In this document: piece by piece, positions 1 through 64,000 of the stretch
Numbering within the stretch: the first letter of the stretch is position 1
Layout: every line of letters begins with the position of its first letter
Virus record (IMG/VR): IMGVR_UViG_3300017917_002814
Location: 64,001-128,000 of that record
Source of the DNA: a virus
Strand: one strand, 5' to 3'
Length of the DNA: 64,000 nucleotides
The notes under the pieces: generated by a model
Seen by the model: only the letters and a program-made list of their open reading frames with translations
The model's database searches: none
Told to the model about the DNA's origin: nothing
Translations under genes and position numbers: made by a program

Positions 1-64
1 CTAATATTTCTTCACGTAAATTTTGATATTGCCTAGCAATACCGAAGAATGGAATTACAGTCAT
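1..64 (-). CDS. 5' end of a probable DegT/DnrJ/EryC1/StrS sugar aminotransferase (runs off the window)
   Basis: Manual translation MTVIPFFGIARQYQNLREEIL matches the typical DegT N-terminus (IPF..L..QY..L..EI); ATG overlaps the stop of the upstream epimerase. Confidence 0.55.
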   Translation of the reverse strand, partial: MTVIPFFGIARQYQNLREEIL

Positions 65-1029
65 AGCCTAGATTGCCAATATTTTGATCGTTTAAACCAT
101 TCATAATAACGTATGAAACCTTCTTCAACATTTACAGTTGGAGTAAAATCAAAATCTTTTTTTGCACTGCTAATGTTCAATCGGCCTCGTTTGGGAAAAC
201 TAAAATCTCTATCATAAACTTCAATTGATCCTTGTCCTGCAATAGAAATAGCCAGTTCGGCCGCATCCATAAGCGTGTATTGTTTTTCTGCTGATCGTGT
301 AATATTATAAATTTTATTTGCACTGTTCTTGCTCAGTGTGGCTTGAACAATTCCCAATGCAGCATCTTCCACATAAGTAAAATCCAACACTTCGCCGGGT
401 CCTTTGACTTTTAATGTTTCACCACGCATGGCACCTAACATAAATTTAGATACTACCCGATCTTCTACATCCAGTTCTCCATACACTGCACTTGGACGAA
501 TAATTACATATTCAAACCCATACTGACGAGCATAGTCTTCAACAAGTTTTTCGCCCATGTATTTCATAATGCCGTACTGTCCAATTGGTTGGCAGATAGC
601 ATCTTCGGTTACATCTGTTTCAAAGTCTCCGTAAACCATACTTGAACTAACATAAACAAAACGTTTTATTTTAAATGTTTTTGCTGCTTCTAATAGATTT
701 ATCAAACCAGTGGCCATTACTTCACTAGCCACAACAGGATTCTGTCCTACAACTTTTTGTCTAGGAAAACTAGCAAGATGAATTATGGTGTTACAGTTAA
801 AAACACCAATTCTTCTTTTAATATCCTCAGTATCACGAATATCTCCTACCAGTGGTGTACATCTAATTTTTTTTAGACGTTCGCCTATTAAATAATTTAA
901 TTCTTCTTGAGGAATAAAATCATAGTTAGTTCGATTATCAACACCAAAACAGTCAACTCCATGTTGTTCTAAAAATTTAACAACATTATGACCAATAAAG
1001 CCAGCACTACCAGTTATAAATATTTTCAT
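61..1029 (-). CDS. NAD-dependent sugar epimerase/dehydratase (extended SDR)
   Basis: ITGSAGFIG Rossmann motif, SSSMVYG, YGIMK (YxxxK), DFTYVED. Confidence 0.9.
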   Translation of the reverse strand: MKIFITGSAGFIGHNVVKFLEQHGVDCFGVDNRTNYDFIPQEELNYLIGERLKKIRCTPLVGDIRDTEDIKRRIGVFNCNTIIHLASFPRQKVVGQNPVVASEVMATGLINLLEAAKTFKIKRFVYVSSSMVYGDFETDVTEDAICQPIGQYGIMKYMGEKLVEDYARQYGFEYVIIRPSAVYGELDVEDRVVSKFMLGAMRGETLKVKGPGEVLDFTYVEDAALGIVQATLSKNSANKIYNITRSAEKQYTLMDAAELAISIAGQGSIEVYDRDFSFPKRGRLNISSAKKDFDFTPTVNVEEGFIRYYEWFKRSKYWQSRL

Positions 1030-1056
1030 AAGATTTTATATAATTCTTCCGCGAAA

Positions 1057-1287
1057 TTATTTGAATTTTAGAGCAAAATAGGTTTGTGCTTCGGGACTAA
1101 GGTCTCCGGTTATAACCACGCGGTACCCAAAGTTTGCAAAATCTTGCTGAATATGAAATGTGGCCTCACCTTTTACATTCTGCATTACCCAACGACCTTT
1201 ATCAGTATCTTGCCATTCACTAATAGGAAATGCCGCATAAAGATACGGATCTTCTACATCGCCCATTATAAACTCGTGTAATATCAT
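1057..1287 (-). CDS. small hypothetical phage protein (W..N...F.LK family)
   Basis: 76-aa ORF overlapping the thyA stop; resembles the ORFs at 4811 and 7705. Confidence 0.6.
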   Translation of the reverse strand: MILHEFIMGDVEDPYLYAAFPISEWQDTDKGRWVMQNVKGEATFHIQQDFANFGYRVVITGDLSPEAQTYFALKFK

Positions 1288-2201
1288 ACTGCCATTTTGG
1301 CCTTTATGGCATCGTGTGATTGATAGTTTTCTAGGCGAATATCTGACATAGTAAATTTGGTTATATCTGATATTTCAGTATTCAACCATAGTCGTGGAGC
1401 AGGTAATGGTTCACGCTTTAGCTGTTCATTTACCTGTTCTATATGATCCAGATATATATGTGCATCGCCGAGAACGTGAACGAACTCGCCTACTTGCAAA
1501 CCACACACTTGAGCAATCATGTGTGTGAGTATACTATAGCTCGCGATGTTAAAAGGAACACCTAGAAACATATCGCAGGATCGCTGATACATCTGGCACG
1601 ACAGCCGACCATCGGCCACATAAAACTGTGCAAAACAATGACATGGCGGTAATGCCATTTGATCAAACTCACCGGGGTTCCAAGCTGTAAGTATATGCCT
1701 ACGACCATGCGGATCTGATTTAATTCCTTCCACCAAGGACTTTAATTGATCAACTTCGCTTACTTCTATATTGTTTCCTGTTCTACGATAGGTGGAACCA
1801 AAGCTGTCTTTGAATGTACCGTTAGGTTCTCTTTGTTTAACTTTACGCCAGTGACGCCACTGAACGCCATACACACGGCCTAAATCGCCGTCGTATTTGG
1901 CCTTGGATTTCCAATACGGGGCTAGTGCATTAGGTGTCCAGATAGTAACTACACCATCCCTAGTACCGTGCGTGATTTCTGCTAACCTGCGTTCGTCACC
2001 GGAGCCTTCGATCATCCATAGCAGCTCACCCACACAGGCCTTCCATGCAAACTTCTTAGTAGTAATAGCAGGAAATCCTTTTGATAAATCATAACGCTGC
2101 TGCATACCAAACTTGCTTATGGTACCTACGCCCGTGCGATCATCTCTGCGTGTTCCTGTTTCTAAAACATCACGCAATGCCGTTAAATATTGTTGTTCCA
2201 T
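1284..2201 (-). CDS. thyA: thymidylate synthase
   Basis: DRTGVGT, LGRVYGVQWR, ALPPCH (catalytic Cys), YQRSCDMFLGVPFNIASY, GDAHIY. Confidence 0.97.
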   Translation of the reverse strand: MEQQYLTALRDVLETGTRRDDRTGVGTISKFGMQQRYDLSKGFPAITTKKFAWKACVGELLWMIEGSGDERRLAEITHGTRDGVVTIWTPNALAPYWKSKAKYDGDLGRVYGVQWRHWRKVKQREPNGTFKDSFGSTYRRTGNNIEVSEVDQLKSLVEGIKSDPHGRRHILTAWNPGEFDQMALPPCHCFAQFYVADGRLSCQMYQRSCDMFLGVPFNIASYSILTHMIAQVCGLQVGEFVHVLGDAHIYLDHIEQVNEQLKREPLPAPRLWLNTEISDITKFTMSDIRLENYQSHDAIKAKMAV

Positions 2202-2711
2202 TTATAAGGGTCTAAAAATATCTACATTTTTGTAGATACTAAAGTTTAACATCTTATCTGTGCTAGGTCTACTGCTTATGATTCTCATTCCAACCATAAA
2301 TGCACGGAGATCAATTCTAGTATCGCTAAATGCTGCACCTTTGCGATGAGTGACATATGCGTAATCTATAAGATCCTTGCAATCCATAATAAGTTCAGGA
2401 CCACCTAGTATGAATATTTTTTTATCAGGAAATAGTTCTCTAAGTTCGCGTATCTGTTTTTTGTAATCACCAGACAAACGTCTTATACTAGGATGCCCTA
2501 TGATTGGTCTACTACTAACAACGCAATTGATCCGATCAGGTAACGGTTTTCGCATTTTAGGGTCATCCCATGTTTTACGACCCATTACAACAATTTGATC
2601 TAGAGTGTGTTCTCTAAACCAAGCCATGTCCTCGGGATTCAAGGGCCACGGCAATGTACCTCTATTACCAAATGTTCCCATTTGGTCGGTGGCAAAAATA
2701 GTGCAGATCAT
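2202..2711 (-). CDS. folA: dihydrofolate reductase
   Basis: G.LPW...ED...F, VVMGRKTW, PLPDR.N.V, ILGGPEL; adjacent to thyA as in T4 frd-td. Confidence 0.92.
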   Translation of the reverse strand: MICTIFATDQMGTFGNRGTLPWPLNPEDMAWFREHTLDQIVVMGRKTWDDPKMRKPLPDRINCVVSSRPIIGHPSIRRLSGDYKKQIRELRELFPDKKIFILGGPELIMDCKDLIDYAYVTHRKGAAFSDTRIDLRAFMVGMRIISSRPSTDKMLNFSIYKNVDIFRPL

Positions 2712-2717
2712 TTTATA

Positions 2718-3545
2718 TTATAATCTTTCTGGTAATGATTTGTTAAATTCAAAAGGAATTCCTTTCAATAATTTTTCATTTATTGTGTTTACCCAGTCTA
2801 TGGTTGATTGTGATAATTTTATATTTTTAAAAGTATTTTTTATGATTTTTAAGTGTTCAATTGGTGTCGGATGTAAATCAATAACGTTTTCAGTAAAGTA
2901 TAAATTTTTATTTGTAAAAACTTCGTCAATGAATGATTTAACTTCGTGATTTATTTCATGTGAGTAGTCTGCACTATTATAACTAAAAACATTATCAAAA
3001 GTAGGCCAATCGCTTCCTGATAATTTATCGTATAATTTTTTTATATCGTGTTCTGCATATCTTAGTATTTTTTTTGAAGTTGGTTTATAATTGATGTTTA
3101 TAATTTTTTCAATAGTTGATTTATACAGTTGTCCTGCCCTTGAATTGCAATCATAATCAGACCAACATAACATGATAAAGTTTATTCCTGCTGTATTTAA
3201 AAGTTTTTCTATCCCTGAAAAATATCCGTAGTTTATTATTTCAAAACCATCTGGACAATTTGAAGGATTTACTAGATCTAAGTCATGTATACAGTTCCAT
3301 TGATTGGTGTGATAGAAGTCAGTTCTAGTAATTCCTGACCACATTATAATAAATGTGTCATCGTCACTAATAGTATTTCTAGTAAGACATTCAATAATTG
3401 AATTATAAATGAATGCATTTCCGGCACTTGATTTGCCCCAATTTTCAAATTTTGAAAATTCTTTACCTAATATATCTGCCCAAGTTGGGTAAGCATAAGA
3501 AGTCATACTACACCCAAATGTGTACAGATTACCTCGAAAGTTCAT
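2718..3545 (-). CDS. SGNH/GDSL-like hypothetical protein
   Basis: N-terminal FGCSMT, G.SSAGN block and C-terminal DLHPT; AT-rich. Confidence 0.55.
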   Translation of the reverse strand: MNFRGNLYTFGCSMTSYAYPTWADILGKEFSKFENWGKSSAGNAFIYNSIIECLTRNTISDDDTFIIMWSGITRTDFYHTNQWNCIHDLDLVNPSNCPDGFEIINYGYFSGIEKLLNTAGINFIMLCWSDYDCNSRAGQLYKSTIEKIININYKPTSKKILRYAEHDIKKLYDKLSGSDWPTFDNVFSYNSADYSHEINHEVKSFIDEVFTNKNLYFTENVIDLHPTPIEHLKIIKNTFKNIKLSQSTIDWVNTINEKLLKGIPFEFNKSLPERL

Positions 3546-3881
3546 TTATAGATTTTTTAGTAATTCATCAGTAGCTGGTTGCACTGCCTTTTGAACTGCC
3601 GACACGCTGATGTAAAAATCAATATCTTCTATTATATAATCTAATGTAGATAATTTTGTTTTTAACATTTTTTCTAAAACGTCAGGATCGTTACCTTCAT
3701 CAAGTAATTCTTTGATATTGATATTTACAATTGTGCCGTCAGTGAGATTGACTGCAACACTTTCTAATAGGGCAATAGGAATCTCTTTTTTTTCCACTGA
3801 ACGCAGTATTGATTCCCATTGTGCTTTTGAATTTAAATTAAGCCGCTTGCTTCTTTGTTTTTTTGGTTTGTGTTCCGGCAT
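3546..3881 (-). CDS. hypothetical phage protein
   Basis: 111-aa ORF in the operon, abutting its neighbours. Confidence 0.65.
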   Translation of the reverse strand: MPEHKPKKQRSKRLNLNSKAQWESILRSVEKKEIPIALLESVAVNLTDGTIVNINIKELLDEGNDPDVLEKMLKTKLSTLDYIIEDIDFYISVSAVQKAVQPATDELLKNL

Positions 3882-4512
3882 CTTCTACCTTTGGACTTAG
3901 GCTTTGTGCTTCTGCTTTCAATCTTTCTGCTTCTGCCAATAACTGTTTTGCACTGGCTTCCATTTTTTGCGCTTGCTCTAACCGTTGAGCAGCTAAGTCT
4001 GAATCAGATAGCATGCCTGATAACATTTCCGCAGCACTGGTATTACCCTGGGCCTCTCTTGTGCGTCGCTCGCCTATCTCTTTAATTTCTGCTCGTCTAG
4101 GAGCCTGCTTGCCAGTCATGCCGCGGCTGGCATCTAGCTCTTGCAATTTTTTTAGAGCTTCTTCGCCTTTGGTCATTTCGTCCATGATATCGTTTAATTC
4201 ATCTAACCGAACACTTGAGTTTGACGTTGGTGTAACTAGAACTTGATTGGTGGGAACTTTTTTCATCAATCCATTACGATGTAGGCTCTCTAAACAGTTG
4301 TTTCCGTCGGCCATAATTGTTCTAAACAGCACATCGCTTAGTTCTTTGGCCTCTTGACCTTGTGGACTTTCTAGTGCTCGCATCACTTCATCGTGAATCA
4401 TTCTAGGAAGTAAATCACTGTAAACTACTAGGGCCATATGCTCTAAATCTGGAATTTTTCGAAAAACAATTACACATCGTTTATCGTTGTGCTTACCAAC
4501 GTGCTTTAACAT
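3838..4512 (-). CDS. hypothetical phage protein with C-terminal coiled coil
   Basis: 224-aa ORF with AGGAG SD upstream. Confidence 0.75.
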   Translation of the reverse strand: MLKHVGKHNDKRCVIVFRKIPDLEHMALVVYSDLLPRMIHDEVMRALESPQGQEAKELSDVLFRTIMADGNNCLESLHRNGLMKKVPTNQVLVTPTSNSSVRLDELNDIMDEMTKGEEALKKLQELDASRGMTGKQAPRRAEIKEIGERRTREAQGNTSAAEMLSGMLSDSDLAAQRLEQAQKMEASAKQLLAEAERLKAEAQSLSPKVEDAGTQTKKTKKQAA

Positions 4513-4529
4513 TTGAATTCTCCTTGATT

Positions 4530-4751
4530 TTATTCGGACTGATCCGCAGTGGGATCTGCTGGTGTCTGTTTATTTATGGCGCCACTTGCTTCTAAAAATT
4601 TTAGAAGTTTGTCGTATACTGCACCAACTGCGCTGAGTTCTTCGGCTTTGATAGCACCGCGTTCGCTAGTCACTCTAATTAGATTTAATAACAATACTAA
4701 ATCTGCTAGTGCCAGGCTGGGTGGTTCGGGGGTTTGTGAATTTTGATCCAT
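4530..4751 (-). CDS. hypothetical phage protein
   Basis: 73 aa; GGAG SD and TAAATA motif upstream. Confidence 0.65.
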   Translation of the reverse strand: MDQNSQTPEPPSLALADLVLLLNLIRVTSERGAIKAEELSAVGAVYDKLLKFLEASGAINKQTPADPTADQSE

Positions 4752-4810
4752 TTGTTCTCCATTAAAGTTATATATTATTTAATGAAGAAATAAATGCTGT
4801 ATATTTTTTA

Positions 4811-5125
4811 TTAGTAGTATGATTGTTGTATTTGATCTAAACAAAGACTGAACATGCTAGCTTCGCCGGGCAATTCAAACGCAGCACAAGCAGTCATTCC
4901 TATTGATCCGCTTGCGGTCGTATAATAAATATCGCCGAACCAAAACCGTCCTTCAAAGTTTTCCCAAATCCAATCAGATATTTGTTTGTTAGAATTTCTT
5001 AGTTCAAATTTTACCTGAACAAAGTGAGGCGGGCAACGATCCATTTCTCTGAGTCCGTGTACTGAGAGTGGATTGGCTTCTCCGTTACGTAACATTTTTG
5101 TTGCCTGCGGTTTCGTCTGTAACAA
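4811..5125 (-). CDS. small hypothetical phage protein (W..EN...F family); likely start MLRNGEAN near 5095
   Basis: DWIWENFEGRFW...AFELPGEASMFSL. Confidence 0.6.
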   Translation of the reverse strand: MLQTKPQATKMLRNGEANPLSVHGLREMDRCPPHFVQVKFELRNSNKQISDWIWENFEGRFWFGDIYYTTASGSIGMTACAAFELPGEASMFSLCLDQIQQSYY

Positions 5126-5372
5126 TTAAAATTTTGTGTTCATCTGCAGCAATACTAGAATCTGGACGCACAATTCGATCCTTTAAGAATTCGTTTGATT
5201 GTGTTATCCAAGTGCTCAACATTTCTCGTTGTCCAGTAATCTCCACAATTTCAGCTGCGCGAGTAATATCCTCTAAGGCATCCTCTGTACGCATCAGCCG
5301 ATCTTCAAGTTCGGAAATAAGTTGTTTTACTTTTTTACTGGCTTTAATCGCTTCAAGATCGACAGGTTCCAT
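5085..5372 (-). CDS. hypothetical protein
   Basis: 95-aa ORF, translationally coupled. Confidence 0.6.
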   Translation of the reverse strand: MEPVDLEAIKASKKVKQLISELEDRLMRTEDALEDITRAAEIVEITGQREMLSTWITQSNEFLKDRIVRPDSSIAADEHKILIVTDETAGNKNVT

Positions 5373-5776
5373 TACACATGTTCCTTTTTGAGAGTTTTGA
5401 AAGTTTCTGCTCGGGCTTTATTGTATACGATTTTTTCTAATCTTGCAATTTCTTTCTTTTCGTATTGTGTACGGCGCTGATCGGTCATTGCACCAATTAG
5501 ATTGTCGTATTTTCTAGACCAACGAACGCCATCTAAAAAGTTTTCAACATCACTCAACGAACCCACAAACAAACAGGCATCACGACTATACACCGGTAAC
5601 CTATCGTCCTTGGGATACAAAGCAATTACATCAATACTGCCATCACCAAATTCGTGATGCGGACGTCTGCCCAATCTAAAACCAAAGAAATCAGCAAGTT
5701 GGCGAACTTGATCAACACGCTCGATCATGTTCATACCAACGGCCACTGCTACATGTTTCATAGTTCTCGTTTCCAA
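5372..5776 (-). CDS. hypothetical protein
   Basis: 134-aa ORF in the operon. Confidence 0.6.
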   Translation of the reverse strand: METRTMKHVAVAVGMNMIERVDQVRQLADFFGFRLGRRPHHEFGDGSIDVIALYPKDDRLPVYSRDACLFVGSLSDVENFLDGVRWSRKYDNLIGAMTDQRRTQYEKKEIARLEKIVYNKARAETFKTLKKEHV

Positions 5777-5976
5777 TCAAAGCCAACATAGTATTCCATC
5801 ATGACCTCCATAGCATCACGATAGCGATAGTTATGTTCAAGATCCTGTCGCTGATATTCTTGCAAAGTTTCTGCAGATTCCAGATTCTCAATATCTGAAC
5901 AAAGACCTTTGTAGTCTTGGACGAGAATACTTTTGATAATACCATCTACTGCTTCACTGTTTAAATCTACTATCAT
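5758..5976 (-). CDS. hypothetical protein
   Basis: 72-aa ORF, ATGA overlap. Confidence 0.6.
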   Translation of the reverse strand: MIVDLNSEAVDGIIKSILVQDYKGLCSDIENLESAETLQEYQRQDLEHNYRYRDAMEVMMEYYVGFDWKREL

Positions 5977-6146
5977 TTGGCCATCCTTTCCTTTCTGCAG
6001 GCTTCTTTCATTGCATTAGTATAGTCGGGACTGATTTCTGCTATACTACAATCAATGGTGCGCTCTTTAACTGGATAAGTTGCCATAGCCACAACTACAG
6101 CAATAGCAATAGCTATAGCAACTAAAATAAATTCTTTGGTTATCAT
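5973..6146 (-). CDS. small membrane-anchored protein (not in ORF track)
   Basis: Manual translation MITKEFILVAIAIAIAVVVAMATYPVKERTIDCSIAEISPDYTNAMKEACRKERMAK; fills the gap with ATGA overlaps at both ends. Confidence 0.6.
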   Translation of the reverse strand: MITKEFILVAIAIAIAVVVAMATYPVKERTIDCSIAEISPDYTNAMKEACRKERMAK

Positions 6147-6409
6147 TTGATATTATCCTTTTTAAGAATATCAAAAACTTGCTCGTCGTGCTTGACAAAA
6201 TCTTTCCAAATGTTTCGAGCACCCCACCATAAGAACATTATAATAGCAACTGCATTGGCACCAAGGGCAATACTCCAAAAGATATTACGGGTAGTACCTT
6301 CACCGGCAGTAAATCCTGCACTCAATGTAAATGCTGTGGTAAACAGCAATACCTCAAACCAACCGCACTTACTGATAAACCATTTGATAAAACGCCCAAA
6401 TTTTTTCAT
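6143..6409 (-). CDS. two-TM membrane protein
   Basis: MKKFGRF... with two hydrophobic segments; start reassigned to the ATG overlapping the upstream stop. Confidence 0.6.
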   Translation of the reverse strand: MKKFGRFIKWFISKCGWFEVLLFTTAFTLSAGFTAGEGTTRNIFWSIALGANAVAIIMFLWWGARNIWKDFVKHDEQVFDILKKDNIK

Positions 6410-7656
6410 TATCTTCCTTTCGCAGCTTCTTCGTAGTGTGCCCAGATACCCCATGGTGGTTCGCAACCTGGGTTGCCTTTGATGATCCAAACAGTTTCGC
6501 AGTACTGCTCATCACCCCACTCACCAAATGGCATACCGTCAGTAAACATAATGAACTTTTTAGGTTCAATGTTTTCAGACTTCATGAACTCCCAATTAGC
6601 CATAAAATCAGTGCCACCACCACCCATGGGTTCGTAGTTCATGATATCGTCGATGTTGTCTGAAGTATAAGTCTGCATGTTATAAATCTCAGTGTCAAAG
6701 CACCACAGTGTGATCTTGTACTCATCAAACGCCTCCATGATACCTTTGATCTCACCCAGGAATGCACGACTGTCTTCTTCGCTAATTGAACCTGATTGGT
6801 CCATCGCAATACAGATGTCAATCATGTCACCGGGCTTGAGTCCGGGTAGTATAGCATCTATGTGCCAACTACGACGACTCGGGCGAGCCCAAGTAAAGTC
6901 ATTTTTAATTACGGCTGTAATCTGTTGCTGCAATAGTTCTTTCCAACCAATAACAGGTGCTGTAATGTCTTTAAGTAAACGCTTGACACCAGCGGGCAAG
7001 TTACCCGCACCCGCCGCCTGTGCAGCACTAATTACAGCACCCTTGATCTCATCGCGGATAGCCTGTGCTTCTTCTTTGCTTAGTTTTGGCTTACCTGATC
7101 CGTCTTGGCTGTCGCCATCGCCTTCCTCTTCAAGGTGATCGTCTAGCAACATTTTTTCAAGTTGTTCTAAATTTATCTTGTCTGCATTTTCGTACAAGTA
7201 ATCGTATACTTCTTCATAACTTTGGCCTTTGAATTTAGAATCAAACAAGATTGGTACTACGGATATCTTCTCGCCGATACGCTGTTCTACTAGGTCTTGG
7301 TTGACACAGTAGTCAGCAGCGATATTGCTCAGTCGCGGTTGTCGATCACCGCGACGACCCATGTGATCATAAACCGCATGCAAGATCTCGTGTCCGACTA
7401 GGAACTCGAGTTGTTTTAGCGGCATTTTGTTTACAAACTCACTATTATAATAGAACTTGCGTCCGTCTGTGGCAGCGGTTCCGCACCACTCATCCGCATT
7501 AGTCAGTGTCATACGGGTAGCCAACTGTCCAAAGAACGGAGCCTTTAGTAGCAAGCCAATACGTGCTGTAGTCAGTTTCTCGCGGGCCGCTGCATCTGTG
7601 CGCGAATCAGTTACGGTTACTACTTTTTGTTTATCAATTACAGTAGAATCTGCCAT
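6409..7656 (-). CDS. DUF2201-like metallopeptidase plus VWA-domain protein (MoxR partner)
   Basis: TAATDG, HEILH (HExxH), C-terminal MIDAS DQSGS, GGGTDF, FTDG. Confidence 0.88.
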   Translation of the reverse strand: MADSTVIDKQKVVTVTDSRTDAAAREKLTTARIGLLLKAPFFGQLATRMTLTNADEWCGTAATDGRKFYYNSEFVNKMPLKQLEFLVGHEILHAVYDHMGRRGDRQPRLSNIAADYCVNQDLVEQRIGEKISVVPILFDSKFKGQSYEEVYDYLYENADKINLEQLEKMLLDDHLEEEGDGDSQDGSGKPKLSKEEAQAIRDEIKGAVISAAQAAGAGNLPAGVKRLLKDITAPVIGWKELLQQQITAVIKNDFTWARPSRRSWHIDAILPGLKPGDMIDICIAMDQSGSISEEDSRAFLGEIKGIMEAFDEYKITLWCFDTEIYNMQTYTSDNIDDIMNYEPMGGGGTDFMANWEFMKSENIEPKKFIMFTDGMPFGEWGDEQYCETVWIIKGNPGCEPPWGIWAHYEEAAKGR

Positions 7657-7679
7657 TACTACTCCTTATTGTGTAATAC

Positions 7680-7708
7680 ATTATAGCGCGAACGGGATTT
7701 ATAGTCAA
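7680..7708 (-). promoter_or_regulatory. sigma70-type promoter
   Basis: TTGACT-17 nt-TATAAT, followed by AAGGAG SD. Confidence 0.8.
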
Positions 7709-7998
7709 GTGGTCCATTTTAGTTGCAAATGTGCCAATGTCGCATCATCAAAAACATACAAAAGGGGTTTGTTGTCTTTAGTGTTATAATGCCATGCCCA
7801 TTTAGGCATTGCAAGTGTCCTGTCATATATAAGGTCGTATAACTCTCGCTCACTACTAGGACCGTAGTTTTCCCACAACCAATCTCGCATGGCACTATAA
7901 TTGCTAAATCGCCAAGACCCCCTAGGAAATTCTATACGATAATCAAAGTTATCGTTACCTGCATAACGATGATCTAGTTTAACAATTTTATAGTTCAT
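7705..7998 (-). CDS. small hypothetical phage protein (W..EN...LKW family)
   Basis: MRDWLWENYGP...LQLKW. Confidence 0.6.
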   Translation of the reverse strand: MNYKIVKLDHRYAGNDNFDYRIEFPRGSWRFSNYSAMRDWLWENYGPSSERELYDLIYDRTLAMPKWAWHYNTKDNKPLLYVFDDATLAHLQLKWTT

Positions 7999-8001
7999 AA
8001 T

Positions 8002-8036
8002 AAAAAGGAGGACTTACGGATCTAGATCCTGCCTCC
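8002..8036 (-). terminator. probable intrinsic terminator with interrupted stem
   Basis: GGAGG-CA-GGATC-TA-GATCC-GTAAGT-CCTCC followed by TTTTT on the minus strand, just after the MoxR stop. Confidence 0.55.
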
Positions 8037-8054
8037 ACCTCACACGCGACTCGA

Positions 8055-9161
8055 TTACTTACTTGAACCTGCTGCGGCTAACACATACTTGCCAAAACGT
8101 TGATGGAACTCATCAAAACTAGGCATCTTGCCCGGAACCATTGGCAGATTGTATGTGGTCAGTGCAACTCGCGCACCCATAACAGTGACTTCGGTAGTAA
8201 AGTTATCCATCATGAACCGGAGGAAGTTGTCGGCCATCTTATGAAACTCGGCAATCTTGTCCTTGCCGTTCTTCTGATAATAGTCTTGCAGTTCGTAACA
8301 CATTGAGGTAGTCAGCGAGTACATGGCCGAGATTTCTTTGGTCTTGAGTTCTTTAACTTTACCCGCCAGGATGTCTTCGGGCTTGGGCAGTTGACCCGAA
8401 ATCTTACGATGCGCCATAAACTTGACCGCAGTGCCTTCGCCTACACAGCCTGCAATGAGGTCTGTAAGTTCAGCATTAGTAGTGTCTTCGTCTTTACAAA
8501 AATCGCTAGCAAAGGTCCACGAGCGTGGAGTAGCAAAAGAACGCGAACTAGAGCGCGGATCAAAGTCAAACATGTCACTCTTAGCGAACGACAGATAACC
8601 TACAACATCCGCATGGATCTTGTTTTTAACAGCCCAAGTCTGCCAAGATTCAAAGTCAGGGCGAACCTCCAAGTGTACAAAACGATTGGCAAGCGGACTA
8701 GGCATACGATATGTAACACCCTTGTCGCTATCTCTATTACCCGCTGCCACCATAACTACATTGTCTGGCAAGTGATATTTGCCAATGCGGCGATTCAAAA
8801 TCAACTGATATGCTGCGGCTTGCACTGCTGGCGCAGCCGAGTTCATCTCGTCCAATAGCAACACTACAATTGGATACTGAGCCGCTAGTTCTTCATCGGG
8901 CAAGTCAATAGGCGGCGCCCAATCCATAAGTCCTCTATCTTTGTTATAGAAAGGAATGCCGCGAATGTCTGTGGGCTCAACTTGCGACAATCGCAAGTCG
9001 ATCATGTAGCCACCTAACTCGTTGGTGATGTCAGCTACAACTTCGCTCTTACCAACGCCGGGCGGACCCCACAAAAAGATTGGACGCTTGTTTTTAAAGC
9101 ATCGTAAAATACGACTGCGAGCTTCTTCGGGCGTCACAGTACGGGTTTCAGTTACTGCCAT
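8055..9161 (-). CDS. MoxR-like AAA+ ATPase
   Basis: Walker A GPPGVGKS, Walker B LLLDEMN, AAGNR, PLANRF; near the VWA gene. Confidence 0.9.
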   Translation of the reverse strand: MAVTETRTVTPEEARSRILRCFKNKRPIFLWGPPGVGKSEVVADITNELGGYMIDLRLSQVEPTDIRGIPFYNKDRGLMDWAPPIDLPDEELAAQYPIVVLLLDEMNSAAPAVQAAAYQLILNRRIGKYHLPDNVVMVAAGNRDSDKGVTYRMPSPLANRFVHLEVRPDFESWQTWAVKNKIHADVVGYLSFAKSDMFDFDPRSSSRSFATPRSWTFASDFCKDEDTTNAELTDLIAGCVGEGTAVKFMAHRKISGQLPKPEDILAGKVKELKTKEISAMYSLTTSMCYELQDYYQKNGKDKIAEFHKMADNFLRFMMDNFTTEVTVMGARVALTTYNLPMVPGKMPSFDEFHQRFGKYVLAAAGSSK

Positions 9162-9193
9162 TTATATTCTCCTTCGTCAACGTGTGAAACATT

Positions 9194-9237
9194 ATTATAG
9201 TATAATCGTGAATAAGTGTCTGTGGCTTTTACGCAAC
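9194..9237 (-). promoter_or_regulatory. sigma70-type promoter with adjacent GTTGC-N6-GCCAC operator-like site
   Basis: CAGACA-17-TATAAT (9194-9222); GTTGCGTAAAAGCCAC at 9222-9237. Confidence 0.65.
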
Positions 9238-9249
9238 AGACACTCATTG

Positions 9250-9717
9250 TTAGAAGCAAACCTTACCAGCTTCGCGCTTGGCTGCAAGCTTGGCATCGCA
9301 TTTGGCAAAGAATGCAACTGCCTTAGCCGCGTCACGCTTGTATTGTGCAAACGACACAACTGGCATGCCAACTACCTCGCGCTCTGCCATAGCCTTTGCA
9401 TATGCTTCTTTAGTTGGCTCGTCAGATGTAGTCGCTTTAACTGACTTTACTGTGACTTTGACAGTCGCAGCCTTTGCAGGCTTAGCCGCAGCTGACTTGG
9501 GTTTGGCGGCACGAACCGGCTTGGTGGCAGTCATGCCTTGTGCATTGAGGTAATCAATTGCAGCTTCTTTAGCCATTGTAAACGGCAGCTCAATCATGTT
9601 TACTTCTGTGCAACCAAAACGCTCAAGTGCTTTAGCACGATTTGCATCGTTAGCAAATTTGTAAACAACAGCACCGTTCTCAACACAGGTGCCAGCAAAA
9701 GCAAAAAGTTTGGACAT
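9250..9717 (-). CDS. hypothetical Ala/Lys-rich early protein
   Basis: 155 aa with its own promoter and AAGGAG SD; histone-H1-like AKPK/AAKP stretch. Confidence 0.7.
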   Translation of the reverse strand: MSKLFAFAGTCVENGAVVYKFANDANRAKALERFGCTEVNMIELPFTMAKEAAIDYLNAQGMTATKPVRAAKPKSAAAKPAKAATVKVTVKSVKATTSDEPTKEAYAKAMAEREVVGMPVVSFAQYKRDAAKAVAFFAKCDAKLAAKREAGKVCF

Positions 9718-9749
9718 GAATTACTCTCCTTATTAGTTACTGTACCACT

Positions 9750-9806
9750 ATTATAACAAAATGGGTCTTTTTAGTCTACCAAAAGTTTTTGTTACTTTTT
9801 AGCAAC
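9750..9806 (-). promoter_or_regulatory. sigma70-type promoter plus GTTGC-N6-GTAAC operator-like palindrome
   Basis: TAGACT-17-TATAAT (9750-9778); palindrome at 9791-9806. Confidence 0.7.
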
Positions 9807-10013
9807 ACAAACATACTCTTGTTGATATTGCAACTGTGTGTCTATTACACGATTAATAACATTCATCTGTTGTTGCGAATATTGCAAGTTTGGAGCAATC
9901 ATGCGAGTTGCATAAATTGCACGAATAGCATCTTTGCAACTGTTAACAGAATCGTAAGAACCCATATGAGCTGGCTGTTGATTGAGAGCAACAAATAATA
10001 AAATGTATTTCAT
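9792..10013 (-). CDS. small hypothetical protein, probably leaderless
   Basis: 73 aa with hydrophobic N-terminus; ATG 6 nt after the -10 box. Confidence 0.55.
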   Translation of the reverse strand: MKYILLFVALNQQPAHMGSYDSVNSCKDAIRAIYATRMIAPNLQYSQQQMNVINRVIDTQLQYQQEYVCVAKK

Positions 10014-10019
10014 GTGTAC

Positions 10020-10075
10020 ACTTTAACAAAATGGGCCTTTATAGTCTACCGTTTTTTTCGTTGCTTTTTAGCAAC
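10020..10075 (-). promoter_or_regulatory. sigma70-type promoter plus GTTGC-N6-GCAAC palindrome (near-duplicate of 9750-9806)
   Basis: TAGACT-17-TAAAGT; perfect-arm palindrome GTTGCTAAAAAGCAAC at 10060-10075. Confidence 0.7.
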
Positions 10076-10381
10076 TGTTTTATTGGTTGCTAAAGGAGCA
10101 ACTTTTGTTGCATTTTTGAGCCGATGAAACAAATCTGTTGCTTTTTTAAAATTAAAATTTGGATGCTTGTACATATAGTCTATTTTGCGCTCTAAAACTT
10201 GCAAAACTTCTAACAAGTCCATTTTTGTTGCAAAATCGCTATCCATTAGTATTTTATTAACATCATGCTTATCTAGCATGTATTCTACCCATTTTTCTGT
10301 AGCGGGTATTTTGTAATATTGCACTATTGCTTTTTTGTTATTGCGTGTTGCATATTTGCTAATGTAAGTACGTGCTAACAT
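10046..10381 (-). CDS. basic hypothetical early protein
   Basis: 111 aa, strong AAGGAGG SD, own promoter. Confidence 0.65.
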   Translation of the reverse strand: MLARTYISKYATRNNKKAIVQYYKIPATEKWVEYMLDKHDVNKILMDSDFATKMDLLEVLQVLERKIDYMYKHPNFNFKKATDLFHRLKNATKVAPLATNKTVAKKQRKKR

Positions 10382-10407
10382 ATAGCCTCCTTTTAACGAG
10401 ACTTTAC

Positions 10408-10436
10408 ATTATATGCAAAACACGATTTATGTGCAA
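10408..10436 (-). promoter_or_regulatory. sigma70-type promoter
   Basis: TTGCAC-17-TATAAT. Confidence 0.7.
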
Positions 10437-10442
10437 CGCTTG

Positions 10443-10808
10443 TTAAAGTTGCAAGTTGTCTAGATATTGTTGAAGATTATCGGCATGCAATTTAAGCAAC
10501 ACAGTTTCTTCTTCGCCTAATAGTAATAAACTATCCGTTTTTTGTATGTAATAGGGACAAGTAAACAGTCTGCTCAACTGTAGAAGTGTTCTGTTGCGCA
10601 AAGGCTCTGCTAATTTGCATTCGTATATTGGGATTCGAGTAAATTTTTTAATAAACTCAATTCCGGTTTTACTGAGTCTTAAATTAGTTGGATCGGTATG
10701 ATTCCACCACCAAACTCGGATATATTGAGAATATTCAGATGAGTCACGTCCAGCTGCCGCTAAAATGCCTTCAGTGTAGCTTTGATGATTACGGGTAGAT
10801 TTGGTCAC
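10443..10808 (-). CDS. hypothetical phage protein
   Basis: 121-aa ORF. Confidence 0.6.
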   Translation of the reverse strand: MTKSTRNHQSYTEGILAAAGRDSSEYSQYIRVWWWNHTDPTNLRLSKTGIEFIKKFTRIPIYECKLAEPLRNRTLLQLSRLFTCPYYIQKTDSLLLLGEEETVLLKLHADNLQQYLDNLQL

Positions 10809-11076
10809 CTTGTTTCATTAGGACCACTGTGAATTTGTCAGTTTTGAACAAGGCGTTTAGTTTTTTGCAAAGATTGATGGCGTGTCCAGAATTTGAAAAA
10901 CTTACCTTTTTGTATTTTGGACCCGGATACGCAACCAGCATGTTAGAACTCTTTAAATTTATTGGTTTATTGTCATAGAAAATAGCCCAAATTCCTTCAC
11001 TACTAAGAACTTGTTCACTTTTGTAGTTAGACTTGTTTACATGTTCTAACAATATTGTTGGTTTAGGTCTAGACAT
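10789..11076 (-). CDS. hypothetical phage protein
   Basis: 95 aa (MSRPKPTILLE...GPKYKKVSFSNSGHA); TAAATA motif upstream. Confidence 0.7.
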   Translation of the reverse strand: MSRPKPTILLEHVNKSNYKSEQVLSSEGIWAIFYDNKPINLKSSNMLVAYPGPKYKKVSFSNSGHAINLCKKLNALFKTDKFTVVLMKQGDQIYP

Positions 11077-11126
11077 TACATTATTTCCTTGAACTATATA
11101 TTTATGCTAAAAATAGTCAGTTTAAG

Positions 11127-11336
11127 TTAAAAACCTCCGCCGTCCAAGCTTACTGCTGTAGGTTGCGATGTTTCACTGGCTGATTGTATTTCTGCAATGT
11201 GAGCAAGTAAAGTAAAAATATCAGAATGCAAACTTCTAGCTTCGTCTGCTGATAATGCTAACTGTTTACTACCTGTTTGATTCATTATTTTTACTCTTTC
11301 GTTAAAGTTTTTAATTGCTAAACTTAATTTTTGCAT
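11127..11336 (-). CDS. hypothetical protein
   Basis: 69 aa, ends DGGGF. Confidence 0.6.
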   Translation of the reverse strand: MQKLSLAIKNFNERVKIMNQTGSKQLALSADEARSLHSDIFTLLAHIAEIQSASETSQPTAVSLDGGGF

Positions 11337-11797
11337 TGCATTTCCTTGTGAATATTTTGCATTTCTTCTTTAGATTTGAACGGACCAATGAAATTATATC
11401 TGTTTACTGTGATATTTTTTGGGCAAAAATTTTCTGTCCATATACCGTTTAATTTGATCAAATAGTAACCTGCACAGAACAAACTTTTGCTTTTTGGCGT
11501 TTTACTATATATTGGTAATTTTTTTTGTACATCCCAAACTTGATTATAAGATTTACCTTTGATTGGATATCCATAAACTGTTTTGTTACTTTCTTTTGTA
11601 GTTTTGTCAGGAGCACCAAATTTAATGTTGTACTTTTGTTTGAGATTTTTAACTGATGGAAAATATTCGCGTTGTTCATCGTGAACATAAACAAAGCCAC
11701 CATCAGACCGAGCCTGTATGGTAGCAATTTTTTGCCCATGATCTTCTACTACCCAAAATTTGTTTTTCACTACTGGTTTGGCTATTCGTTCATTCAT
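11324..11797 (-). CDS. hypothetical phage protein
   Basis: 157-aa ORF in the operon. Confidence 0.7.
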   Translation of the reverse strand: MNERIAKPVVKNKFWVVEDHGQKIATIQARSDGGFVYVHDEQREYFPSVKNLKQKYNIKFGAPDKTTKESNKTVYGYPIKGKSYNQVWDVQKKLPIYSKTPKSKSLFCAGYYLIKLNGIWTENFCPKNITVNRYNFIGPFKSKEEMQNIHKEMQCKN

Positions 11798-12059
11798 GTG
11801 ATTTTTTCAATGTACTATGAGTAATAATTTTGCCAATTTCATGACCAAGGTCTAGATTTTCAGCTACGATAAATAAATCATCTTCATAAGACTGTCCTCG
11901 ACGCACTTGTACAATGTATCCGCCGTGTGCTTCGTGAACGTCAATTGATAATTTCTTATTGGGCAATCGAGATTTACCGCTACCATATATTTCGCCTATT
12001 GAAATATCTGTACCACCTCCGCCCATGCCACCTATTGTAAATGTTTGTGAACTACTCAT
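11790..12059 (-). CDS. hypothetical protein
   Basis: 89 aa; shares an H.A.GG.I motif with the next ORF (possible paralogs). Confidence 0.6.
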   Translation of the reverse strand: MSSSQTFTIGGMGGGGTDISIGEIYGSGKSRLPNKKLSIDVHEAHGGYIVQVRRGQSYEDDLFIVAENLDLGHEIGKIITHSTLKKSHE

Positions 12060-12349
12060 AATTTCATTTGCTCCAACATGATAGCCTGTGCCACTTGCTT
12101 GGCAAAGTCTTGATCTTCGTGAATCATATACAAGGTATTTTCGTGTCTATCTGTTTTTTCGTTGTATTTTCTAGATTCAAAAATATGACCTCCTACCGCT
12201 CGGTGCAAGGTAAAATTTAGTCCTTCATGTCTTAAATGATCTCTTGATGAAACTACCGTTTCTCGTAGCTGTATAGATTCTTCTTGATTCAACCAATTTC
12301 TTACTGCTCGTCTTAACCAATTCATTGTTGTTTCTCCTCTTCTTGACAT
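12056..12349 (-). CDS. hypothetical protein
   Basis: 97 aa; LHRAVGGHIFE motif. Confidence 0.6.
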   Translation of the reverse strand: MSRRGETTMNWLRRAVRNWLNQEESIQLRETVVSSRDHLRHEGLNFTLHRAVGGHIFESRKYNEKTDRHENTLYMIHEDQDFAKQVAQAIMLEQMKL

Positions 12350-12666
12350 AATACTTTCATCATTTCAAATTTGTCATGTAAATCTTTAAGTCCAGGATGG
12401 CGACTCATTAAATCTTGTAATCGTGCTTCTTCTCGCATTTTAGTTTCTGCCCACGTCAGTGCCGAGTGTGCAGCTTCACTTAAATTCAAGTTGGCGTTAG
12501 TATCAATAGGATACCATGCAACACCGTTATAAACTTCTATAGAACCGTTGTTACCATTGTATCTTAAAAGACCAGCACTTTGTGCACCTGGGCTTATTGG
12601 CGGCACATTGTTGTAACCATTTTGTATATGAAGATATGGACTACCACTGGTTAAACTTTTGATCAT
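12322..12666 (-). CDS. hypothetical protein (start reassigned to MIKSLTSG)
   Basis: GLLRYN...IEVYNGVAW motif; ATGA overlap with the upstream gene. Confidence 0.6.
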   Translation of the reverse strand: MIKSLTSGSPYLHIQNGYNNVPPISPGAQSAGLLRYNGNNGSIEVYNGVAWYPIDTNANLNLSEAAHSALTWAETKMREEARLQDLMSRHPGLKDLHDKFEMMKVLCQEEEKQQ

Positions 12667-13037
12667 ATGTATTCTGCCAATAGAACGGAAACTACAAATC
12701 CAATAGTCAAGTAGGTCAAGGCGTGTAGTAATTGATCTACACCAATCCAAAACCAGAACTGGTTGCTGTCGTAAGCCAATTTCACTGTGGCTCTGCGCTG
12801 GAACCAATCTACAGTATAATGCACAACAGCATCAAATACGGCCAACATAACACAAGCCTGTAAACCTAAAAAGTGCATGAGAATCACATAAGTCAATGCA
12901 CCGTGTAGTCCGGCGTGTTGCAAACCACCTATGCGCCAAAAATGACCTTTGTCTCTCAGCATTCTATCCGTTTGCCAACAGAAGTCTGCTAGAAAATGTT
13001 TGACAAACAACAAGACTAATATAAGCCAAGTGATCAT
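12663..13037 (-). CDS. DUF3307-like membrane protein
   Basis: KHFLADF..Q, HAGLHG, HYTVDW, GVDQLLH motifs. Confidence 0.75.
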   Translation of the reverse strand: MITWLILVLLFVKHFLADFCWQTDRMLRDKGHFWRIGGLQHAGLHGALTYVILMHFLGLQACVMLAVFDAVVHYTVDWFQRRATVKLAYDSNQFWFWIGVDQLLHALTYLTIGFVVSVLLAEYI

Positions 13038-13240
13038 TTACATAACTCTTCCCATACAAGTTCTTTGTCATAAACATGACTGCGAAGACTTATATAATTT
13101 CTTGCCAGGGCTTGGTGTATAACCATGGCATAATCCTTTGGACACTCAGGATGAATAATCAGTGCTGCACGAGCAGCCATTTTTAAATTGTCATGAACAA
13201 AAAAATCAGGATCGTCTTGATTGATTTCACGAATGGTCAC
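13034..13240 (-). CDS. hypothetical protein
   Basis: 68-aa coupled ORF. Confidence 0.55.
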   Translation of the reverse strand: MTIREINQDDPDFFVHDNLKMAARAALIIHPECPKDYAMVIHQALARNYISLRSHVYDKELVWEELCK

Positions 13241-13470
13241 AGGATGCCTTCTTCAACTACTGTATTAGTCCAATTCCTGCCACGAATATACCGTTGTGCT
13301 TGTTCTAGGGTGTCAAACATTTTGGTTGCAGAACAAGCCCCATCTGGGCTGTACGATTTTAATGTGCGCCAAAACTTGAAACCAAATAACCATTTCACTT
13401 CGATTTGTATGGTGTAAAAAGTTACAGCATTGCCGTCTTCAAATTTTACAATTCTATATCTATCTGTCAT
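13237..13470 (-). CDS. hypothetical protein
   Basis: 77-aa coupled ORF. Confidence 0.55.
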   Translation of the reverse strand: MTDRYRIVKFEDGNAVTFYTIQIEVKWLFGFKFWRTLKSYSPDGACSATKMFDTLEQAQRYIRGRNWTNTVVEEGIL

Positions 13471-14456
13471 GCCGGATACTCTGCACCTAAGAATTCACTT
13501 AAACTCGAACTTTGTTCACTCAATCGATTTAATTCATACTTGCCACAAAACTTCAAGAACTGTGCTCCTACCATGGGACGACTTTTACGAACTGCACCTG
13601 CTGCTATGGTCTCTGCAATCTTGGCTTTAATTTCTGCAGGTTGTGCAGTGAGATCTACTAGCACTCTATTGCGTTCATAGTCATCTAACACTCGATGTTC
13701 CACACCGTTATGATCTGTCCATCGCTGAAGCATGAGATTGTTCCAAGCATATCCTTTTTTATGTTGGTCAGCAAATGCCTCATTGAGACCAACTTTGTTC
13801 TTGCTACCTTTCGTCCTAACACCCGGATAGGCGGAAAAGATATTGTCTGTTGGATCTCCGCGCATACACTTCTCAAACAGGATCCATTGCGGATCAGGTA
13901 TGACTTTGGGTGCCTTGGTCTTTTTATCAATTACCAGTTTGCCTTTCTTGTCAAGAATTCCTTCTAGCGTGTGTAGTTCGTCGGCAACACCGTTATATTG
14001 CTGTACATTCGGCGCCAGTAACTGGTAGAAGTCGGTGTCGGAGGATATGATAACATGATTGTCATTGGGGTGGGCTTGTATAAAGCCGGCAATGAGATCA
14101 TCTGCTTCAAGTTCAGGATGCTGAAGAACTGTGCAATTAGTCTTTTCTGCGAGGAACGTTTTAAGATTATCGAACGCTTCCCAAAATAGTCGGTCCTCTT
14201 CCTGTTCGGATTCAGTGAGAGCTGCACGAGCGACTGCACGATTCTTTTTGTACGGCTCGTAATAATCCTTTCGCCAGCTCCGTCCCTCCAAACAGAATAC
14301 CACGTGATCGGCTTTCTGATCCCGCCAAGCCTTATTAACCGAACCAAGGGTAACATGTATGGCAAATCCCAACTTATCCCAAGTGTCCGATTGACGATGG
14401 GCCGAATGGCGGGCACGGAAGAATGTGTTTGCAGTGTCTACGATTAGATATCTCAT
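13467..14456 (-). CDS. rnh: T4-like RNase H / 5'-3' exonuclease (FEN family)
   Basis: IVDTAN, SWRKDYYEPYKKNR, EADDLIA, ISSDTDFYQL, GDPTDNI. Confidence 0.9.
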   Translation of the reverse strand: MRYLIVDTANTFFRARHSAHRQSDTWDKLGFAIHVTLGSVNKAWRDQKADHVVFCLEGRSWRKDYYEPYKKNRAVARAALTESEQEEDRLFWEAFDNLKTFLAEKTNCTVLQHPELEADDLIAGFIQAHPNDNHVIISSDTDFYQLLAPNVQQYNGVADELHTLEGILDKKGKLVIDKKTKAPKVIPDPQWILFEKCMRGDPTDNIFSAYPGVRTKGSKNKVGLNEAFADQHKKGYAWNNLMLQRWTDHNGVEHRVLDDYERNRVLVDLTAQPAEIKAKIAETIAAGAVRKSRPMVGAQFLKFCGKYELNRLSEQSSSLSEFLGAEYPA

Positions 14457-14462
14457 GCAGTA

Positions 14463-14491
14463 ATACTAGCATATTATAATAACCGTGTCAA
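14463..14491 (-). promoter_or_regulatory. sigma70-type promoter giving a leaderless rnh mRNA
   Basis: TTGACA-17-TAGTAT-6 nt-ATG, no SD. Confidence 0.6.
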
Positions 14492-15178
14492 GTGTGGTAA
14501 AAGAAATTCTGCCCATTTTCTATGAGCATCGGCACCAAAATGATATGAATTTGGTTTTACTGTTTTGTATCCTTTTGAAAGTAACCAATTAAAATAAATA
14601 AATTCTTCATCGTATGGATTTAGAAAAGAATTTCCCCATTCTTGTCTTTGCAAATTGTTTATTCTAATATGGGAAAAACAATTATATGTGTTAAAAAAAA
14701 GATGTGGTACATTGAGACCATTTAAATATTCGTGAAAATTCCATATAGTTTCATGATTATACAATTCATTTTTTGCATATTCTGAAGACGAAGCTATTAC
14801 CCATGTTTTGTATTTTTGAACCAACTCGCTTGGCAATCTATCTGTTCCACTGCCAGTGATTTGATAATACACACCATCATGCAACCATTCTTCTCGTTCC
14901 CAAGTGGCCCATCCTATAATAATTGCATCTGGTTTTGTGTGTTCTAAATACTTTTTAGTGGTTCTAATTATTCTGCTATTTGAACTTGCCGATTCGGCAT
15001 CACAATGCAATATAGCAAACAGTTCATTGGCAATATTACAACCATAGCTGGCTCGCTCATTGTCGGGGTGCGGAATACGCCCCAAAGCATGGTAAAACGG
15101 ATCATCCTCTGCAAAGCAGTAATCATTTACAGCTTCTGCGCCAGCACTATGGCTGTCTCCATTTACATAAAGTATCAA
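14474..15178 (-). CDS. SGNH/GDSL-like hypothetical protein
   Basis: NGDSHSAG, ASSNSRI, C-terminal YHFGADAH. Confidence 0.6.
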   Translation of the reverse strand: MILYVNGDSHSAGAEAVNDYCFAEDDPFYHALGRIPHPDNERASYGCNIANELFAILHCDAESASSNSRIIRTTKKYLEHTKPDAIIIGWATWEREEWLHDGVYYQITGSGTDRLPSELVQKYKTWVIASSSEYAKNELYNHETIWNFHEYLNGLNVPHLFFNTYNCFSHIRINNLQRQEWGNSFLNPYDEEFIYFNWLLSKGYKTVKPNSYHFGADAHRKWAEFLLPHLTRLL

Positions 15179-15573
15179 GAGATTTCGGTCCTTCCGTTGC
15201 CTAAATCGTTACGATCTACTCTTCTGGGTCTCGCATCAATGGGTTGATTGGCCTCCCATTGCTCATAGTTTTCATTTAAAATATTACGACATACACTTTG
15301 AAACCATCTATCTACTATTTCGGCATCAGTATCATCTTTTTTCTGCATAAAACCGGCTTTGACCAATTTGGCCACAAACAATTCATTCCAATCTAGTTCA
15401 AAAGAACCATTGCCAACATCATCAGGATCAAGTTCCACTGCCACAACACTGACATATGGTTCTCCTGCTTCTGTAGCCAATTCCTTAGCAGTTTTGTTTT
15501 TTGCTTTAGGCTTTGGTCGTTCTTCTTTTATTTCTGGTTTCTTTTTAAGCCAATCAAACATCAGGTTCCCCAT
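15175..15573 (-). CDS. hypothetical phage protein
   Basis: 132-aa ORF (GEPYV...FELDWN...DRWF). Confidence 0.7.
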   Translation of the reverse strand: MGNLMFDWLKKKPEIKEERPKPKAKNKTAKELATEAGEPYVSVVAVELDPDDVGNGSFELDWNELFVAKLVKAGFMQKKDDTDAEIVDRWFQSVCRNILNENYEQWEANQPIDARPRRVDRNDLGNGRTEIS

Positions 15574-16409
15574 TCATTTTTAAATAACGGCACTTGCAAT
15601 CGATCGCTATATCTTAAACCATGTTTCATTGCCAGTAATGCCACTGTACGATTATTCAATGTGTAAACACTTTCTACGCCACCTACAGGCATTAGATAGA
15701 CTGATCCATGAAATCCAGCATTACGATATTGTTCCGTTGCTTTTAATGCGTCTTTGACATCTTCTTCGGTGGCTACTACAAATTTAAGATATGTATGGCC
15801 AATGGTTTGATATTGACATACAATCTCTGGACGAATAGCCTCGGCCCATGACTCACCACTGGCCGGGAGTTTTGCGCTTACACTAAATGTCACTTCTCGA
15901 GCAAAATTGGGACCAGGCATTTGCCATTGTAGCAAGTAATCTGCAAACTCATCAGATAACATTTGAGTGCCATTAGTTTCAAAAGTTATTTCTTTTAATC
16001 TTTTCATGCGAGGATGATTGAGTAAATCCTCATAACTGCGCTGCCAGCCTAGTAATGGTTCTCCACCGGTAATAACAAGATGTTCATCTTTCCACTTACC
16101 ATGTGGCAATATTTGCATAATCCGTTCTACAATCGCATCACTAGTAAGCATAGGACTTAGATCTTTGAATCTAGGATCCCATGACGCATAACTATCACAA
16201 CCTGTGCTAACTAATGGAAGTTCTTCGTACCGACTGTATTTGGCAGGATCAACATTTTCTGCTTCTATGCTTAGATGTCCGCGAGGCATACCAAACCCTG
16301 CACACTTAAAGTTGCAACCAAATGTGCGAAGAAACACACTAGGAACACCCATGTATCTACCTTCGCCTTGTATTGAATAGAAGAGTTCTGCTACTTTGAT
16401 TTTACTCAT
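15561..16409 (-). CDS. queE: 7-carboxy-7-deazaguanine synthase (radical SAM)
   Basis: ELFYSIQGEG, FLRTFGCNFKC...GCDSY, ITGGEP, ETNGT. Confidence 0.92.
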   Translation of the reverse strand: MSKIKVAELFYSIQGEGRYMGVPSVFLRTFGCNFKCAGFGMPRGHLSIEAENVDPAKYSRYEELPLVSTGCDSYASWDPRFKDLSPMLTSDAIVERIMQILPHGKWKDEHLVITGGEPLLGWQRSYEDLLNHPRMKRLKEITFETNGTQMLSDEFADYLLQWQMPGPNFAREVTFSVSAKLPASGESWAEAIRPEIVCQYQTIGHTYLKFVVATEEDVKDALKATEQYRNAGFHGSVYLMPVGGVESVYTLNNRTVALLAMKHGLRYSDRLQVPLFKNEWGT

Positions 16410-16412
16410 AAT

Positions 16413-16571
16413 TTACCAATGTCGAATAATACCTGCCACGATGAACAGGTTTGTTAGAATGTATACTAGCACAATAGCGGTACGGATACAAGCAATTTTA
16501 TTTGCTTCTGTATCTGTAGTGCCTGATTTTTCTCCTAGTGCTTTGGCCCAAAGACGCCAAACGTTACGCAA
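16413..16571 (-). CDS. small membrane protein typical of T4-like aquatic phages (not in ORF track)
   Basis: Manual translation from TTG: MRNVWRLWAKALGEKSGTTDTEANKIACIRTAIVLVYILTNLFIVAGIIRHW. Confidence 0.65.
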   Translation of the reverse strand: MRNVWRLWAKALGEKSGTTDTEANKIACIRTAIVLVYILTNLFIVAGIIRHW

Positions 16572-17067
16572 ATAAATCTTCATTCCATTCTCTATGGCCT
16601 TCGCGGAAAGCCATATTGCTTTGTGTTTCTCTAACCTCTACTCGATAGCACCAAAGACGCTCTGCTTCACTTGGACCCCACATGTCTGGTATATACACAC
16701 CATTCACATATTTGTACAACATGTCTGCTAGGCCTTCACAACCTAAGCGTGGTAGTACAACAATTTTAGCCATATTCTTTTCTTGTAGCAGTTTAAATGT
16801 TTCCATTTCTGGATCGTCTTGCGCCACAATCAAAGTATGGTCAAATTGATCTTCTAAGATCTTCTTAAGTTCTTTGAGACCGCCGTAGTCGGCGGCCCAG
16901 TTACGCACATCTAAGTGATCTGTGCCAAAATAAAACTTCATCGAAAATGAATAACCGTGAATTAGATTGCAATGGCTGTCGGCACGCCATTGACGATATG
17001 CACAAGGAAATGCGTCGTGATACTCTTTGGTACTTGTATATTTGTAAACTCTTGTTGGGTAAGACAT
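16564..17067 (-). CDS. queD: 6-carboxy-5,6,7,8-tetrahydropterin synthase
   Basis: SHCNLIHGYSF, DYGGLKELK..L...FDH, EVRET; between folE and queE. Confidence 0.88.
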   Translation of the reverse strand: MSYPTRVYKYTSTKEYHDAFPCAYRQWRADSHCNLIHGYSFSMKFYFGTDHLDVRNWAADYGGLKELKKILEDQFDHTLIVAQDDPEMETFKLLQEKNMAKIVVLPRLGCEGLADMLYKYVNGVYIPDMWGPSEAERLWCYRVEVRETQSNMAFREGHREWNEDLFA

Positions 17068-17160
17068 GTTATTCTCCTATATTAAATTTTAACATAGGCT
17101 TGCAGAATTTGTAAAGCGGGATGAATGCCAAGAAAGGCCGCTAATAGATTATTATTTATA
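17068..17160 (-). promoter_or_regulatory. TATAAATA late promoter plus structured 5' leader of queD (riboswitch-like)
   Basis: AGCGG/CCGCT stem, possible pseudoknot, and hairpin CCTATGTTAAA/TTTAATATAGG that occludes the AGGAG SD. Confidence 0.5.
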
Positions 17161-17162
17161 CT

Positions 17163-17711
17163 TTAATTTTCCCACCAAGATTCCCAAGGAAAAACCACCC
17201 AACAAGGATCTTCATTTTTGTTGATATTTTGCCCTATATAATCAACATTTTTAAACTGACTGGCTTCATTGTTTACAATTACAGCGAACCGTACATTGTT
17301 ATTATAAATTACGTTCCATGCCGGATGTTTGGGTAAACAACTGCTACGCCAGTCATTTTTGATCCATTCTAGTGTAGCACCTGAATCATTTATATCATCA
17401 ACGATTAGAATTTTTTTACGATATGCCGGATCGGTGTCAGCATCACCTGATCCACGTTGGTCCTTAGGTACATAACCAAACGCATGTTCGGCCATCCAAA
17501 GATTACTTTCACTTTCGTTACCATCGCGTAGACTTACTTTTAGTGTTTCACATGGGACATCAAAATAATGACTAATCATAGCAGCCGGAGTCAACCCACC
17601 TCGAGTAATACCTACCACATAGTCAGGACGCCAATCACTGTTAGCAATGTCTCTACATAGTCTATGCATTAAACCTTTGAATTCTTGGTCTGAGATTCTG
17701 ATTTTTTTCAT
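17163..17711 (-). CDS. type I phosphoribosyltransferase (xanthine/guanine PRT-like)
   Basis: VVGITRGGL, ILIVDDINDSGATL PRPP-binding loop, WVVFPWE. Confidence 0.88.
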   Translation of the reverse strand: MKKIRISDQEFKGLMHRLCRDIANSDWRPDYVVGITRGGLTPAAMISHYFDVPCETLKVSLRDGNESESNLWMAEHAFGYVPKDQRGSGDADTDPAYRKKILIVDDINDSGATLEWIKNDWRSSCLPKHPAWNVIYNNNVRFAVIVNNEASQFKNVDYIGQNINKNEDPCWVVFPWESWWEN

Positions 17712-17899
17712 TAGTCTCTTTCTGCCACAGTGGCTTCTTTGATAAGAGAAATCAACTCATCTAAATCTTTACATAAAATTTTAGCGGTTGCCCACTCGCT
17801 GCTTGAGTCTCTACCACTGATTTCTAACATAAATCCATTGTCATACATATAAACTGTAAAGTTGTCGTTTACTTTTTCTAGTTTGTCATTTAGTTTCAT
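17711..17899 (-). CDS. hypothetical protein
   Basis: 62-aa coupled ORF. Confidence 0.55.
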   Translation of the reverse strand: MKLNDKLEKVNDNFTVYMYDNGFMLEISGRDSSSEWATAKILCKDLDELISLIKEATVAERD

Positions 17900-18120
17900 T
17901 TTAAACCTTTCTTTTTTTTGTCTTCCTGCATTCCTTGTGCTATCATTTTTTTAATAATCAACAGCACTCGACCTTTTTCTTTCTCCGTTAAAAATTTAAC
18001 CAATACAAGTTTATCATCATAACTTTTAGCACCATCTAAGAATTCTTCTGGTACTGTTATTTTTGGTTTTTTTGGTTTAAACTTTTTTAAATTTGCTTTT
18101 ATGTCATCATCGTCGGACAT
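17896..18120 (-). CDS. hypothetical basic protein
   Basis: 74-aa ORF. Confidence 0.55.
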   Translation of the reverse strand: MSDDDDIKANLKKFKPKKPKITVPEEFLDGAKSYDDKLVLVKFLTEKEKGRVLLIIKKMIAQGMQEDKKKKGLK

Positions 18121-18125
18121 TCATA

Positions 18126-18827
18126 TTATTCTTTCTTATCTCCAAACAATTGAAGCAGGCTCAAGAATAGATTTATAAAGTCTAAATAGAGAGTCAATGC
18201 ACCCATAACTTCAACCGCCGGTCCATCACTTTCCATCAATTGTTCTCTAATCTTTTGAGTATCATATGCTGTTAGACCTAAAAAGATAACTACAGCCGCA
18301 GCACTTATTACTGTTTGAAGCAGAGATGATCCGATAAAGATATTTACTATACTTGTAATAATAATAGCTATTAGTGCCACAAATAGATATTTCCCCAACG
18401 AGTCTAAACTTTGTTTTGTGAAATAGCCGTAAATACTCATGGTCAAAAAAAGTATCGCAGCACCAAAGAATGCACTAGCAATACTGGCACTGGTGTAAAG
18501 TACAAAGATAGTGGCAAAACTTAGTCCCATTAGTGCAGCGAAACCAAACAGACAGGCCTTGGCTACAAATTTTGAAGGGCTATTGCCGAGTACATATCCT
18601 ACACCAAATATTGCTGCCAACGGTGCAAATATTACGACCCATTTCATAATGCCAGTAAAAAAGAATGCCATAAGTGCAGCATCTGAGGCTACCAAGGCAC
18701 TCACAATCATACTTACTATAACTGCTTGTGCCATATTATTGTATACACGAATCATACCGCTGTTAATTTCAGCAGGTGTTCTATAGGGTAATGCGTAATC
18801 CATTGTAGTCTCCTTATCTAGGTGCAA
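18126..18827 (-). CDS. Bax inhibitor-1/YccA family membrane protein
   Basis: About 7 TM helices, TAYDTQKI, ALTLYLDFINLFL. Confidence 0.9.
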   Translation of the reverse strand: MHLDKETTMDYALPYRTPAEINSGMIRVYNNMAQAVIVSMIVSALVASDAALMAFFFTGIMKWVVIFAPLAAIFGVGYVLGNSPSKFVAKACLFGFAALMGLSFATIFVLYTSASIASAFFGAAILFLTMSIYGYFTKQSLDSLGKYLFVALIAIIITSIVNIFIGSSLLQTVISAAAVVIFLGLTAYDTQKIREQLMESDGPAVEVMGALTLYLDFINLFLSLLQLFGDKKE

Positions 18828-19509
18828 ACTCTTGTTGCAATTTTACGTTGTCAAAAAACTCTTTCTTGGTTGCCGGGTCAGCTTTAAACGCTCCTTTTAA
18901 CACGGTAGTCTGGGTGAGACTACTGTGTGCCATAATGCCCCTATTCTCGCAGCATCCATGTGTGGCCTGTATATAAACCGCCACATCTCTACTTCCAGTC
19001 GCAAACTCAATCTCCCTTGCAATGTCCATACAAAGCTCTTCCTGTAGTGTACCTCTCCTTGCACACCACTGAGCGATTCTTGTATACTTACTAAGGCCGA
19101 TGAGTTTGGGACCAGCAATGATGCCAATGTACGCCACGCCTGATACAGGTTGGTGATGATGACTGCAAACACTTTTAAGTTCTGAACGGACCACAAGCAT
19201 CCCTTCGTACTTACCGTCTGCATCATTCGGAAACGCAGTTGCGTTTGGTGTCGGATCATATCTACCTGCCATTAGTTCATTATAATACATTTTGGCAAGA
19301 CGCCTCGCTGTGCCAATACTATTAGGATCTGTTGCTCTATCAATCAACAATGTGTCTAGTACTTGTTCAAACGCCTCAGTGGCTTCGTCGATCAATTGAT
19401 CTTTGTCCTCATCCGTTACATAACTGCTGATGTTGTCACCGGCCCAGTATCTTTTGCCGTCGGCATGCATTTGCTCTCGAATTCTATCGCTTACTCGTGT
19501 GTATTTCAT
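18814..19509 (-). CDS. folE: GTP cyclohydrolase I
   Basis: SVCSHH, IGLSKYTRI, LQEEL, ATHGCCENRG. Confidence 0.93.
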   Translation of the reverse strand: MKYTRVSDRIREQMHADGKRYWAGDNISSYVTDEDKDQLIDEATEAFEQVLDTLLIDRATDPNSIGTARRLAKMYYNELMAGRYDPTPNATAFPNDADGKYEGMLVVRSELKSVCSHHHQPVSGVAYIGIIAGPKLIGLSKYTRIAQWCARRGTLQEELCMDIAREIEFATGSRDVAVYIQATHGCCENRGIMAHSSLTQTTVLKGAFKADPATKKEFFDNVKLQQEFAPR

Positions 19510-20121
19510 TCAATCTCCAATAATTGTAATATCTCTAAGATCTGGATATTCGTGATATTTAGGCGGTTCGTTTACTGAATACAATTTTTCCAAACCATGT
19601 CTTGCATCTTCAATAGTGGGGCGATAATGGTAACCAATCTTGAAAACACGCTGTTCCTGCCACGGTTGAACCGCAAGGTCTCGACCATCATATCTCTGCT
19701 GTAATAAAAAGCCATATGCTTCCTTGTCATCTAATAGTATAGCACCACCGTGACCTATTTGTAAAGGCTTGTTATGACCAAAACTTAAACATTGCATCAT
19801 GCCCGGTCTATACATTCCCGTTTCTAATCTACGGGCACTATCCCAAATATCTGTCCCGTAAAATCTATACTCACCTGTCCATTTTTCTGGCACTAGTTCG
19901 TATTCTATACCCAACTTGTGCATGGTCATAGGAATAGATAGATAGGTATATGCGGTAAATTTAGTTCGTTTGACTTTCTTATATCTCAAACACATTTCAA
20001 TAGCATGAGTACAACAGTCGGTCATTACAGCATACGGTGCGCCAGTTTTTTTGGCCAATAACTTCTCAAATTGAGCTATTTCTTCAAACGCCACGTGTGT
20101 ACCATTTATAAGCACTATCAA
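19510..20121 (-). CDS. short DegT/DnrJ-like PLP-dependent aminotransferase (likely GTG start near 20094)
   Basis: FEKLLA...AV.TDCCTHAIE, DSA, LSFGHNKPL..GHGGAIL; C-terminal domain missing. Confidence 0.7.
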   Translation of the reverse strand: MIVLINGTHVAFEEIAQFEKLLAKKTGAPYAVMTDCCTHAIEMCLRYKKVKRTKFTAYTYLSIPMTMHKLGIEYELVPEKWTGEYRFYGTDIWDSARRLETGMYRPGMMQCLSFGHNKPLQIGHGGAILLDDKEAYGFLLQQRYDGRDLAVQPWQEQRVFKIGYHYRPTIEDARHGLEKLYSVNEPPKYHEYPDLRDITIIGD

Positions 20122-21058
20122 CGATTTGATCTAGGGTTGAATACTTTGGTTTCCATCTAAGCAAAGTATAAGCAATATCTGCATTTGCCACTAGTTTGTC
20201 TGGGTCACCGGGTCTACGCGGACCAATTTTGACGTCTACACCACCATAATTTAAAGAAATATAATCTATAATCTCCTTATTACTAATGCCGTGTTGAGTC
20301 CCAAGATTCATAATTGCTGCATAGGTTTTATCTTGATTTGCCATCCAATCAATTGCACGTATGTGTGCATCGGCTAAATCCCAAACATGAACATAGTCTC
20401 TAACACAAGTGCCATCGGGGGTATTGTAATCTTTACCGTTCAATGTAAAAATTTTTCCTGCTAGTTTTGCTTCGAATATTCTGGCAATAATATGACTTGC
20501 TCCTGGCGCTTGTCCTAAGTCGTAGTCAAAAGGTTCAGCACCGGCTGCATTAAAATATCTGAAACATACACTAGGTATGCCGTATGCAGTATGATAATCT
20601 GATAACATACGTTCAGTTATATATTTACTTGTGCCATATGGACTAATTGGCATTTTGGGATCAGTTTCGTAGACAGGAATATTTACAGGATTACCGTACA
20701 CACTTGCACTAGAACTAAACAGCACAAGTGGTTTCTTTTTGAGATCTTTGAGACAATTTAATAATAGGACTGTTTTGGCTACATTGTTGTTATAATACTT
20801 GGCAGGATCTGCTACACTTTCACCTACAAGGGTATCTCCACCACAATGCACCACTACGTCAGGCTCAAGGTCTTGAATCCATAGCAGCGACTCTTTGCTG
20901 GAATAATCGCTGTGTAAAAAACCTTCAATATTTTTAAGAGTATGATTTCTACGTTCGCGGTCAATTACATAGATATTGTTTTTTGGATCATGTTGCTTTA
21001 AGGCTCGCGCGATATGGCTACCAATATAGCCACACCCTCCGGTTATAACAACTTTCAT
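20084..21058 (-). CDS. galE: UDP-glucose 4-epimerase
   Basis: TGGCGYIGSH, FSSSASVYG, YGTSK, RYFNAAGA, DGTCVRDYVHVWDLA. Confidence 0.9.
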   Translation of the reverse strand: MKVVITGGCGYIGSHIARALKQHDPKNNIYVIDRERRNHTLKNIEGFLHSDYSSKESLLWIQDLEPDVVVHCGGDTLVGESVADPAKYYNNNVAKTVLLLNCLKDLKKKPLVLFSSSASVYGNPVNIPVYETDPKMPISPYGTSKYITERMLSDYHTAYGIPSVCFRYFNAAGAEPFDYDLGQAPGASHIIARIFEAKLAGKIFTLNGKDYNTPDGTCVRDYVHVWDLADAHIRAIDWMANQDKTYAAIMNLGTQHGISNKEIIDYISLNYGGVDVKIGPRRPGDPDKLVANADIAYTLLRWKPKYSTLDQIVDSAYKWYTRGV

Positions 21059-21774
21059 ATATATTTTTTTTCTTTAAGAAAAGGGATAATTATTTTGTCT
21101 ACAAACAATTTATGTTGTTCTGAAGTAGGATGAAAAGGGTCATCATCGGCAAAAGATAAATTAGAAAAGTCTCGCGCCCATTCATGTTCCCCTTTGACAG
21201 GCAAAAAATTTGATTTATCAATCAAATCATGCAAATGTGTTACATCCGCTTCTTGAGTGATACCATTATTAAAAAGATCCTCAGTTATATTACTCATAAA
21301 AAAAGGAACACGATTTAGATGTAAAAACCATTGTGTCCTAAGGATGTGTTCATAAGTGTATATCAAAGATCCAATATTGTCGTGAAATGTAGTATAGTAT
21401 AATTTACTTAGACTGTTTTTCCAACCCCAATGGAGTAAATTCCAAGATTTACTGGTTCCAGGAATAAAATGAGTAGGATTTTGTCGCCAACCATCGGAGT
21501 TTTCGGGCGTGAGTTCATCTCTAGAATAAAACTCTGATCTGTCTCTATTAGACCACATTATTCCCACTAAAATTTCATCAGGCTTATAATTTTTTAGTGC
21601 TTGAGAAACTTCGTAAATGACTTTTCTTGAAATAAGTCCATTTCCTGAACTGCCTAATCCTAATTCTTTTTTTAGAACATTTGGAAAATGATTGGCCAGA
21701 TGGACTGGCCAAGTTTGATCCCATGCTGTATCAGTAAAACTGCAACCACTAGTGATTAAAATTTTAGTTGTCAT
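21055..21774 (-). CDS. SGNH/GDSL-like hypothetical protein
   Basis: SGCSFT, GSSGNGLI, FHPTSEQH. Confidence 0.55.
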   Translation of the reverse strand: MTTKILITSGCSFTDTAWDQTWPVHLANHFPNVLKKELGLGSSGNGLISRKVIYEVSQALKNYKPDEILVGIMWSNRDRSEFYSRDELTPENSDGWRQNPTHFIPGTSKSWNLLHWGWKNSLSKLYYTTFHDNIGSLIYTYEHILRTQWFLHLNRVPFFMSNITEDLFNNGITQEADVTHLHDLIDKSNFLPVKGEHEWARDFSNLSFADDDPFHPTSEQHKLFVDKIIIPFLKEKKYI

Positions 21775-22967
21775 TTATACTTGTTTTCATGAGTATGACG
21801 TCTATAATCTATGCTCATACGCAACCACTGTTCGCCTTTGCCTTCGATTATGTCACAGATACGATCAATGGTACCATCATTCCACGCACTAAATTTACCC
21901 ATGTTTGCATGCGGGCGCTGGAGGAGGGGGATAAGTTTTTGTGTAGCATCTCTGAGCGACCACGGCACATAAAGTCGTTCATGATCATTTGCAAAAGCTT
22001 CGGGAAAGCTGCGGTATGCGGGGTATAAGATATTAGCCCCAAGAGCGTCCGCCTCGCTGGCAGTATTTGACACCCAATCCTGAAGAGCACAATTAAAAAG
22101 TACTCGCGTGTCGTTGAGTAGAGCGTAGTAATCATTCTTTTCAAGATCTTCATATACTGTCAGTTTACCTTCTGCTTGTAGTCTGCGTGTTCGTTCCATA
22201 TACGAACTATTATTACTACGCAACTTGCTGCCGCTGAATACACAGAACTCTACCTGAGGCCAATCGTTGTATGGCAGTGCTTGCAGTCTATGATATTCTT
22301 CAATAAGGTCCATGTAGAAGTCGGGCTGCTTCTCTTGATCCCATCTAGCAGCAAAGCCTACGCGGCAAGCTCGGTCTTCAAACCGTTTAAGTTCACCGGG
22401 CACACGACTGCGTACTTCGTCTTTACCAAACGCAAGACCGCTGATATTGTATATTGGAGCTTTCCAGCCTGCCACCTTCATGTGCATGACCATTTCTTCA
22501 TTGGTAGCAAGAATAATATCTGCAAATGAATCTACCATCTTTTCATAATGCCCCATCCATTCCTGCATGCCCCAGACATGAACAAAGTCGTCTGGGTCAA
22601 TAGTTTGTGCAAGACAACGAACGGCAATGCGAGGGCGCATGTTAGTAGGCACTTGATCAAGAATGTAAGGTAAGCTCTCGATGCCGGGTTGAAACATGTC
22701 TTCAAAGTAGATAACATCTTCATTGTTAATTTCTCCTTGTTGCATCATGCGTACAAGATTCATCAATTGGCTCATGCCAAAGTAGGTACGACCGTGTGCA
22801 TCAAGCACTTGCCCAACACTGATCTTTTGACTGTTGTCAAGATTCAGTCCTGGCACAATCCGATAATCAATACCACGACGTTCAAACACAGCACGATTCC
22901 ACTCTTGCAGTTGTAGAGTGTAACGTGCTTTATAAGGCTCTAGACCCATATACCATAACTTACGCAT
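21771..22967 (-). CDS. GT-B fold glycosyltransferase (start reassigned to MRKLWYMGLE)
   Basis: GFAARWDQEKQP, YYALL...VLFNCALQDWVSNTASEADALG...YP.YRSFPE resemble the GT4/phage DNA glucosyltransferase C-domain. Confidence 0.7.
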   Translation of the reverse strand: MRKLWYMGLEPYKARYTLQLQEWNRAVFERRGIDYRIVPGLNLDNSQKISVGQVLDAHGRTYFGMSQLMNLVRMMQQGEINNEDVIYFEDMFQPGIESLPYILDQVPTNMRPRIAVRCLAQTIDPDDFVHVWGMQEWMGHYEKMVDSFADIILATNEEMVMHMKVAGWKAPIYNISGLAFGKDEVRSRVPGELKRFEDRACRVGFAARWDQEKQPDFYMDLIEEYHRLQALPYNDWPQVEFCVFSGSKLRSNNSSYMERTRRLQAEGKLTVYEDLEKNDYYALLNDTRVLFNCALQDWVSNTASEADALGANILYPAYRSFPEAFANDHERLYVPWSLRDATQKLIPLLQRPHANMGKFSAWNDGTIDRICDIIEGKGEQWLRMSIDYRRHTHENKYK

Positions 22968-23452
22968 TACTTTTCTCCTGTATCTGTAGCGACCTTGATA
23001 TTTAGACCGCGTAGTGAACTGGCAGGAATTTCTGCGTTTGATGCTTTCTGAGCGATCACACTGTTCCAATAGTCCTTTGGATCAATGCCCATTCCAGCAG
23101 TAGTATCTGCATATTTGAGATTGTAATCTTGCGCTCGATATCCTGGACCAGTAGGTTGTTGCATTTGATTATATGTAATAGACTGTTTTATTTTTTCAAT
23201 CTCTTGTTCTAGTCGTCGGAAGTATTGCCACTGTTCGCGCACATCTTCTTGCATTCTACGCAGCGGGCCGTGTTTCTTGACTCTTTGTTCACCTTCGTGG
23301 TCGTCGTTATCAGTCAATATGACCATCATCATGAGTTGGCGCAGGGCATTCTTGACTCTAGGATCATCACTAGTCAAGGCTTGGTCAAACATTTCAACAA
23401 AGCGTTCTAGATCGTAGTCGGCTGTGTCTTTTTCTCGCATGGCGCCGCTCAT
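22967..23452 (-). CDS. hypothetical protein
   Basis: 161-aa coupled ORF. Confidence 0.6.
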   Translation of the reverse strand: MSGAMREKDTADYDLERFVEMFDQALTSDDPRVKNALRQLMMMVILTDNDDHEGEQRVKKHGPLRRMQEDVREQWQYFRRLEQEIEKIKQSITYNQMQQPTGPGYRAQDYNLKYADTTAGMGIDPKDYWNSVIAQKASNAEIPASSLRGLNIKVATDTGEK

Positions 23453-23670
23453 TGACTGCGTTCCTTTTTAGCGTACCAATTCATTTTTGGCCATTTACCG
23501 CGTTGTGCCCGATCGAATTCGCCCCACGGAGTCTGTTGATTGTACAAATGTCGTTCATCATATGGATATCCATAAGTTACACAAAATTCACGATATCGAT
23601 CGAGGTCGTCAAAAATTTGACTGACTTCGGGTTTCATAGTCAGGTACTTCTTGAGCCATTTAGCGGCCAT
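23449..23670 (-). CDS. hypothetical protein
   Basis: 73 aa, AGGAG SD. Confidence 0.65.
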   Translation of the reverse strand: MAAKWLKKYLTMKPEVSQIFDDLDRYREFCVTYGYPYDERHLYNQQTPWGEFDRAQRGKWPKMNWYAKKERSQ

Positions 23671-23680
23671 TTTAATCTCC

Positions 23681-24130
23681 TTAGATTTTGATTGATAGAG
23701 AAGGTTGATGTGTGTTGTAAGTTATTGTACAGCCATTTTCGCCGTCCTCACTTACACTTATTGTAACATTACGTCCGGGATATCTGTTTGCAATTTGGAC
23801 ATATAGATCGTCCGCAATCATTTCACAGCTTTTGTGATCGAGTTGCAGTGTGGCTTGGTTGCCCGAATACAGTTGTTCAATCCATCGTTTGAACTGTATG
23901 AATTCGATGTCTCTGTCATTGTGATAGACATCAATGCTAATCCTAAAATGAAATATGTGCCGATGAGGATAGCCAAGGAACGATACGTCATAATAATCTC
24001 CGGTCGCAAGTAGTGGATCGGTAAGTGCTGCTGGATATTGATGTATGCCTTCTTTGGTGAAAGTAACCCAAATTTGTCTTTGGGCTTGATGTTTGATTCT
24101 TTCTACTGTTTCTCTTTGTTCTAAGTTCAT
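23681..24130 (-). CDS. dpdL: QueD-paralog T-fold protein, probable CDG decarboxylase (DpdL-like)
   Basis: LGYPHRHIF fits the LxxxHRHxF signature; DRDIEFI, KSCEMIA, VSEDGENG; lies near dpdA. Confidence 0.7.
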   Translation of the reverse strand: MNLEQRETVERIKHQAQRQIWVTFTKEGIHQYPAALTDPLLATGDYYDVSFLGYPHRHIFHFRISIDVYHNDRDIEFIQFKRWIEQLYSGNQATLQLDHKSCEMIADDLYVQIANRYPGRNVTISVSEDGENGCTITYNTHQPSLSIKI

Positions 24131-24723
24131 AATGAATGTAGGTTATTTAAAGTAACTTCTTTAGTATAAATTCCGTTATTCAATAAGTCAATTATTTTAA
24201 TTACCAAGTCGGCTGTGTCCATTGCATTTTGCAGTATAAATTTTGAATATAAGTTTCCGTCTAAAGTAGTTATAAAGTTAGTGTCTAGCAGTGCAGGATT
24301 TATCTGTATGACTTTAAGAAATGGATCAATTGTTCTGTTTTCATTTATTATATTTCTTTGTTTTCTTTTTTCAACAAGATATTCTTTTTCTTTGGTGTTA
24401 AAATCTTTGAAAAACGTTTCTGGTTCATCTAGTAAAAAACTTCCAATATTTACAATCAATTTTGATGAATTGCCTCTCCAACTCTTTAGAAAATATTTGA
24501 GTAATTCTGTTTGTCCAAAATTATCATATGCGTTATTTATAAACACGTCTGAATTTTTGTTATTCCATACTATTTTTGCAATAGAAGGAATTTGCCCTAT
24601 ATCGTAACCATCAATTATATCAAAACCTACTACATCTGTGCAAATGTTTTTATAATAGTATTTTAATTTTAAAAACAACGCTTCGCCTAACCCAGACCTA
24701 TGACCAGTAATGACAAATTTCAT
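24127..24723 (-). CDS. short-chain dehydrogenase/reductase-like protein
   Basis: ITGHRSGLG, DVFINNAY, IVNIGS, Y...K; AT-rich. Confidence 0.7.
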   Translation of the reverse strand: MKFVITGHRSGLGEALFLKLKYYYKNICTDVVGFDIIDGYDIGQIPSIAKIVWNNKNSDVFINNAYDNFGQTELLKYFLKSWRGNSSKLIVNIGSFLLDEPETFFKDFNTKEKEYLVEKRKQRNIINENRTIDPFLKVIQINPALLDTNFITTLDGNLYSKFILQNAMDTADLVIKIIDLLNNGIYTKEVTLNNLHSL

Positions 24724-25250
24724 TTAACTATCTCATCTTTGGTATATTGAGACCAATCGGTAAAAGTTGAACGGTTCATTAGTTTATGAACACTATGACA
24801 CCACACACCTGGGTTTGAATGAGCAAAGTTTGTGTCATCTAGTTTAATTGTAGCATTATACCCTAGTTGTTGTAAATAGGGCAATTTAACCGATATCATT
24901 GGAATAAATTTATGATATTCTACAAACGGAGTTTCGAGCAATCCTTCTACTTCTTGGACGTCAATATCTAAAGTACACCAGTATCCTCGACCTATAAAAG
25001 GCATAATCATGTTTTCCCAACGAATCCAGTCTTGACTGGTTGCCCTACCTGTTGGAAAACTTTGATTAGCACCAAAATAGATATGTTCTATTCGACGATC
25101 CACTGATGTGTAAGGATCGTCAAGTATCTTTTCAATATCTTCAGTAGATTGAACACCTATTACAAATAGAGTTTTCATTCCAAATGCGGGACTATGTTCC
25201 ACTTCTGTACCTATAAACATAGCTGCATTATTATGTCCGGGTCTATCCAT
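24720..25250 (-). CDS. hypothetical protein of the deazaguanine cluster
   Basis: 176 aa (FIGTEVEH, HIYFGANQSF, KLDD..F...NPGVW); sits between dpdA and dpdL. Confidence 0.7.
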   Translation of the reverse strand: MDRPGHNNAAMFIGTEVEHSPAFGMKTLFVIGVQSTEDIEKILDDPYTSVDRRIEHIYFGANQSFPTGRATSQDWIRWENMIMPFIGRGYWCTLDIDVQEVEGLLETPFVEYHKFIPMISVKLPYLQQLGYNATIKLDDTNFAHSNPGVWCHSVHKLMNRSTFTDWSQYTKDEIVK

Positions 25251-25462
25251 TAGTTATCACCATATCCAATTCGTTGAGTATCTTCTTCCCATTGTAATTT
25301 ATGTAGTCTACTAATTTCGTCCTTTAATCGCAACTTCTTTTTTTTCAATTCAGCAAGATGTTCAACATCTACACCGGGGTGATTAGTTTGCATTTCATTT
25401 ATTTGTTTGTCAAGCAGTTTGTGCATTTCTTCTAAATGCTGTATACGACTTTTATAGCTCAT
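25250..25462 (-). CDS. YdcH/DUF465-like small coiled-coil protein
   Basis: MSYKSRIQHLEEMHKLLDKQI...LKKKKLRLKDEI. Confidence 0.65.
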   Translation of the reverse strand: MSYKSRIQHLEEMHKLLDKQINEMQTNHPGVDVEHLAELKKKKLRLKDEISRLHKLQWEEDTQRIGYGDN

Positions 25463-27032
25463 GCGGCTCCTCCAAATGTGATTGCATAATGTTTTCAGCT
25501 TCTTCTTCTTCAGACATTTCTTCATCTGTAGAATCTTCTACGGTTTCAAAAAGAACATTAAACATGGTATTACTGTTTTTAGTTTTTTTACCTTTGAATC
25601 CTCTAGTGCCAATAATATTCATCCAATAACTATCATAGTGATCTATTATATCATTAGCAGTTTGCTGATCTGGTGCGGCAAATATGGCTTCTACTATATC
25701 TTCAAATTTGGCATGATCTCCTTGACGATTCCATAACATAGCAGGACGTTCTCCAGAATCAAATTTTCTATTGGCTCTTTGTACACTCTCAATGTGCATC
25801 CAAACATTGTGCCCCATCATTATTGCATAGCTAAAACTATCCCAACTGGTTTTACCTTCTTTACCATTTTTGTTTAGATCGCCGGGTTTATATATACAAA
25901 CATCTTTAATCAATAAATGTTGACTTATAGGACTGTCTTCAAAATTTTCGAATATGGCATCTTGCAACACTGCGTCTCTGAACAATCTAGTATCAGTGGC
26001 ATATTTCTTATCATCGGCGCTTGGAGACATTCGATAAGACCATTTACTATCGTGCGGTAAATCAATTGAATGATACATTTGCCCATTGGCTGTAGCAAGA
26101 AATGGGCTTGCACAATCAAAACTAATTGTAAAATTAGGATTCACGTATTTTCTTACGGCTCGTTGAATTACAGTAAGTAACACAGCCCATTCTAGCTTAC
26201 TGGTGCCCAAAAAGTGCATCCAGTCATGAATACCCTCCTGGAGCAAGTTATCATATTTTAACGCAATTAGTCTTTTAAGGACAAGATGAATGTCACACAT
26301 GTTTTGACCACCCATTGCCCATCCGTCAAAGTGTGTATCTGGATATTTGTTTGGATCGCAGAACTCTTTCATTTCTTGATACCATGCTTCTGCACTAGTG
26401 TGATTATCACCTTGCAGCACATTTAAAAACTTGGCGCCACCGTTGTTTTTTCCTTGACGATGCTGCATGAAATATAAGTTATTAAACTTTGTAGCATCTA
26501 CGGCTTCTTCAAGTGTAGTGATACCACAAGCCTTACTGGCTTTCTTATCGTGAATGACCCATGTTGGAATATCAAGAATCATGCCATAATCAGCAATACC
26601 ATCTAACCATTTTAACACAGCTGAACGTTTTTTTTCGGCCTTGGCACAACCTGAGTTGGCTTTCCAATCGCCTTCCCATAAGCCTTTGGCAATTTGGAAT
26701 CCTCCTGAATCACCTAACATAAAGGTTCCTGGCTCTCTTTTACGAACCATATCCTCGCTAGGATCATCTTTGGCAAGATCTAGATTCGCATGTCCTCCTG
26801 AGTAGAGGCTCCATCGGTAAGGGAATAGTCCTTGTTGACTGTTTAGCCAATTGAATTGTTCCATATCTTGTAATGCCTGTGGCATACGAGCAGGATCAAC
26901 ATAATCATTATTGACACGTTGTTTCCCTATAAAAGTTGCATAGAAGCCGGATATAGCTGGTAAGAATACTGCATAATCAGACTGTTTTGATGTTAAATTA
27001 TCTTGGGCCATATGTAATCTTTGATATAGCAA
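25452..27032 (-). CDS. dpdA: tRNA-guanine-transglycosylase-like deazaguanine DNA insertion enzyme (DpdA family)
   Basis: LGDSGGFQI (TGT DSGG), MILDIP, LNVLQG, GWAMGG, HFLG, ISFDCASP; clustered with folE/queD/queE. Confidence 0.8.
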   Translation of the reverse strand: MLYQRLHMAQDNLTSKQSDYAVFLPAISGFYATFIGKQRVNNDYVDPARMPQALQDMEQFNWLNSQQGLFPYRWSLYSGGHANLDLAKDDPSEDMVRKREPGTFMLGDSGGFQIAKGLWEGDWKANSGCAKAEKKRSAVLKWLDGIADYGMILDIPTWVIHDKKASKACGITTLEEAVDATKFNNLYFMQHRQGKNNGGAKFLNVLQGDNHTSAEAWYQEMKEFCDPNKYPDTHFDGWAMGGQNMCDIHLVLKRLIALKYDNLLQEGIHDWMHFLGTSKLEWAVLLTVIQRAVRKYVNPNFTISFDCASPFLATANGQMYHSIDLPHDSKWSYRMSPSADDKKYATDTRLFRDAVLQDAIFENFEDSPISQHLLIKDVCIYKPGDLNKNGKEGKTSWDSFSYAIMMGHNVWMHIESVQRANRKFDSGERPAMLWNRQGDHAKFEDIVEAIFAAPDQQTANDIIDHYDSYWMNIIGTRGFKGKKTKNSNTMFNVLFETVEDSTDEEMSEEEEAENIMQSHLEEPHEL

Positions 27033-27035
27033 TTA

Positions 27036-27659
27036 TTATCTTGGGTCGTTATAAAATTCAACACTGTTGATAAAGTCGTAATCTATTTTATAGCAATCAA
27101 TAATTTTTGCCTTTAAATCTGGAAATTCAATAAGTTGTTTTTTTATATACTTAGATATTTGATTGGTATCGTAGTTATTTTCGGAAATGTTGTTTTCCAC
27201 TTTTACAGTTGTATTTAGATCGAATCCTAAAAAAGAATTTATTTGTTGAACCAACTTGTTGTTATATCTAAAAAAAATAGGATTATAATTTTCAATCTGA
27301 GTTAGATATTTTACTTGATAATCAGTGTGATCATCAAAAATTATTTTATCGAATATAATCTTTCTAGTTAGATCATTGAAATCTTCTACAAAATGATCGC
27401 TTCCGTATCCATAGCTACACAAATGAAGCGTAGCATAGGTAGCAAATCCACTTATCCATCTATCAAGAGGATCTCTAATAAATGCAAAACTTGACTTTAT
27501 GGATTTGTTGTTATCTAATATATTCCAGTGCATCCAGCTATTTTCTTTTAGAATGTTAGTCAGAAACGTACTGGCATTTTTTGGAATATTGAGATAAAAA
27601 ATATCTTGGTTAGGGGAAAGCATCCCGCCACCAGGCATGTATCCTTTATCTTTTGTCAC
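27036..27659 (-). CDS. sulfotransferase family 2-like protein
   Basis: YLNIPKNAST (5'-PSB), FIRDPLDRWISG (3'-PB), DDHT..Q, Y..D. Confidence 0.7.
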   Translation of the reverse strand: MTKDKGYMPGGGMLSPNQDIFYLNIPKNASTFLTNILKENSWMHWNILDNNKSIKSSFAFIRDPLDRWISGFATYATLHLCSYGYGSDHFVEDFNDLTRKIIFDKIIFDDHTDYQVKYLTQIENYNPIFFRYNNKLVQQINSFLGFDLNTTVKVENNISENNYDTNQISKYIKKQLIEFPDLKAKIIDCYKIDYDFINSVEFYNDPR

Positions 27660-28375
27660 TTGGTTTGGGCTGGTAAGATAAAATTATAAATGGCCAACCC
27701 AGAATCAACAGTGATTTGTGCTGCACCTTCGTCACTGAAACGAATCATTTTATCACCTGATAAACTCAAAATACTAATAACAGCGGCCAACGGCCAAGAC
27801 CAAGCTTTAGATAAAGATCCAGCAACATCATGAGCAAACACAAAATTGCCTGCATGACTACTGTGATCACCAAAGTAGAACATTAGATTATTATTTTCTG
27901 TTCGAGCAATAAAAGTGGTTTCTCCGCTGTTAGCTTGTGCTTGAAATTTTAGACGCTGAATTGCTGCAACAGATGGTTCAATTTCCACTCCCCATTTTAC
28001 ACCTTTAAACTTTACTGTTTTAAGTTGATCATTTACAATTTCTGCACTCATAAAACGATAATCATTTTTAAAATCGCCAGTGGAATTTTCAAAATGGATA
28101 CCTGTTGGTGCATCATCTTTTTTTGTTATAGTCAGTTTTGCATCATCTTTGTACTCGGGGATGTTCAAAATAGTGTTGAGCTTGCTTAGATTGGGCATGC
28201 CAAACGTGCCAATAAATTCTGGCACAGGGTTGTGAAATTGTGCTTGAACAATAACTGTGCGCTCTTCGCTAACTGCCTCAATCATAGTTGCACTTTCGTT
28301 GCCTACTATTTTTACTAGATCAATAATGCCTAAGCTGTGTGTATGTTGAACAATATCTTGCAAATAATCTTTCAT
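27656..28375 (-). CDS. probable DNA polymerase sliding clamp (gp45-like)
   Basis: 239 aa, alternating beta/alpha pattern, ends Y.FILPAQ; close to the PolB gene, with a clamp loader in the window. Confidence 0.55.
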   Translation of the reverse strand: MKDYLQDIVQHTHSLGIIDLVKIVGNESATMIEAVSEERTVIVQAQFHNPVPEFIGTFGMPNLSKLNTILNIPEYKDDAKLTITKKDDAPTGIHFENSTGDFKNDYRFMSAEIVNDQLKTVKFKGVKWGVEIEPSVAAIQRLKFQAQANSGETTFIARTENNNLMFYFGDHSSHAGNFVFAHDVAGSLSKAWSWPLAAVISILSLSGDKMIRFSDEGAAQITVDSGLAIYNFILPAQTK

Positions 28376-28398
28376 GTAGAGTCTCCAATAATTTTACA

Positions 28399-28427
28399 AT
28401 TTTACTACCGCTTACAACGCTTGTCAA
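28399..28427 (-). promoter_or_regulatory. sigma70-type promoter
   Basis: TTGACA-17-TAAAAT, GGAG SD. Confidence 0.7.
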
Positions 28428-29356
28428 TTGATTATATTTTTAATTTCACCTGATGTTTGCCCAGCTTTAATTGATTTCAGTACACCTTGTTTTCGTAGTT
28501 CAATTAATGAATAGGCTGGTTTAGAATTATATAGATAAACTGTTTCAAAACCTAGACTTTCTGCCAGTGGTATTAATAAACTTTCTGGCACATAAGTCAT
28601 AAAGTAATTTTCGGCATATGCGGCTGCTTCTGGTAAATCGGCATTGTTGTATGTAAAAATAATAGTGCCACCAGGACGCAACCATTCAGATGCTTGAATT
28701 AAAATTTGTTTTATGCTATCAATACTAAGATAATTAAAAAAGTTATAACTAAAAATTAAACCAAATTGATTTTTAGGTAGGTTGTGTATTTTGTAAAAAT
28801 CTCGTATTAAATATTTTCTTACTCTACCTCGATATAATGGCGGAAACTGTTCAACTGCACTTGATAAAAATTCGTCAAAAACATCGGCTATATAAAGGGG
28901 ATCACTAGCGACTAATAATTTAGTCCATTGCCCGTCTCTACAACCAATTTCAAGTGCTGGGTACTGCCAGTTACTGTATAAATTTATTCGTTGAGTTAAA
29001 ATTCTTTCAAATTCTTCATTGGTTGTTATTACTCTTGTGTTTCTAATAGAGTTTGCGTCTAAATATTTTAGTTCAAGCTGATAATTTTCTGCAAAAAATT
29101 TTGTAGCTAACGAATTTATTCTGTCTTGGATATTTGATAATTGATGACTGATTTGTTCTAAATTTTTTTCAATTATTGCGTAAATGTCTTTGTGTTGATT
29201 AGCCAATTCTATCAAGCCATTGGCTATTTCACAATCTGCCACTTCAGATAAATTTATTATTCTTAAATAATTTTTTTCAACTTCTTCCTTTAAAAGATCT
29301 GTTTCTAAAGAAAGAGATAATTGATTTTTTATTTGAACTAATTCATGTAATTTCAT
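28424..29356 (-). CDS. class I SAM-dependent methyltransferase with N-terminal coiled coil
   Basis: ALEIGCRDG, FGLIFSYNFFNY, WLRPGG. Confidence 0.75.
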   Translation of the reverse strand: MKLHELVQIKNQLSLSLETDLLKEEVEKNYLRIINLSEVADCEIANGLIELANQHKDIYAIIEKNLEQISHQLSNIQDRINSLATKFFAENYQLELKYLDANSIRNTRVITTNEEFERILTQRINLYSNWQYPALEIGCRDGQWTKLLVASDPLYIADVFDEFLSSAVEQFPPLYRGRVRKYLIRDFYKIHNLPKNQFGLIFSYNFFNYLSIDSIKQILIQASEWLRPGGTIIFTYNNADLPEAAAYAENYFMTYVPESLLIPLAESLGFETVYLYNSKPAYSLIELRKQGVLKSIKAGQTSGEIKNIIN

Positions 29357-29380
29357 TGAAAATGTTTTATTTTAAAATAT

Positions 29381-32041
29381 TTACTCAAACGTGAACAAAG
29401 TATCAAAGGTTGTTTTGATATCAGTGTGCGATGGTATATCCCAATCAAGTACACCTAATAGATTTTCTACTTTTTGATCTACAATAGTGGCCTCCATTTC
29501 TGAATCGTCAAACGGCAGTTCCTTGAACCATGCTGGGATATGAGTTTCATCTGTGGGATATCCAACTGATGTATAGCCTAGAGGATTGTCTTTGAGTTTA
29601 CACACAATGGTTTTCATACCGTCTACAATGGCCATGCTGTAGTTATCGCCGTGCATTCTACGTAAGTTATTCCAATTCATTGCTGCACGTACATGTCCGG
29701 GCATGTTGGCTCTTCCCAATCGTTCTTCTTCTTTGCTGTACTTGGTTAGATTGTTGACACGTTTGGGTGTTCCTTTTTCCCAGGCCGGCCGATCTTGAAA
29801 CGCAAGTTTAAATTCGCGTACTCGATCATATATTTCTTCTTTTGGCGCACCAGTTAGTACTGCCTGTAATAACTCACTCAAGAAGTCCTGTACAACCTTG
29901 GGAGTATCTGACCGCTTGAGATCTAAGCCCATGGCCTTGACCTTGCCGGGCTTGCTGTGTGTGTCTAGTCTGTTGCCTTCTAGATCATAAATTAGCACAG
30001 CATAACGTTTCTTCTTTATGAATAGTCCCTTACTAGCAACAAGTTCCCGCCCTCCTCGGATGAGCGCACCCATCGATCTTGGTACATGACAAGCTCGTTC
30101 CATAAAGGCAGGAAAGCTGTCATTGACTTGATCCGCGATACTATCATATAATTGAGCACAGATTTCTTTGTTCCATTCCATGCGTCCGGATTCAACTTCT
30201 TCTCTAACTGCTGGCCAAGCTGTAAAATAGCATGAGTCAGTGTCACCGTAGATGATGGATTTGCCCACATGGTCGTACTCTCCGAATATGCACTCGTTGA
30301 TATACGCATCCATGTGTCTCGCAATGATACGTCCGGTAAGAGTAGTACTTTGACCAATCCTTTTGTCAAAAAATCTACAACCTGGGTTGAGAATTGCCCC
30401 ATAAAGACTGTTAAGATTAATCTTCTTGACCAGCTGTCTCTTATCCCAGAAAGCCTTGTCCTCATCAGTAATTGCTTCTTTTTTCTTTGCTTGCAGTTCC
30501 TTGCGTTCTGCATACCACCTCTCTAACAATCCAGGCACCACAGCCTTTTGTTCATAGCTAAAGATAGTACCATTTGCTGAAAGCATCCAAGGCTGATTAC
30601 TATCAAATATCATGCGCCATATATCAGCAGCACTCATCACATCTGATCCACCTGCTTCCCAATCAATTGTTATTTCTGTTCCAATTTCTCCATTCATCAC
30701 AGCAGTATATTCAAGACTACCAAACATGTTTTCCCAAGCATCGGCAAAACTGCTGCCTGAATTCATTTTGTCTTGAATATATCTATCAGTCATTATTGGC
30801 CGGAGTTGCCCGATAATACTCTCTTGTGCCATGTTAAGAGCGCGGATTGCTGACGGGTATAGACTGTTGATATCGATCGCTCCGATCCAGTCGTGCATGC
30901 CTCTTTTGGGGAAAGCAACATAGGCACCTGCTGCTTGTGTGTCTCCTTGATCATCTCTACCTTTCCTATTAGGTACTACCATTCCACGTTGATGTGCTTC
31001 ATTGATAATTGCTTGTTCAGTAACTGCTACTGCTCCCATTGTAGTGGGAAGTAATACTGTGTTATCGTGTGCAAGTTCATTGGCTAGATCCAAGAAACGC
31101 AACTTCTTGTCTAGCTTGGCCACAAGCATAGTATCTTGTCTGTTGTAGTCAATGAACTTGGGAAAGTCTTTGTTGTATAATTGATCTAGTGTGCCCTCGT
31201 ATTGAGTTTTGCGTTCATCCAGTTCATATTCGCCAATGGCGTCCAAACTGTAACTGTGACGTTCTTCATACGTGTATTTGCGATACAGTTGCATATAGTC
31301 CATATGCACACGACCAATTAGATCAAAGGTGAGATTTTCTGCACCAAATCGTTCAAATGTTCTTTGTTTGGGCAATTGGCCCCATAGACAAAATCTACGA
31401 GTGTCGTCTTTGTTTAAAACCTTGGTGGTTCGCATGACCATGTAAGGAATATCAAATCCTTCTGAGTTCCATCCGCTTAGTATATCTGCATCATCAATGA
31501 TGTCTAGGAAAGTGTTTAGCAGATCTTCTTCGCGTTCAAACAAAAAACAGTTATCATAACGATTACAAATTTCTTGTGCTGTTGCCCACGAATAACTTTT
31601 AGGTGGCACAACTAGTGTTACTAACTTGTCCATCCAATCTAGATATACGCTTATTGCCGTAATTGGATTAAACGGATCTTCGGGCTTGCTGAAACCTCGT
31701 TCCGGGTCAAAATCAACCTCAATGTCGAAAAACGCAGTATGTAACTTGGGAGATGTAGCCCCCAAGTAGTGTTCTTCAAGACAACGGAATACTGGATTAA
31801 TATCTGATTCCCAAAGACGCTTGTTGCTGTTAATACGAAGCTCTTTTTGAAATTCCTTATTCGACCTGGATGAAAACCTACTAACTGGAGTACCGTAAAC
31901 AGTACGAAATTTACCACGCGGGTCGTCGTAGTAGAACATGTAGTTTGCAGGATATTCTTTGTATACTCTCTCTCCTCCGATACGTTCCACAACATGGATG
32001 CGATCCTGGTTACGGTCATATAATGCATCAACATAGCTCAT
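29381..32041 (-). CDS. family B DNA polymerase (T4 gp43-like)
   Basis: Exo motifs FDIEV, GWNSEGFDIPY, YNRQD; Pol motifs DINSLYPS, KINLNSLYG, YGDTDS, KKRY. Confidence 0.97.
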   Translation of the reverse strand: MSYVDALYDRNQDRIHVVERIGGERVYKEYPANYMFYYDDPRGKFRTVYGTPVSRFSSRSNKEFQKELRINSNKRLWESDINPVFRCLEEHYLGATSPKLHTAFFDIEVDFDPERGFSKPEDPFNPITAISVYLDWMDKLVTLVVPPKSYSWATAQEICNRYDNCFLFEREEDLLNTFLDIIDDADILSGWNSEGFDIPYMVMRTTKVLNKDDTRRFCLWGQLPKQRTFERFGAENLTFDLIGRVHMDYMQLYRKYTYEERHSYSLDAIGEYELDERKTQYEGTLDQLYNKDFPKFIDYNRQDTMLVAKLDKKLRFLDLANELAHDNTVLLPTTMGAVAVTEQAIINEAHQRGMVVPNRKGRDDQGDTQAAGAYVAFPKRGMHDWIGAIDINSLYPSAIRALNMAQESIIGQLRPIMTDRYIQDKMNSGSSFADAWENMFGSLEYTAVMNGEIGTEITIDWEAGGSDVMSAADIWRMIFDSNQPWMLSANGTIFSYEQKAVVPGLLERWYAERKELQAKKKEAITDEDKAFWDKRQLVKKINLNSLYGAILNPGCRFFDKRIGQSTTLTGRIIARHMDAYINECIFGEYDHVGKSIIYGDTDSCYFTAWPAVREEVESGRMEWNKEICAQLYDSIADQVNDSFPAFMERACHVPRSMGALIRGGRELVASKGLFIKKKRYAVLIYDLEGNRLDTHSKPGKVKAMGLDLKRSDTPKVVQDFLSELLQAVLTGAPKEEIYDRVREFKLAFQDRPAWEKGTPKRVNNLTKYSKEEERLGRANMPGHVRAAMNWNNLRRMHGDNYSMAIVDGMKTIVCKLKDNPLGYTSVGYPTDETHIPAWFKELPFDDSEMEATIVDQKVENLLGVLDWDIPSHTDIKTTFDTLFTFE

Positions 32042-32047
32042 AGATAT

Positions 32048-32076
32048 ATTTTATTTTTTTGTTACAAAGAAGTCAA
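32048..32076 (-). promoter_or_regulatory. sigma70-type promoter giving a leaderless polymerase mRNA
   Basis: TTGACT-17-TAAAAT-6 nt-ATG; no SD. Confidence 0.65.
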
Positions 32077-32185
32077 CAATATAGTCGCAAAGATTAGCAA
32101 ATTGGAGACATGAAAACATCAATAGGCCAATACATGCTCCTAACAACACCCAGTATCCTACAATTGATAAAAAAACTAATAGCAT
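32051..32185 (-). CDS. small hydrophobic protein (not in ORF track)
   Basis: Manual translation MLLVFLSIVGYWVLLGACIGLLMFSCLQFANLCDYIVDFFVTKK; TAATG overlap with the upstream gene. Confidence 0.45.
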   Translation of the reverse strand: MLLVFLSIVGYWVLLGACIGLLMFSCLQFANLCDYIVDFFVTKK

Positions 32186-32472
32186 TAGGTTATCATCCTT
32201 ACCAGCCCAATCGTATCAATGGTAGTGAGCAATATGTAGTTAGCCAGCATGCCAAAGGATTTACGACTCCAAGCAGCCCAAGCATACATAGCACAACCAG
32301 TGATCCACAAAGGATATAAAGCAAGGAGTGGAGGATTGGGTACTGTGATCGCCATTGTGAATGCGCATCCAATTGAAATTGCCCAAGCAAGAAGCTCAAC
32401 AACAAACCGTATACGGTTAGATGTCCAATCATTTCTTATCCATTGTAGTATACTTGATACACTATCAATCAA
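32185..32472 (-). CDS. three-TM membrane protein
   Basis: 95-aa hydrophobic ORF. Confidence 0.65.
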   Translation of the reverse strand: MIDSVSSILQWIRNDWTSNRIRFVVELLAWAISIGCAFTMAITVPNPPLLALYPLWITGCAMYAWAAWSRKSFGMLANYILLTTIDTIGLVRMIT

Positions 32473-32729
32473 AGTGTTTTGCCTACCGTTTGAAGAATAG
32501 TATTCAATTCTTCATTGTCGGCGTTTTCTTCTCCAAGTTTTGATTTGAATGCAGTTCGAATAGCCTTTTTAAGAATAGCAGGTTTAATTTCCATTTCCTC
32601 TGCTACGGCTTTGACCGTGTCACTAAGTCCAGCATTCAAATCTTCTACTTCTTGCATGACCGCCATGCCTTCATTGATTATCTGTGTAAGTTTGGCTTTT
32701 TGTTCAGCGGAAAACATACGTGAGCTCAT
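32469..32729 (-). CDS. T4 DsbA/GapR-like dsDNA-binding protein
   Basis: 86-aa helical protein (LTQIINEG...LSDTVKAVAEEMEIKPAILKKAI). Confidence 0.6.
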   Translation of the reverse strand: MSSRMFSAEQKAKLTQIINEGMAVMQEVEDLNAGLSDTVKAVAEEMEIKPAILKKAIRTAFKSKLGEENADNEELNTILQTVGKTL

Positions 32730-32753
32730 AAAATCTCCTAAGTAAAAAATAAT

Positions 32754-32782
32754 AGTATAGATGAATGCTAAAAGAATTGCAA
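32754..32782 (-). promoter_or_regulatory. sigma70-type promoter
   Basis: TTGCAA-17-TATACT, AGGAG SD. Confidence 0.65.
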
Positions 32783-32790
32783 GAAAATTT

Positions 32791-32866
32791 TGCTCACTTT
32801 AACCCTCGGGGCACGACTCCTTTGAGTAAGCCAGCAGCCGGCTCTTCACGGTCCTAAGGTGAAGAC
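32791..32866 (-). ncRNA. candidate structured RNA of unknown class
   Basis: GC-rich intergenic island with several hairpins (TCTTCAC/GTGAAGA, GCCGG/CTGGC, ACTC/GAGT, CCC/GGG). Confidence 0.4.
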
Positions 32867-33046
32867 TTATTTTTTAGGTTCACAGGTTCTTGTACGTTGT
32901 AGGGTACCATCTGGTCTACGCTCTTCGCGCCATTCTGTACAAACTTGGGTTTCTGTTTTTTCTGGCAACACTTGGTCAACGGTCCAATTTGCAGCCATCC
33001 ATCCCATTGCGCTGAAAAAACCCCATACTAATATTTCTGCTATCAT
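32867..33046 (-). CDS. small membrane-anchored protein (not in ORF track)
   Basis: Manual translation MIAEILVWGFFSAMGWMAANWTVDQVLPEKTETQVCTEWREERRPDGTLQRTRTCEPKK; ATGA overlap. Confidence 0.6.
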   Translation of the reverse strand: MIAEILVWGFFSAMGWMAANWTVDQVLPEKTETQVCTEWREERRPDGTLQRTRTCEPKK

Positions 33047-34200
33047 TTAGTTTTTTTCAATAAAGTAATCAATCTTTTTTCTAATTCATCCCAGTACAAA
33101 TCATCGGCTATCATGGGCGTTATTAAAAATATTGAATTTTTCATATAATGAGAAGTACATAGCCCGGCACGTTCAAAACCTAATTTAGAAACGGGCCTGT
33201 CAAGCAGCAACTCTTTCGCTAATCCAAAACCTCGATAATCTTTGACCCCATATAGTTTTAATTTATCAAATAAAATTATGTGTTTAAGATTTATATTTTC
33301 AACTAGATTAGAATCAAACATTTGCAGAATTTGATTGGTGAGTGCTATTCCTAACATTTGTGGTTGCCATGTGTGCCCGTAGTGTACTGTTTGTTTCACT
33401 ACATCTAATACTTTTGATGAAACTAATGCGCAACTTAGTGGAACATAACCGCCGGTTATACTTTTGCCCATAATTGATATATCAGGAATGATATTATATT
33501 TTTGATAGCTAAACGCCGGGCCTACTTTACCAAAGCCTCCCCAAACATCATCTATTACTAACAGTATTCGATATTCTGTGCATAATCTACGTATTTCTGT
33601 CCACCAAAACTCCGACCAAGGTCTTATTCCATTTATCCAAGGAATAGATTCTATAATAATTGTTCCAACATATTTGTCTAAATCTAATATTTTTTTAATC
33701 AACTTTAATGTTTCTTTTTCATCTTGTTGTTGATCATCACTAGGAGCCGGAAGCACAATATTTCTATCAGATTTTTTTTCTCCGCGCAATTGTCTTGCAA
33801 GATAGGTTGCTCCATGGTAACCCGGTGTAAAGCTTATTATTTTGTTTTTATTTTGCTTTAAATTTTTCCAATACTGATCTGATATTTCTAATCCTGCTTC
33901 AACTCCATCACTTCCACTTATAGCGTATAGGACGCCAGACATGCCGCTCATCTGTAAAAGTTTATCAGTTACTTCATTGAGTAAATAATTTTGTTCCGAA
34001 GACTTGCCTCTTACGAATTGTACTTCGTTTATTTGCTTGTTTAATGCTTTTATGAGTATTTGATTTGAGTATCCCCAAATATATGCGCCGTGCCCGCACA
34101 TTAAATCTAAATACTTTTGATTATTTGATTCCACCCAATAGTCGTAGGTAGCAGTTACAAAACGAATTCTTTCTTCGTTGCACTGTTCAACAAGTTCCAT
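33043..34200 (-). CDS. class III PLP-dependent aminotransferase
   Basis: YLDLMCG, SGSDGVE, YHGAT, IDDVWGGFGK.G, PDI..MGKSITGGYVPLS, HTW. Confidence 0.88.
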   Translation of the reverse strand: MELVEQCNEERIRFVTATYDYWVESNNQKYLDLMCGHGAYIWGYSNQILIKALNKQINEVQFVRGKSSEQNYLLNEVTDKLLQMSGMSGVLYAISGSDGVEAGLEISDQYWKNLKQNKNKIISFTPGYHGATYLARQLRGEKKSDRNIVLPAPSDDQQQDEKETLKLIKKILDLDKYVGTIIIESIPWINGIRPWSEFWWTEIRRLCTEYRILLVIDDVWGGFGKVGPAFSYQKYNIIPDISIMGKSITGGYVPLSCALVSSKVLDVVKQTVHYGHTWQPQMLGIALTNQILQMFDSNLVENINLKHIILFDKLKLYGVKDYRGFGLAKELLLDRPVSKLGFERAGLCTSHYMKNSIFLITPMIADDLYWDELEKRLITLLKKTK

Positions 34201-34211
34201 ATATTGATAGT

Positions 34212-34787
34212 TTAAAAGTTGGCAATACGTTCTTTAATAATAACTATTACTTTATCATTGAGAACAACTTCATAATGATTACAATCTAATTCAACTAGCT
34301 CCATAATGTCTTCACGTTTGCGTTGACTTGATATAGTTACCACACCATCGTTTGGCGCTGGTATCCATGGAGCCGATCCTTGTGTTGTTACTACGTTTGT
34401 CCAGGGTTTGTCGATGTTTATTGACCTTGCTGCTTTCATTGCCCAACTTGTAGGGCCTATGTCTTTTAACAATCTGCTGTACGGTAAAAAATATTTTGCT
34501 ACGTCAGCTACTTCGGCTCCGCCATATGGTGTGCTCAATGTAACCGCTCCTAACACTTGATCAGGAAAAAGATCTGCTAAGTGTAACGCATATATACCGC
34601 CAAGACTGTGACAAATAAAAAACATGTTTTTTTGAGCAGACAACAATGCTCGCATGTTTTCTAAATTTTTTTCAAATCCGTTTCTACTGTCGTAGTTTAT
34701 TAAAAGTTCTTGACCTTTGACGTGTTGTCTAATGTAATTGAAACTTTCACTAGTGGCACTGGCACCGTGAATATAAACTAGAAGCAT
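34212..34787 (-). CDS. alpha/beta hydrolase
   Basis: IHGA, CHSLGG nucleophile elbow, TPYGG, NDGVV, NHYEV. Confidence 0.85.
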   Translation of the reverse strand: MLLVYIHGASATSESFNYIRQHVKGQELLINYDSRNGFEKNLENMRALLSAQKNMFFICHSLGGIYALHLADLFPDQVLGAVTLSTPYGGAEVADVAKYFLPYSRLLKDIGPTSWAMKAARSINIDKPWTNVVTTQGSAPWIPAPNDGVVTISSQRKREDIMELVELDCNHYEVVLNDKVIVIIKERIANF

Positions 34788-34794
34788 TGTACAA

Positions 34795-35229
34795 TTATTT
34801 TAGAGTTGATCTCAGCATCCAACTATGTTTGGCATGAGCGTCTTGACGATCTGCTAGGAAATTGCTTAAACCGTGCATGCCCAGTTCTTCAGCAGCCATG
34901 AATACAATATGAAACATTTCTTTCATTCGATCACTATCTTGCAAAAGTTCTAATAACATTGACTCAGCAGGCAAGATTTCTGTTTCGTCGTCTACTAGAC
35001 TCAAAATACTAAATCTTGTAAATGAACCTGGTGTGTATGCTCCAGTTGCTCTAATTTCTTCCGCAAATTTATCAATACTGCCATATACTTCTTCGTAGAT
35101 GTTACCAAATAGTTCGTGATACTGTGGAAAGTTGGGTCCTTCTACATTCCAATGAAAGTAGTGTGCTTTAAGATAAAAAGCATATTCGCTTGCAAATGCA
35201 ATTTTAAGAGCTTGTTTCAGTGCGTCCAT
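34795..35229 (-). CDS. dps: Dps ferritin-like DNA protection protein
   Basis: KAHYFHWNVEGPNF..YHELF...Y, DKFAEEIR, H.KHSWML. Confidence 0.92.
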   Translation of the reverse strand: MDALKQALKIAFASEYAFYLKAHYFHWNVEGPNFPQYHELFGNIYEEVYGSIDKFAEEIRATGAYTPGSFTRFSILSLVDDETEILPAESMLLELLQDSDRMKEMFHIVFMAAEELGMHGLSNFLADRQDAHAKHSWMLRSTLK

Positions 35230-35251
35230 TGCCGATCCTAATAAAGTATAT

Positions 35252-35398
35252 TTATCTGCCCTGACCTCGATAGGCCTTATGAGCTCGACGTATACTTTTG
35301 TTCATTGTACTAGTTTTGGCTCTACGTCCGCCTTGACTGGTCATTTTGACCACATGTGCTATAAGTTTTTTATTTGTTGATTGACTGGGTTTGGCCAT
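35252..35398 (-). CDS. small basic protein with YRGQG C-terminus (not in ORF track)
   Basis: Manual translation MAKPSQSTNKKLIAHVVKMTSQGGRRAKTSTMNKSIRRAHKAYRGQGR; AGGAG SD. Confidence 0.65.
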   Translation of the reverse strand: MAKPSQSTNKKLIAHVVKMTSQGGRRAKTSTMNKSIRRAHKAYRGQGR

Positions 35399-36056
35399 TA
35401 TTTTCTCCTTGAATATTAGATTGCTCGTACATCACTGTGTCTGTGTCACCCAGACGCCATTTAGGATTTTGCTCTACTACATACTTTCGAGTACAAACTC
35501 GGAAATCTGGAAATTTCATGTCTCGTGGGTTGCTAGCAGCATCAAAAAATAAACACCTATTGTTGGGTTGTGCTGCGTACTGTCCGTTGTCTAATTCTAT
35601 AAAATTGAAACTTTTGTGATCTTCGGGCCATTCGCTGTATCCGGTGTCAATGATATTGTGATTGGGATGAGCATGATCTACGGTAAACATGTAATTGCCC
35701 GAGTACATGTTTTTGTCTTTGGCGTAAAACTTACAGCTTAAATTTCGCAAGAATGCTTTCTGTATTACTGTCATGTCGTAATCAAAACAATCCCAAATTT
35801 GTAATGTATCTAAAGATAAAAATTTATCTGGTTCAAGACTGTCTGTACGAGACACAAAAGCATGCAAAGGCAGCTTGTCGTATAATGCGCCATAGTTGGG
35901 AAGATAGGCTTCGATTCTAAAGGCTTGGCCTCTTATGCTTTTTAATGACACCCAAATGCATGGTTCGTATTCGCCATGGCCTTGTTCAAAATCATATAAA
36001 AACTCTTTGCGTATATAACAATGAACTGGTGGTACGTTAGCTACTAAAAATGACAT
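35370..36056 (-). CDS. conserved hypothetical phage protein
   Basis: 228 aa (YGALYDKLPLHAF, LQIWDCF, LDNGQYAAQPNNR). Confidence 0.75.
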   Translation of the reverse strand: MSFLVANVPPVHCYIRKEFLYDFEQGHGEYEPCIWVSLKSIRGQAFRIEAYLPNYGALYDKLPLHAFVSRTDSLEPDKFLSLDTLQIWDCFDYDMTVIQKAFLRNLSCKFYAKDKNMYSGNYMFTVDHAHPNHNIIDTGYSEWPEDHKSFNFIELDNGQYAAQPNNRCLFFDAASNPRDMKFPDFRVCTRKYVVEQNPKWRLGDTDTVMYEQSNIQGENNGQTQSINK

Positions 36057-36071
36057 TGATTGAACTCATGG

Positions 36072-36650
36072 TTATTGATCTTTTTTTGGTGTTAAAATGT
36101 TTTTAAAAAAAGTTTCAATTGGCCCGCCTTGCTTGGTAGCATCTCTCGCCATTTCATATCCAAGTTCGGTTGGACCTGAAGCTCTTTTTCTAAGTGTATT
36201 AAAACCATTTGCGATATCAAGAATGCGTCGTGCTGTACTTGGCTCTTGCTGTTGATCTGCCGGTGGTTGTAGTTCAGGAATGCCTTGTTCTTTCATGCTG
36301 CGTGTTTTGGTGGCCACATTTCGTGCAGGACCGCGGCGTTCTGGATTGGGATCTTCTCTACGCTTTTTGGCTGCTGAGCTGGCACGACCTTTCTTTCCTA
36401 GTGCATGTGCCTTGCTGGCTGGCAAACACTTGGGTTTACCTTCGCCCTCGCTGCGTCCCCCACACTCGCCGCGAATCTTGCCGTCGGGTCCAAATCTTAC
36501 CCATTTCTCACGAAACCACTTTTTTAAATCTTCTTCAAGTTCTTGTTCGCTCATCCGGACACAGTTAGGTACCTGACGGTCACCTTTTTTCTTCATGCCT
36601 TGTTGTTGATAGCCTTTCCAACAAGCTTCTAAGAGTTCTCTATATTTCAT
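36072..36650 (-). CDS. modular putative internal head protein
   Basis: MKYRELLE N-terminus; modules CWKGY...VPNCV and LKKWF.EKWV...ECG...PKCLP separated by xxE sites. Confidence 0.6.
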   Translation of the reverse strand: MKYRELLEACWKGYQQQGMKKKGDRQVPNCVRMSEQELEEDLKKWFREKWVRFGPDGKIRGECGGRSEGEGKPKCLPASKAHALGKKGRASSAAKKRREDPNPERRGPARNVATKTRSMKEQGIPELQPPADQQQEPSTARRILDIANGFNTLRKRASGPTELGYEMARDATKQGGPIETFFKNILTPKKDQ

Positions 36651-39271
36651 TTTTTGCTTTTGTTACCCCAATTGGCTGCACCTTTTTTACGGCATCGTAC
36701 TAAGGCACCTGATGCATAGGCTGACGGCCATACCTTGTAACGACTTTTCACTTTGTGATAGCAGGCATCTTGTTTTTCTGCAAGCATACGATCGCTGTAA
36801 GCAGTACCACCACATTCGGGACACAAGGTTGCTGTTTCTGTTACTATTTCATATCCTGCACGACGCATTTCCTCTAGATACTGTTCAACATCTTCGTTGG
36901 CATAATTCATTTTGGTCGTTCTAGCGTTCGGAGTATACATTTGTTTTACTGATGCTACTTTTCTGTTGGGATTTTGAGCTACAACACTACCAAGAACTAC
37001 TTCATTGCTGGGTCCTGATCCTTGTTCATGATTAGCTTTTATAACTTTTTTCTTACCGTCTTTAAATGTCACTTCCCAACTGCTAGTAACTTGTTTGGCT
37101 TCGTTGACACCATACTTCTTCTTTAGTTCTGCTTGCCGAGCATGGCGCTCTTGATCATTCTCAATGTCATACGACTTTGCAAACTCTTTATAATATTCAG
37201 GATCAGGTGCACCACGCTTTTTACGCAGCTCTTGAAAACGACGATCTAGTTTTTCTCTAGCTGAAGCTTCGTTAGTTGGTTTAGATTGCTCATAATCTTT
37301 AACTGTTTGACGCAATTCTTTTTTTGCTTCAGGGGACAGTTGAGCTTTGGTATCAGTGGAGGGCTTGGTATAATCAACGGCTTTAACTGTTTGTCTTAAA
37401 GATTGTTTTTCTTGATCAGACAATTTTTTATCTTCCGATGTTGGTTCTTTTGGCTGTGGCCTTGGTTGAGGTGCTCGAGGAATTTCTGGTATGTCAAACC
37501 CGCCTTCGCGCATGGCTGAGATACGCTGCTCTGCAATCATGATCAAGTCGCGCATTTCCTCAACACTCTCACAGTTCCATCTACGTAGCGCCTTGTTGAT
37601 TGGACTATCGGGATCTCTTTTTGTCTTGGCTCCAGCGTGTGCCCGCTTCATGCCGCTCATTCTGGCACAAAAACTTTTGCGACGCTTGGCACTCTTTGAC
37701 CCTTTTTTTAGTTTACTTGGCTTGGTGGTCACTGCTGTTTGCAATTTACTGCCTGGGTTTTCTCGACGATACGCTTTAACTGCTTTGCGACTCATTCCTG
37801 GAGTCCGGTCTTTGCGATTTACTTTTTTCCAATCTTCCGCCACACCTTGTTCGTCTAATGGTTCATCACCAATGGTAGGACGATACTCTTGAGGTTCAAG
37901 GCCTCGTATGGCTCTATAAGCTGCATCTAAAATTTCCATCTTTGTTGGATGGTCGAGCCCTTTATACCAAGGTTGTTCTTGCAATTGATCAAACACATCT
38001 TTGCGTTCTGCATTAGAAAAATCTTCTTCGTAGTCCCAATAGGTAAATGATACCTTCTTGCCTTCGATATCTAAAGTCAAATGCATTTGATCTAGGTCGT
38101 AATCTTGATCAACAACACTTATGTCTTCCGCCACATCTTTAACTACACGAGCAACACCAACCCGTTGGTCTTTAGGCTCTATGGGTTGCCGACCACGCTC
38201 TTGTTCTCGACGCTTTTGTGCAGCAAGATCTGCCACACTACCTTTTCTAGGCTTCTTGGCACCGTATGAGAAAGGCCCTGCTTCGGCTACAGGATTCTTA
38301 CCTATATGCCACCCACGACCAGGCCCATAATCATTGGGAGTTGGCAAATCATAATATTGTTTGTAAAGTGTGTCCCATTCAGGATGTCCAGGTTCTACAA
38401 TATATGGTTCGCCATAGTTTAGGTCTAATTCAAAAGCCGTGCCGGCGTCTCTGATCTCGTAGTAGTGCGGAAAGCGACCAAGTTCGGATCCTTGTTGTTG
38501 TAAAGTATCTTCGTCAGGAACGTCATCTTCTTGCACCGGCTGCTGCGGAACTATATCTATTTTTGCATTTTTAGGTACAATGGTGTTAATGGTCAACTCA
38601 TCACCAAAATCTCTGCTGGTGTCCAATGCTCTGACACGTTGGTTTCCTGACTTATCTGTGCTTACTGATGCTACTCGATGTTTATAATTTTCATCACCAT
38701 CTTTGTTAGTAAGAGTTCTTATGCTTTGTACGTATGAGGTATGCGGAGACTTATCATCAAATTCTTCTGTTTCTTGCACTGGTTGATCAGCATATTGACC
38801 AAAATGTTGTTGCTGTTGTTGATAGTTAGCTGCTCTCTCAGCATCGCTATAGCCTTGACCGGATGCCATTCTTTGGGAGTAGTCAGCCATTTTTTCTGGA
38901 GTCCAGTTCTTGGCTTTATAGTCGGCCATGCTCTGTTTATAATCAGCACTGGACATACTACCTATTTTAGATATACGTGTGCTTCCGTCTGGTTGTGTTT
39001 TTGCTTCCCAGCCTTGTGGTACATTAAGGGGAGCTTGTTCATCGACTTCCTTGCGTTTATTAGATAAAACAGATCTTATCCAAAAACTTTCAGTCGCTTG
39101 GTGACTGTCAAATGGACCACCTTTGATACTATAATTTTTTTCTTCGGCATAAGCTTTAGCTGTCTTGCCCACAGGTTTTCGCATGATCATGGGCCGACCA
39201 CGCTGGTCATACACAGCATAATATTCTTCGTTGCTGTTTTCTGTTATTTTAAATAAATCATTTATAAACAT
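36647..39271 (-). CDS. large modular putative internal head polyprotein
   Basis: MFINDLFKITE N-terminus; about 14 unrelated segments ending in VDE/VQE/VAE/TNE/VNE/VTE/LAE. Confidence 0.65.
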   Translation of the reverse strand: MFINDLFKITENSNEEYYAVYDQRGRPMIMRKPVGKTAKAYAEEKNYSIKGGPFDSHQATESFWIRSVLSNKRKEVDEQAPLNVPQGWEAKTQPDGSTRISKIGSMSSADYKQSMADYKAKNWTPEKMADYSQRMASGQGYSDAERAANYQQQQQHFGQYADQPVQETEEFDDKSPHTSYVQSIRTLTNKDGDENYKHRVASVSTDKSGNQRVRALDTSRDFGDELTINTIVPKNAKIDIVPQQPVQEDDVPDEDTLQQQGSELGRFPHYYEIRDAGTAFELDLNYGEPYIVEPGHPEWDTLYKQYYDLPTPNDYGPGRGWHIGKNPVAEAGPFSYGAKKPRKGSVADLAAQKRREQERGRQPIEPKDQRVGVARVVKDVAEDISVVDQDYDLDQMHLTLDIEGKKVSFTYWDYEEDFSNAERKDVFDQLQEQPWYKGLDHPTKMEILDAAYRAIRGLEPQEYRPTIGDEPLDEQGVAEDWKKVNRKDRTPGMSRKAVKAYRRENPGSKLQTAVTTKPSKLKKGSKSAKRRKSFCARMSGMKRAHAGAKTKRDPDSPINKALRRWNCESVEEMRDLIMIAEQRISAMREGGFDIPEIPRAPQPRPQPKEPTSEDKKLSDQEKQSLRQTVKAVDYTKPSTDTKAQLSPEAKKELRQTVKDYEQSKPTNEASAREKLDRRFQELRKKRGAPDPEYYKEFAKSYDIENDQERHARQAELKKKYGVNEAKQVTSSWEVTFKDGKKKVIKANHEQGSGPSNEVVLGSVVAQNPNRKVASVKQMYTPNARTTKMNYANEDVEQYLEEMRRAGYEIVTETATLCPECGGTAYSDRMLAEKQDACYHKVKSRYKVWPSAYASGALVRCRKKGAANWGNKSKK
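37833..38135. repeat. 12-bp direct repeat TCTTCCGCCACA flanking one protein module
   Basis: Identical 12-mers at 37833-37844 and 38124-38135 (minus strand TGTGGCGGAAGA, encoding V-A-E-D). Confidence 0.75.
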
Positions 39272-39272
39272 A

Positions 39273-40211
39273 TTACATTGCCTGCCTTCTTAATTCTGCA
39301 ACTTGTTTTACTAAATCTGCTATCTGACGTTTAATATCGTTTCTCTGTGCTGTCATTTGCTGCAAACTCATGGTCTTTTCAACTGGATTTGCACCTTGTG
39401 GAAATTGCTTGTTTATGTCTGCCAATTGCCGTCTCAGGCCTGTAATTTGTGCCACTAGTGCTGCTATCTGCCCTTGTATTTGTTGTTTACCTGCTTTTCT
39501 TTCTTGTGCTTTGGCAAATTCTTCTGCAGGATTTCTAGCAGTGTCATTGCCGATCCCTGAGCCAGGAGCGCCGTATTCGGAGATAGGAGTTTCGTTTTCG
39601 CCCCACTCCGGCCACCTTAGGCCTTTGGGATTCCGCGGATCTGCAGGAGGTACCATTACATCCTGTGGTTGTTTTGGTTCTTCGGGTTTGAATTCTTTAG
39701 CAGATCCGGGTTGGTAGGGATTGTTCTCCAGATTTTGTTTCAATTGTTGAAACATTTTTTCTGCCTGAGGACTCTGTGGTGCATATCCTCCTGTGATCTT
39801 ACGAACTTCGTCATACCAAGCACCGCTGTACTTTTTAAGTTGTATACGTTTATCTACACCTTGAATATGTCCAGGTGGAACGATAATTTCCCATCCGTGA
39901 ATATTTGTAGGGTCATTGGGGTCAGCGTGAATTTCAATGCCTTCATTGACTTCCAGATCCTGTTTGTATTCTTGCCATTCTTGAAACAGATCTCGTTTGA
40001 CAGGATTACTGTTTATAACCTGACTCAATTCTTTAAGCAAGCTGTTGGACTCTTCAACACTTTCGGCTGCACCATCGCCTACCATTCGACTGCGAGATTT
40101 CTTTGCACTGTCCTTGCCCCGCCAGTATCCAGGCCATTTAGGACCTGTTGGTTTACGCTCAGCTGATGACATGCTGTCCATTTTCTCCAACAGGTTTTTT
40201 ATATTGCTCAT
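39273..40211 (-). CDS. modular putative internal head protein
   Basis: MSNIKNLLE N-terminus; junctions VEE, VNE, ISE; C-terminal coiled coil. Confidence 0.6.
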   Translation of the reverse strand: MSNIKNLLEKMDSMSSAERKPTGPKWPGYWRGKDSAKKSRSRMVGDGAAESVEESNSLLKELSQVINSNPVKRDLFQEWQEYKQDLEVNEGIEIHADPNDPTNIHGWEIIVPPGHIQGVDKRIQLKKYSGAWYDEVRKITGGYAPQSPQAEKMFQQLKQNLENNPYQPGSAKEFKPEEPKQPQDVMVPPADPRNPKGLRWPEWGENETPISEYGAPGSGIGNDTARNPAEEFAKAQERKAGKQQIQGQIAALVAQITGLRRQLADINKQFPQGANPVEKTMSLQQMTAQRNDIKRQIADLVKQVAELRRQAM

Positions 40212-41464
40212 CTGTCGTAAACGCCTTTTCCTACAGCCACTTTTTTCTGTTTGTAGGTATTGCCAACTTTTTTAGGTACACCTGATGTTGGCTTATGACC
40301 GGGACCACCTATACTGGTAGCAACAGCACCAGCTGAGCTTGCTCCACCTGTGGCGCTTTCTTTAACAGATTCTTTTTTTTCAAAATACAAAGATCTTTTA
40401 TTTTTTTCAAAAGGATTCATACCACCGCCACCACCGCCACCACCGCCACCACCCATACCTCTGCCGCCTGATGGTCTTGAACTTTTGTACATCGGACCTC
40501 CTAGTGCGTCTGTGGCAGTGTTTGGAAGTCCTAATTTACCTGCCGCTCTTTGAATCAACGATGGAGGATTTGGATTACCTCTTACAACTTCACCTCCCGA
40601 TCTTATTACATCTCCTCTAGCGTTTCTTCCTTGATAATTTCTAGCACTATCATAACGTTCTTCTTCTCGGCGTGCAGCTAGATCTCTTTCTTCTCCGGTT
40701 TCGCCCATTTCGTTTACAGGCTCATCACTTTCGTATTGCATTGGACGGAAGCGACGATTAGCAAGATCAAACATACTCATGCCTCCTCCACCACCACCGC
40801 TGCCACCACCAAATCTAGTAGCTGGAATTTTGCTCACTCGAGGGACACCTTCTGGTCGTTCTACTCTACTAGCTTTTCCGCCTCCTACTAACTGTCCGCT
40901 TTGAGTGAAATCTCTTACCCCCGCACCTTGCGGTCCACTAGGGCCGGTCCTTTTTGCTCCAGGCAGTCCTTCGTCGCCTAGATTACTAGGAATGTTTCTT
41001 TGTGCATATCTTTGTAAGTCAGGATTGATTTCTCCTTTTGGCGCACTCATTATTCTATCTCTAGGACGTGAAGGAGCATATCCTTTTTCTGGATCTACAT
41101 AATCCCCACCTGGTTTGTGAACTTTAATTGGATCATCGTCGTCTTCGGCCAACAAACTTTCAATTGCATAATCAGCAGCACCTTCAGCAAACGCCATCAT
41201 TTCTGGTTCTTGACTAACAGCTTCATATTTCATGTAGTCTCGCACACTTTCTAGGTACTGGCTTGCTAGTGTAAGCTTGCTTTGTACCCAACCTTCAAGT
41301 CCTTCCATTTCACTCACATCTCGAAGCAGTTTATGTATTTCAATTGCCGCTTGTGCTGCCGAATACATTTGACTTCTAGCCATTTGCACTTCATGGTCTC
41401 TATGCATGTCATCTGCTTCTTGTGCAATAATACTGTTTTCTACTATGAATTCTGCTGGTTTCAT
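40208..41464 (-). CDS. modular Gly-rich putative internal head protein
   Basis: MKPAEFIVE N-terminus; junctions LAE, VNE, VKE; poly-Gly tracts; TAAATA upstream. Confidence 0.6.
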   Translation of the reverse strand: MKPAEFIVENSIIAQEADDMHRDHEVQMARSQMYSAAQAAIEIHKLLRDVSEMEGLEGWVQSKLTLASQYLESVRDYMKYEAVSQEPEMMAFAEGAADYAIESLLAEDDDDPIKVHKPGGDYVDPEKGYAPSRPRDRIMSAPKGEINPDLQRYAQRNIPSNLGDEGLPGAKRTGPSGPQGAGVRDFTQSGQLVGGGKASRVERPEGVPRVSKIPATRFGGGSGGGGGGMSMFDLANRRFRPMQYESDEPVNEMGETGEERDLAARREEERYDSARNYQGRNARGDVIRSGGEVVRGNPNPPSLIQRAAGKLGLPNTATDALGGPMYKSSRPSGGRGMGGGGGGGGGGGMNPFEKNKRSLYFEKKESVKESATGGASSAGAVATSIGGPGHKPTSGVPKKVGNTYKQKKVAVGKGVYDR

Positions 41465-41488
41465 CTTGTTTTCCCGATAATGTAATAT

Positions 41489-41836
41489 TTATTGTTGTGT
41501 ATGATTTAACATATTGTCGACTATAAAACGCCATTCAATTTCTAAATCATTGGTTTTAAGTAAATTTTTATTCACTGTTGTGTTGTTTACCTTAAAATTA
41601 TCAATTTCAAACCGTGCGTTTCTGTCTAAATTTTCTAACTTGAACGTATGTACTCCAGTATCTAAATCACAGAATAGATGCTCTTTGATATAATTTTGAT
41701 AACTAGGCCAGCCAAAAGTGCGTTCGGTTAGCATTTCTCCATTTACATAAAGCCTATAAACTGGTGGGTCGATGCTCCAATGGCTGTACACATCAACCTC
41801 CAATTTGGTATGCATTATTTTTTCCTGCCTTGACAA
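41489..41836 (-). CDS. hypothetical beta-rich protein
   Basis: PPVYRLYVNGE...G.HTFKLE; resembles the 43056 ORF. Confidence 0.6.
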   Translation of the reverse strand: MSRQEKIMHTKLEVDVYSHWSIDPPVYRLYVNGEMLTERTFGWPSYQNYIKEHLFCDLDTGVHTFKLENLDRNARFEIDNFKVNNTTVNKNLLKTNDLEIEWRFIVDNMLNHTQQ

Positions 41837-43026
41837 TGGGCTCGCTGACTAAAACCTCGAGGATTGTTACAATTTATACTACGCTTATACTTTGCGCTCC
41901 ATTTTTCCCTTAGTGTTGCAATTTGTTCTTGCAATTGTTCTACACTGTCAGCCAGATGCATTTTCTTTAGTTGGCGACCAACTTCACCAGGACGAATATC
42001 CTGTGTAAGACTGTGACTGTATCTTGGATCTTGAGCTTGTTTTTTATTTGCAATTACTCCCACCCCTGCTGCTTCTTCATAAAAACGATTCTGAATCCTC
42101 ATCTTTGTTCCAGGCTCGTTGTCAACCCAGTCATAGGGATTGCCCATTTCTTTAGGCTTATATGGATCGGCTATTATTTTATTACCAAGCTCTGTTTTTA
42201 AAGTATTTGATTGAAAATCGCCGGGCATGTCTATGGTTTTGGTATCCCACGGTTTCTTCGCATCAACTACATTATCTTGTTTTGCAGGATATTTGCCGGT
42301 ATTGTATTTGTCGTGTTTGTACAATTTGTATGCAGCCTGACCTGTAGCTTGTTGTAACGGTGTTAGTTCCGGGTCCTGGTCTTCGTTGACAGTCTGCGGA
42401 ATTTTGTCTAGTATACGACCAATTTCGGCATCATCACGACCATACATTTGCAATAAATATTCTGCCCTAGATTTAGGATCGTCTCTTACTGCGTTCCATG
42501 CTGCTCGAGCGGGTGTGCCGTGACTAACATCCACTGGTCGACCATTGATTTTAATTACCTTTTGACGCTCGTCGGCTATGATCACATATCCGTGCTTATC
42601 AGCAGTGGCGCATTTATCCAAGCTTTCAAATGTTTTAAAATAACCTGGACTGCCATCTTTTTTAACGCTGTCGGGACGAAGTCTATCACGGTCAGGTGAG
42701 CCCACTGCTGCTACAAAAATAGTGTTAGCGGGATTGAATTGCGGTTCTGGGAGCTTGTAGGGATTGGTTACTTCAATGATACGATCACTGGGTACACCAG
42801 CTGCATTCATTAGAACTGTTTTGTCGGAAAAATTAAATGGGCTTTTGGGGAGTTCTACTTTGTTGCTGGTAGCAATATATACATTATCTCGACCAAATTT
42901 GTTTTGTAAACTGCGGAATACTTCGCCGTGACCAAGATGAAAAGGTTGAAACCGACCCGGGTATAACACTACCAACTGCGGGCCGGCTTCTGCTACATAT
43001 GTTTCAAATAAATCAGCAATAAACAT
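41815..43026 (-). CDS. HIGH-family nucleotidyltransferase (cytidylyltransferase/NMNAT-like) with CTS-like N-terminus and C-terminal modules
   Basis: YPGRFQPFHLGH, SPFNFSDK, SHGTPAR; MFIADLFETYVAE start; tail modules after VNE, YEE, LRE. Confidence 0.75.
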   Translation of the reverse strand: MFIADLFETYVAEAGPQLVVLYPGRFQPFHLGHGEVFRSLQNKFGRDNVYIATSNKVELPKSPFNFSDKTVLMNAAGVPSDRIIEVTNPYKLPEPQFNPANTIFVAAVGSPDRDRLRPDSVKKDGSPGYFKTFESLDKCATADKHGYVIIADERQKVIKINGRPVDVSHGTPARAAWNAVRDDPKSRAEYLLQMYGRDDAEIGRILDKIPQTVNEDQDPELTPLQQATGQAAYKLYKHDKYNTGKYPAKQDNVVDAKKPWDTKTIDMPGDFQSNTLKTELGNKIIADPYKPKEMGNPYDWVDNEPGTKMRIQNRFYEEAAGVGVIANKKQAQDPRYSHSLTQDIRPGEVGRQLKKMHLADSVEQLQEQIATLREKWSAKYKRSINCNNPRGFSQRAHCQGRKK

Positions 43027-43055
43027 GGTAAATCCATTATATTGCTGTATTTAGC

Positions 43056-43538
43056 TTAAATGTTTTCAAGCAGCCAGATGTAGTAAGGACTAGTAAATGG
43101 TAAAATCCATCTACCATTCCAACCAAGATTTACACAATTCGAAACAGATTCAGGCAATTCTTGCTGCAACTGAGACATTTTTGCCTTATAAACTTCAGGA
43201 TAATCTGGACGATAATCGCTTGCAGTCCATAGTAAAGAAGCTAAGTCAATTTCATCAATTTCAATGGAATCTATATTTAATAGTAGATCTTCCATGATGT
43301 TACCGTTTGAATCTAATACTGTATCGTATATAGTTTTATTTAAAAATTCCACTACAAGTGAACAGTTTCCCTCGTCGATAGTTGCATCGAATTCAAAATA
43401 TTCAGTTTCGTTTATATTGCCTCTAAGTTCTCCATTGACAAATACTATATCATTTACTAGAATTTTGAACTTAGGTTGCTTTTTTTTTGAAGTGCCGCTT
43501 AAACCTATTTTAAAATGCAATGTCTCTTTATCTGACAT
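43056..43538 (-). CDS. hypothetical beta-rich protein
   Basis: 160 aa ending LGWNGRW..PF.SP.YIWLLENI. Confidence 0.65.
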   Translation of the reverse strand: MSDKETLHFKIGLSGTSKKKQPKFKILVNDIVFVNGELRGNINETEYFEFDATIDEGNCSLVVEFLNKTIYDTVLDSNGNIMEDLLLNIDSIEIDEIDLASLLWTASDYRPDYPEVYKAKMSQLQQELPESVSNCVNLGWNGRWILPFTSPYYIWLLENI

Positions 43539-43547
43539 AAAACTCCT

Positions 43548-44492
43548 TTATGCTGGTGCTTTCTGCGCCATTTTGATAGCGTCTGCAAGTGCGGCTGGGG
43601 CAGAATCACCCAATTCGGGCGCCAAACCACCTGGTTGTGCAAATTGTGGCATTTTACTTAGATCGCCGACAAATTCATAATGCCCGATGTGATTTAACAG
43701 GACTTTACCGTGTGCCCAAATTTCACCACCTAGCGCACTCCACCTACGGCAAAACAACCAATCTTCGCTTAGATAGTGTCCTTTTTCATCAATAGCCACG
43801 TCAAAGATACTGTACATTGTGGGTTCAAATTGCTTGCCAAGACCAACATCATCCACATATTTGGTCTCAGGATGTGCCTTGCAAAGTGTTTCGTACACAT
43901 GACGTTTAAACATTAAGAAACCAGTGCCCATGGTATCTACTGTGAAGATATCACCTTGAACCTTGGTTTCACGTTTGAGATTGATAACATAGTTCACCGG
44001 CAAGGCTTTTTTAGGGTATAGACCACCAATGACATCCTTATCGCAAGCCATCATTTGCAAAATACTTTCTGGCTGGAAACGAATATCAGCATCAATAAAC
44101 ATAAAGTGTGTAGCAGAAGTGTTGGTCATCATTTTAGCCATCAAGTTGTTACGTGCTCGTGTAACTAGGCTTTCGTTGACCATGGTGTCAAGACTCCAGT
44201 TTAAGCCAACTTGTTGCGCCATAAGAATGAAACGTAATAGTGAAGTCATTGTGGGTTCACTTACATTACCACCATAACAAGGCATACCAATATGAAGATG
44301 GCACTTGGTAAAATCAAAAGGAACACCTTGTTGTTGCTGTTGTTGTGCCTGCTGAGCAGCAGCGGCTTTGATCATAGCCACAGCATCTTGTGGGCTTGGT
44401 GTTGCAGCTTGTTTTGCTGCAACGGTTGCTTTAATTGCTGCCACGGCATCTGCCTGTGTGGTGGCAGTATCTCCAATTACTTTTTTGGTCAT
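43548..44492 (-). CDS. GT-A fold glycosyltransferase-like protein
   Basis: IGMPCYGG, ESLVTRARN, FMFIDADI (DxD), GTGFL, YLSEDWLFC, HIG. Confidence 0.8.
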   Translation of the reverse strand: MTKKVIGDTATTQADAVAAIKATVAAKQAATPSPQDAVAMIKAAAAQQAQQQQQQGVPFDFTKCHLHIGMPCYGGNVSEPTMTSLLRFILMAQQVGLNWSLDTMVNESLVTRARNNLMAKMMTNTSATHFMFIDADIRFQPESILQMMACDKDVIGGLYPKKALPVNYVINLKRETKVQGDIFTVDTMGTGFLMFKRHVYETLCKAHPETKYVDDVGLGKQFEPTMYSIFDVAIDEKGHYLSEDWLFCRRWSALGGEIWAHGKVLLNHIGHYEFVGDLSKMPQFAQPGGLAPELGDSAPAALADAIKMAQKAPA

Positions 44493-44517
44493 TGATTTCT
44501 CTCTTGGTTAAATTTGA

Positions 44518-44688
44518 TTAGGCTTTGTTTACTTCGACAACGACTCCGTTGCCAAATAGTTCTTCTGCTACCGATCCTAATGCTGTAATTATCTCGCTGT
44601 TGGCAAGATCGGGTGCATCTGTTGCATCAGAGTCTTTAACTAGTTTGCTGATTGTGATCACAATCACTTCTTCATGTATTTTTGCCAT
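44518..44688 (-). CDS. small hypothetical protein (not in ORF track)
   Basis: Manual translation MAKIHEEVIVITISKLVKDSDATDAPDLANSEIITALGSVAEELFGNGVVVEVNKA; AAGGA SD and TAAATA upstream. Confidence 0.65.
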   Translation of the reverse strand: MAKIHEEVIVITISKLVKDSDATDAPDLANSEIITALGSVAEELFGNGVVVEVNKA

Positions 44689-44712
44689 ATTAGCAATCCT
44701 TGAATAATAATG

Positions 44713-45435
44713 TTATTTATTATCCAAGCATACTAGCTCAGAAACTTCTCTAATAATATCTGGGTTGATTAAAGTGATAAATGTTGCTACGTGTTTGTCG
44801 TTGGAATAAAAATATGAACCCCAGATCCAATCATGTGGTTTGCTCAAACTTTCTTTGGTATGATCATTTATTCTAATTAAATCACCCAGACTGTTTAGAT
44901 AATTCAATATCTGTGTTCTAGTTTCAAAATTAAACTGTTTTTCTTTAAACCAAATTCTGTATCGATATTTGGGAGGTTTTTTAACAAGCACTACGTGTTT
45001 GTCTAGTAGTGTTTTTATTTCTTCATTTTCTGGTCCAACAATAGATATAATTTTGTCCTTGTGGTCAGGATCAATTGATTCGGCAACTGATTTGATCATT
45101 AATTCGTCTTCTGCATACACAGAAAGTTTTGGTTCTTCAGTACGAATTTTTACGTCAGGATACTCATAGTAAAGATTACTTAGACCATGTAAAAATCCAA
45201 CATCAGCTTCTTTTAAATACTTGTACAATTGTTTGTTGTACCAGGATCCTTGACGTTTATAATCTCGCACCCAACTTTGTCGTTTATCAAGGTCAACAGC
45301 TATATTTTCACACCTAATACTTTTACAACCCGGAGCATACAAGTCAAGTCGATAATAATATTGATTGTAAAATTGCTTGGATGATGATAATACTTTAATA
45401 TTCGGAGATAGGTTCTTCCAGAACAATGTATCCAT
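44713..45435 (-). CDS. hypothetical phage protein
   Basis: 240-aa ORF downstream of clpA. Confidence 0.65.
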   Translation of the reverse strand: MDTLFWKNLSPNIKVLSSSKQFYNQYYYRLDLYAPGCKSIRCENIAVDLDKRQSWVRDYKRQGSWYNKQLYKYLKEADVGFLHGLSNLYYEYPDVKIRTEEPKLSVYAEDELMIKSVAESIDPDHKDKIISIVGPENEEIKTLLDKHVVLVKKPPKYRYRIWFKEKQFNFETRTQILNYLNSLGDLIRINDHTKESLSKPHDWIWGSYFYSNDKHVATFITLINPDIIREVSELVCLDNK

Positions 45436-47689
45436 TTTCGTCTATTCTATGTTGAAAGTTTGATGTTTCTGCTGTTTGAAATTCAAATTTGTTATTACAG
45501 TAATCTACTATAACAGTAGTTCCTGCTACAATATTTTCAAAAAGTATTTTTTTGCTAAGTGGAACTTTAATTGTGTCATTTATTTTCCTTTGTAATGGTC
45601 TTGCTCCCATTTTACTATCAAACCCATTTACAATAAGTTCATCAACTGCTTTTTCTGTCAACCTCACACGCAATTGTTTTTCTAATAGTAAATCATTAAG
45701 TTCAGTGACAAATTTGTTTACAATTTTACGCATACTCAATTTGTCTAAGCGATTAAATTTAATTACTCCATCTAGTCTATTTCTAAATTCAGGTTTAAAG
45801 AAATCCTTTACAGCACGATCATCTTCACCTGTTTTTTCAAGTGCAGTAGTAAATCCCATTGTGTTTTTTTCGTTGTCGGCGGCGCCTAGATTTGATGTTA
45901 AAATAATTATTGCATTTCTACAATCTGCTTTTTTACCATTACTACTGGTTACTGTGCCTTCATCCATCATTTGTAATAAAATATTACTGACGTCAGGGTG
46001 CGCTTTTTCAATTTCATCCATTAAAATTATACAATTTGGATTTTTTTCTATGTCAGAAATTAGCAGACCACCAGCCAAGTTTCCGTCATCGTAACCAACA
46101 TACCCCGGGGGAGCACCAATGAGTTTGGCAACTGTGTGTCTTTCCTGATATTCACTCATGTCATACCTGAGTAATTGCATACCAAGACATTGCGATAATA
46201 GTTTTGCTAGTTCTGTTTTTCCTGTTCCGGTGGGGCCTAAAAATAGGAAATTTCCTACTGGTTTATTAAGAGATTTTAATCCAGCACGGCTAACATAAAT
46301 TTTTTCGAGTACACTTTCTACAGCTGAATCTTGACCATACAACTTGTCTTTAATTTTAGATTCTAAATTATCAATTACTCCTGATTCTTTGTTATTATAC
46401 GTACCAATCTGATCTATAGGAATTTTGGTAATTCTGCTTAAAGCATTGATAATATCTCCTTTAGACACAGTCCAACTTGTATTTTTAATTTTGTGTTTAG
46501 CACAGCAGGCATCAATCAAATCAATAGCTTTATCTGGAAGCTTTTTATCAGTTTGATATCTAATAGATAAATCAACAGCAGCATCAATTGCTTCGTTAGA
46601 AATAGATCCACCGTGAAACTTTTCAAAATTAAATTTTAAACCATACAAAATTTCTTTCGCAGTTTCTGCACTTGGTTCATTTATGGTGATACGTTGAAAT
46701 CTACGCATCAATGCTCGATCTTTTTCAAAGCTCTGTGTGTATTCTTCCCAAGTGGTTGATGCAATGACTTTGATCTTGCCTTTACTCAAGGCTGGTTTGA
46801 TCATGTTACTGAAATCAACACTGCTTTGACTGCCGGCGCCGGCACCTCGCATTTGATGTGCTTCGTCAATAAACAAAATAGCATTGCCTTTGGTGTTCAA
46901 TGCTGCTATAATTTCTTGAATTTTTTCTTCGAAATCTCCGCGATATTTACTGCCCGCCAACAGACTACCGATATCTAGATTATAAACAGTAAAGTCTTGA
47001 AGATATTGTGGTACAGTTTTTGTTACAATTGCCAATGCTAACCCTTCGGCAATGGCAGTTTTACCAACACCCGGATCGCCTACCATTAGTACATTTGATT
47101 TATTTCTACGTGCTAAAATTTCAATGATATCATCTGTTTCGTGTTTGCGTCCAATAACAGGGTCAATTTTTCCTTCTTTGGCAAGGGTGTTTAAATTGTC
47201 GCAATAATGTTCTAAAATTTTATCTGCTCGATCGGTGTTGACAATGGCTTTACCAGATTCTGGTTTATAATTTTTATTATATAGTTCTACTAATTTGCCA
47301 CGATCCAAGCCGTATTTGACCATAAAATAATGGGCATAACTATTATTTTCTGCATGAATACTAAGAAACAAATCTAATAGTTCGATCTGTTTTCTAGAGC
47401 TAAACAAAACTTGCGTAAATGCTCTGTTGAACACTCTTTCCAAACTATGTGTTTTTTTTGGTTCTAAATCTGTAACTATTAAATTTGTGGCCTGTAACAA
47501 GTAACTTTCTAATTCGGCGTCAAGTCCGTCGGTGTCTGTTCCAAATTGGATTAATAAATTTTTAAACGGTTCGAATCTTATCATTGACAAAAAAACATGT
47601 TCCAAGGTCACGTATTCGTGACTTAGTTCTTTAGCCAATTGAGTTGCCTCAATTACAATATGATCAATTTCTGGATTGGTTTGTAGCAT
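45395..47689 (-). CDS. clpA: ATP-dependent Clp protease ATP-binding subunit ClpA
   Basis: N-domain HEYVTLEH, two AAA modules (GDPGVGKT, GPTGTGKT), LIGAPPGYVG, MGF ClpP-docking loop, no ClpB M-domain. Confidence 0.92.
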   Translation of the reverse strand: MLQTNPEIDHIVIEATQLAKELSHEYVTLEHVFLSMIRFEPFKNLLIQFGTDTDGLDAELESYLLQATNLIVTDLEPKKTHSLERVFNRAFTQVLFSSRKQIELLDLFLSIHAENNSYAHYFMVKYGLDRGKLVELYNKNYKPESGKAIVNTDRADKILEHYCDNLNTLAKEGKIDPVIGRKHETDDIIEILARRNKSNVLMVGDPGVGKTAIAEGLALAIVTKTVPQYLQDFTVYNLDIGSLLAGSKYRGDFEEKIQEIIAALNTKGNAILFIDEAHQMRGAGAGSQSSVDFSNMIKPALSKGKIKVIASTTWEEYTQSFEKDRALMRRFQRITINEPSAETAKEILYGLKFNFEKFHGGSISNEAIDAAVDLSIRYQTDKKLPDKAIDLIDACCAKHKIKNTSWTVSKGDIINALSRITKIPIDQIGTYNNKESGVIDNLESKIKDKLYGQDSAVESVLEKIYVSRAGLKSLNKPVGNFLFLGPTGTGKTELAKLLSQCLGMQLLRYDMSEYQERHTVAKLIGAPPGYVGYDDGNLAGGLLISDIEKNPNCIILMDEIEKAHPDVSNILLQMMDEGTVTSSNGKKADCRNAIIILTSNLGAADNEKNTMGFTTALEKTGEDDRAVKDFFKPEFRNRLDGVIKFNRLDKLSMRKIVNKFVTELNDLLLEKQLRVRLTEKAVDELIVNGFDSKMGARPLQRKINDTIKVPLSKKILFENIVAGTTVIVDYCNNKFEFQTAETSNFQHRIDENGYIVLEEPISEY

Positions 47690-47697
47690 AAAAATAT

Positions 47698-48564
47698 TTA
47701 TTGATTAAAGAATAATTTTTTTAATGTGGTTTGTTGCTCTGCTGTAATACTGGTTGGAACATTTATTTTAACATTAATAAACAAGGAACCCCTAACATTT
47801 TGATTCATTGCATATAACCCTTGATCTGGTATCCTAAATTTAGTATTAGGTTGTGTTCCTTGCGGTATGTTTAATTCGAAAATTTTTCCATCTAGACCTT
47901 GTACGCTGCTTAAACAACCTACCATGGCTTGAATACAATCAATTTCTATTGTTTTATGTAAATCAAGATGATTTACATTAAACTCGGTGTTGGCTTCAAT
48001 TTGTATTTTTACATATAAGTCTCCTCTTGGCAGAGTTGAAAAAAAGTTATCACCTAGACCGGAATATTTTACAGTTGAGCTAGGAGTTACACCTCGAGGA
48101 ATATTCACTTCAACCGGATAACTATCGCCATTGGTAGTTTTTACATTGATAATTTTTGTTTGATTTTCAAGCGTACTAGCAAGACTGATTACTATTTCAA
48201 TTTGTATATCTTTGTTTTTTCTTGGTTGTCTAAAGTGTGAAAACGGATCACCATGCCCGGCAAAGCCCTGCCCAAAAGCAAAACCAAAATTGCGTAACAT
48301 TTCTTCCATTTCTGGGGGCATGCCACCACCGACATCATGCCCGTTTACTGTAAATCTAAAACCACCAGTACCACGGCGCTCTGCGTCATATTGTGCTCTT
48401 TTATTTTGATCACTGATTGTTTCGTAGGCTGCTTGAATCTGCTGGAATCTATTGGTGTCACCGCCTTTGTCTGGGTGATGCTGATTTGCCAGTTTACGGT
48501 ATGCCTTTTTAATTTCATCTAAACTGGCGTTTTCAGAAACTCCTAAGGTATCGTAGTGTGTCAT
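47698..48564 (-). CDS. DnaJ-class (CbpA-like, no Zn finger) co-chaperone
   Basis: J-domain with HPD, G/F region, C-terminal GDLYV domain. Confidence 0.92.
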   Translation of the reverse strand: MTHYDTLGVSENASLDEIKKAYRKLANQHHPDKGGDTNRFQQIQAAYETISDQNKRAQYDAERRGTGGFRFTVNGHDVGGGMPPEMEEMLRNFGFAFGQGFAGHGDPFSHFRQPRKNKDIQIEIVISLASTLENQTKIINVKTTNGDSYPVEVNIPRGVTPSSTVKYSGLGDNFFSTLPRGDLYVKIQIEANTEFNVNHLDLHKTIEIDCIQAMVGCLSSVQGLDGKIFELNIPQGTQPNTKFRIPDQGLYAMNQNVRGSLFINVKINVPTSITAEQQTTLKKLFFNQ

Positions 48565-48570
48565 AGTGTA

Positions 48571-48600
48571 ATTATATATCCTTTATTACTGTTGTGTCAA
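48571..48600 (-). promoter_or_regulatory. sigma70-type promoter giving a leaderless dnaJ mRNA
   Basis: TTGACA-18-TATAAT-6 nt-ATG. Confidence 0.65.
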
Positions 48601-48605
48601 TACAA

Positions 48606-48631
48606 ATGAAAAGAGCCCAATAAAGGGCTCT
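48606..48631 (-). terminator. intrinsic terminator after the lysis operon
   Basis: AGAGCCC-TTTATT-GGGCTCT followed by TTTCA. Confidence 0.7.
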
Positions 48632-48655
48632 AAAAAATAAATTGTTTGCTACAAT

Positions 48656-48862
48656 TTACTTCTTTTCGTCTTTCTTTGCACCTTCAATTTTGGTTCCTTC
48701 TAATTTCTTGTGAACCTTGATTGTTTTACAAACTTCTTTTTCTTTTTTGGTCTTGTTGTCAAATTCTTTAACACAGACTTTTTTCTCTTCGGCTGCTTGA
48801 CAATCATGTGCGTAAGCCAATGGTACGAAAACAAATAATAGTGTTGCAATTAGTTTTTTCAT
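48656..48862 (-). CDS. small secreted protein
   Basis: Signal peptide MKKLIATLLFVFVPLAYA; Cys pair; Lys-rich. Confidence 0.6.
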   Translation of the reverse strand: MKKLIATLLFVFVPLAYAHDCQAAEEKKVCVKEFDNKTKKEKEVCKTIKVHKKLEGTKIEGAKKDEKK

Positions 48863-49086
48863 TTTGGAGGGTCCTTTTTAGTAAATTTTTCTGATGCTGT
48901 AAATCCTAAACCACCTAATACAATATAACTTATAGCATCAAATGTTTGCTGACTCACTTTCTTTTCAAAAAACAATTCAGAAAAGAATGCTACTGCTATC
49001 AACAAGAAAGCCAAAAATGTAATGACTCTCTTGCTGCTAGGATTACTTTCGCTTTCACCGGAAAGCATTCTAACAATAAAGTTCAT
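48859..49086 (-). CDS. two-TM holin-like protein
   Basis: SSKRVITF, two TMs, TASEKF; in the lysis cluster. Confidence 0.55.
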   Translation of the reverse strand: MNFIVRMLSGESESNPSSKRVITFLAFLLIAVAFFSELFFEKKVSQQTFDAISYIVLGGLGFTASEKFTKKDPPK

Positions 49087-49568
49087 TACCGTTCCGGATG
49101 TTCTGGTTGTGCTGGTGCTTCTTTACCGCCGAAGCCAGGTGCTACACTTGCAACAAAACTTGGAACATCGCCAATTGGTGCTGCGGCTGCTGCGGCACTA
49201 CCAAACGAGAATGATGCGCCCAGGCCACCGCTTGATGGTGCCGGTGCTGCAGGCGGAGCTGGTGGAGGTGTGTAAGGCTTGTTAGCTGCATCCAGTGCTT
49301 TGGCTCTTAGATCCTTGTCGTCGCCTGCTAACATTATTCCCGACAAGGTACCAGTCAAGAATGTGGCAATTGGAATAATAAGTTCAAAAAACTTGTTATC
49401 CACTGGACTCATTCCATTCATGGGTTGAGTGACAAAAATTAAACTGTATAACACTACAAACACAATTCCGAACAATGTTAAACCCAAAATAATACCAATA
49501 AAAAATTTGAGTCTAGCATTTAATTCTTCTGTGGTATATCTTTCTTTACTGAATAATTCTGCGATCAT
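49086..49568 (-). CDS. two-TM holin/antiholin-like protein with Pro/Ala-rich tail
   Basis: Two TM helices; next to the endolysin. Confidence 0.5.
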   Translation of the reverse strand: MIAELFSKERYTTEELNARLKFFIGIILGLTLFGIVFVVLYSLIFVTQPMNGMSPVDNKFFELIIPIATFLTGTLSGIMLAGDDKDLRAKALDAANKPYTPPPAPPAAPAPSSGGLGASFSFGSAAAAAAPIGDVPSFVASVAPGFGGKEAPAQPEHPER

Positions 49569-49801
49569 TTACAATCTCCTTTTCTTGGTGTTGGTTGCTC
49601 TGGTTGGAAATTATTTCCAGTCTGGCCACCAACTTTATTTTTTTCATAGTGTGTAAGATCTTCTGGGCAAGTACCGTTTGCACTACACCATGGCTTCTTA
49701 CATTCTTTTTTATCCCAGTTATCGGGGTCTTGACAAGGATAACGGTAGTTCTCCGAGCAAGAGACTAATAATGGTAGTATTAGTATTGCAAGGTATCGCA
49801 T
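49565..49801 (-). CDS. small Cys-rich lipoprotein
   Basis: Lipobox LLVSC; RYPCQDP..W...C..P.C...G.C. Confidence 0.65.
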   Translation of the reverse strand: MRYLAILILPLLVSCSENYRYPCQDPDNWDKKECKKPWCSANGTCPEDLTHYEKNKVGGQTGNNFQPEQPTPRKGDCK

Positions 49802-50454
49802 CAGTGAACTCCTAACACATGCAGAGCATGATTGTAATGTTTGATACGATCGTCCAATCCAATGAATCCTCCGTTGATTTTTCTGGTCATTTTCTTAATG
49901 TCGCCGGCATCTGCTTCTACATTTAATTTATTGGTTTCCCAAAACCAACATGCCGATTGTGCTGCACCCTCAAAAGTCTGTGTATATTCAGCAGCTTCTT
50001 CTGGGCTGATTTCTAAACTAGCCGCAAACCATTGATAATTAGTCTTTCCAGTCAATTGAATTAGGCCGCGACCACGATAACGGAACCCATCACCGCTTGC
50101 TTCGTCGCCATTGCCCATTCTATTAGCGTAGACTCTGTTAGCAATTTTTTCAGGTTTCTTCTCGTAGGCTTTGGCGGTAGCCATATCTGTAAAATATCTT
50201 GGAAAGGTTTTCATTAAACTTTCTGCTCGATAATTCAAGTTTTCTGTTAGAAAAACAAATCCGCCTGATTCGTGAGCACATTGTGCTATGAAGGCTGCGA
50301 TTCTCTGAGGCGTGTTTATTTCATAGTCTGGTAACAGTTGACTCAATGCCTTATGCCAATGGTTGATATATTGATTTTTTGGCAATAGTTGTTTAAGTTG
50401 ATCCTTAGTAAGTTCCATGTAGTTTGATCCTTTATTTGTTATGTTTTCCGCCAC
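49801..50454 (-). CDS. glycoside hydrolase family 19 endolysin
   Basis: AFIAQCAHESGGF, ENLNY, YRGRGLIQLTGK.NY, SACWFW, INGG..GL.DR. Confidence 0.92.
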   Translation of the reverse strand: MAENITNKGSNYMELTKDQLKQLLPKNQYINHWHKALSQLLPDYEINTPQRIAAFIAQCAHESGGFVFLTENLNYRAESLMKTFPRYFTDMATAKAYEKKPEKIANRVYANRMGNGDEASGDGFRYRGRGLIQLTGKTNYQWFAASLEISPEEAAEYTQTFEGAAQSACWFWETNKLNVEADAGDIKKMTRKINGGFIGLDDRIKHYNHALHVLGVH

Positions 50455-50491
50455 ATATTGGGCATGATTCTTGCTCTTGCATATCTGTTCC

Positions 50492-50695
50492 TTAAATTAC
50501 GGCCATTGCTACATTGCAAGCCTGATATATATGTCTTGCTAATTGTTCGTTGCCTGCACATTCTTGTGCTGCTCGAATGTCTCTTATCTCAAGCAACAAA
50601 TAATCTCTTTCATTGCGGTCAATTTCTCCCATTTCGTAGGCGTCGTTGAGTGCTTGTATCTCGTGTTCTAGTGGATGCATTATCTTCCTTCCCAT
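50492..50695 (-). CDS. hypothetical protein
   Basis: 67-aa ORF in the lysis operon. Confidence 0.55.
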   Translation of the reverse strand: MGRKIMHPLEHEIQALNDAYEMGEIDRNERDYLLLEIRDIRAAQECAGNEQLARHIYQACNVAMAVI

Positions 50696-51033
50696 GCTGA
50701 GCGAGCAGCTTGAATTCTTTGTTCGGCAGTCTTTTTGCCCAGTTCGCAGAATGTTTTACTTCCGCCTTTGCCCATTCTCACCACATGAGCATGTAATCCT
50801 TTTATGTTTTCTGCTTGCGGATCTTTTCGCCATTCTGTGTATTTGGCTAAATGAGCTGATGATATTTCCATTATGCCCCAGTCTGGGCCTGTGCAATCAA
50901 CAGACTCTAATATTCTATCTAGTTCTACCAAGTGATTAAACATCACAGGGTCATGCGATCTTGGCCAGTATTTTTTGATAGTAGTACACCCAAGTAAAGA
51001 AAGTGTTAGTAGTAGCACTGCTAAATGTTTCAT
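50680..51033 (-). CDS. lipoprotein
   Basis: Lipobox LLGC after a hydrophobic signal. Confidence 0.65.
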   Translation of the reverse strand: MKHLAVLLLTLSLLGCTTIKKYWPRSHDPVMFNHLVELDRILESVDCTGPDWGIMEISSAHLAKYTEWRKDPQAENIKGLHAHVVRMGKGGSKTFCELGKKTAEQRIQAARSAWEGR

Positions 51034-51034
51034 A

Positions 51035-51301
51035 TCATTTCACTTCCTCAAATATTTTTTTTTGTTTTGAGTACCATTCATTCCACTCATCCACCTTGAT
51101 TGAACACTCATAATAATTTGTATAATTTTCAACCACGGTTTTGTGTAAATCTACTATGGAAACACTATCGCCTTCAATTTTTTTAAGAGCCCCACATGGC
51201 TGTTTGAGGCTGGGCGGAGCTTCGGGAAATTTCATTATTACAGGAACAGTAGTCGAGCACCCGGTTAAAAACATTGCAAATAACAAAGAATAAGTTTTCA
51301 T
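51035..51301 (-). CDS. outer-membrane spanin (Rz1-like lipoprotein)
   Basis: Lipobox LTGC, Pro-rich FPEAPPSLKQPC, NY..Y.EC; follows the i-spanin. Confidence 0.75.
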   Translation of the reverse strand: MKTYSLLFAMFLTGCSTTVPVIMKFPEAPPSLKQPCGALKKIEGDSVSIVDLHKTVVENYTNYYECSIKVDEWNEWYSKQKKIFEEVK

Positions 51302-51813
51302 TTTTTCTCCGCTGCTTTGTTATGTTCTTCAACGATAATTCTTGGTACTGGACAGTTTTTGAGTGCAGTTTGTAACTCTTGCTGCTTTGCTTCAAACACC
51401 GCACGTTCTTCTGCACTCATGTCCTTGACAATCTCAACAGTATCACCTTTGACCAAGCGATTTATATATTCAATTTGTATACGTCCTTTTTCCCTAACTA
51501 CTTTGGTTTTTTCAATCACTCTAGTTTCTACTTCAGTGTTTACCTGTTGGCTTTTTTCTTCTGCTAGTCGTACTTTGTCTTCCATTTCTGCCACTCGCTC
51601 GCGCCATGACAGCTCATTGCTATATCCGCCGTACCAGTAAATACCGCTAGTTAGTAATACAATACCAACTAATTGTATCCAAAATCTATATATGTTTAAA
51701 AAGGGAATAAAAGTAATAACCCAACTAGCCATCAATATTAGTGCGCCTAACCCCATTAAACAATAGGTTATCGTGAGTATGAAACTTTCAGGTAATAAAT
51801 GTAAAATCCACAT
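51298..51813 (-). CDS. inner-membrane spanin (Rz-like)
   Basis: N-terminal TMs, coiled coil, C-terminal CPVP...HN. Confidence 0.7.
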   Translation of the reverse strand: MWILHLLPESFILTITYCLMGLGALILMASWVITFIPFLNIYRFWIQLVGIVLLTSGIYWYGGYSNELSWRERVAEMEDKVRLAEEKSQQVNTEVETRVIEKTKVVREKGRIQIEYINRLVKGDTVEIVKDMSAEERAVFEAKQQELQTALKNCPVPRIIVEEHNKAAEKK

Positions 51814-51855
51814 AATATACTGGTAATCGAACTACCAGTATTTATGCTATTTTGG

Positions 51856-52407
51856 TTAAAGAATCCCTGCTAGGCTTCTTATTGTTTGAGTATGATCGTT
51901 TATTGGTGCTCGCGTAGTTACAGGAACACCGGCTGCATTACGCATTTCATCTAATTCTTTTTTACCGTATTTTGCCAGATAAGTTGAAGATGACAAAGGT
52001 ACATTATTTTGTATATTTTCTGTTGAAAGTTCTAATTTTGCAGGATTAGATCGGATTTGCATTGCCCAGTCACTTAGTTCTTGCTCAGTTAAATTCATTA
52101 TATCCTGCATCATTTCTAATACTTTTTGGGCAAAACTTGGTTCTCTGTCACATTCAACAAACACTAAAAAATCCCCGTCTTCTAATTCTCCTGCGCTAAC
52201 ATCTGCGTCCAACACCCATTCGTATCCTTTTTCAATGAAATTGACTAGATCCTCAGCTGGTTCGCGACCATTTACTTTGAAACTTATTACAATTACATCT
52301 TCATCTTTGCCCATTTTGCTTTTATATTCATCAATGTGCAATTCTGGCGTAACTAAACGTTTAAGATCGCTTTGTTCTAAGCCTTCGCTTATTTTACTGT
52401 TGAACAT
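51856..52407 (-). CDS. hypothetical phage protein
   Basis: 183 aa (IDEYKSKMG.DED; ends IRSLAGIL). Confidence 0.7.
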   Translation of the reverse strand: MFNSKISEGLEQSDLKRLVTPELHIDEYKSKMGKDEDVIVISFKVNGREPAEDLVNFIEKGYEWVLDADVSAGELEDGDFLVFVECDREPSFAQKVLEMMQDIMNLTEQELSDWAMQIRSNPAKLELSTENIQNNVPLSSSTYLAKYGKKELDEMRNAAGVPVTTRAPINDHTQTIRSLAGIL

Positions 52408-52936
52408 TTTGCGTTCCTCCTACTGGTGCTGCAGAATCTGTTTTGTACATGTTTTTGTCTTGTCCGGTTTCGTATGCTTGCTCAATATCTTCAACATCAA
52501 TATTTCCAGAATACAACTCTAGACTGCCCTGATTGATTTCTTGCATGAGCTTTTTTGGCATCACAATTTCAACTAACCAAATTGGAGTTCTTGCTAATTT
52601 TGGAAATTTTGTACCAGGTTCAAAATCGTTTGGTTCTTTAACTTTGATTGGATATTCAAGTTGATCTTTTTTATAGGCTATCTCGCAGCCGTATTCCAGT
52701 AATCGTTCCCCGCCCCTAGGATCGGGCATTTTTTTGTAAGGCCACATAAATGTACAAGTAACAAAGTACTTTTCATAGTTTGGGCCATCAACTAACTCGC
52801 CTTTTTTCCAGTTAGCAAATGTGTAGATATCAAGTTCATCTATTACTCGCTCAAAATCTAAAAGTGTACTAATAGCACTATCAGTTAAAGAAATAGATTT
52901 TATATTTTCTAATACGTCGTTTATGTTTTTAGACAT
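52394..52936 (-). CDS. hypothetical phage protein
   Basis: 180 aa (LLDFERVID, W..GELV.GP, MPDP.GG.RL); TAAATA upstream. Confidence 0.7.
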   Translation of the reverse strand: MSKNINDVLENIKSISLTDSAISTLLDFERVIDELDIYTFANWKKGELVDGPNYEKYFVTCTFMWPYKKMPDPRGGERLLEYGCEIAYKKDQLEYPIKVKEPNDFEPGTKFPKLARTPIWLVEIVMPKKLMQEINQGSLELYSGNIDVEDIEQAYETGQDKNMYKTDSAAPVGGTQNVQQ

Positions 52937-53050
52937 TTTTTGTCCTATTTTAATTATTTAGTTTTGTAATTAGTTGTGTACCCGATGAGCTTTATACTTA
53001 GTCTATTTTATACCAATATTTAAGGTATTAAAATACTGGTGCAACCGTTG

Positions 53051-53142
53051 TAAATAACAGCGTGGACTTGATAAAGAAGACGCCAAGCCCACCAAGAGGA
53101 GCTCGGGCCATGGCAGATCCACCATTTTTAAAGGAGGTAGTC
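53051..53142 (+). promoter_or_regulatory. TAAATA promoter and structured 5' leader of phoH
   Basis: GTGGA/TCCAC enclosing GCCA/TGGC and GCCC/GGGC stems, then AAGGAGG SD. Confidence 0.45.
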
Positions 53143-53859
53143 TTGAGCAAACGCCGTAGAAGCGAAGCAGCACAATTACAAGTAGTACAAATAGACTCAT
53201 ACCAAAAACAACGCCGTACCATTCAACTTATTCCTAAAAGCTTAAATCAAGAAAAATATATAGATTTACTAGAAAATCCACAACACCTAATAGTATTTGC
53301 CGCAGGTCCGGCAGGAACAGGCAAAACTATGCTGGCTGTATTGGCTGCACTAAAAGCATTTAGAGCAGGAGAGTGCTCTAAGATTGTTATTACCAGACCC
53401 GCAGTAGGTGTTGACGACGAGCAACATGGATTTTTGCCGGGCACACTAAATCAAAAGATGGAGCCATGGACACGCCCTATCTTTGACATAATAGAGGAGT
53501 ATTACAAACCACAAGAGGTATTGCGTCTGCTAGAAGAAAAATATATTGAGATTGCTCCACTAGCATACATGCGAGGGCGGACATTTAAAAATTCGTGGAT
53601 TATTGCAGATGAGATGCAAAACGCGACACCAAGTCAAATGAAAATGCTGCTAACTCGACTCGGCGAAAACTCTAAGATGGTTGTAACAGGTGACACGCAG
53701 CAGGCCGACCGTAAGGCCAAGGACAACGGATTATTGGACTTCCAAAGACTAATGAAAGACTTTGACAGCCAATACATTGCTGGCGTGGAGTTTGCAGTTC
53801 GAGATGTTCGTAGACATCCTGCTGTTACCGAAGTTCTAAAATTATACGGGGAGGTATAA
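53143..53859 (+). CDS. phoH: PhoH-like ATPase (start reassigned to the TTG after AAGGAGG)
   Basis: GPAGTGKT, ITRPAV, GFLPG, LAYMRGRTF, DEMQN, TGD..Q.D, RHP. Confidence 0.95.
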   Translation: MSKRRRSEAAQLQVVQIDSYQKQRRTIQLIPKSLNQEKYIDLLENPQHLIVFAAGPAGTGKTMLAVLAALKAFRAGECSKIVITRPAVGVDDEQHGFLPGTLNQKMEPWTRPIFDIIEEYYKPQEVLRLLEEKYIEIAPLAYMRGRTFKNSWIIADEMQNATPSQMKMLLTRLGENSKMVVTGDTQQADRKAKDNGLLDFQRLMKDFDSQYIAGVEFAVRDVRRHPAVTEVLKLYGEV

Positions 53860-53874
53860 TGTATTAAATACTAG

Positions 53875-54873
53875 ATGTTTTTATACGAAGAAATTCGCCA
53901 TGTACACCTTGAAATTTCTTCAAGGTGTAATGCAGCATGCCCTTTATGCCCAAGAAACTTGTGGGGAATTAACGGAATCATAGACGACTTTCCTATATGT
54001 GATTTAACATTGTTGCAAGTTAAAAAAATATTTGAAGTTGATTTTTTAAAGCAACTCGAAACTTTACTTATCAATGGCAACTATGGAGATTTTGTCACTT
54101 GCAAAGAAGCTGTGGAAATAATTGAATATCTAAGAAATAGTAATGATAAATTACAAATTGTAATACAGACAAACGGAAGCGGGCAACCACATATTTGGAG
54201 TCGATTAGCCGAGCTCGATGCTCATGTTTATTTCAGTATAGATGGTAATAAAGATACCAATCACCTTTACAGACAAAATACAAATTTTGATTTAATTATT
54301 AAAAATGCCAAAACTTTCATTGATGCTGGCGGTCATGCTGAATGGCATTTCATTAAATTTGATTTCAATGAAACACAAATAGAAGAAATACAACAGATGA
54401 GTCAGTCTCTTAAATTTAAAAAATTTTTTCTAAGAGATGCCGGTAGAAATGATTATCATGTTTTCAATAAGGACAGAACTTATAACTTTTCTGTAGGTAA
54501 CCCAAAATTGCCTGCGGATTTTCAAAGGTTGGTTGAAATTTTTGAATGGACAAAAACCAGCGATAAAACACCAATTTATCAAACTGCTAAATCAAAAAAT
54601 GTAAATTGTTTAGCAAAGAGAGGAAAAAGTATATACGTTGCAGCAAATGGAGAAGTTTTTCCTTGTTGTTGGACTGGTTTTTCACCCAGAACTGATAATA
54701 GAAAGCCTGGCAATAATCAGCTTAGATCAATACTTGAAAACTATAATAATAATGCACTTGAGGTGGGATTAAAGCAAGCAATGGAATGGTTTCAGGATCT
54801 CGAGAAAACTTGGGACTTGCCAGATGTACTTCAAGGTAAAAACTACATTTGTAACGACACTTGCGGAACTTAG
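53875..54873 (+). CDS. radical SAM protein with SPASM/twitch-like C-terminus
   Basis: CNAACPLC, NGNYGD, QTNGS, FSIDG, C...GEVFPCCW...CNDTC. Confidence 0.88.
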   Translation: MFLYEEIRHVHLEISSRCNAACPLCPRNLWGINGIIDDFPICDLTLLQVKKIFEVDFLKQLETLLINGNYGDFVTCKEAVEIIEYLRNSNDKLQIVIQTNGSGQPHIWSRLAELDAHVYFSIDGNKDTNHLYRQNTNFDLIIKNAKTFIDAGGHAEWHFIKFDFNETQIEEIQQMSQSLKFKKFFLRDAGRNDYHVFNKDRTYNFSVGNPKLPADFQRLVEIFEWTKTSDKTPIYQTAKSKNVNCLAKRGKSIYVAANGEVFPCCWTGFSPRTDNRKPGNNQLRSILENYNNNALEVGLKQAMEWFQDLEKTWDLPDVLQGKNYICNDTCGT

Positions 54874-55355
54874 TACAACTTTGATATTTCGTACATAGTT
54901 GTATCAATATCAACGTGGTGAATAGCAATACCACCTGCTACTCTCCATTCTTCAATATTGCTTAGTCTGTCGTCAATTAAAATATCCCCTGGGCAACAAT
55001 GTTGCCATTTGTCTTTGCTAAACGGTCCAAAATGCACAGGAATACCAGGAAAGTAATTTTGTGCCCATATCAATTTATCATAGAACGCCCATTTGATATC
55101 GTTACCTTTGGGCACTGCTGTCAGGAACAACAAGTTATATCCTTTTGTTGCTGCAATATCTCTACACTCATCTACCAGTCTATCAGCATATGATGTTTTT
55201 TTCAATTCGCGATAAAGTCTGGGGTTGGCAGCAATTTTTTGCCATTGTTCATCAGGATATATTCCGTTAGGACCCGGTACCGGACCAATAATGTGTTCAG
55301 CATACTCGTCGAAGTCGGCTACAACTCCGTCCATATCTAAATAAAGTGTTTTCAT
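54870..55355 (-). CDS. HAD-family 5'(3')-deoxyribonucleotidase
   Basis: YLDMDGVVADF, FLTA, K..W, DILIDDR..N..EW. Confidence 0.85.
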   Translation of the reverse strand: MKTLYLDMDGVVADFDEYAEHIIGPVPGPNGIYPDEQWQKIAANPRLYRELKKTSYADRLVDECRDIAATKGYNLLFLTAVPKGNDIKWAFYDKLIWAQNYFPGIPVHFGPFSKDKWQHCCPGDILIDDRLSNIEEWRVAGGIAIHHVDIDTTMYEISKLY

Positions 55356-55588
55356 TGATTTTTGATTTTTTGATGCACTGCTTGTAAGTAAACAGTTTGA
55401 TTGTTTAACTTGTTTTGTAAACTTCTTACTGTGTCTTTAAGTTGATATATTTCTGACTGCATCAATGACATAGCATTTTGCTGATCTCTAATTTTAACAT
55501 CGTGTGTCATTAAATTAGGACGAGGTGGAGCATCGGGATTTACTGCCCGTTTCTTTTTTGCTTTCATTGCTTTAAAGATATTGCTCAT
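55352..55588 (-). CDS. hypothetical coiled-coil protein
   Basis: 78-aa coupled ORF. Confidence 0.6.
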   Translation of the reverse strand: MSNIFKAMKAKKKRAVNPDAPPRPNLMTHDVKIRDQQNAMSLMQSEIYQLKDTVRSLQNKLNNQTVYLQAVHQKIKNQ

Positions 55589-55908
55589 ATATAGTATTTA
55601 TCGTCAGGAATGCTGGGAAATTTGATAGCTAATACTTCAGTGTCCTCCAGATAGTGCGCATAGTAATGTTCTCCGGGCTCGCTAACGTAAATATCCCCGG
55701 GCCCAAATTCTTCGCCGTTAATTACCATTCGACCTTGAGTGATCAATTGCACTTCGGTAATAACTTTATGATAATGCGGAGTATCTACATGTCCTGCTTT
55801 ATTTCCTTGCCAACAAACTTCAAAATCCTTGGTGCGTACAATTGCTTCAGGAAAATCTCCGATAAACCATCCCCTTGCACCTGACTCACTCAGCCGGTAC
55901 TTCTTCAC
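55585..55908 (-). CDS. cupin-fold protein
   Basis: GWFIGDF, PHYHKVITE, G...GDI....PGE. Confidence 0.7.
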   Translation of the reverse strand: MKKYRLSESGARGWFIGDFPEAIVRTKDFEVCWQGNKAGHVDTPHYHKVITEVQLITQGRMVINGEEFGPGDIYVSEPGEHYYAHYLEDTEVLAIKFPSIPDDKYYI

Positions 55909-56266
55909 TGATTTTTTCCTTGTCTAGATCAGATTGCATTTCATCCAGCATGTGATTAAAATATTCTGGATCAAGCTTGACCATTACTTCTGTAATGTAT
56001 TTGTGATAACCTTTAAAAAAGTATTTGAACAATTCATCAAAATTTTTGTTATAATTGAAACTGTTTTGTTCTACAGTTTTGTTAGTCAGATTCATAATGA
56101 CTTTTGCAGTCATTAGGTCCTGGCGACGTAATTTAGTGCTGACCTGTACTTGCTCATCATAACGAATATTGGCAGGATCTTTCATGTAGCCAGGAATATG
56201 GGTTTTACGGGGGTCTCGGGGTTTGGTCAAGTAATTTGCTACAAGATAAATGTTTTGTTTTTTCAT
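55886..56266 (-). CDS. hypothetical protein
   Basis: 126-aa ORF after the clamp loader. Confidence 0.6.
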   Translation of the reverse strand: MKKQNIYLVANYLTKPRDPRKTHIPGYMKDPANIRYDEQVQVSTKLRRQDLMTAKVIMNLTNKTVEQNSFNYNKNFDELFKYFFKGYHKYITEVMVKLDPEYFNHMLDEMQSDLDKEKISEEVPAE

Positions 56267-57186
56267 GATATTTGACTAAGTTCTACAAGAGTTGCACTCA
56301 AATTGATTTCAGGATCCGCCACTATTGGATGATTGACCAAACCTTTGCGTATAATTAGAATAGCTTGATCCTGTTGTTCATCAGTAGCTCCCCATAAATC
56401 TAAATTGTCATACATCCAACGGAAAATTTCTTCCATTTCTTCTGGTGCAGTATGAGTGCAAAGCAAAATTCTACCTTCTTTGATTTTACCGCGTTTGAAT
56501 AATTCTATGACTTCTAGTTTATGATCTGCGGATTCCGACCCACTTGATGTTCGTGATATTACCAACTTGCCAGTGACACTGTTAGTCTGAAGTAATTTTA
56601 AACAACTACGTAGATCCGGATATGTTGCTTTAACGTAGCTGTCTAACGTATCAAGATCAAATTCAACACCTTCAGAGATAAGTACGGTGGCAGCTCTACT
56701 CGTAAATTCTGTTTGATCTGTTTTGTCAATTACAATCTGCTGACAACGACTTTTTAGTGGACCAATAATTTTGTGTGCAAGATTGGCAGTGAGAATAAAT
56801 CTGGCTTGACTTTGATATGTTTCCATTAGACCACGCAAAATAGCCTGTGCATTATGGCTTAGATAATCTGCTTCATCTAACAGTACAATCTTTAAATCAC
56901 CAAACGGCATCGTACTAACAAAACCTTCAATTTTGCTTTTTAAGAAATCAACACCATTATCTCTTGAAGCGTTTACTTGCAAGAAATCGTAAGCATCAAT
57001 ATCTAGGCTGTTCACAAGAATCTTAGCCAGTGTGGTTTTACCTGTGCCGGCTGGACCTGTAAACAGCAAATGAGGAACGCTTTTTTCGCGAACAAAATGT
57101 TCTATTTGTTCACGTTGCGTGGGATCAGTGAATACATACCCGTCTACAGTTTGCGGGCGATACTTTTCAGTCCAAAGTTCTTTCAT
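56263..57186 (-). CDS. clamp loader AAA+ subunit (gp44/RFC-like)
   Basis: LWTEKYRP, GPAGTGKT, NASRDNG, LDEADYL, SRC, PDLR. Confidence 0.92.
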   Translation of the reverse strand: MKELWTEKYRPQTVDGYVFTDPTQREQIEHFVREKSVPHLLFTGPAGTGKTTLAKILVNSLDIDAYDFLQVNASRDNGVDFLKSKIEGFVSTMPFGDLKIVLLDEADYLSHNAQAILRGLMETYQSQARFILTANLAHKIIGPLKSRCQQIVIDKTDQTEFTSRAATVLISEGVEFDLDTLDSYVKATYPDLRSCLKLLQTNSVTGKLVISRTSSGSESADHKLEVIELFKRGKIKEGRILLCTHTAPEEMEEIFRWMYDNLDLWGATDEQQDQAILIIRKGLVNHPIVADPEINLSATLVELSQIS

Positions 57187-57983
57187 ATATTGTCTTGATG
57201 TATGCAAAGAAGATCTTCACATCGGTTGTTTAAGGTAGCTATTTCCATGGTTTCGGGATTGTGAGGAATGTACCCTGCATTGTGAATAGCTGAAAATAAT
57301 TTTTCGCTGTCTAATTGGCTGTAACCAAAAAACCATTCTGTGAGTAAAACTGGTTTTTGACTAATTAAAAAGTCTTGCATATTCTGTATTATAGCAATAT
57401 CGTGACCCTCGGTGTCAATTTTTACAAAACCAATACAATCAATTTCTTCTTGGGTCAAATATTTTTTACAAATATCCATAAATGGCATACCTGTTATTTT
57501 GATGGTATTACCTGTCATTCCTTTTACTCGTGATGCAGTGTCGCTGTCCCATGACTCGTCTAATATACCACCATTAATCATGGCATTATTGTGATCACCA
57601 AACACAAGTGCTTCACTACATTCGTTAGTGACTGCTTCTGTAGCAATAACAAATCTTCCTAAATCTTTATTTGCCTCACAATTTTTTTGTAAGAATGGTA
57701 ACATATGCGGATTGGGTTCGATTGCCAACACTGTGGATTGACAAGCCGCCATCATGGGCAATGCTGTGTCTCCAATGTGTGCTCCTATATCCACACAAGT
57801 CATACCTGGACGAATCCATGTGCCGTAATGATAGTCATTCCAGTAACTAGAAAAAACTTGTTCGAAAGGCGGCATCCTATGCAATGGGTGCTCGAAGTCA
57901 TACCAAGTACATGTTTTATTTTCTAAACCGTAGGCAGCTAATTCCAGTTTTACTGGATCTTTCAATTTGTAATCATTGTTCAT
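57183..57983 (-). CDS. FkbM-family methyltransferase
   Basis: VDIGAHIGD, AIEPNP, VKIDTEGHD. Confidence 0.88.
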   Translation of the reverse strand: MNNDYKLKDPVKLELAAYGLENKTCTWYDFEHPLHRMPPFEQVFSSYWNDYHYGTWIRPGMTCVDIGAHIGDTALPMMAACQSTVLAIEPNPHMLPFLQKNCEANKDLGRFVIATEAVTNECSEALVFGDHNNAMINGGILDESWDSDTASRVKGMTGNTIKITGMPFMDICKKYLTQEEIDCIGFVKIDTEGHDIAIIQNMQDFLISQKPVLLTEWFFGYSQLDSEKLFSAIHNAGYIPHNPETMEIATLNNRCEDLLCIHQDNI

Positions 57984-58402
57984 TCGTATTGTTCTCTTGT
58001 TTTACGTTCTGCATGCACAGCGGTTGAAATGGTATCAATATTTTCAGGTTCGTGATCCGACACAAAAATAATTGCTTCAGGATCTGCTCGACGTATTGTG
58101 ATCTCTTCTCCATTTTCAATGATTTTAAGACCTCGGCTCCATCGGCCGTGTTCAACAAGCACCCATTGACCGACACGAACGTCTCGTTGTTCTGGACCAA
58201 CGGCATACACTCTAGCCCACCGTGGTCGAATACCGTCTGTTTTACCATCATCTCCTAATAATACTATACCGCTGGACAATTGTCTACCTTCAAATGTCAT
58301 ATCTGTTACAATAATACTATTGCGAAGCGGTTTAATTTCACCATCTATTTTGATGCCAAATTGATACCCACGTTTTTGATCAAACGGATTGTCTAATTTC
58401 AT
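57980..58402 (-). CDS. groES: GroES-like co-chaperonin
   Basis: IKPLRNSIIV, SSGIVL, VYAVGP...VRVGQWVL. Confidence 0.8.
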   Translation of the reverse strand: MKLDNPFDQKRGYQFGIKIDGEIKPLRNSIIVTDMTFEGRQLSSGIVLLGDDGKTDGIRPRWARVYAVGPEQRDVRVGQWVLVEHGRWSRGLKIIENGEEITIRRADPEAIIFVSDHEPENIDTISTAVHAERKTREQYE

Positions 58403-58414
58403 TTCTTCCTCTTT

Positions 58415-58819
58415 TTAAATTCTAGTTGGACCTGTTTTTTTAGGTTCTTCTTCTCGTGGGGGCTGTGTTTTTGCTACTGAACTTGCTAGACTGCCTCGCA
58501 ATGGTCTATTTGACTGCGTTTCTTCTTGCAATTTAACTTCTTGTTTAATTTCAGCTGGTTCCACCCAGTCGTCTACTAAATCTTTTTTTGGTGTTTCTCT
58601 AGGAGTAGGAATACGGTCTGATGCAACAGGCGTGTTTAATTTATAGTAATCACTCATCACCTTGTCTCTGGTTCTTTCTATTCTTCCCCCGGGCCCAAGC
58701 TCGTCACCTCGAGCGTTTACTTTCATGTTGCCAATTGCAATAGATTCTTCATTTTGTGCAATTACAGCATCAATGTTTATCCTTTTTCCATTGGCAGTGG
58801 TGTATACTCGTTTACTCAT
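58415..58819 (-). CDS. hypothetical phage protein
   Basis: YTTANGK.I, AIGNMKVNARGDELGPGG; TAAATA and AGGAG upstream. Confidence 0.7.
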   Translation of the reverse strand: MSKRVYTTANGKRINIDAVIAQNEESIAIGNMKVNARGDELGPGGRIERTRDKVMSDYYKLNTPVASDRIPTPRETPKKDLVDDWVEPAEIKQEVKLQEETQSNRPLRGSLASSVAKTQPPREEEPKKTGPTRI

Positions 58820-58840
58820 TGATATCTCCTTGTGAGTTAT

Positions 58841-59353
58841 TTATCGTAAGAATTCTTCAATATTTAAATCATAATACATGCTGTCTATTCGATGTACTCC
58901 GATCAAGTATAACACATAACTGGCCACACTTGATCCTCTACCTACACCCCATACAACATTGTTTGTTCGCCATGTGTCAACAATGTATTTTAATTGTTTT
59001 AAAAGTGGAAACAGTGATCGTTCTTGAAATAGCATCAGTTCGTGTCCAACTCGTTGAAGTTCTTCTTGTGTTTGACACTTATCTAATACCCATTGTGCAA
59101 TATCCATGTTTAGATATTCTTCTGGCATATGCCAATTGTTTTGATTATTTTTATCAAACTCTTCGATGTCTATCAGTTCTTGATTATATAATTCAAGTAT
59201 CGGCAAGTCTGCATAAAAATTCTTGACTGCATTATTATACGTAAAAGGATCCACTACTGATATTTTTGAAATATCAATATCTGGATTTTGATATAAAAGT
59301 TCACACAGTTCAGCACTGGTGGCATTTGCTACACCCAACTTGTCATAATTCAT
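58841..59353 (-). CDS. stand-alone DNA polymerase III alpha (DnaE) fragment
   Basis: RV.HEL..F, LKYIVD..R.N.V.WGVGRGSSVASYVLYLIGVH.ID...YDL...EFL. Confidence 0.8.
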   Translation of the reverse strand: MNYDKLGVANATSAELCELLYQNPDIDISKISVVDPFTYNNAVKNFYADLPILELYNQELIDIEEFDKNNQNNWHMPEEYLNMDIAQWVLDKCQTQEELQRVGHELMLFQERSLFPLLKQLKYIVDTWRTNNVVWGVGRGSSVASYVLYLIGVHRIDSMYYDLNIEEFLR

Positions 59354-59586
59354 TTGATATCAATTATACCTTTAAACTTGTCACTTTTTTCTTCCATCTC
59401 TTGCATGGTTTTTCTATTGCGTACATCCATTTCATAACGATAATTTTCCAATATCATTTGCATCTGCGGTAATACACTTACTGGCCCAAAACGATGCGCT
59501 TGATTGTACTTTTGCATTAGCTCATTGTACTTTTTGTGTAATTCTTCTGTGGATAAAACTGATAAATCTGAAACCAACGGATGCAT
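59350..59586 (-). CDS. hypothetical protein
   Basis: 78-aa coupled ORF. Confidence 0.6.
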   Translation of the reverse strand: MHPLVSDLSVLSTEELHKKYNELMQKYNQAHRFGPVSVLPQMQMILENYRYEMDVRNRKTMQEMEEKSDKFKGIIDIK

Positions 59587-60020
59587 TATAAATCTCCTTG
59601 TCTCCGATTTTCGGACTGTTGCACGTTAAATTCGCCACCTGGGTAACGAGCTTTCAATTTATTTACATTCTCTTGTATAACTTCGTTTGGATCTAAATCC
59701 AAGGCTCTACAAGCATTGATCCAGTACCACATGATATCCCCAAGTTCACGTTTCATGTGAAACACATTTTCCACCGACAACGGTTTACCTTGAAAATATA
59801 TTTTTTTTGGTATTTCACAGAACTCGCCGGTTTCGGCTGCAAGACCCAAAGCTGCTGTGAGCAATAGCGGTACATTTATATCTGGACCGTGAGTTTGACT
59901 TTGATTGTCCCAATTGCCGTCAAGTTCATCTAACCGGCTCATAAAAGTGGTCAAATCGTTTGACGGTTTGCTGGTAACTGCTGCTACAAATTCTGAATAC
60001 TTGTTTAAATCTACAGTCAT
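59586..60020 (-). CDS. mazG: MazG-like nucleotide pyrophosphohydrolase
   Basis: ALGLAAETGEF.E..KK, ELGDIMWY, N..KL..RYP. Confidence 0.85.
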   Translation of the reverse strand: MTVDLNKYSEFVAAVTSKPSNDLTTFMSRLDELDGNWDNQSQTHGPDINVPLLLTAALGLAAETGEFCEIPKKIYFQGKPLSVENVFHMKRELGDIMWYWINACRALDLDPNEVIQENVNKLKARYPGGEFNVQQSENRRQGDL

Positions 60021-60070
60021 AAAAAACTCCTAGTTTGCATAATTATAAACTATGCAAAGCTAGGAGTCAA
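60021..60070 (-). terminator. intrinsic terminator containing a sigma70 promoter and the mazG SD
   Basis: ACTCCTAGCTTTGCATA/TATGCAAACTAGGAGT stem plus T6; TTGACT-17-TATAAT inside it. Confidence 0.7.
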
Positions 60071-60083
60071 TTATTTTAGGTAT

Positions 60084-61229
60084 TTAAACTTTAAACCATC
60101 TACCAACTGCGGCGTTGTACAACAATTTGATAGAAACTGAATTAGTTAAACTCGCTGATGCTGACCAGTTGTTAGCTAGCCCATATACAGAAGTTACGCC
60201 CGGAGTCATGTTGGACACAAAACAACTTGTAATAGCAGTCATTGATGTTATGTCTATTTCTCTACCATTTTCTACAGAATCAGGAAGCGTAATGAATAGG
60301 TTGGCTACAGTGCCAGTTGGTGAACAGTTGGCAATAAACCTATTATAATCAACATTAGCAAATAAATTTTGCCCTGTTACAACATTAGCTAACAGGTAAT
60401 CAGGATTGATTATGCCATTGTTGATAATTAAATTGCCATTTACAAATGCATTACCTGAGATAGCCGCGCCTCCGAGCACAACTAATGCTCCTGTTGTTGC
60501 ACTGTTTGCTCTGGTAGTGGCCGGAATCACAACGTTGCTTGTAGTTGAAGATCCTAGTAAAACATTACCTGTTGCAGTAAAATTGCTTATACCGGTTAGA
60601 TCACCGCTTATTGTAATGCTGTTACCGTCAAAATCTCTATTTCTAGTAAGGTCTCTAATACCTAATGTGGTACCACCATCTACTGTAAAGATTTCAAAAT
60701 AATAGTCTGTGCTATTGGAAATTTCTGCAGAACTAAACGTAATAGTATTACCACTGAATCCTGCTACTGTGTCAGGGTCACCTAGTGTCAATGAATTTGG
60801 AAAAGATAGCACATAGGCTGAACTTGGGTTGCTGACCCATAGTTTAATACTTGCGTATTGGTTGCTAGAATTAGCAGGAAAACTAAATGTCAAGGTAGTG
60901 GAACCCGACATAGTAATTTTTTGGAAATTTCCGTTGGTGAAATTGATAGTTACACTACCGCTTACACTGCCGATGTTGTTGTATGTTTCTCTCCAGCTAG
61001 TCAATGTTGGGTTGACTATAGCATTTCCTGCAAAATCGTTACTTAAAGTGGTGTTTAATAATGCACTTTTAAGTACAACTTTGTTTTGTAAATCTTCTAA
61101 TTCAGCTTTAGTAAAGGTAAAATTATTGCGAATATTAGTGAAATTATCGCGAAAACCTTGACTGTCATTGTCTTGACCGGCTACAGGATATGTACCGTCA
61201 ATATTATTTGGATTAACTTGGCTTGTCAT
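60084..61229 (-). CDS. virion structural protein (baseplate/tail-associated)
   Basis: IDGTYPVAGQDNDSQGFRDNF N-terminus, S/T/N-rich beta body, TTGALVV.GG repeat. Confidence 0.65.
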   Translation of the reverse strand: MTSQVNPNNIDGTYPVAGQDNDSQGFRDNFTNIRNNFTFTKAELEDLQNKVVLKSALLNTTLSNDFAGNAIVNPTLTSWRETYNNIGSVSGSVTINFTNGNFQKITMSGSTTLTFSFPANSSNQYASIKLWVSNPSSAYVLSFPNSLTLGDPDTVAGFSGNTITFSSAEISNSTDYYFEIFTVDGGTTLGIRDLTRNRDFDGNSITISGDLTGISNFTATGNVLLGSSTTSNVVIPATTRANSATTGALVVLGGAAISGNAFVNGNLIINNGIINPDYLLANVVTGQNLFANVDYNRFIANCSPTGTVANLFITLPDSVENGREIDITSMTAITSCFVSNMTPGVTSVYGLANNWSASASLTNSVSIKLLYNAAVGRWFKV

Positions 61230-64000
61230 TTATACAAATACTCCATTTTGTGGGAACTTGATATATTTATCTAGCGATTCAGGAATGATCCAAATATCTT
61301 GATTGTTGCTGAATGTGGTACCACCAGTAAATGAGTTTCCTGCTGCAAAGCCTTCGCGCATGATACAGGTACCACCATCAAATGTTGTTTCTGCTGTGCG
61401 TTCTAGCCCTGTTGCAAAATCAGCCACATAGTACCTTGGAACAGCTTCGCCTGCTTCTGTTCTATACTGTAACGTACTTTGCCTGTAGGTGTCTCCAGTA
61501 CGAACTTTTACTGTTTGATCAATGATGATTTCTTGTCTAAATAACAATGTGACTTCAGCATCATTTCCTTGATCAAAGTGGCTAAAAGACAGTATTTGAC
61601 TTGCCTCATCAAAACCCACTTGATCGTCATCTAAGCCTAGCTCTGGAAACTCTTCCCATGTCAATTCCCATATGCCACCTTGCTGATTGATCGTGACAAA
61701 CCCGCCAGCTTTGTCTAGATACCCTGGAATAGTGTTGCCTGCACTATTTGTCCATCCATTATTAATTCCGCCATACCCAGTTTGTTTGGCAAATATTATT
61801 TTTTCTCCTTCGATGAAATTCCCAACTCCATCTACAATTAGTGATGATCTAACTGTCAGTAAGTTTTCTCCGTCGATACTATCAAATGATGTGCTGACTG
61901 CATAATCAACAAATGCCTCCCCATTAATCCTTATCGCAGCACTTGACGGAGAAGTTATATTACTCGATAATGTAAGTATATTTCCTGCAGTATTCAAATT
62001 TGACACAAAAGTTCCAGTAGGCACATTTAAATTTGCGTCTAGGCTGCTTATTTGCCACCCGTATCCTAATGTGATGTTGTTGGGAATTTGTATGACATTA
62101 GAGTTGGTTACAGAATTAGTAATAATTGTATCAATTACAGCAGACCCAGAGGTCAAAGTTGGATACTTGTCAAAGGTAGTAGGAATACTTGGTTCAAAAC
62201 GATTCGTTTCTGTGTCGTAGTATTGTGAAAGGTAATTATCCCACTGATATCTATCTGCTACAAACGGTATTAAATTTATTTCAAAATTACTGTTTTGTAA
62301 TCTATAAGCAATGAGCTTTGACGCACCTGGTTGTGTATATGCCAATACTGCACATCTAATAAGCCCTAACACATTACCATCTTCTTGTACACTGGTCATC
62401 CATCTTGGTAATGTGCTCTTGTTTGTGTAGCCTATTCCATTTTCTAATCGTTTTTGCATGTTTGGAAAACTATTAGGGTAAATGATATTGTATGACTGAT
62501 TATGGAATAAAAAATTATTTGCCAGATTTAAAACAATTTCTAAAGGCGGACCATTTGTATCAAAGGCTTGAGTATCAATTAAATCTACATAGACAACCTC
62601 GTAACCAACACTGCCATCGGAATTGACAGCCCGAGCTGTTTTAATTGCTCCAAAATTAATACTTTTTAAATAATGATTTCTTTCAATACTGCTTACAAAA
62701 TTTTCGGCTGTTGAAGGATTTAAACCAGATAAAAACAATGATTTGATACTTCGTTGAACACCAAAATAAAAGTCATCAGGTCTATAAATCAACTCTGGAG
62801 GAAAAATTGTTTTATCTTTTATGATATTGTCCCAGCTTAGTCTTTGACTGTAACTTGGCAATGCTTTTAGATACACATTCTCATAAGGAGCTAGGTTTCT
62901 TGGTCTGACTCTAATTGTGAATGATTTTGTTGAAGTAATAGACCCATCAACCGCATCTGCACGTATAGTAAAACCGCACTGTTGATCAAATGTGGTTTCG
63001 TTACCATCAATTGCTGTAGATATGGCATTACTTGTTGTGCTAACTGATTTTTGTATGGTGTCATTGGAAAATACCAGGATAGTTCCTTGGGTCACATATA
63101 TAGCCGGACTCACTTCTATAGTGTTAGAATCCACAATAGCAGTTAGTTTACATCCAGCAGCAACACCAACTCCTTGCACAGTCATTCCAACAACTAACCC
63201 ATCAGTTGATGTTATATTCAACCATGCAGCTTGACCATCTAAACTGAAAAATCTAAATGAAGTTCGGCCAATCATTCTACCACTTGGTAAAAATTTTAGT
63301 CCTTGTGGAATTCGTCTATAAGGAGCATAAATTACTCTATATGATAAATCCTTGCCTAGCGTATTATATGCACTAATTTCAATTTCGCTAACAGCACCAT
63401 TATCAATGGTGCCTAGATCAAATGGAGTAGTCCACACTATCTCTTCATTTAAAGTGCGTTTAACAGTGATAGAAAAAGTTACTCCTTCGCTTTCCTGATC
63501 AATGTTCAAGGTTCTAAAGGCATAAACAGTGAACGAATACGTTATAAAATCATCAATCTGATTAGGCAAAGTACCAATAATCCAGCCGGTATCGCTGTTT
63601 ATACTTAAACCAGACGGCAATCCGCTAGCACCTTGATCAAATAACAAGCTATCATAACCAGTAGTTGTGCTGATAAATTGTACAAACACCGTATCGGTAT
63701 TGGATGGAGTCAATGACACAAATGACAATTGATCGCCCGCTGTTGTATAATCGGTAGTAGCCGAATATAGTACACCATTTACTTGAACAACAATTCTTGA
63801 TGCACTTGCTGGCGCAAAATCCAATGTGTAAGGTCCTGAGGTACCATTACCTGTAAATGTTTGACTTGTGGCAGCGTCAAGCTCGTCCATTCCGCTAAAT
63901 GCCAACTCATCAATTCTCCAGGAGATATCTTCGTCTTCTGGGTCGTAGGCTACAAATTTGTACAAAAATGTGCTGCCTGACACTAGTACAGGAAGAGATT
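61230..64000 (-). CDS. large virion structural protein with Ig-like (He_PIG-type) repeats, probable baseplate wedge; 5' end outside the window
   Basis: LPSGLSINSDTGWIIGT, IPQGLKF...G...G, TTFD repeats; ORF open to the window edge. Confidence 0.65.
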   Translation of the reverse strand, partial: SLPVLVSGSTFLYKFVAYDPEDEDISWRIDELAFSGMDELDAATSQTFTGNGTSGPYTLDFAPASASRIVVQVNGVLYSATTDYTTAGDQLSFVSLTPSNTDTVFVQFISTTTGYDSLLFDQGASGLPSGLSINSDTGWIIGTLPNQIDDFITYSFTVYAFRTLNIDQESEGVTFSITVKRTLNEEIVWTTPFDLGTIDNGAVSEIEISAYNTLGKDLSYRVIYAPYRRIPQGLKFLPSGRMIGRTSFRFFSLDGQAAWLNITSTDGLVVGMTVQGVGVAAGCKLTAIVDSNTIEVSPAIYVTQGTILVFSNDTIQKSVSTTSNAISTAIDGNETTFDQQCGFTIRADAVDGSITSTKSFTIRVRPRNLAPYENVYLKALPSYSQRLSWDNIIKDKTIFPPELIYRPDDFYFGVQRSIKSLFLSGLNPSTAENFVSSIERNHYLKSINFGAIKTARAVNSDGSVGYEVVYVDLIDTQAFDTNGPPLEIVLNLANNFLFHNQSYNIIYPNSFPNMQKRLENGIGYTNKSTLPRWMTSVQEDGNVLGLIRCAVLAYTQPGASKLIAYRLQNSNFEINLIPFVADRYQWDNYLSQYYDTETNRFEPSIPTTFDKYPTLTSGSAVIDTIITNSVTNSNVIQIPNNITLGYGWQISSLDANLNVPTGTFVSNLNTAGNILTLSSNITSPSSAAIRINGEAFVDYAVSTSFDSIDGENLLTVRSSLIVDGVGNFIEGEKIIFAKQTGYGGINNGWTNSAGNTIPGYLDKAGGFVTINQQGGIWELTWEEFPELGLDDDQVGFDEASQILSFSHFDQGNDAEVTLLFRQEIIIDQTVKVRTGDTYRQSTLQYRTEAGEAVPRYYVADFATGLERTAETTFDGGTCIMREGFAAGNSFTGGTTFSNNQDIWIIPESLDKYIKFPQNGVFV

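Follow-up and report, generated by a model that had tools for sequence, protein, structure and literature searches.

The short gap in front of a queD-like gene in a viral DNA fragment raises the question of whether this leader carries a regulatory RNA and, if so, of which kind it is and in which direction it would act on the gene. The original prediction, made from the letters of the window (the whole stretch of 64,000 bases that was analysed), had placed there a riboswitch-like pseudoknot beside a hairpin that buries the Shine-Dalgarno sequence. The source record is viral, 137,412 bases long and only 38% complete according to CheckV and, consequently, is probably that of a giant phage. Every gene near the queD leader is carried by the minus strand, where the following order was found:

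At the start of the series, minus strand: DNA polymerase, sugar epimerase and aminotransferase-like gene
18814-19509, minus strand: FolE gene
After FolE and before the phosphoribosyltransferase-like gene, minus strand: Bax1-I membrane protein gene and two small ORFs
17163-17711, minus strand: phosphoribosyltransferase-like gene
17068-17162, minus strand: intergenic gap of 95 bases between ORFs 17163-17711 and 16564-17067
16564-17067, minus strand: queD-like gene (PTPS fold, 167 aa), the gene that the leader would regulate
Between the queD-like and queE-like genes, minus strand: ORF of 56 aa
15561-16409, minus strand: queE-like radical-SAM gene
After the queE-like gene, minus strand: 5'-3' exonuclease gene

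The closest matches of the phosphoribosyltransferase are xanthine and hypoxanthine enzymes, with scores below their cut-offs. The queD-like product is recognised by Pfam PTPS (3.5e-15) and by the PHROG 'QueD-like' (2.3e-36) and scores 34.7 bits against NCBIfam QueD, under the cut-off of 89.25. Since this enzyme and the neighbouring radical-SAM protein both fall below the NCBIfam cut-offs and are merely QueD-like and QueE-like, the product of the pathway is uncertain. FolE, QueD-like and QueE-like genes are all present in the record, while QueC (PF06508) and TGT/DpdA (PF01702) gave no family match in its 137 kb, an estimated 38% of the genome; the record being incomplete, these two may be encoded elsewhere in the genome.

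All strings quoted in the original prediction were found on the minus strand at the places given for them, with the stem P1 (AGCGG/CCGCT) at 17138-17142 and 17115-17119, TATAAATA at 17153-17160, AGGAG at 17074-17078, the ATG at 17065-17067 and the hairpin CCTATGTTAA/TTAATATAGG at 17089-17098 with 17076-17085 (10 pairs and a 3-base loop). Folded alone, the leader reached -16.5 kcal/mol (z -0.83), and 36 of 200 shuffled sequences were equally stable. The single sequence thus folds no better than chance and, therefore, the case for a structure rests on comparison.

A QueD-like protein search of viral contigs confirmed at least 590 stretches (of at least 600 candidates), from which the best 80, at 89-96% identity, were kept. 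The element stands directly before the queD start in 78 of these best 80 loci (of at least 590), the two exceptions being a locus that ends inside the element (L010) and one without upstream DNA (L033). A pattern scan blind to the gene, in which the P1 bases were left free (CCCNNT), returned at least 120 matches. Among the matches listed, 87 were flagged as having the P1 complement and 86 were retained after removal of one chance match by eye (L186); in two others that also belong to the family (L090 and L129) P1 is altered on one side, and the remaining matches listed are chance occurrences in coding DNA. The pooled set holds 160 instances with 111 distinct aptamers, and a queD-like ORF follows immediately after the element in 156 of the 160 instances. 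In three of the four exceptions (L030, L156 and L175) one extra ORF separates the element from queD, the fourth being L195. The upstream neighbour, on the other hand, varies: the phosphoribosyltransferase-like gene adjoins the element in only 20 of 143 instances, its place being filled elsewhere by HIT-like, FolE, QueE and other genes. Since the upstream gene is not conserved and the downstream queD is, the element belongs to queD as its 5' leader.

A search with a covariance model of the alignment found one copy of the element in the window at 61.3 bits, a score obtained by construction as the training set included the window, with the next best match at 11.3 bits; a single copy was likewise found in the whole 137-kb record. 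With 100 further loci the same model gave 74 strong matches, one each in 74 of the 100.

The alignment used for structural analysis (A2) comprises 112 distinct aptamer sequences and describes an H-type pseudoknot followed, in the window, by a hairpin at the Shine-Dalgarno sequence. From 5' to 3', the parts are as follows:

17138-17142, minus strand: P1 5' strand AGCGG, pairing with 17115-17119
17130-17137, minus strand: L1 CCUUUCUU, pyrimidine-rich and variable in length (alignment A2 columns 7-15)
17125-17129, minus strand: P2 5' strand GGCAU, within the P1 loop (columns 16-19 and 21, against 47-51)
17120-17124, minus strand: L2 UCAUC, the final C (17120) of which is invariant (C24 in the first row of A2) and adjoins the P1 3' strand
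17115-17119, minus strand: P1 3' strand CCGCU, pairing with 17138-17142
17102-17114, minus strand: L3 UUACAAAUUCUGC, an A-rich stretch and then a near-invariant UCUGC (invariant A, U, C, G and C columns)
17097-17101, minus strand: P2 3' strand AAGCC, the last two C of which (17097-17098) are the first two bases of P3
17076-17098, minus strand: P3, the Shine-Dalgarno-sequestering hairpin, with 10 pairs and a 3-base loop in the window
17074-17078, minus strand: Shine-Dalgarno AGGAG, of which GG 17076-17077 pairs with CC 17097-17098 in P3

Over the family, P1 has 5 pairs, P2 has 4-7 pairs, L1 has 5-9 bases and L3 about 13 bases. The 100% pairing of P1 in the alignment is partly circular, as the filter required the P1 complement, and the independent evidence for this stem comes from the gene-blind scan, where five P1 types (AGCGG, ACCGG, AUCGG, AGAGG and AGUGG) each occur with their exact complement (86 members). 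No applied filter involved P2, which is paired in 81% of cells and shows changes on both sides at five of five pairs (n=112), its variants being GGCA:UGCC, GGCG:CGCC, GGUG:CACC, GACA:UGUC and GACGC:GUGUC. For P1 and P2 together, pairing amounts to 90.5% compared to 74.7% in shuffled alignments, none of 500 shuffles reaching the observed value (n=112), and controls in which the partners were slid by 1-3 columns are paired at 36-49%. The joint covariation score of both helices is 0.382 compared to 0.129 after shuffling, again reached by none of 500 shuffles. G.U pairs are seen in P2, implying that the structure sits on the queD sense strand. In the window itself P2 contains one A.A mismatch and is a weak helix. 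In an alignment-free swap test, each loop with its own tail gave -5.06 kcal/mol against -3.67 kcal/mol for mismatched combinations, with 28.5% of swaps at least as stable, a modest outcome because most P2 types share a GGC:GCC core. The most conserved positions are unpaired, namely the C closing L2, three A in L3 and the UCUGC before P2. All 112 sequences have the C at 17120, and the base preceding it is U in the window and, over the alignment, most commonly U and elsewhere C or A.

Two registers had been put forward for the pairing of the P1 loop with the downstream bases. The GCC register (GGCAU:AAGCC) is the one that covaries, whereas CUUGGCA:UGCAAG is paired at 55.8% compared to 53.3% after shuffling and was abandoned. 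Two other pairings were also discarded: AUUCU:AGAAU between L3 and the Shine-Dalgarno region, taken from the minimum-energy fold, which is 76% paired with no changes on both sides, and CUGC as an alternative partner of the P1 5' strand, as CUGC stays constant by eye while P1 changes. Both conservation and covariation upstream of orthologous phage queD genes, the check that the original prediction had set for itself, were thus found, and the structured RNA that it saw upstream of queD is borne out as a conserved and covarying pseudoknot linked to queD in those 156 of 160 instances. Well over a hundred uncultured phages keep this leader pseudoknot through compensating base changes, and it is very probably a genuine cis-regulatory RNA of the queD leader.

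Downstream of the knot, the distinct full-length leaders are of three platform designs, with 87 in class A, to which the window belongs, 32 in class B and 8 in class C. Class A keeps the P3 core CCUAUG/CAUAGG, with the GG of AGGAG in its 3' arm and the CC of P2 doubling as the first bases of P3; for class B, RNAalifold predicts a pairing of GGAGAC with GUCAUC, the continuation of the P2 3' strand; and in class C a pairing of UGUCU with AGACA is seen by eye to be feasible. The claim that the pseudoknot abuts or overlaps the hairpin burying the Shine-Dalgarno sequence held, the P2 3' strand sharing CC 17097-17098 with P3. The six core pairs of P3 are 100% paired in 88 class A leaders, three of them being invariant, two changed on one side and one on both sides, and 0 of 8 predicted pairs of the class B anti-Shine-Dalgarno helix are compensated. 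In the window, P3 was calculated at -8.7 kcal/mol, or -2.5 kcal/mol without the two shared pairs, and P2 alone at about -4.1 kcal/mol, these being rough nearest-neighbour values that ignore the loop penalties of the knot. P3 is thus ahead by roughly 2 kcal/mol unless the knot gets stabilised, and a few kcal/mol from a bound partner would, by this estimate, flip the balance between P3 and P2. As the formation of P2 withdraws the anti-Shine-Dalgarno strand in classes A, B and C, the arrangement points to an ON switch; we only infer this direction, because P3 and the class B pairings are almost without covariation. Long transcripts would start at or upstream of the TATAAATA box and have their Shine-Dalgarno sequence sequestered in P3, and a stabilised knot would then take the P2 3' strand away from P3, free the Shine-Dalgarno sequence and turn queD translation ON. 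Such ON wiring of a biosynthetic gene is at odds with simple end-product feedback.

The original prediction described the structure of this leader and overlooked a sigma-70-like promoter embedded in it. The promoter-like elements are:

17153-17160, minus strand: TATAAATA box, candidate promoter of the long knot-bearing transcript, 10 bases upstream of P1
17110-17115, minus strand: -35-like TTTACA of the sigma-70-like site, overlapping the end of P1 and the start of L3
17086-17091, minus strand: -10-like TAAAAT in the top of P3 (upper stem and loop), with TG at 17093-17094

TATAAATA is the T4 late promoter according to the available sections of PMC3014915. As a late promoter used throughout this phage it was rejected, the octamer not being enriched in the window (3 occurrences against 5.8 expected), and what stands is a position-specific local enrichment: at a distance of 3-13 bases on the upstream side of P1, a TAA[AG]TA box occurs in 70 of the 92 contexts of class A, 11 of the 31 of class B and 4 of the 8 of class C, compared to 0.6% of random 40-base windows. 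Its role as a promoter is putative. The embedded site, a predicted promoter, has 10 of 12 hexamer matches with the TG and an 18-base spacer, within the 16-18 bases expected of a sigma-70-type promoter. Among class A leaders, the best sigma-70-like match uses TTTACA or TATACA as its -35 in 80 of 87, at least 10 of 12 matches are attained in 58 of 87 and the TG is present in 81 of 87, as against 1% of shuffled sequences, while no leader of class B (n=32) or class C (n=8) attains 10 of 12 hexamer matches. The C of UACAAA, too, is less strictly kept in class B. Transcription from the embedded promoter would yield a short transcript starting near 17078-17080 and devoid of P1, P2 and the P3 5' strand, and such transcripts would escape the switch in the window and in most of its class A relatives. 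Two mRNA species differing in translational behaviour are thereby predicted, as are their starts, the short one always translatable and the long one gated by the knot. Given this promoter, much of the queD mRNA may never include the aptamer.

The place of the element relative to the preQ1 riboswitches was assessed with the Rfam models and by architecture. The gathering score of RF00522 (preQ1-I) is 39 bits and the cut-off of RF01054 (preQ1-II) is 47. At E values up to 10, a 2.5-kb slice and a 121-base slice of the window gave chance matches only (Flavi_NKV_xrRNA, ROSE_2, DdR6, a preQ1-II fragment on the Shine-Dalgarno region and Mu-gpT-DE), all rejected; the preQ1-II alignment scores 14.6 bits and covers the Shine-Dalgarno region while skipping 69 model positions, and preQ1-III (RF02680), like preQ1-II an HLout pseudoknot aptamer, gave no match in the Rfam searches of the window slices. 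The leader of locus L052 had a sole Rfam match, to emrB-Lactobacillus, at 14.3 bits on the opposite strand, which was likewise set aside. None of the 6 records searched has an RF00522 match on the leader, nor do the 121-base and L052 slices at E values up to 10; this model gave six weak matches in the window's own record (at most 15 bits) and two matches of 9-10 bits in five records with variant leaders, all of them outside the leader. The original remark that this sequence is not recognisable as preQ1 class I-III is thus upheld, in that no Rfam model recognises it. Its architecture, on the other hand, is much closer to that of preQ1-I than had been allowed.

As described in the available sections of PMC11625349 and PMC10622847, preQ1-I is an H-type knot with an A-rich L3 and with Shine-Dalgarno bases buried in P2. 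The available text of PMC11625349 adds a uridine or UU motif of L1 atop the P1 5' strand, a short L3 leading straight into P2, and a cytosine specificity base placed directly before the P1 3' strand in a UC or AC motif. Compared with preQ1-I as given in these sections, the queD leader is likewise an H-type knot in front of a gene of the queuosine/7-deazaguanine pathway, in which the loop of P1 pairs with the 3' tail as P2, the five pairs of P1 end in G-C, L3 is A-rich and an invariant C (17120) stands just 5' of the P1 3' strand; this last is a positional match, for which a role in binding is only a candidate. Unlike preQ1-I of the same sources, the leader has an L1 of 5-9 pyrimidine-rich bases that begins N-C-U without the UU motif, and an L3 of about 13 bases in which the invariant UCUGC is set between the A-rich part and P2. 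Its Shine-Dalgarno sequence lies about 19-20 bases 3' of P2 and outside it, and whereas translational members of preQ1-I are OFF switches by Shine-Dalgarno burial, P2 of the queD leader competes with the anti-Shine-Dalgarno strand, implying ON. The element could work in the manner of a preQ1-I aptamer, yet it is not a member of that class by any of the tests run.

Of the general features of a riboswitch, the leader shows a conserved, structured aptamer ahead of the coding region, helices that covary and a steady association with one gene. It has the look of a riboswitch not yet catalogued, with a shape related to that of preQ1 class I, and the reading that we favour, with a probability of about 0.55, is that the queD leader carries a cis-acting H-type pseudoknot acting as a small-molecule riboswitch wired ON. 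The nature of the ligand is the least certain part and a guess by analogy: a compound with a guanine face on the route from GTP to 7-deazapurines (preQ0, preQ1, CDG or a pterin intermediate), suggested by the association with queD and by the preQ1-I-like placement of the invariant C.

A protein instead of a small molecule could also be the partner that stabilises the knot, which would make the element a translational operator to which the QueD-like enzyme or another pathway protein perhaps binds. A pathway protein had been allowed for in the original prediction too, the conserved unpaired bases of L2 and L3 would serve the binding of a protein no less than that of a small ligand, and a precedent exists in T4, where an H-type pseudoknot 5' of gene 32 serves autogenous translational control (PMC3014915, available sections). 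The queD knot resembles the gene 32 operator of T4, T2 and RB69 as portrayed there in being an H-type knot at the 5' end of a phage leader that bears on the control of translation initiation. The gene 32 knot, however, is placed by that text some 67 bases before the start codon and is said to nucleate cooperative protein binding over an unstructured A+U-rich region, whereas the queD-leader knot abuts and overlaps a Shine-Dalgarno hairpin, is unrelated in sequence and is not known to bind a protein. With no RNA-binding domain in the neighbouring proteins scanned, an upstream neighbour that varies widely among genomes, and an invariant-C placement and A-rich L3 that mirror a small-molecule aptamer as far as the preQ1-I sources describe one, an operator of this kind is judged unlikely. 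A knot that is always formed, whether as a stabiliser of the 5' end, a translational enhancer or a fold sensitive to temperature or ions, would need no partner at all and would leave the timing to promoter choice, as in T4 gene e. For e, soc, 49 and I-TevI of T4, the available part of PMC3014915 reports long transcripts that hide the ribosome-binding site and transcripts from an internal promoter that escape. The queD leader shares with these genes an inhibitory hairpin and a promoter within the structure, here a -10-like box in the top of P3, and the upstream box would moreover make P1 the very 5' end of the long transcript. In the T4 genes as described, the long transcripts are made early and the internal promoter is a late one of the TATAAATA type, whereas in the queD leader the internal site is sigma-70-like, the TATAAATA-like box lies upstream and a covarying knot able to undo the hairpin is added. 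A plain inhibitory hairpin needs no covarying knot overlapping it in three platform designs, and classes B and C retain the knot without the internal promoter; this ligand-independent account is accordingly quite improbable.

A truly diverged preQ1-I riboswitch, binding preQ1 or preQ0 and turning queD OFF by classical feedback, would agree with the queuosine-type gene, the H-type knot, the A-rich L3 and the C mostly preceded by U as in type I, these being features of preQ1-I in the sections cited. It is nevertheless very unlikely: RF00522 finds no leader in any of the six records, the 13-base L3 has the added invariant UCUGC, L1 is without the UU motif, the Shine-Dalgarno sequence lies outside P2, and the competition of P2 with the hiding strand is the opposite of burial. 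The weakest candidate, with hardly any credit left to it, is a DNA element only, in which a sigma-70-type promoter and a palindromic operator (CCTATG...CATAGG) would account for the conservation with no functional RNA structure. The promoter-like site itself agrees with it (TTTACA, 18-base spacer, TG and TAAAAT, 10 of 12), as do its frequency in class A (58 of 87 at 10 of 12 or more and 81 of 87 with TG, against 1% of shuffles) and the P3 arms, which are near-invariant instead of covarying. It leaves unexplained the compensatory changes in P1 and P2 and the strand-specific G.U pairs, and P1, P2, L2 and L3 are conserved in classes B and C, where the promoter is absent. As the sole explanation this account fails, and the promoter may well be real as an extra of class A.

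The favoured small-molecule ON switch can be extended to a more detailed proposal, which we hold as tentative and rather less than probable. The element would be a new class of phage riboswitch, descended from preQ1-I or convergent with it, which senses a guanine-faced intermediate of the GTP to 7-deazapurine route run by the phage itself and turns queD ON, in a feed-forward or salvage-sensing manner, in long, late or read-through transcripts only, while an early-type promoter in the platform gives rise to short transcripts that ignore it. If this were true, T4-style promoter choice and metabolite sensing would combine into a two-tier control. For T4-type phages, the available sections of PMC3014915 state that functional characterisation of a riboswitch is still lacking. 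A widespread aptamer in this position would offer a handle on how phages time or meter 7-deazapurine synthesis, extend the preQ1-I fold, known for burying the Shine-Dalgarno sequence, by a relative wired ON, and provide a compact natural part of about 50 bases for ligand discovery.

The setting is that of a widespread, covarying single-copy aptamer before a gene of a DNA-base-modification pathway in giant uncultured phages. The literature search, which covered the body of openly accessible papers, found no description of the motif. Among cultured phages, querying 50,697 phage records by blastn with a 4.1-kb segment and with the 79-base leader returned weak coding or partial chance matches, and no isolate carrying the motif was found at that sensitivity. 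In the searches made, the element was seen on phage contigs only, with one exception: a narrow exact pattern, restricted to the commonest variant, gave a single match in bacterial genomes, on an 8-kb MAG-binned contig that also has a queD-like gene.

The leader motif, a covarying RNA pseudoknot lying 5' of the queD-like gene, and this gene remain linked to each other amid a shuffled neighbourhood. The QueD-like protein itself (16564-17067, minus strand) scored 34.7 bits, far under the NCBIfam QueD cut-off of 89.25; its identity was 89-96% over the best 80 of at least 590 matching phage loci, and the length of its N-terminus differs among loci. In the window, the gene on the 5' side of the leader is the following:

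17163-17711, minus strand: purine phosphoribosyltransferase-like gene, adjoining the cluster of FolE, QueD-like and QueE-like genes

For its product, the top NCBIfam match, xanthine phosphoribosyltransferase, reached 37 bits where the cut-off is 138. No match to QueC or to TGT/DpdA was found anywhere in the 137-kb virus record, which is 38% complete. Taken together, the presence of this gene beside the cluster and the lack of QueC and TGT/DpdA matches in the record hint at a base-to-nucleotide route for a 7-deazapurine. In many relatives, L003, L034, L049 and L086 among them, the gene directly 5' of the leader is not the phosphoribosyltransferase but one that ends in a HIT-hydrolase-like stretch, YPHVHLIPR, recognised by eye.

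Additional ORFs of methyltransferase-like, cupin-like and unknown kinds separate the motif from queD in L030, L156 and L175. In another related locus, L091, the motif is duplicated, with the intact copy followed by queD and closely preceded by these two features:

L091:7-54: decayed additional copy of the motif, scoring 27.4 bits
L091:68-997: inserted methyltransferase-like ORF, 3' of the decayed copy

The leader also contains a promoter-like element:

17086-17115, minus strand: sigma-70-like promoter inside the leader, also at class A loci

In the window and the other loci of class A, the leader design to which the window belongs, this element consists of TTTACA, a spacer of 17-18 bases and TG followed by TATAAT or TAAAAT, and the upper part of the Shine-Dalgarno hairpin holds its -10-like box. 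The element is kept in class A leaders and missing from those of class B, another design with a different expression platform. Such a promoter within the leader predicts short transcripts that would bypass the pseudoknot.

When bacterial genome contigs were searched with a narrow pattern covering only the commonest motif variant, the sole match was L202, an 8-kb contig of a Chitinophagales MAG bearing the motif and the start of a queD-like gene; this contig is probably of phage origin and was assigned to the MAG in binning.

A small ORF lies between the queD-like and queE-like genes:

16413-16583, minus strand: 56-aa ORF with a hydrophobic tail

No match was returned for it by family search; among 160 neighbourhoods of the motif, tblastn located it on the 3' side in 41.
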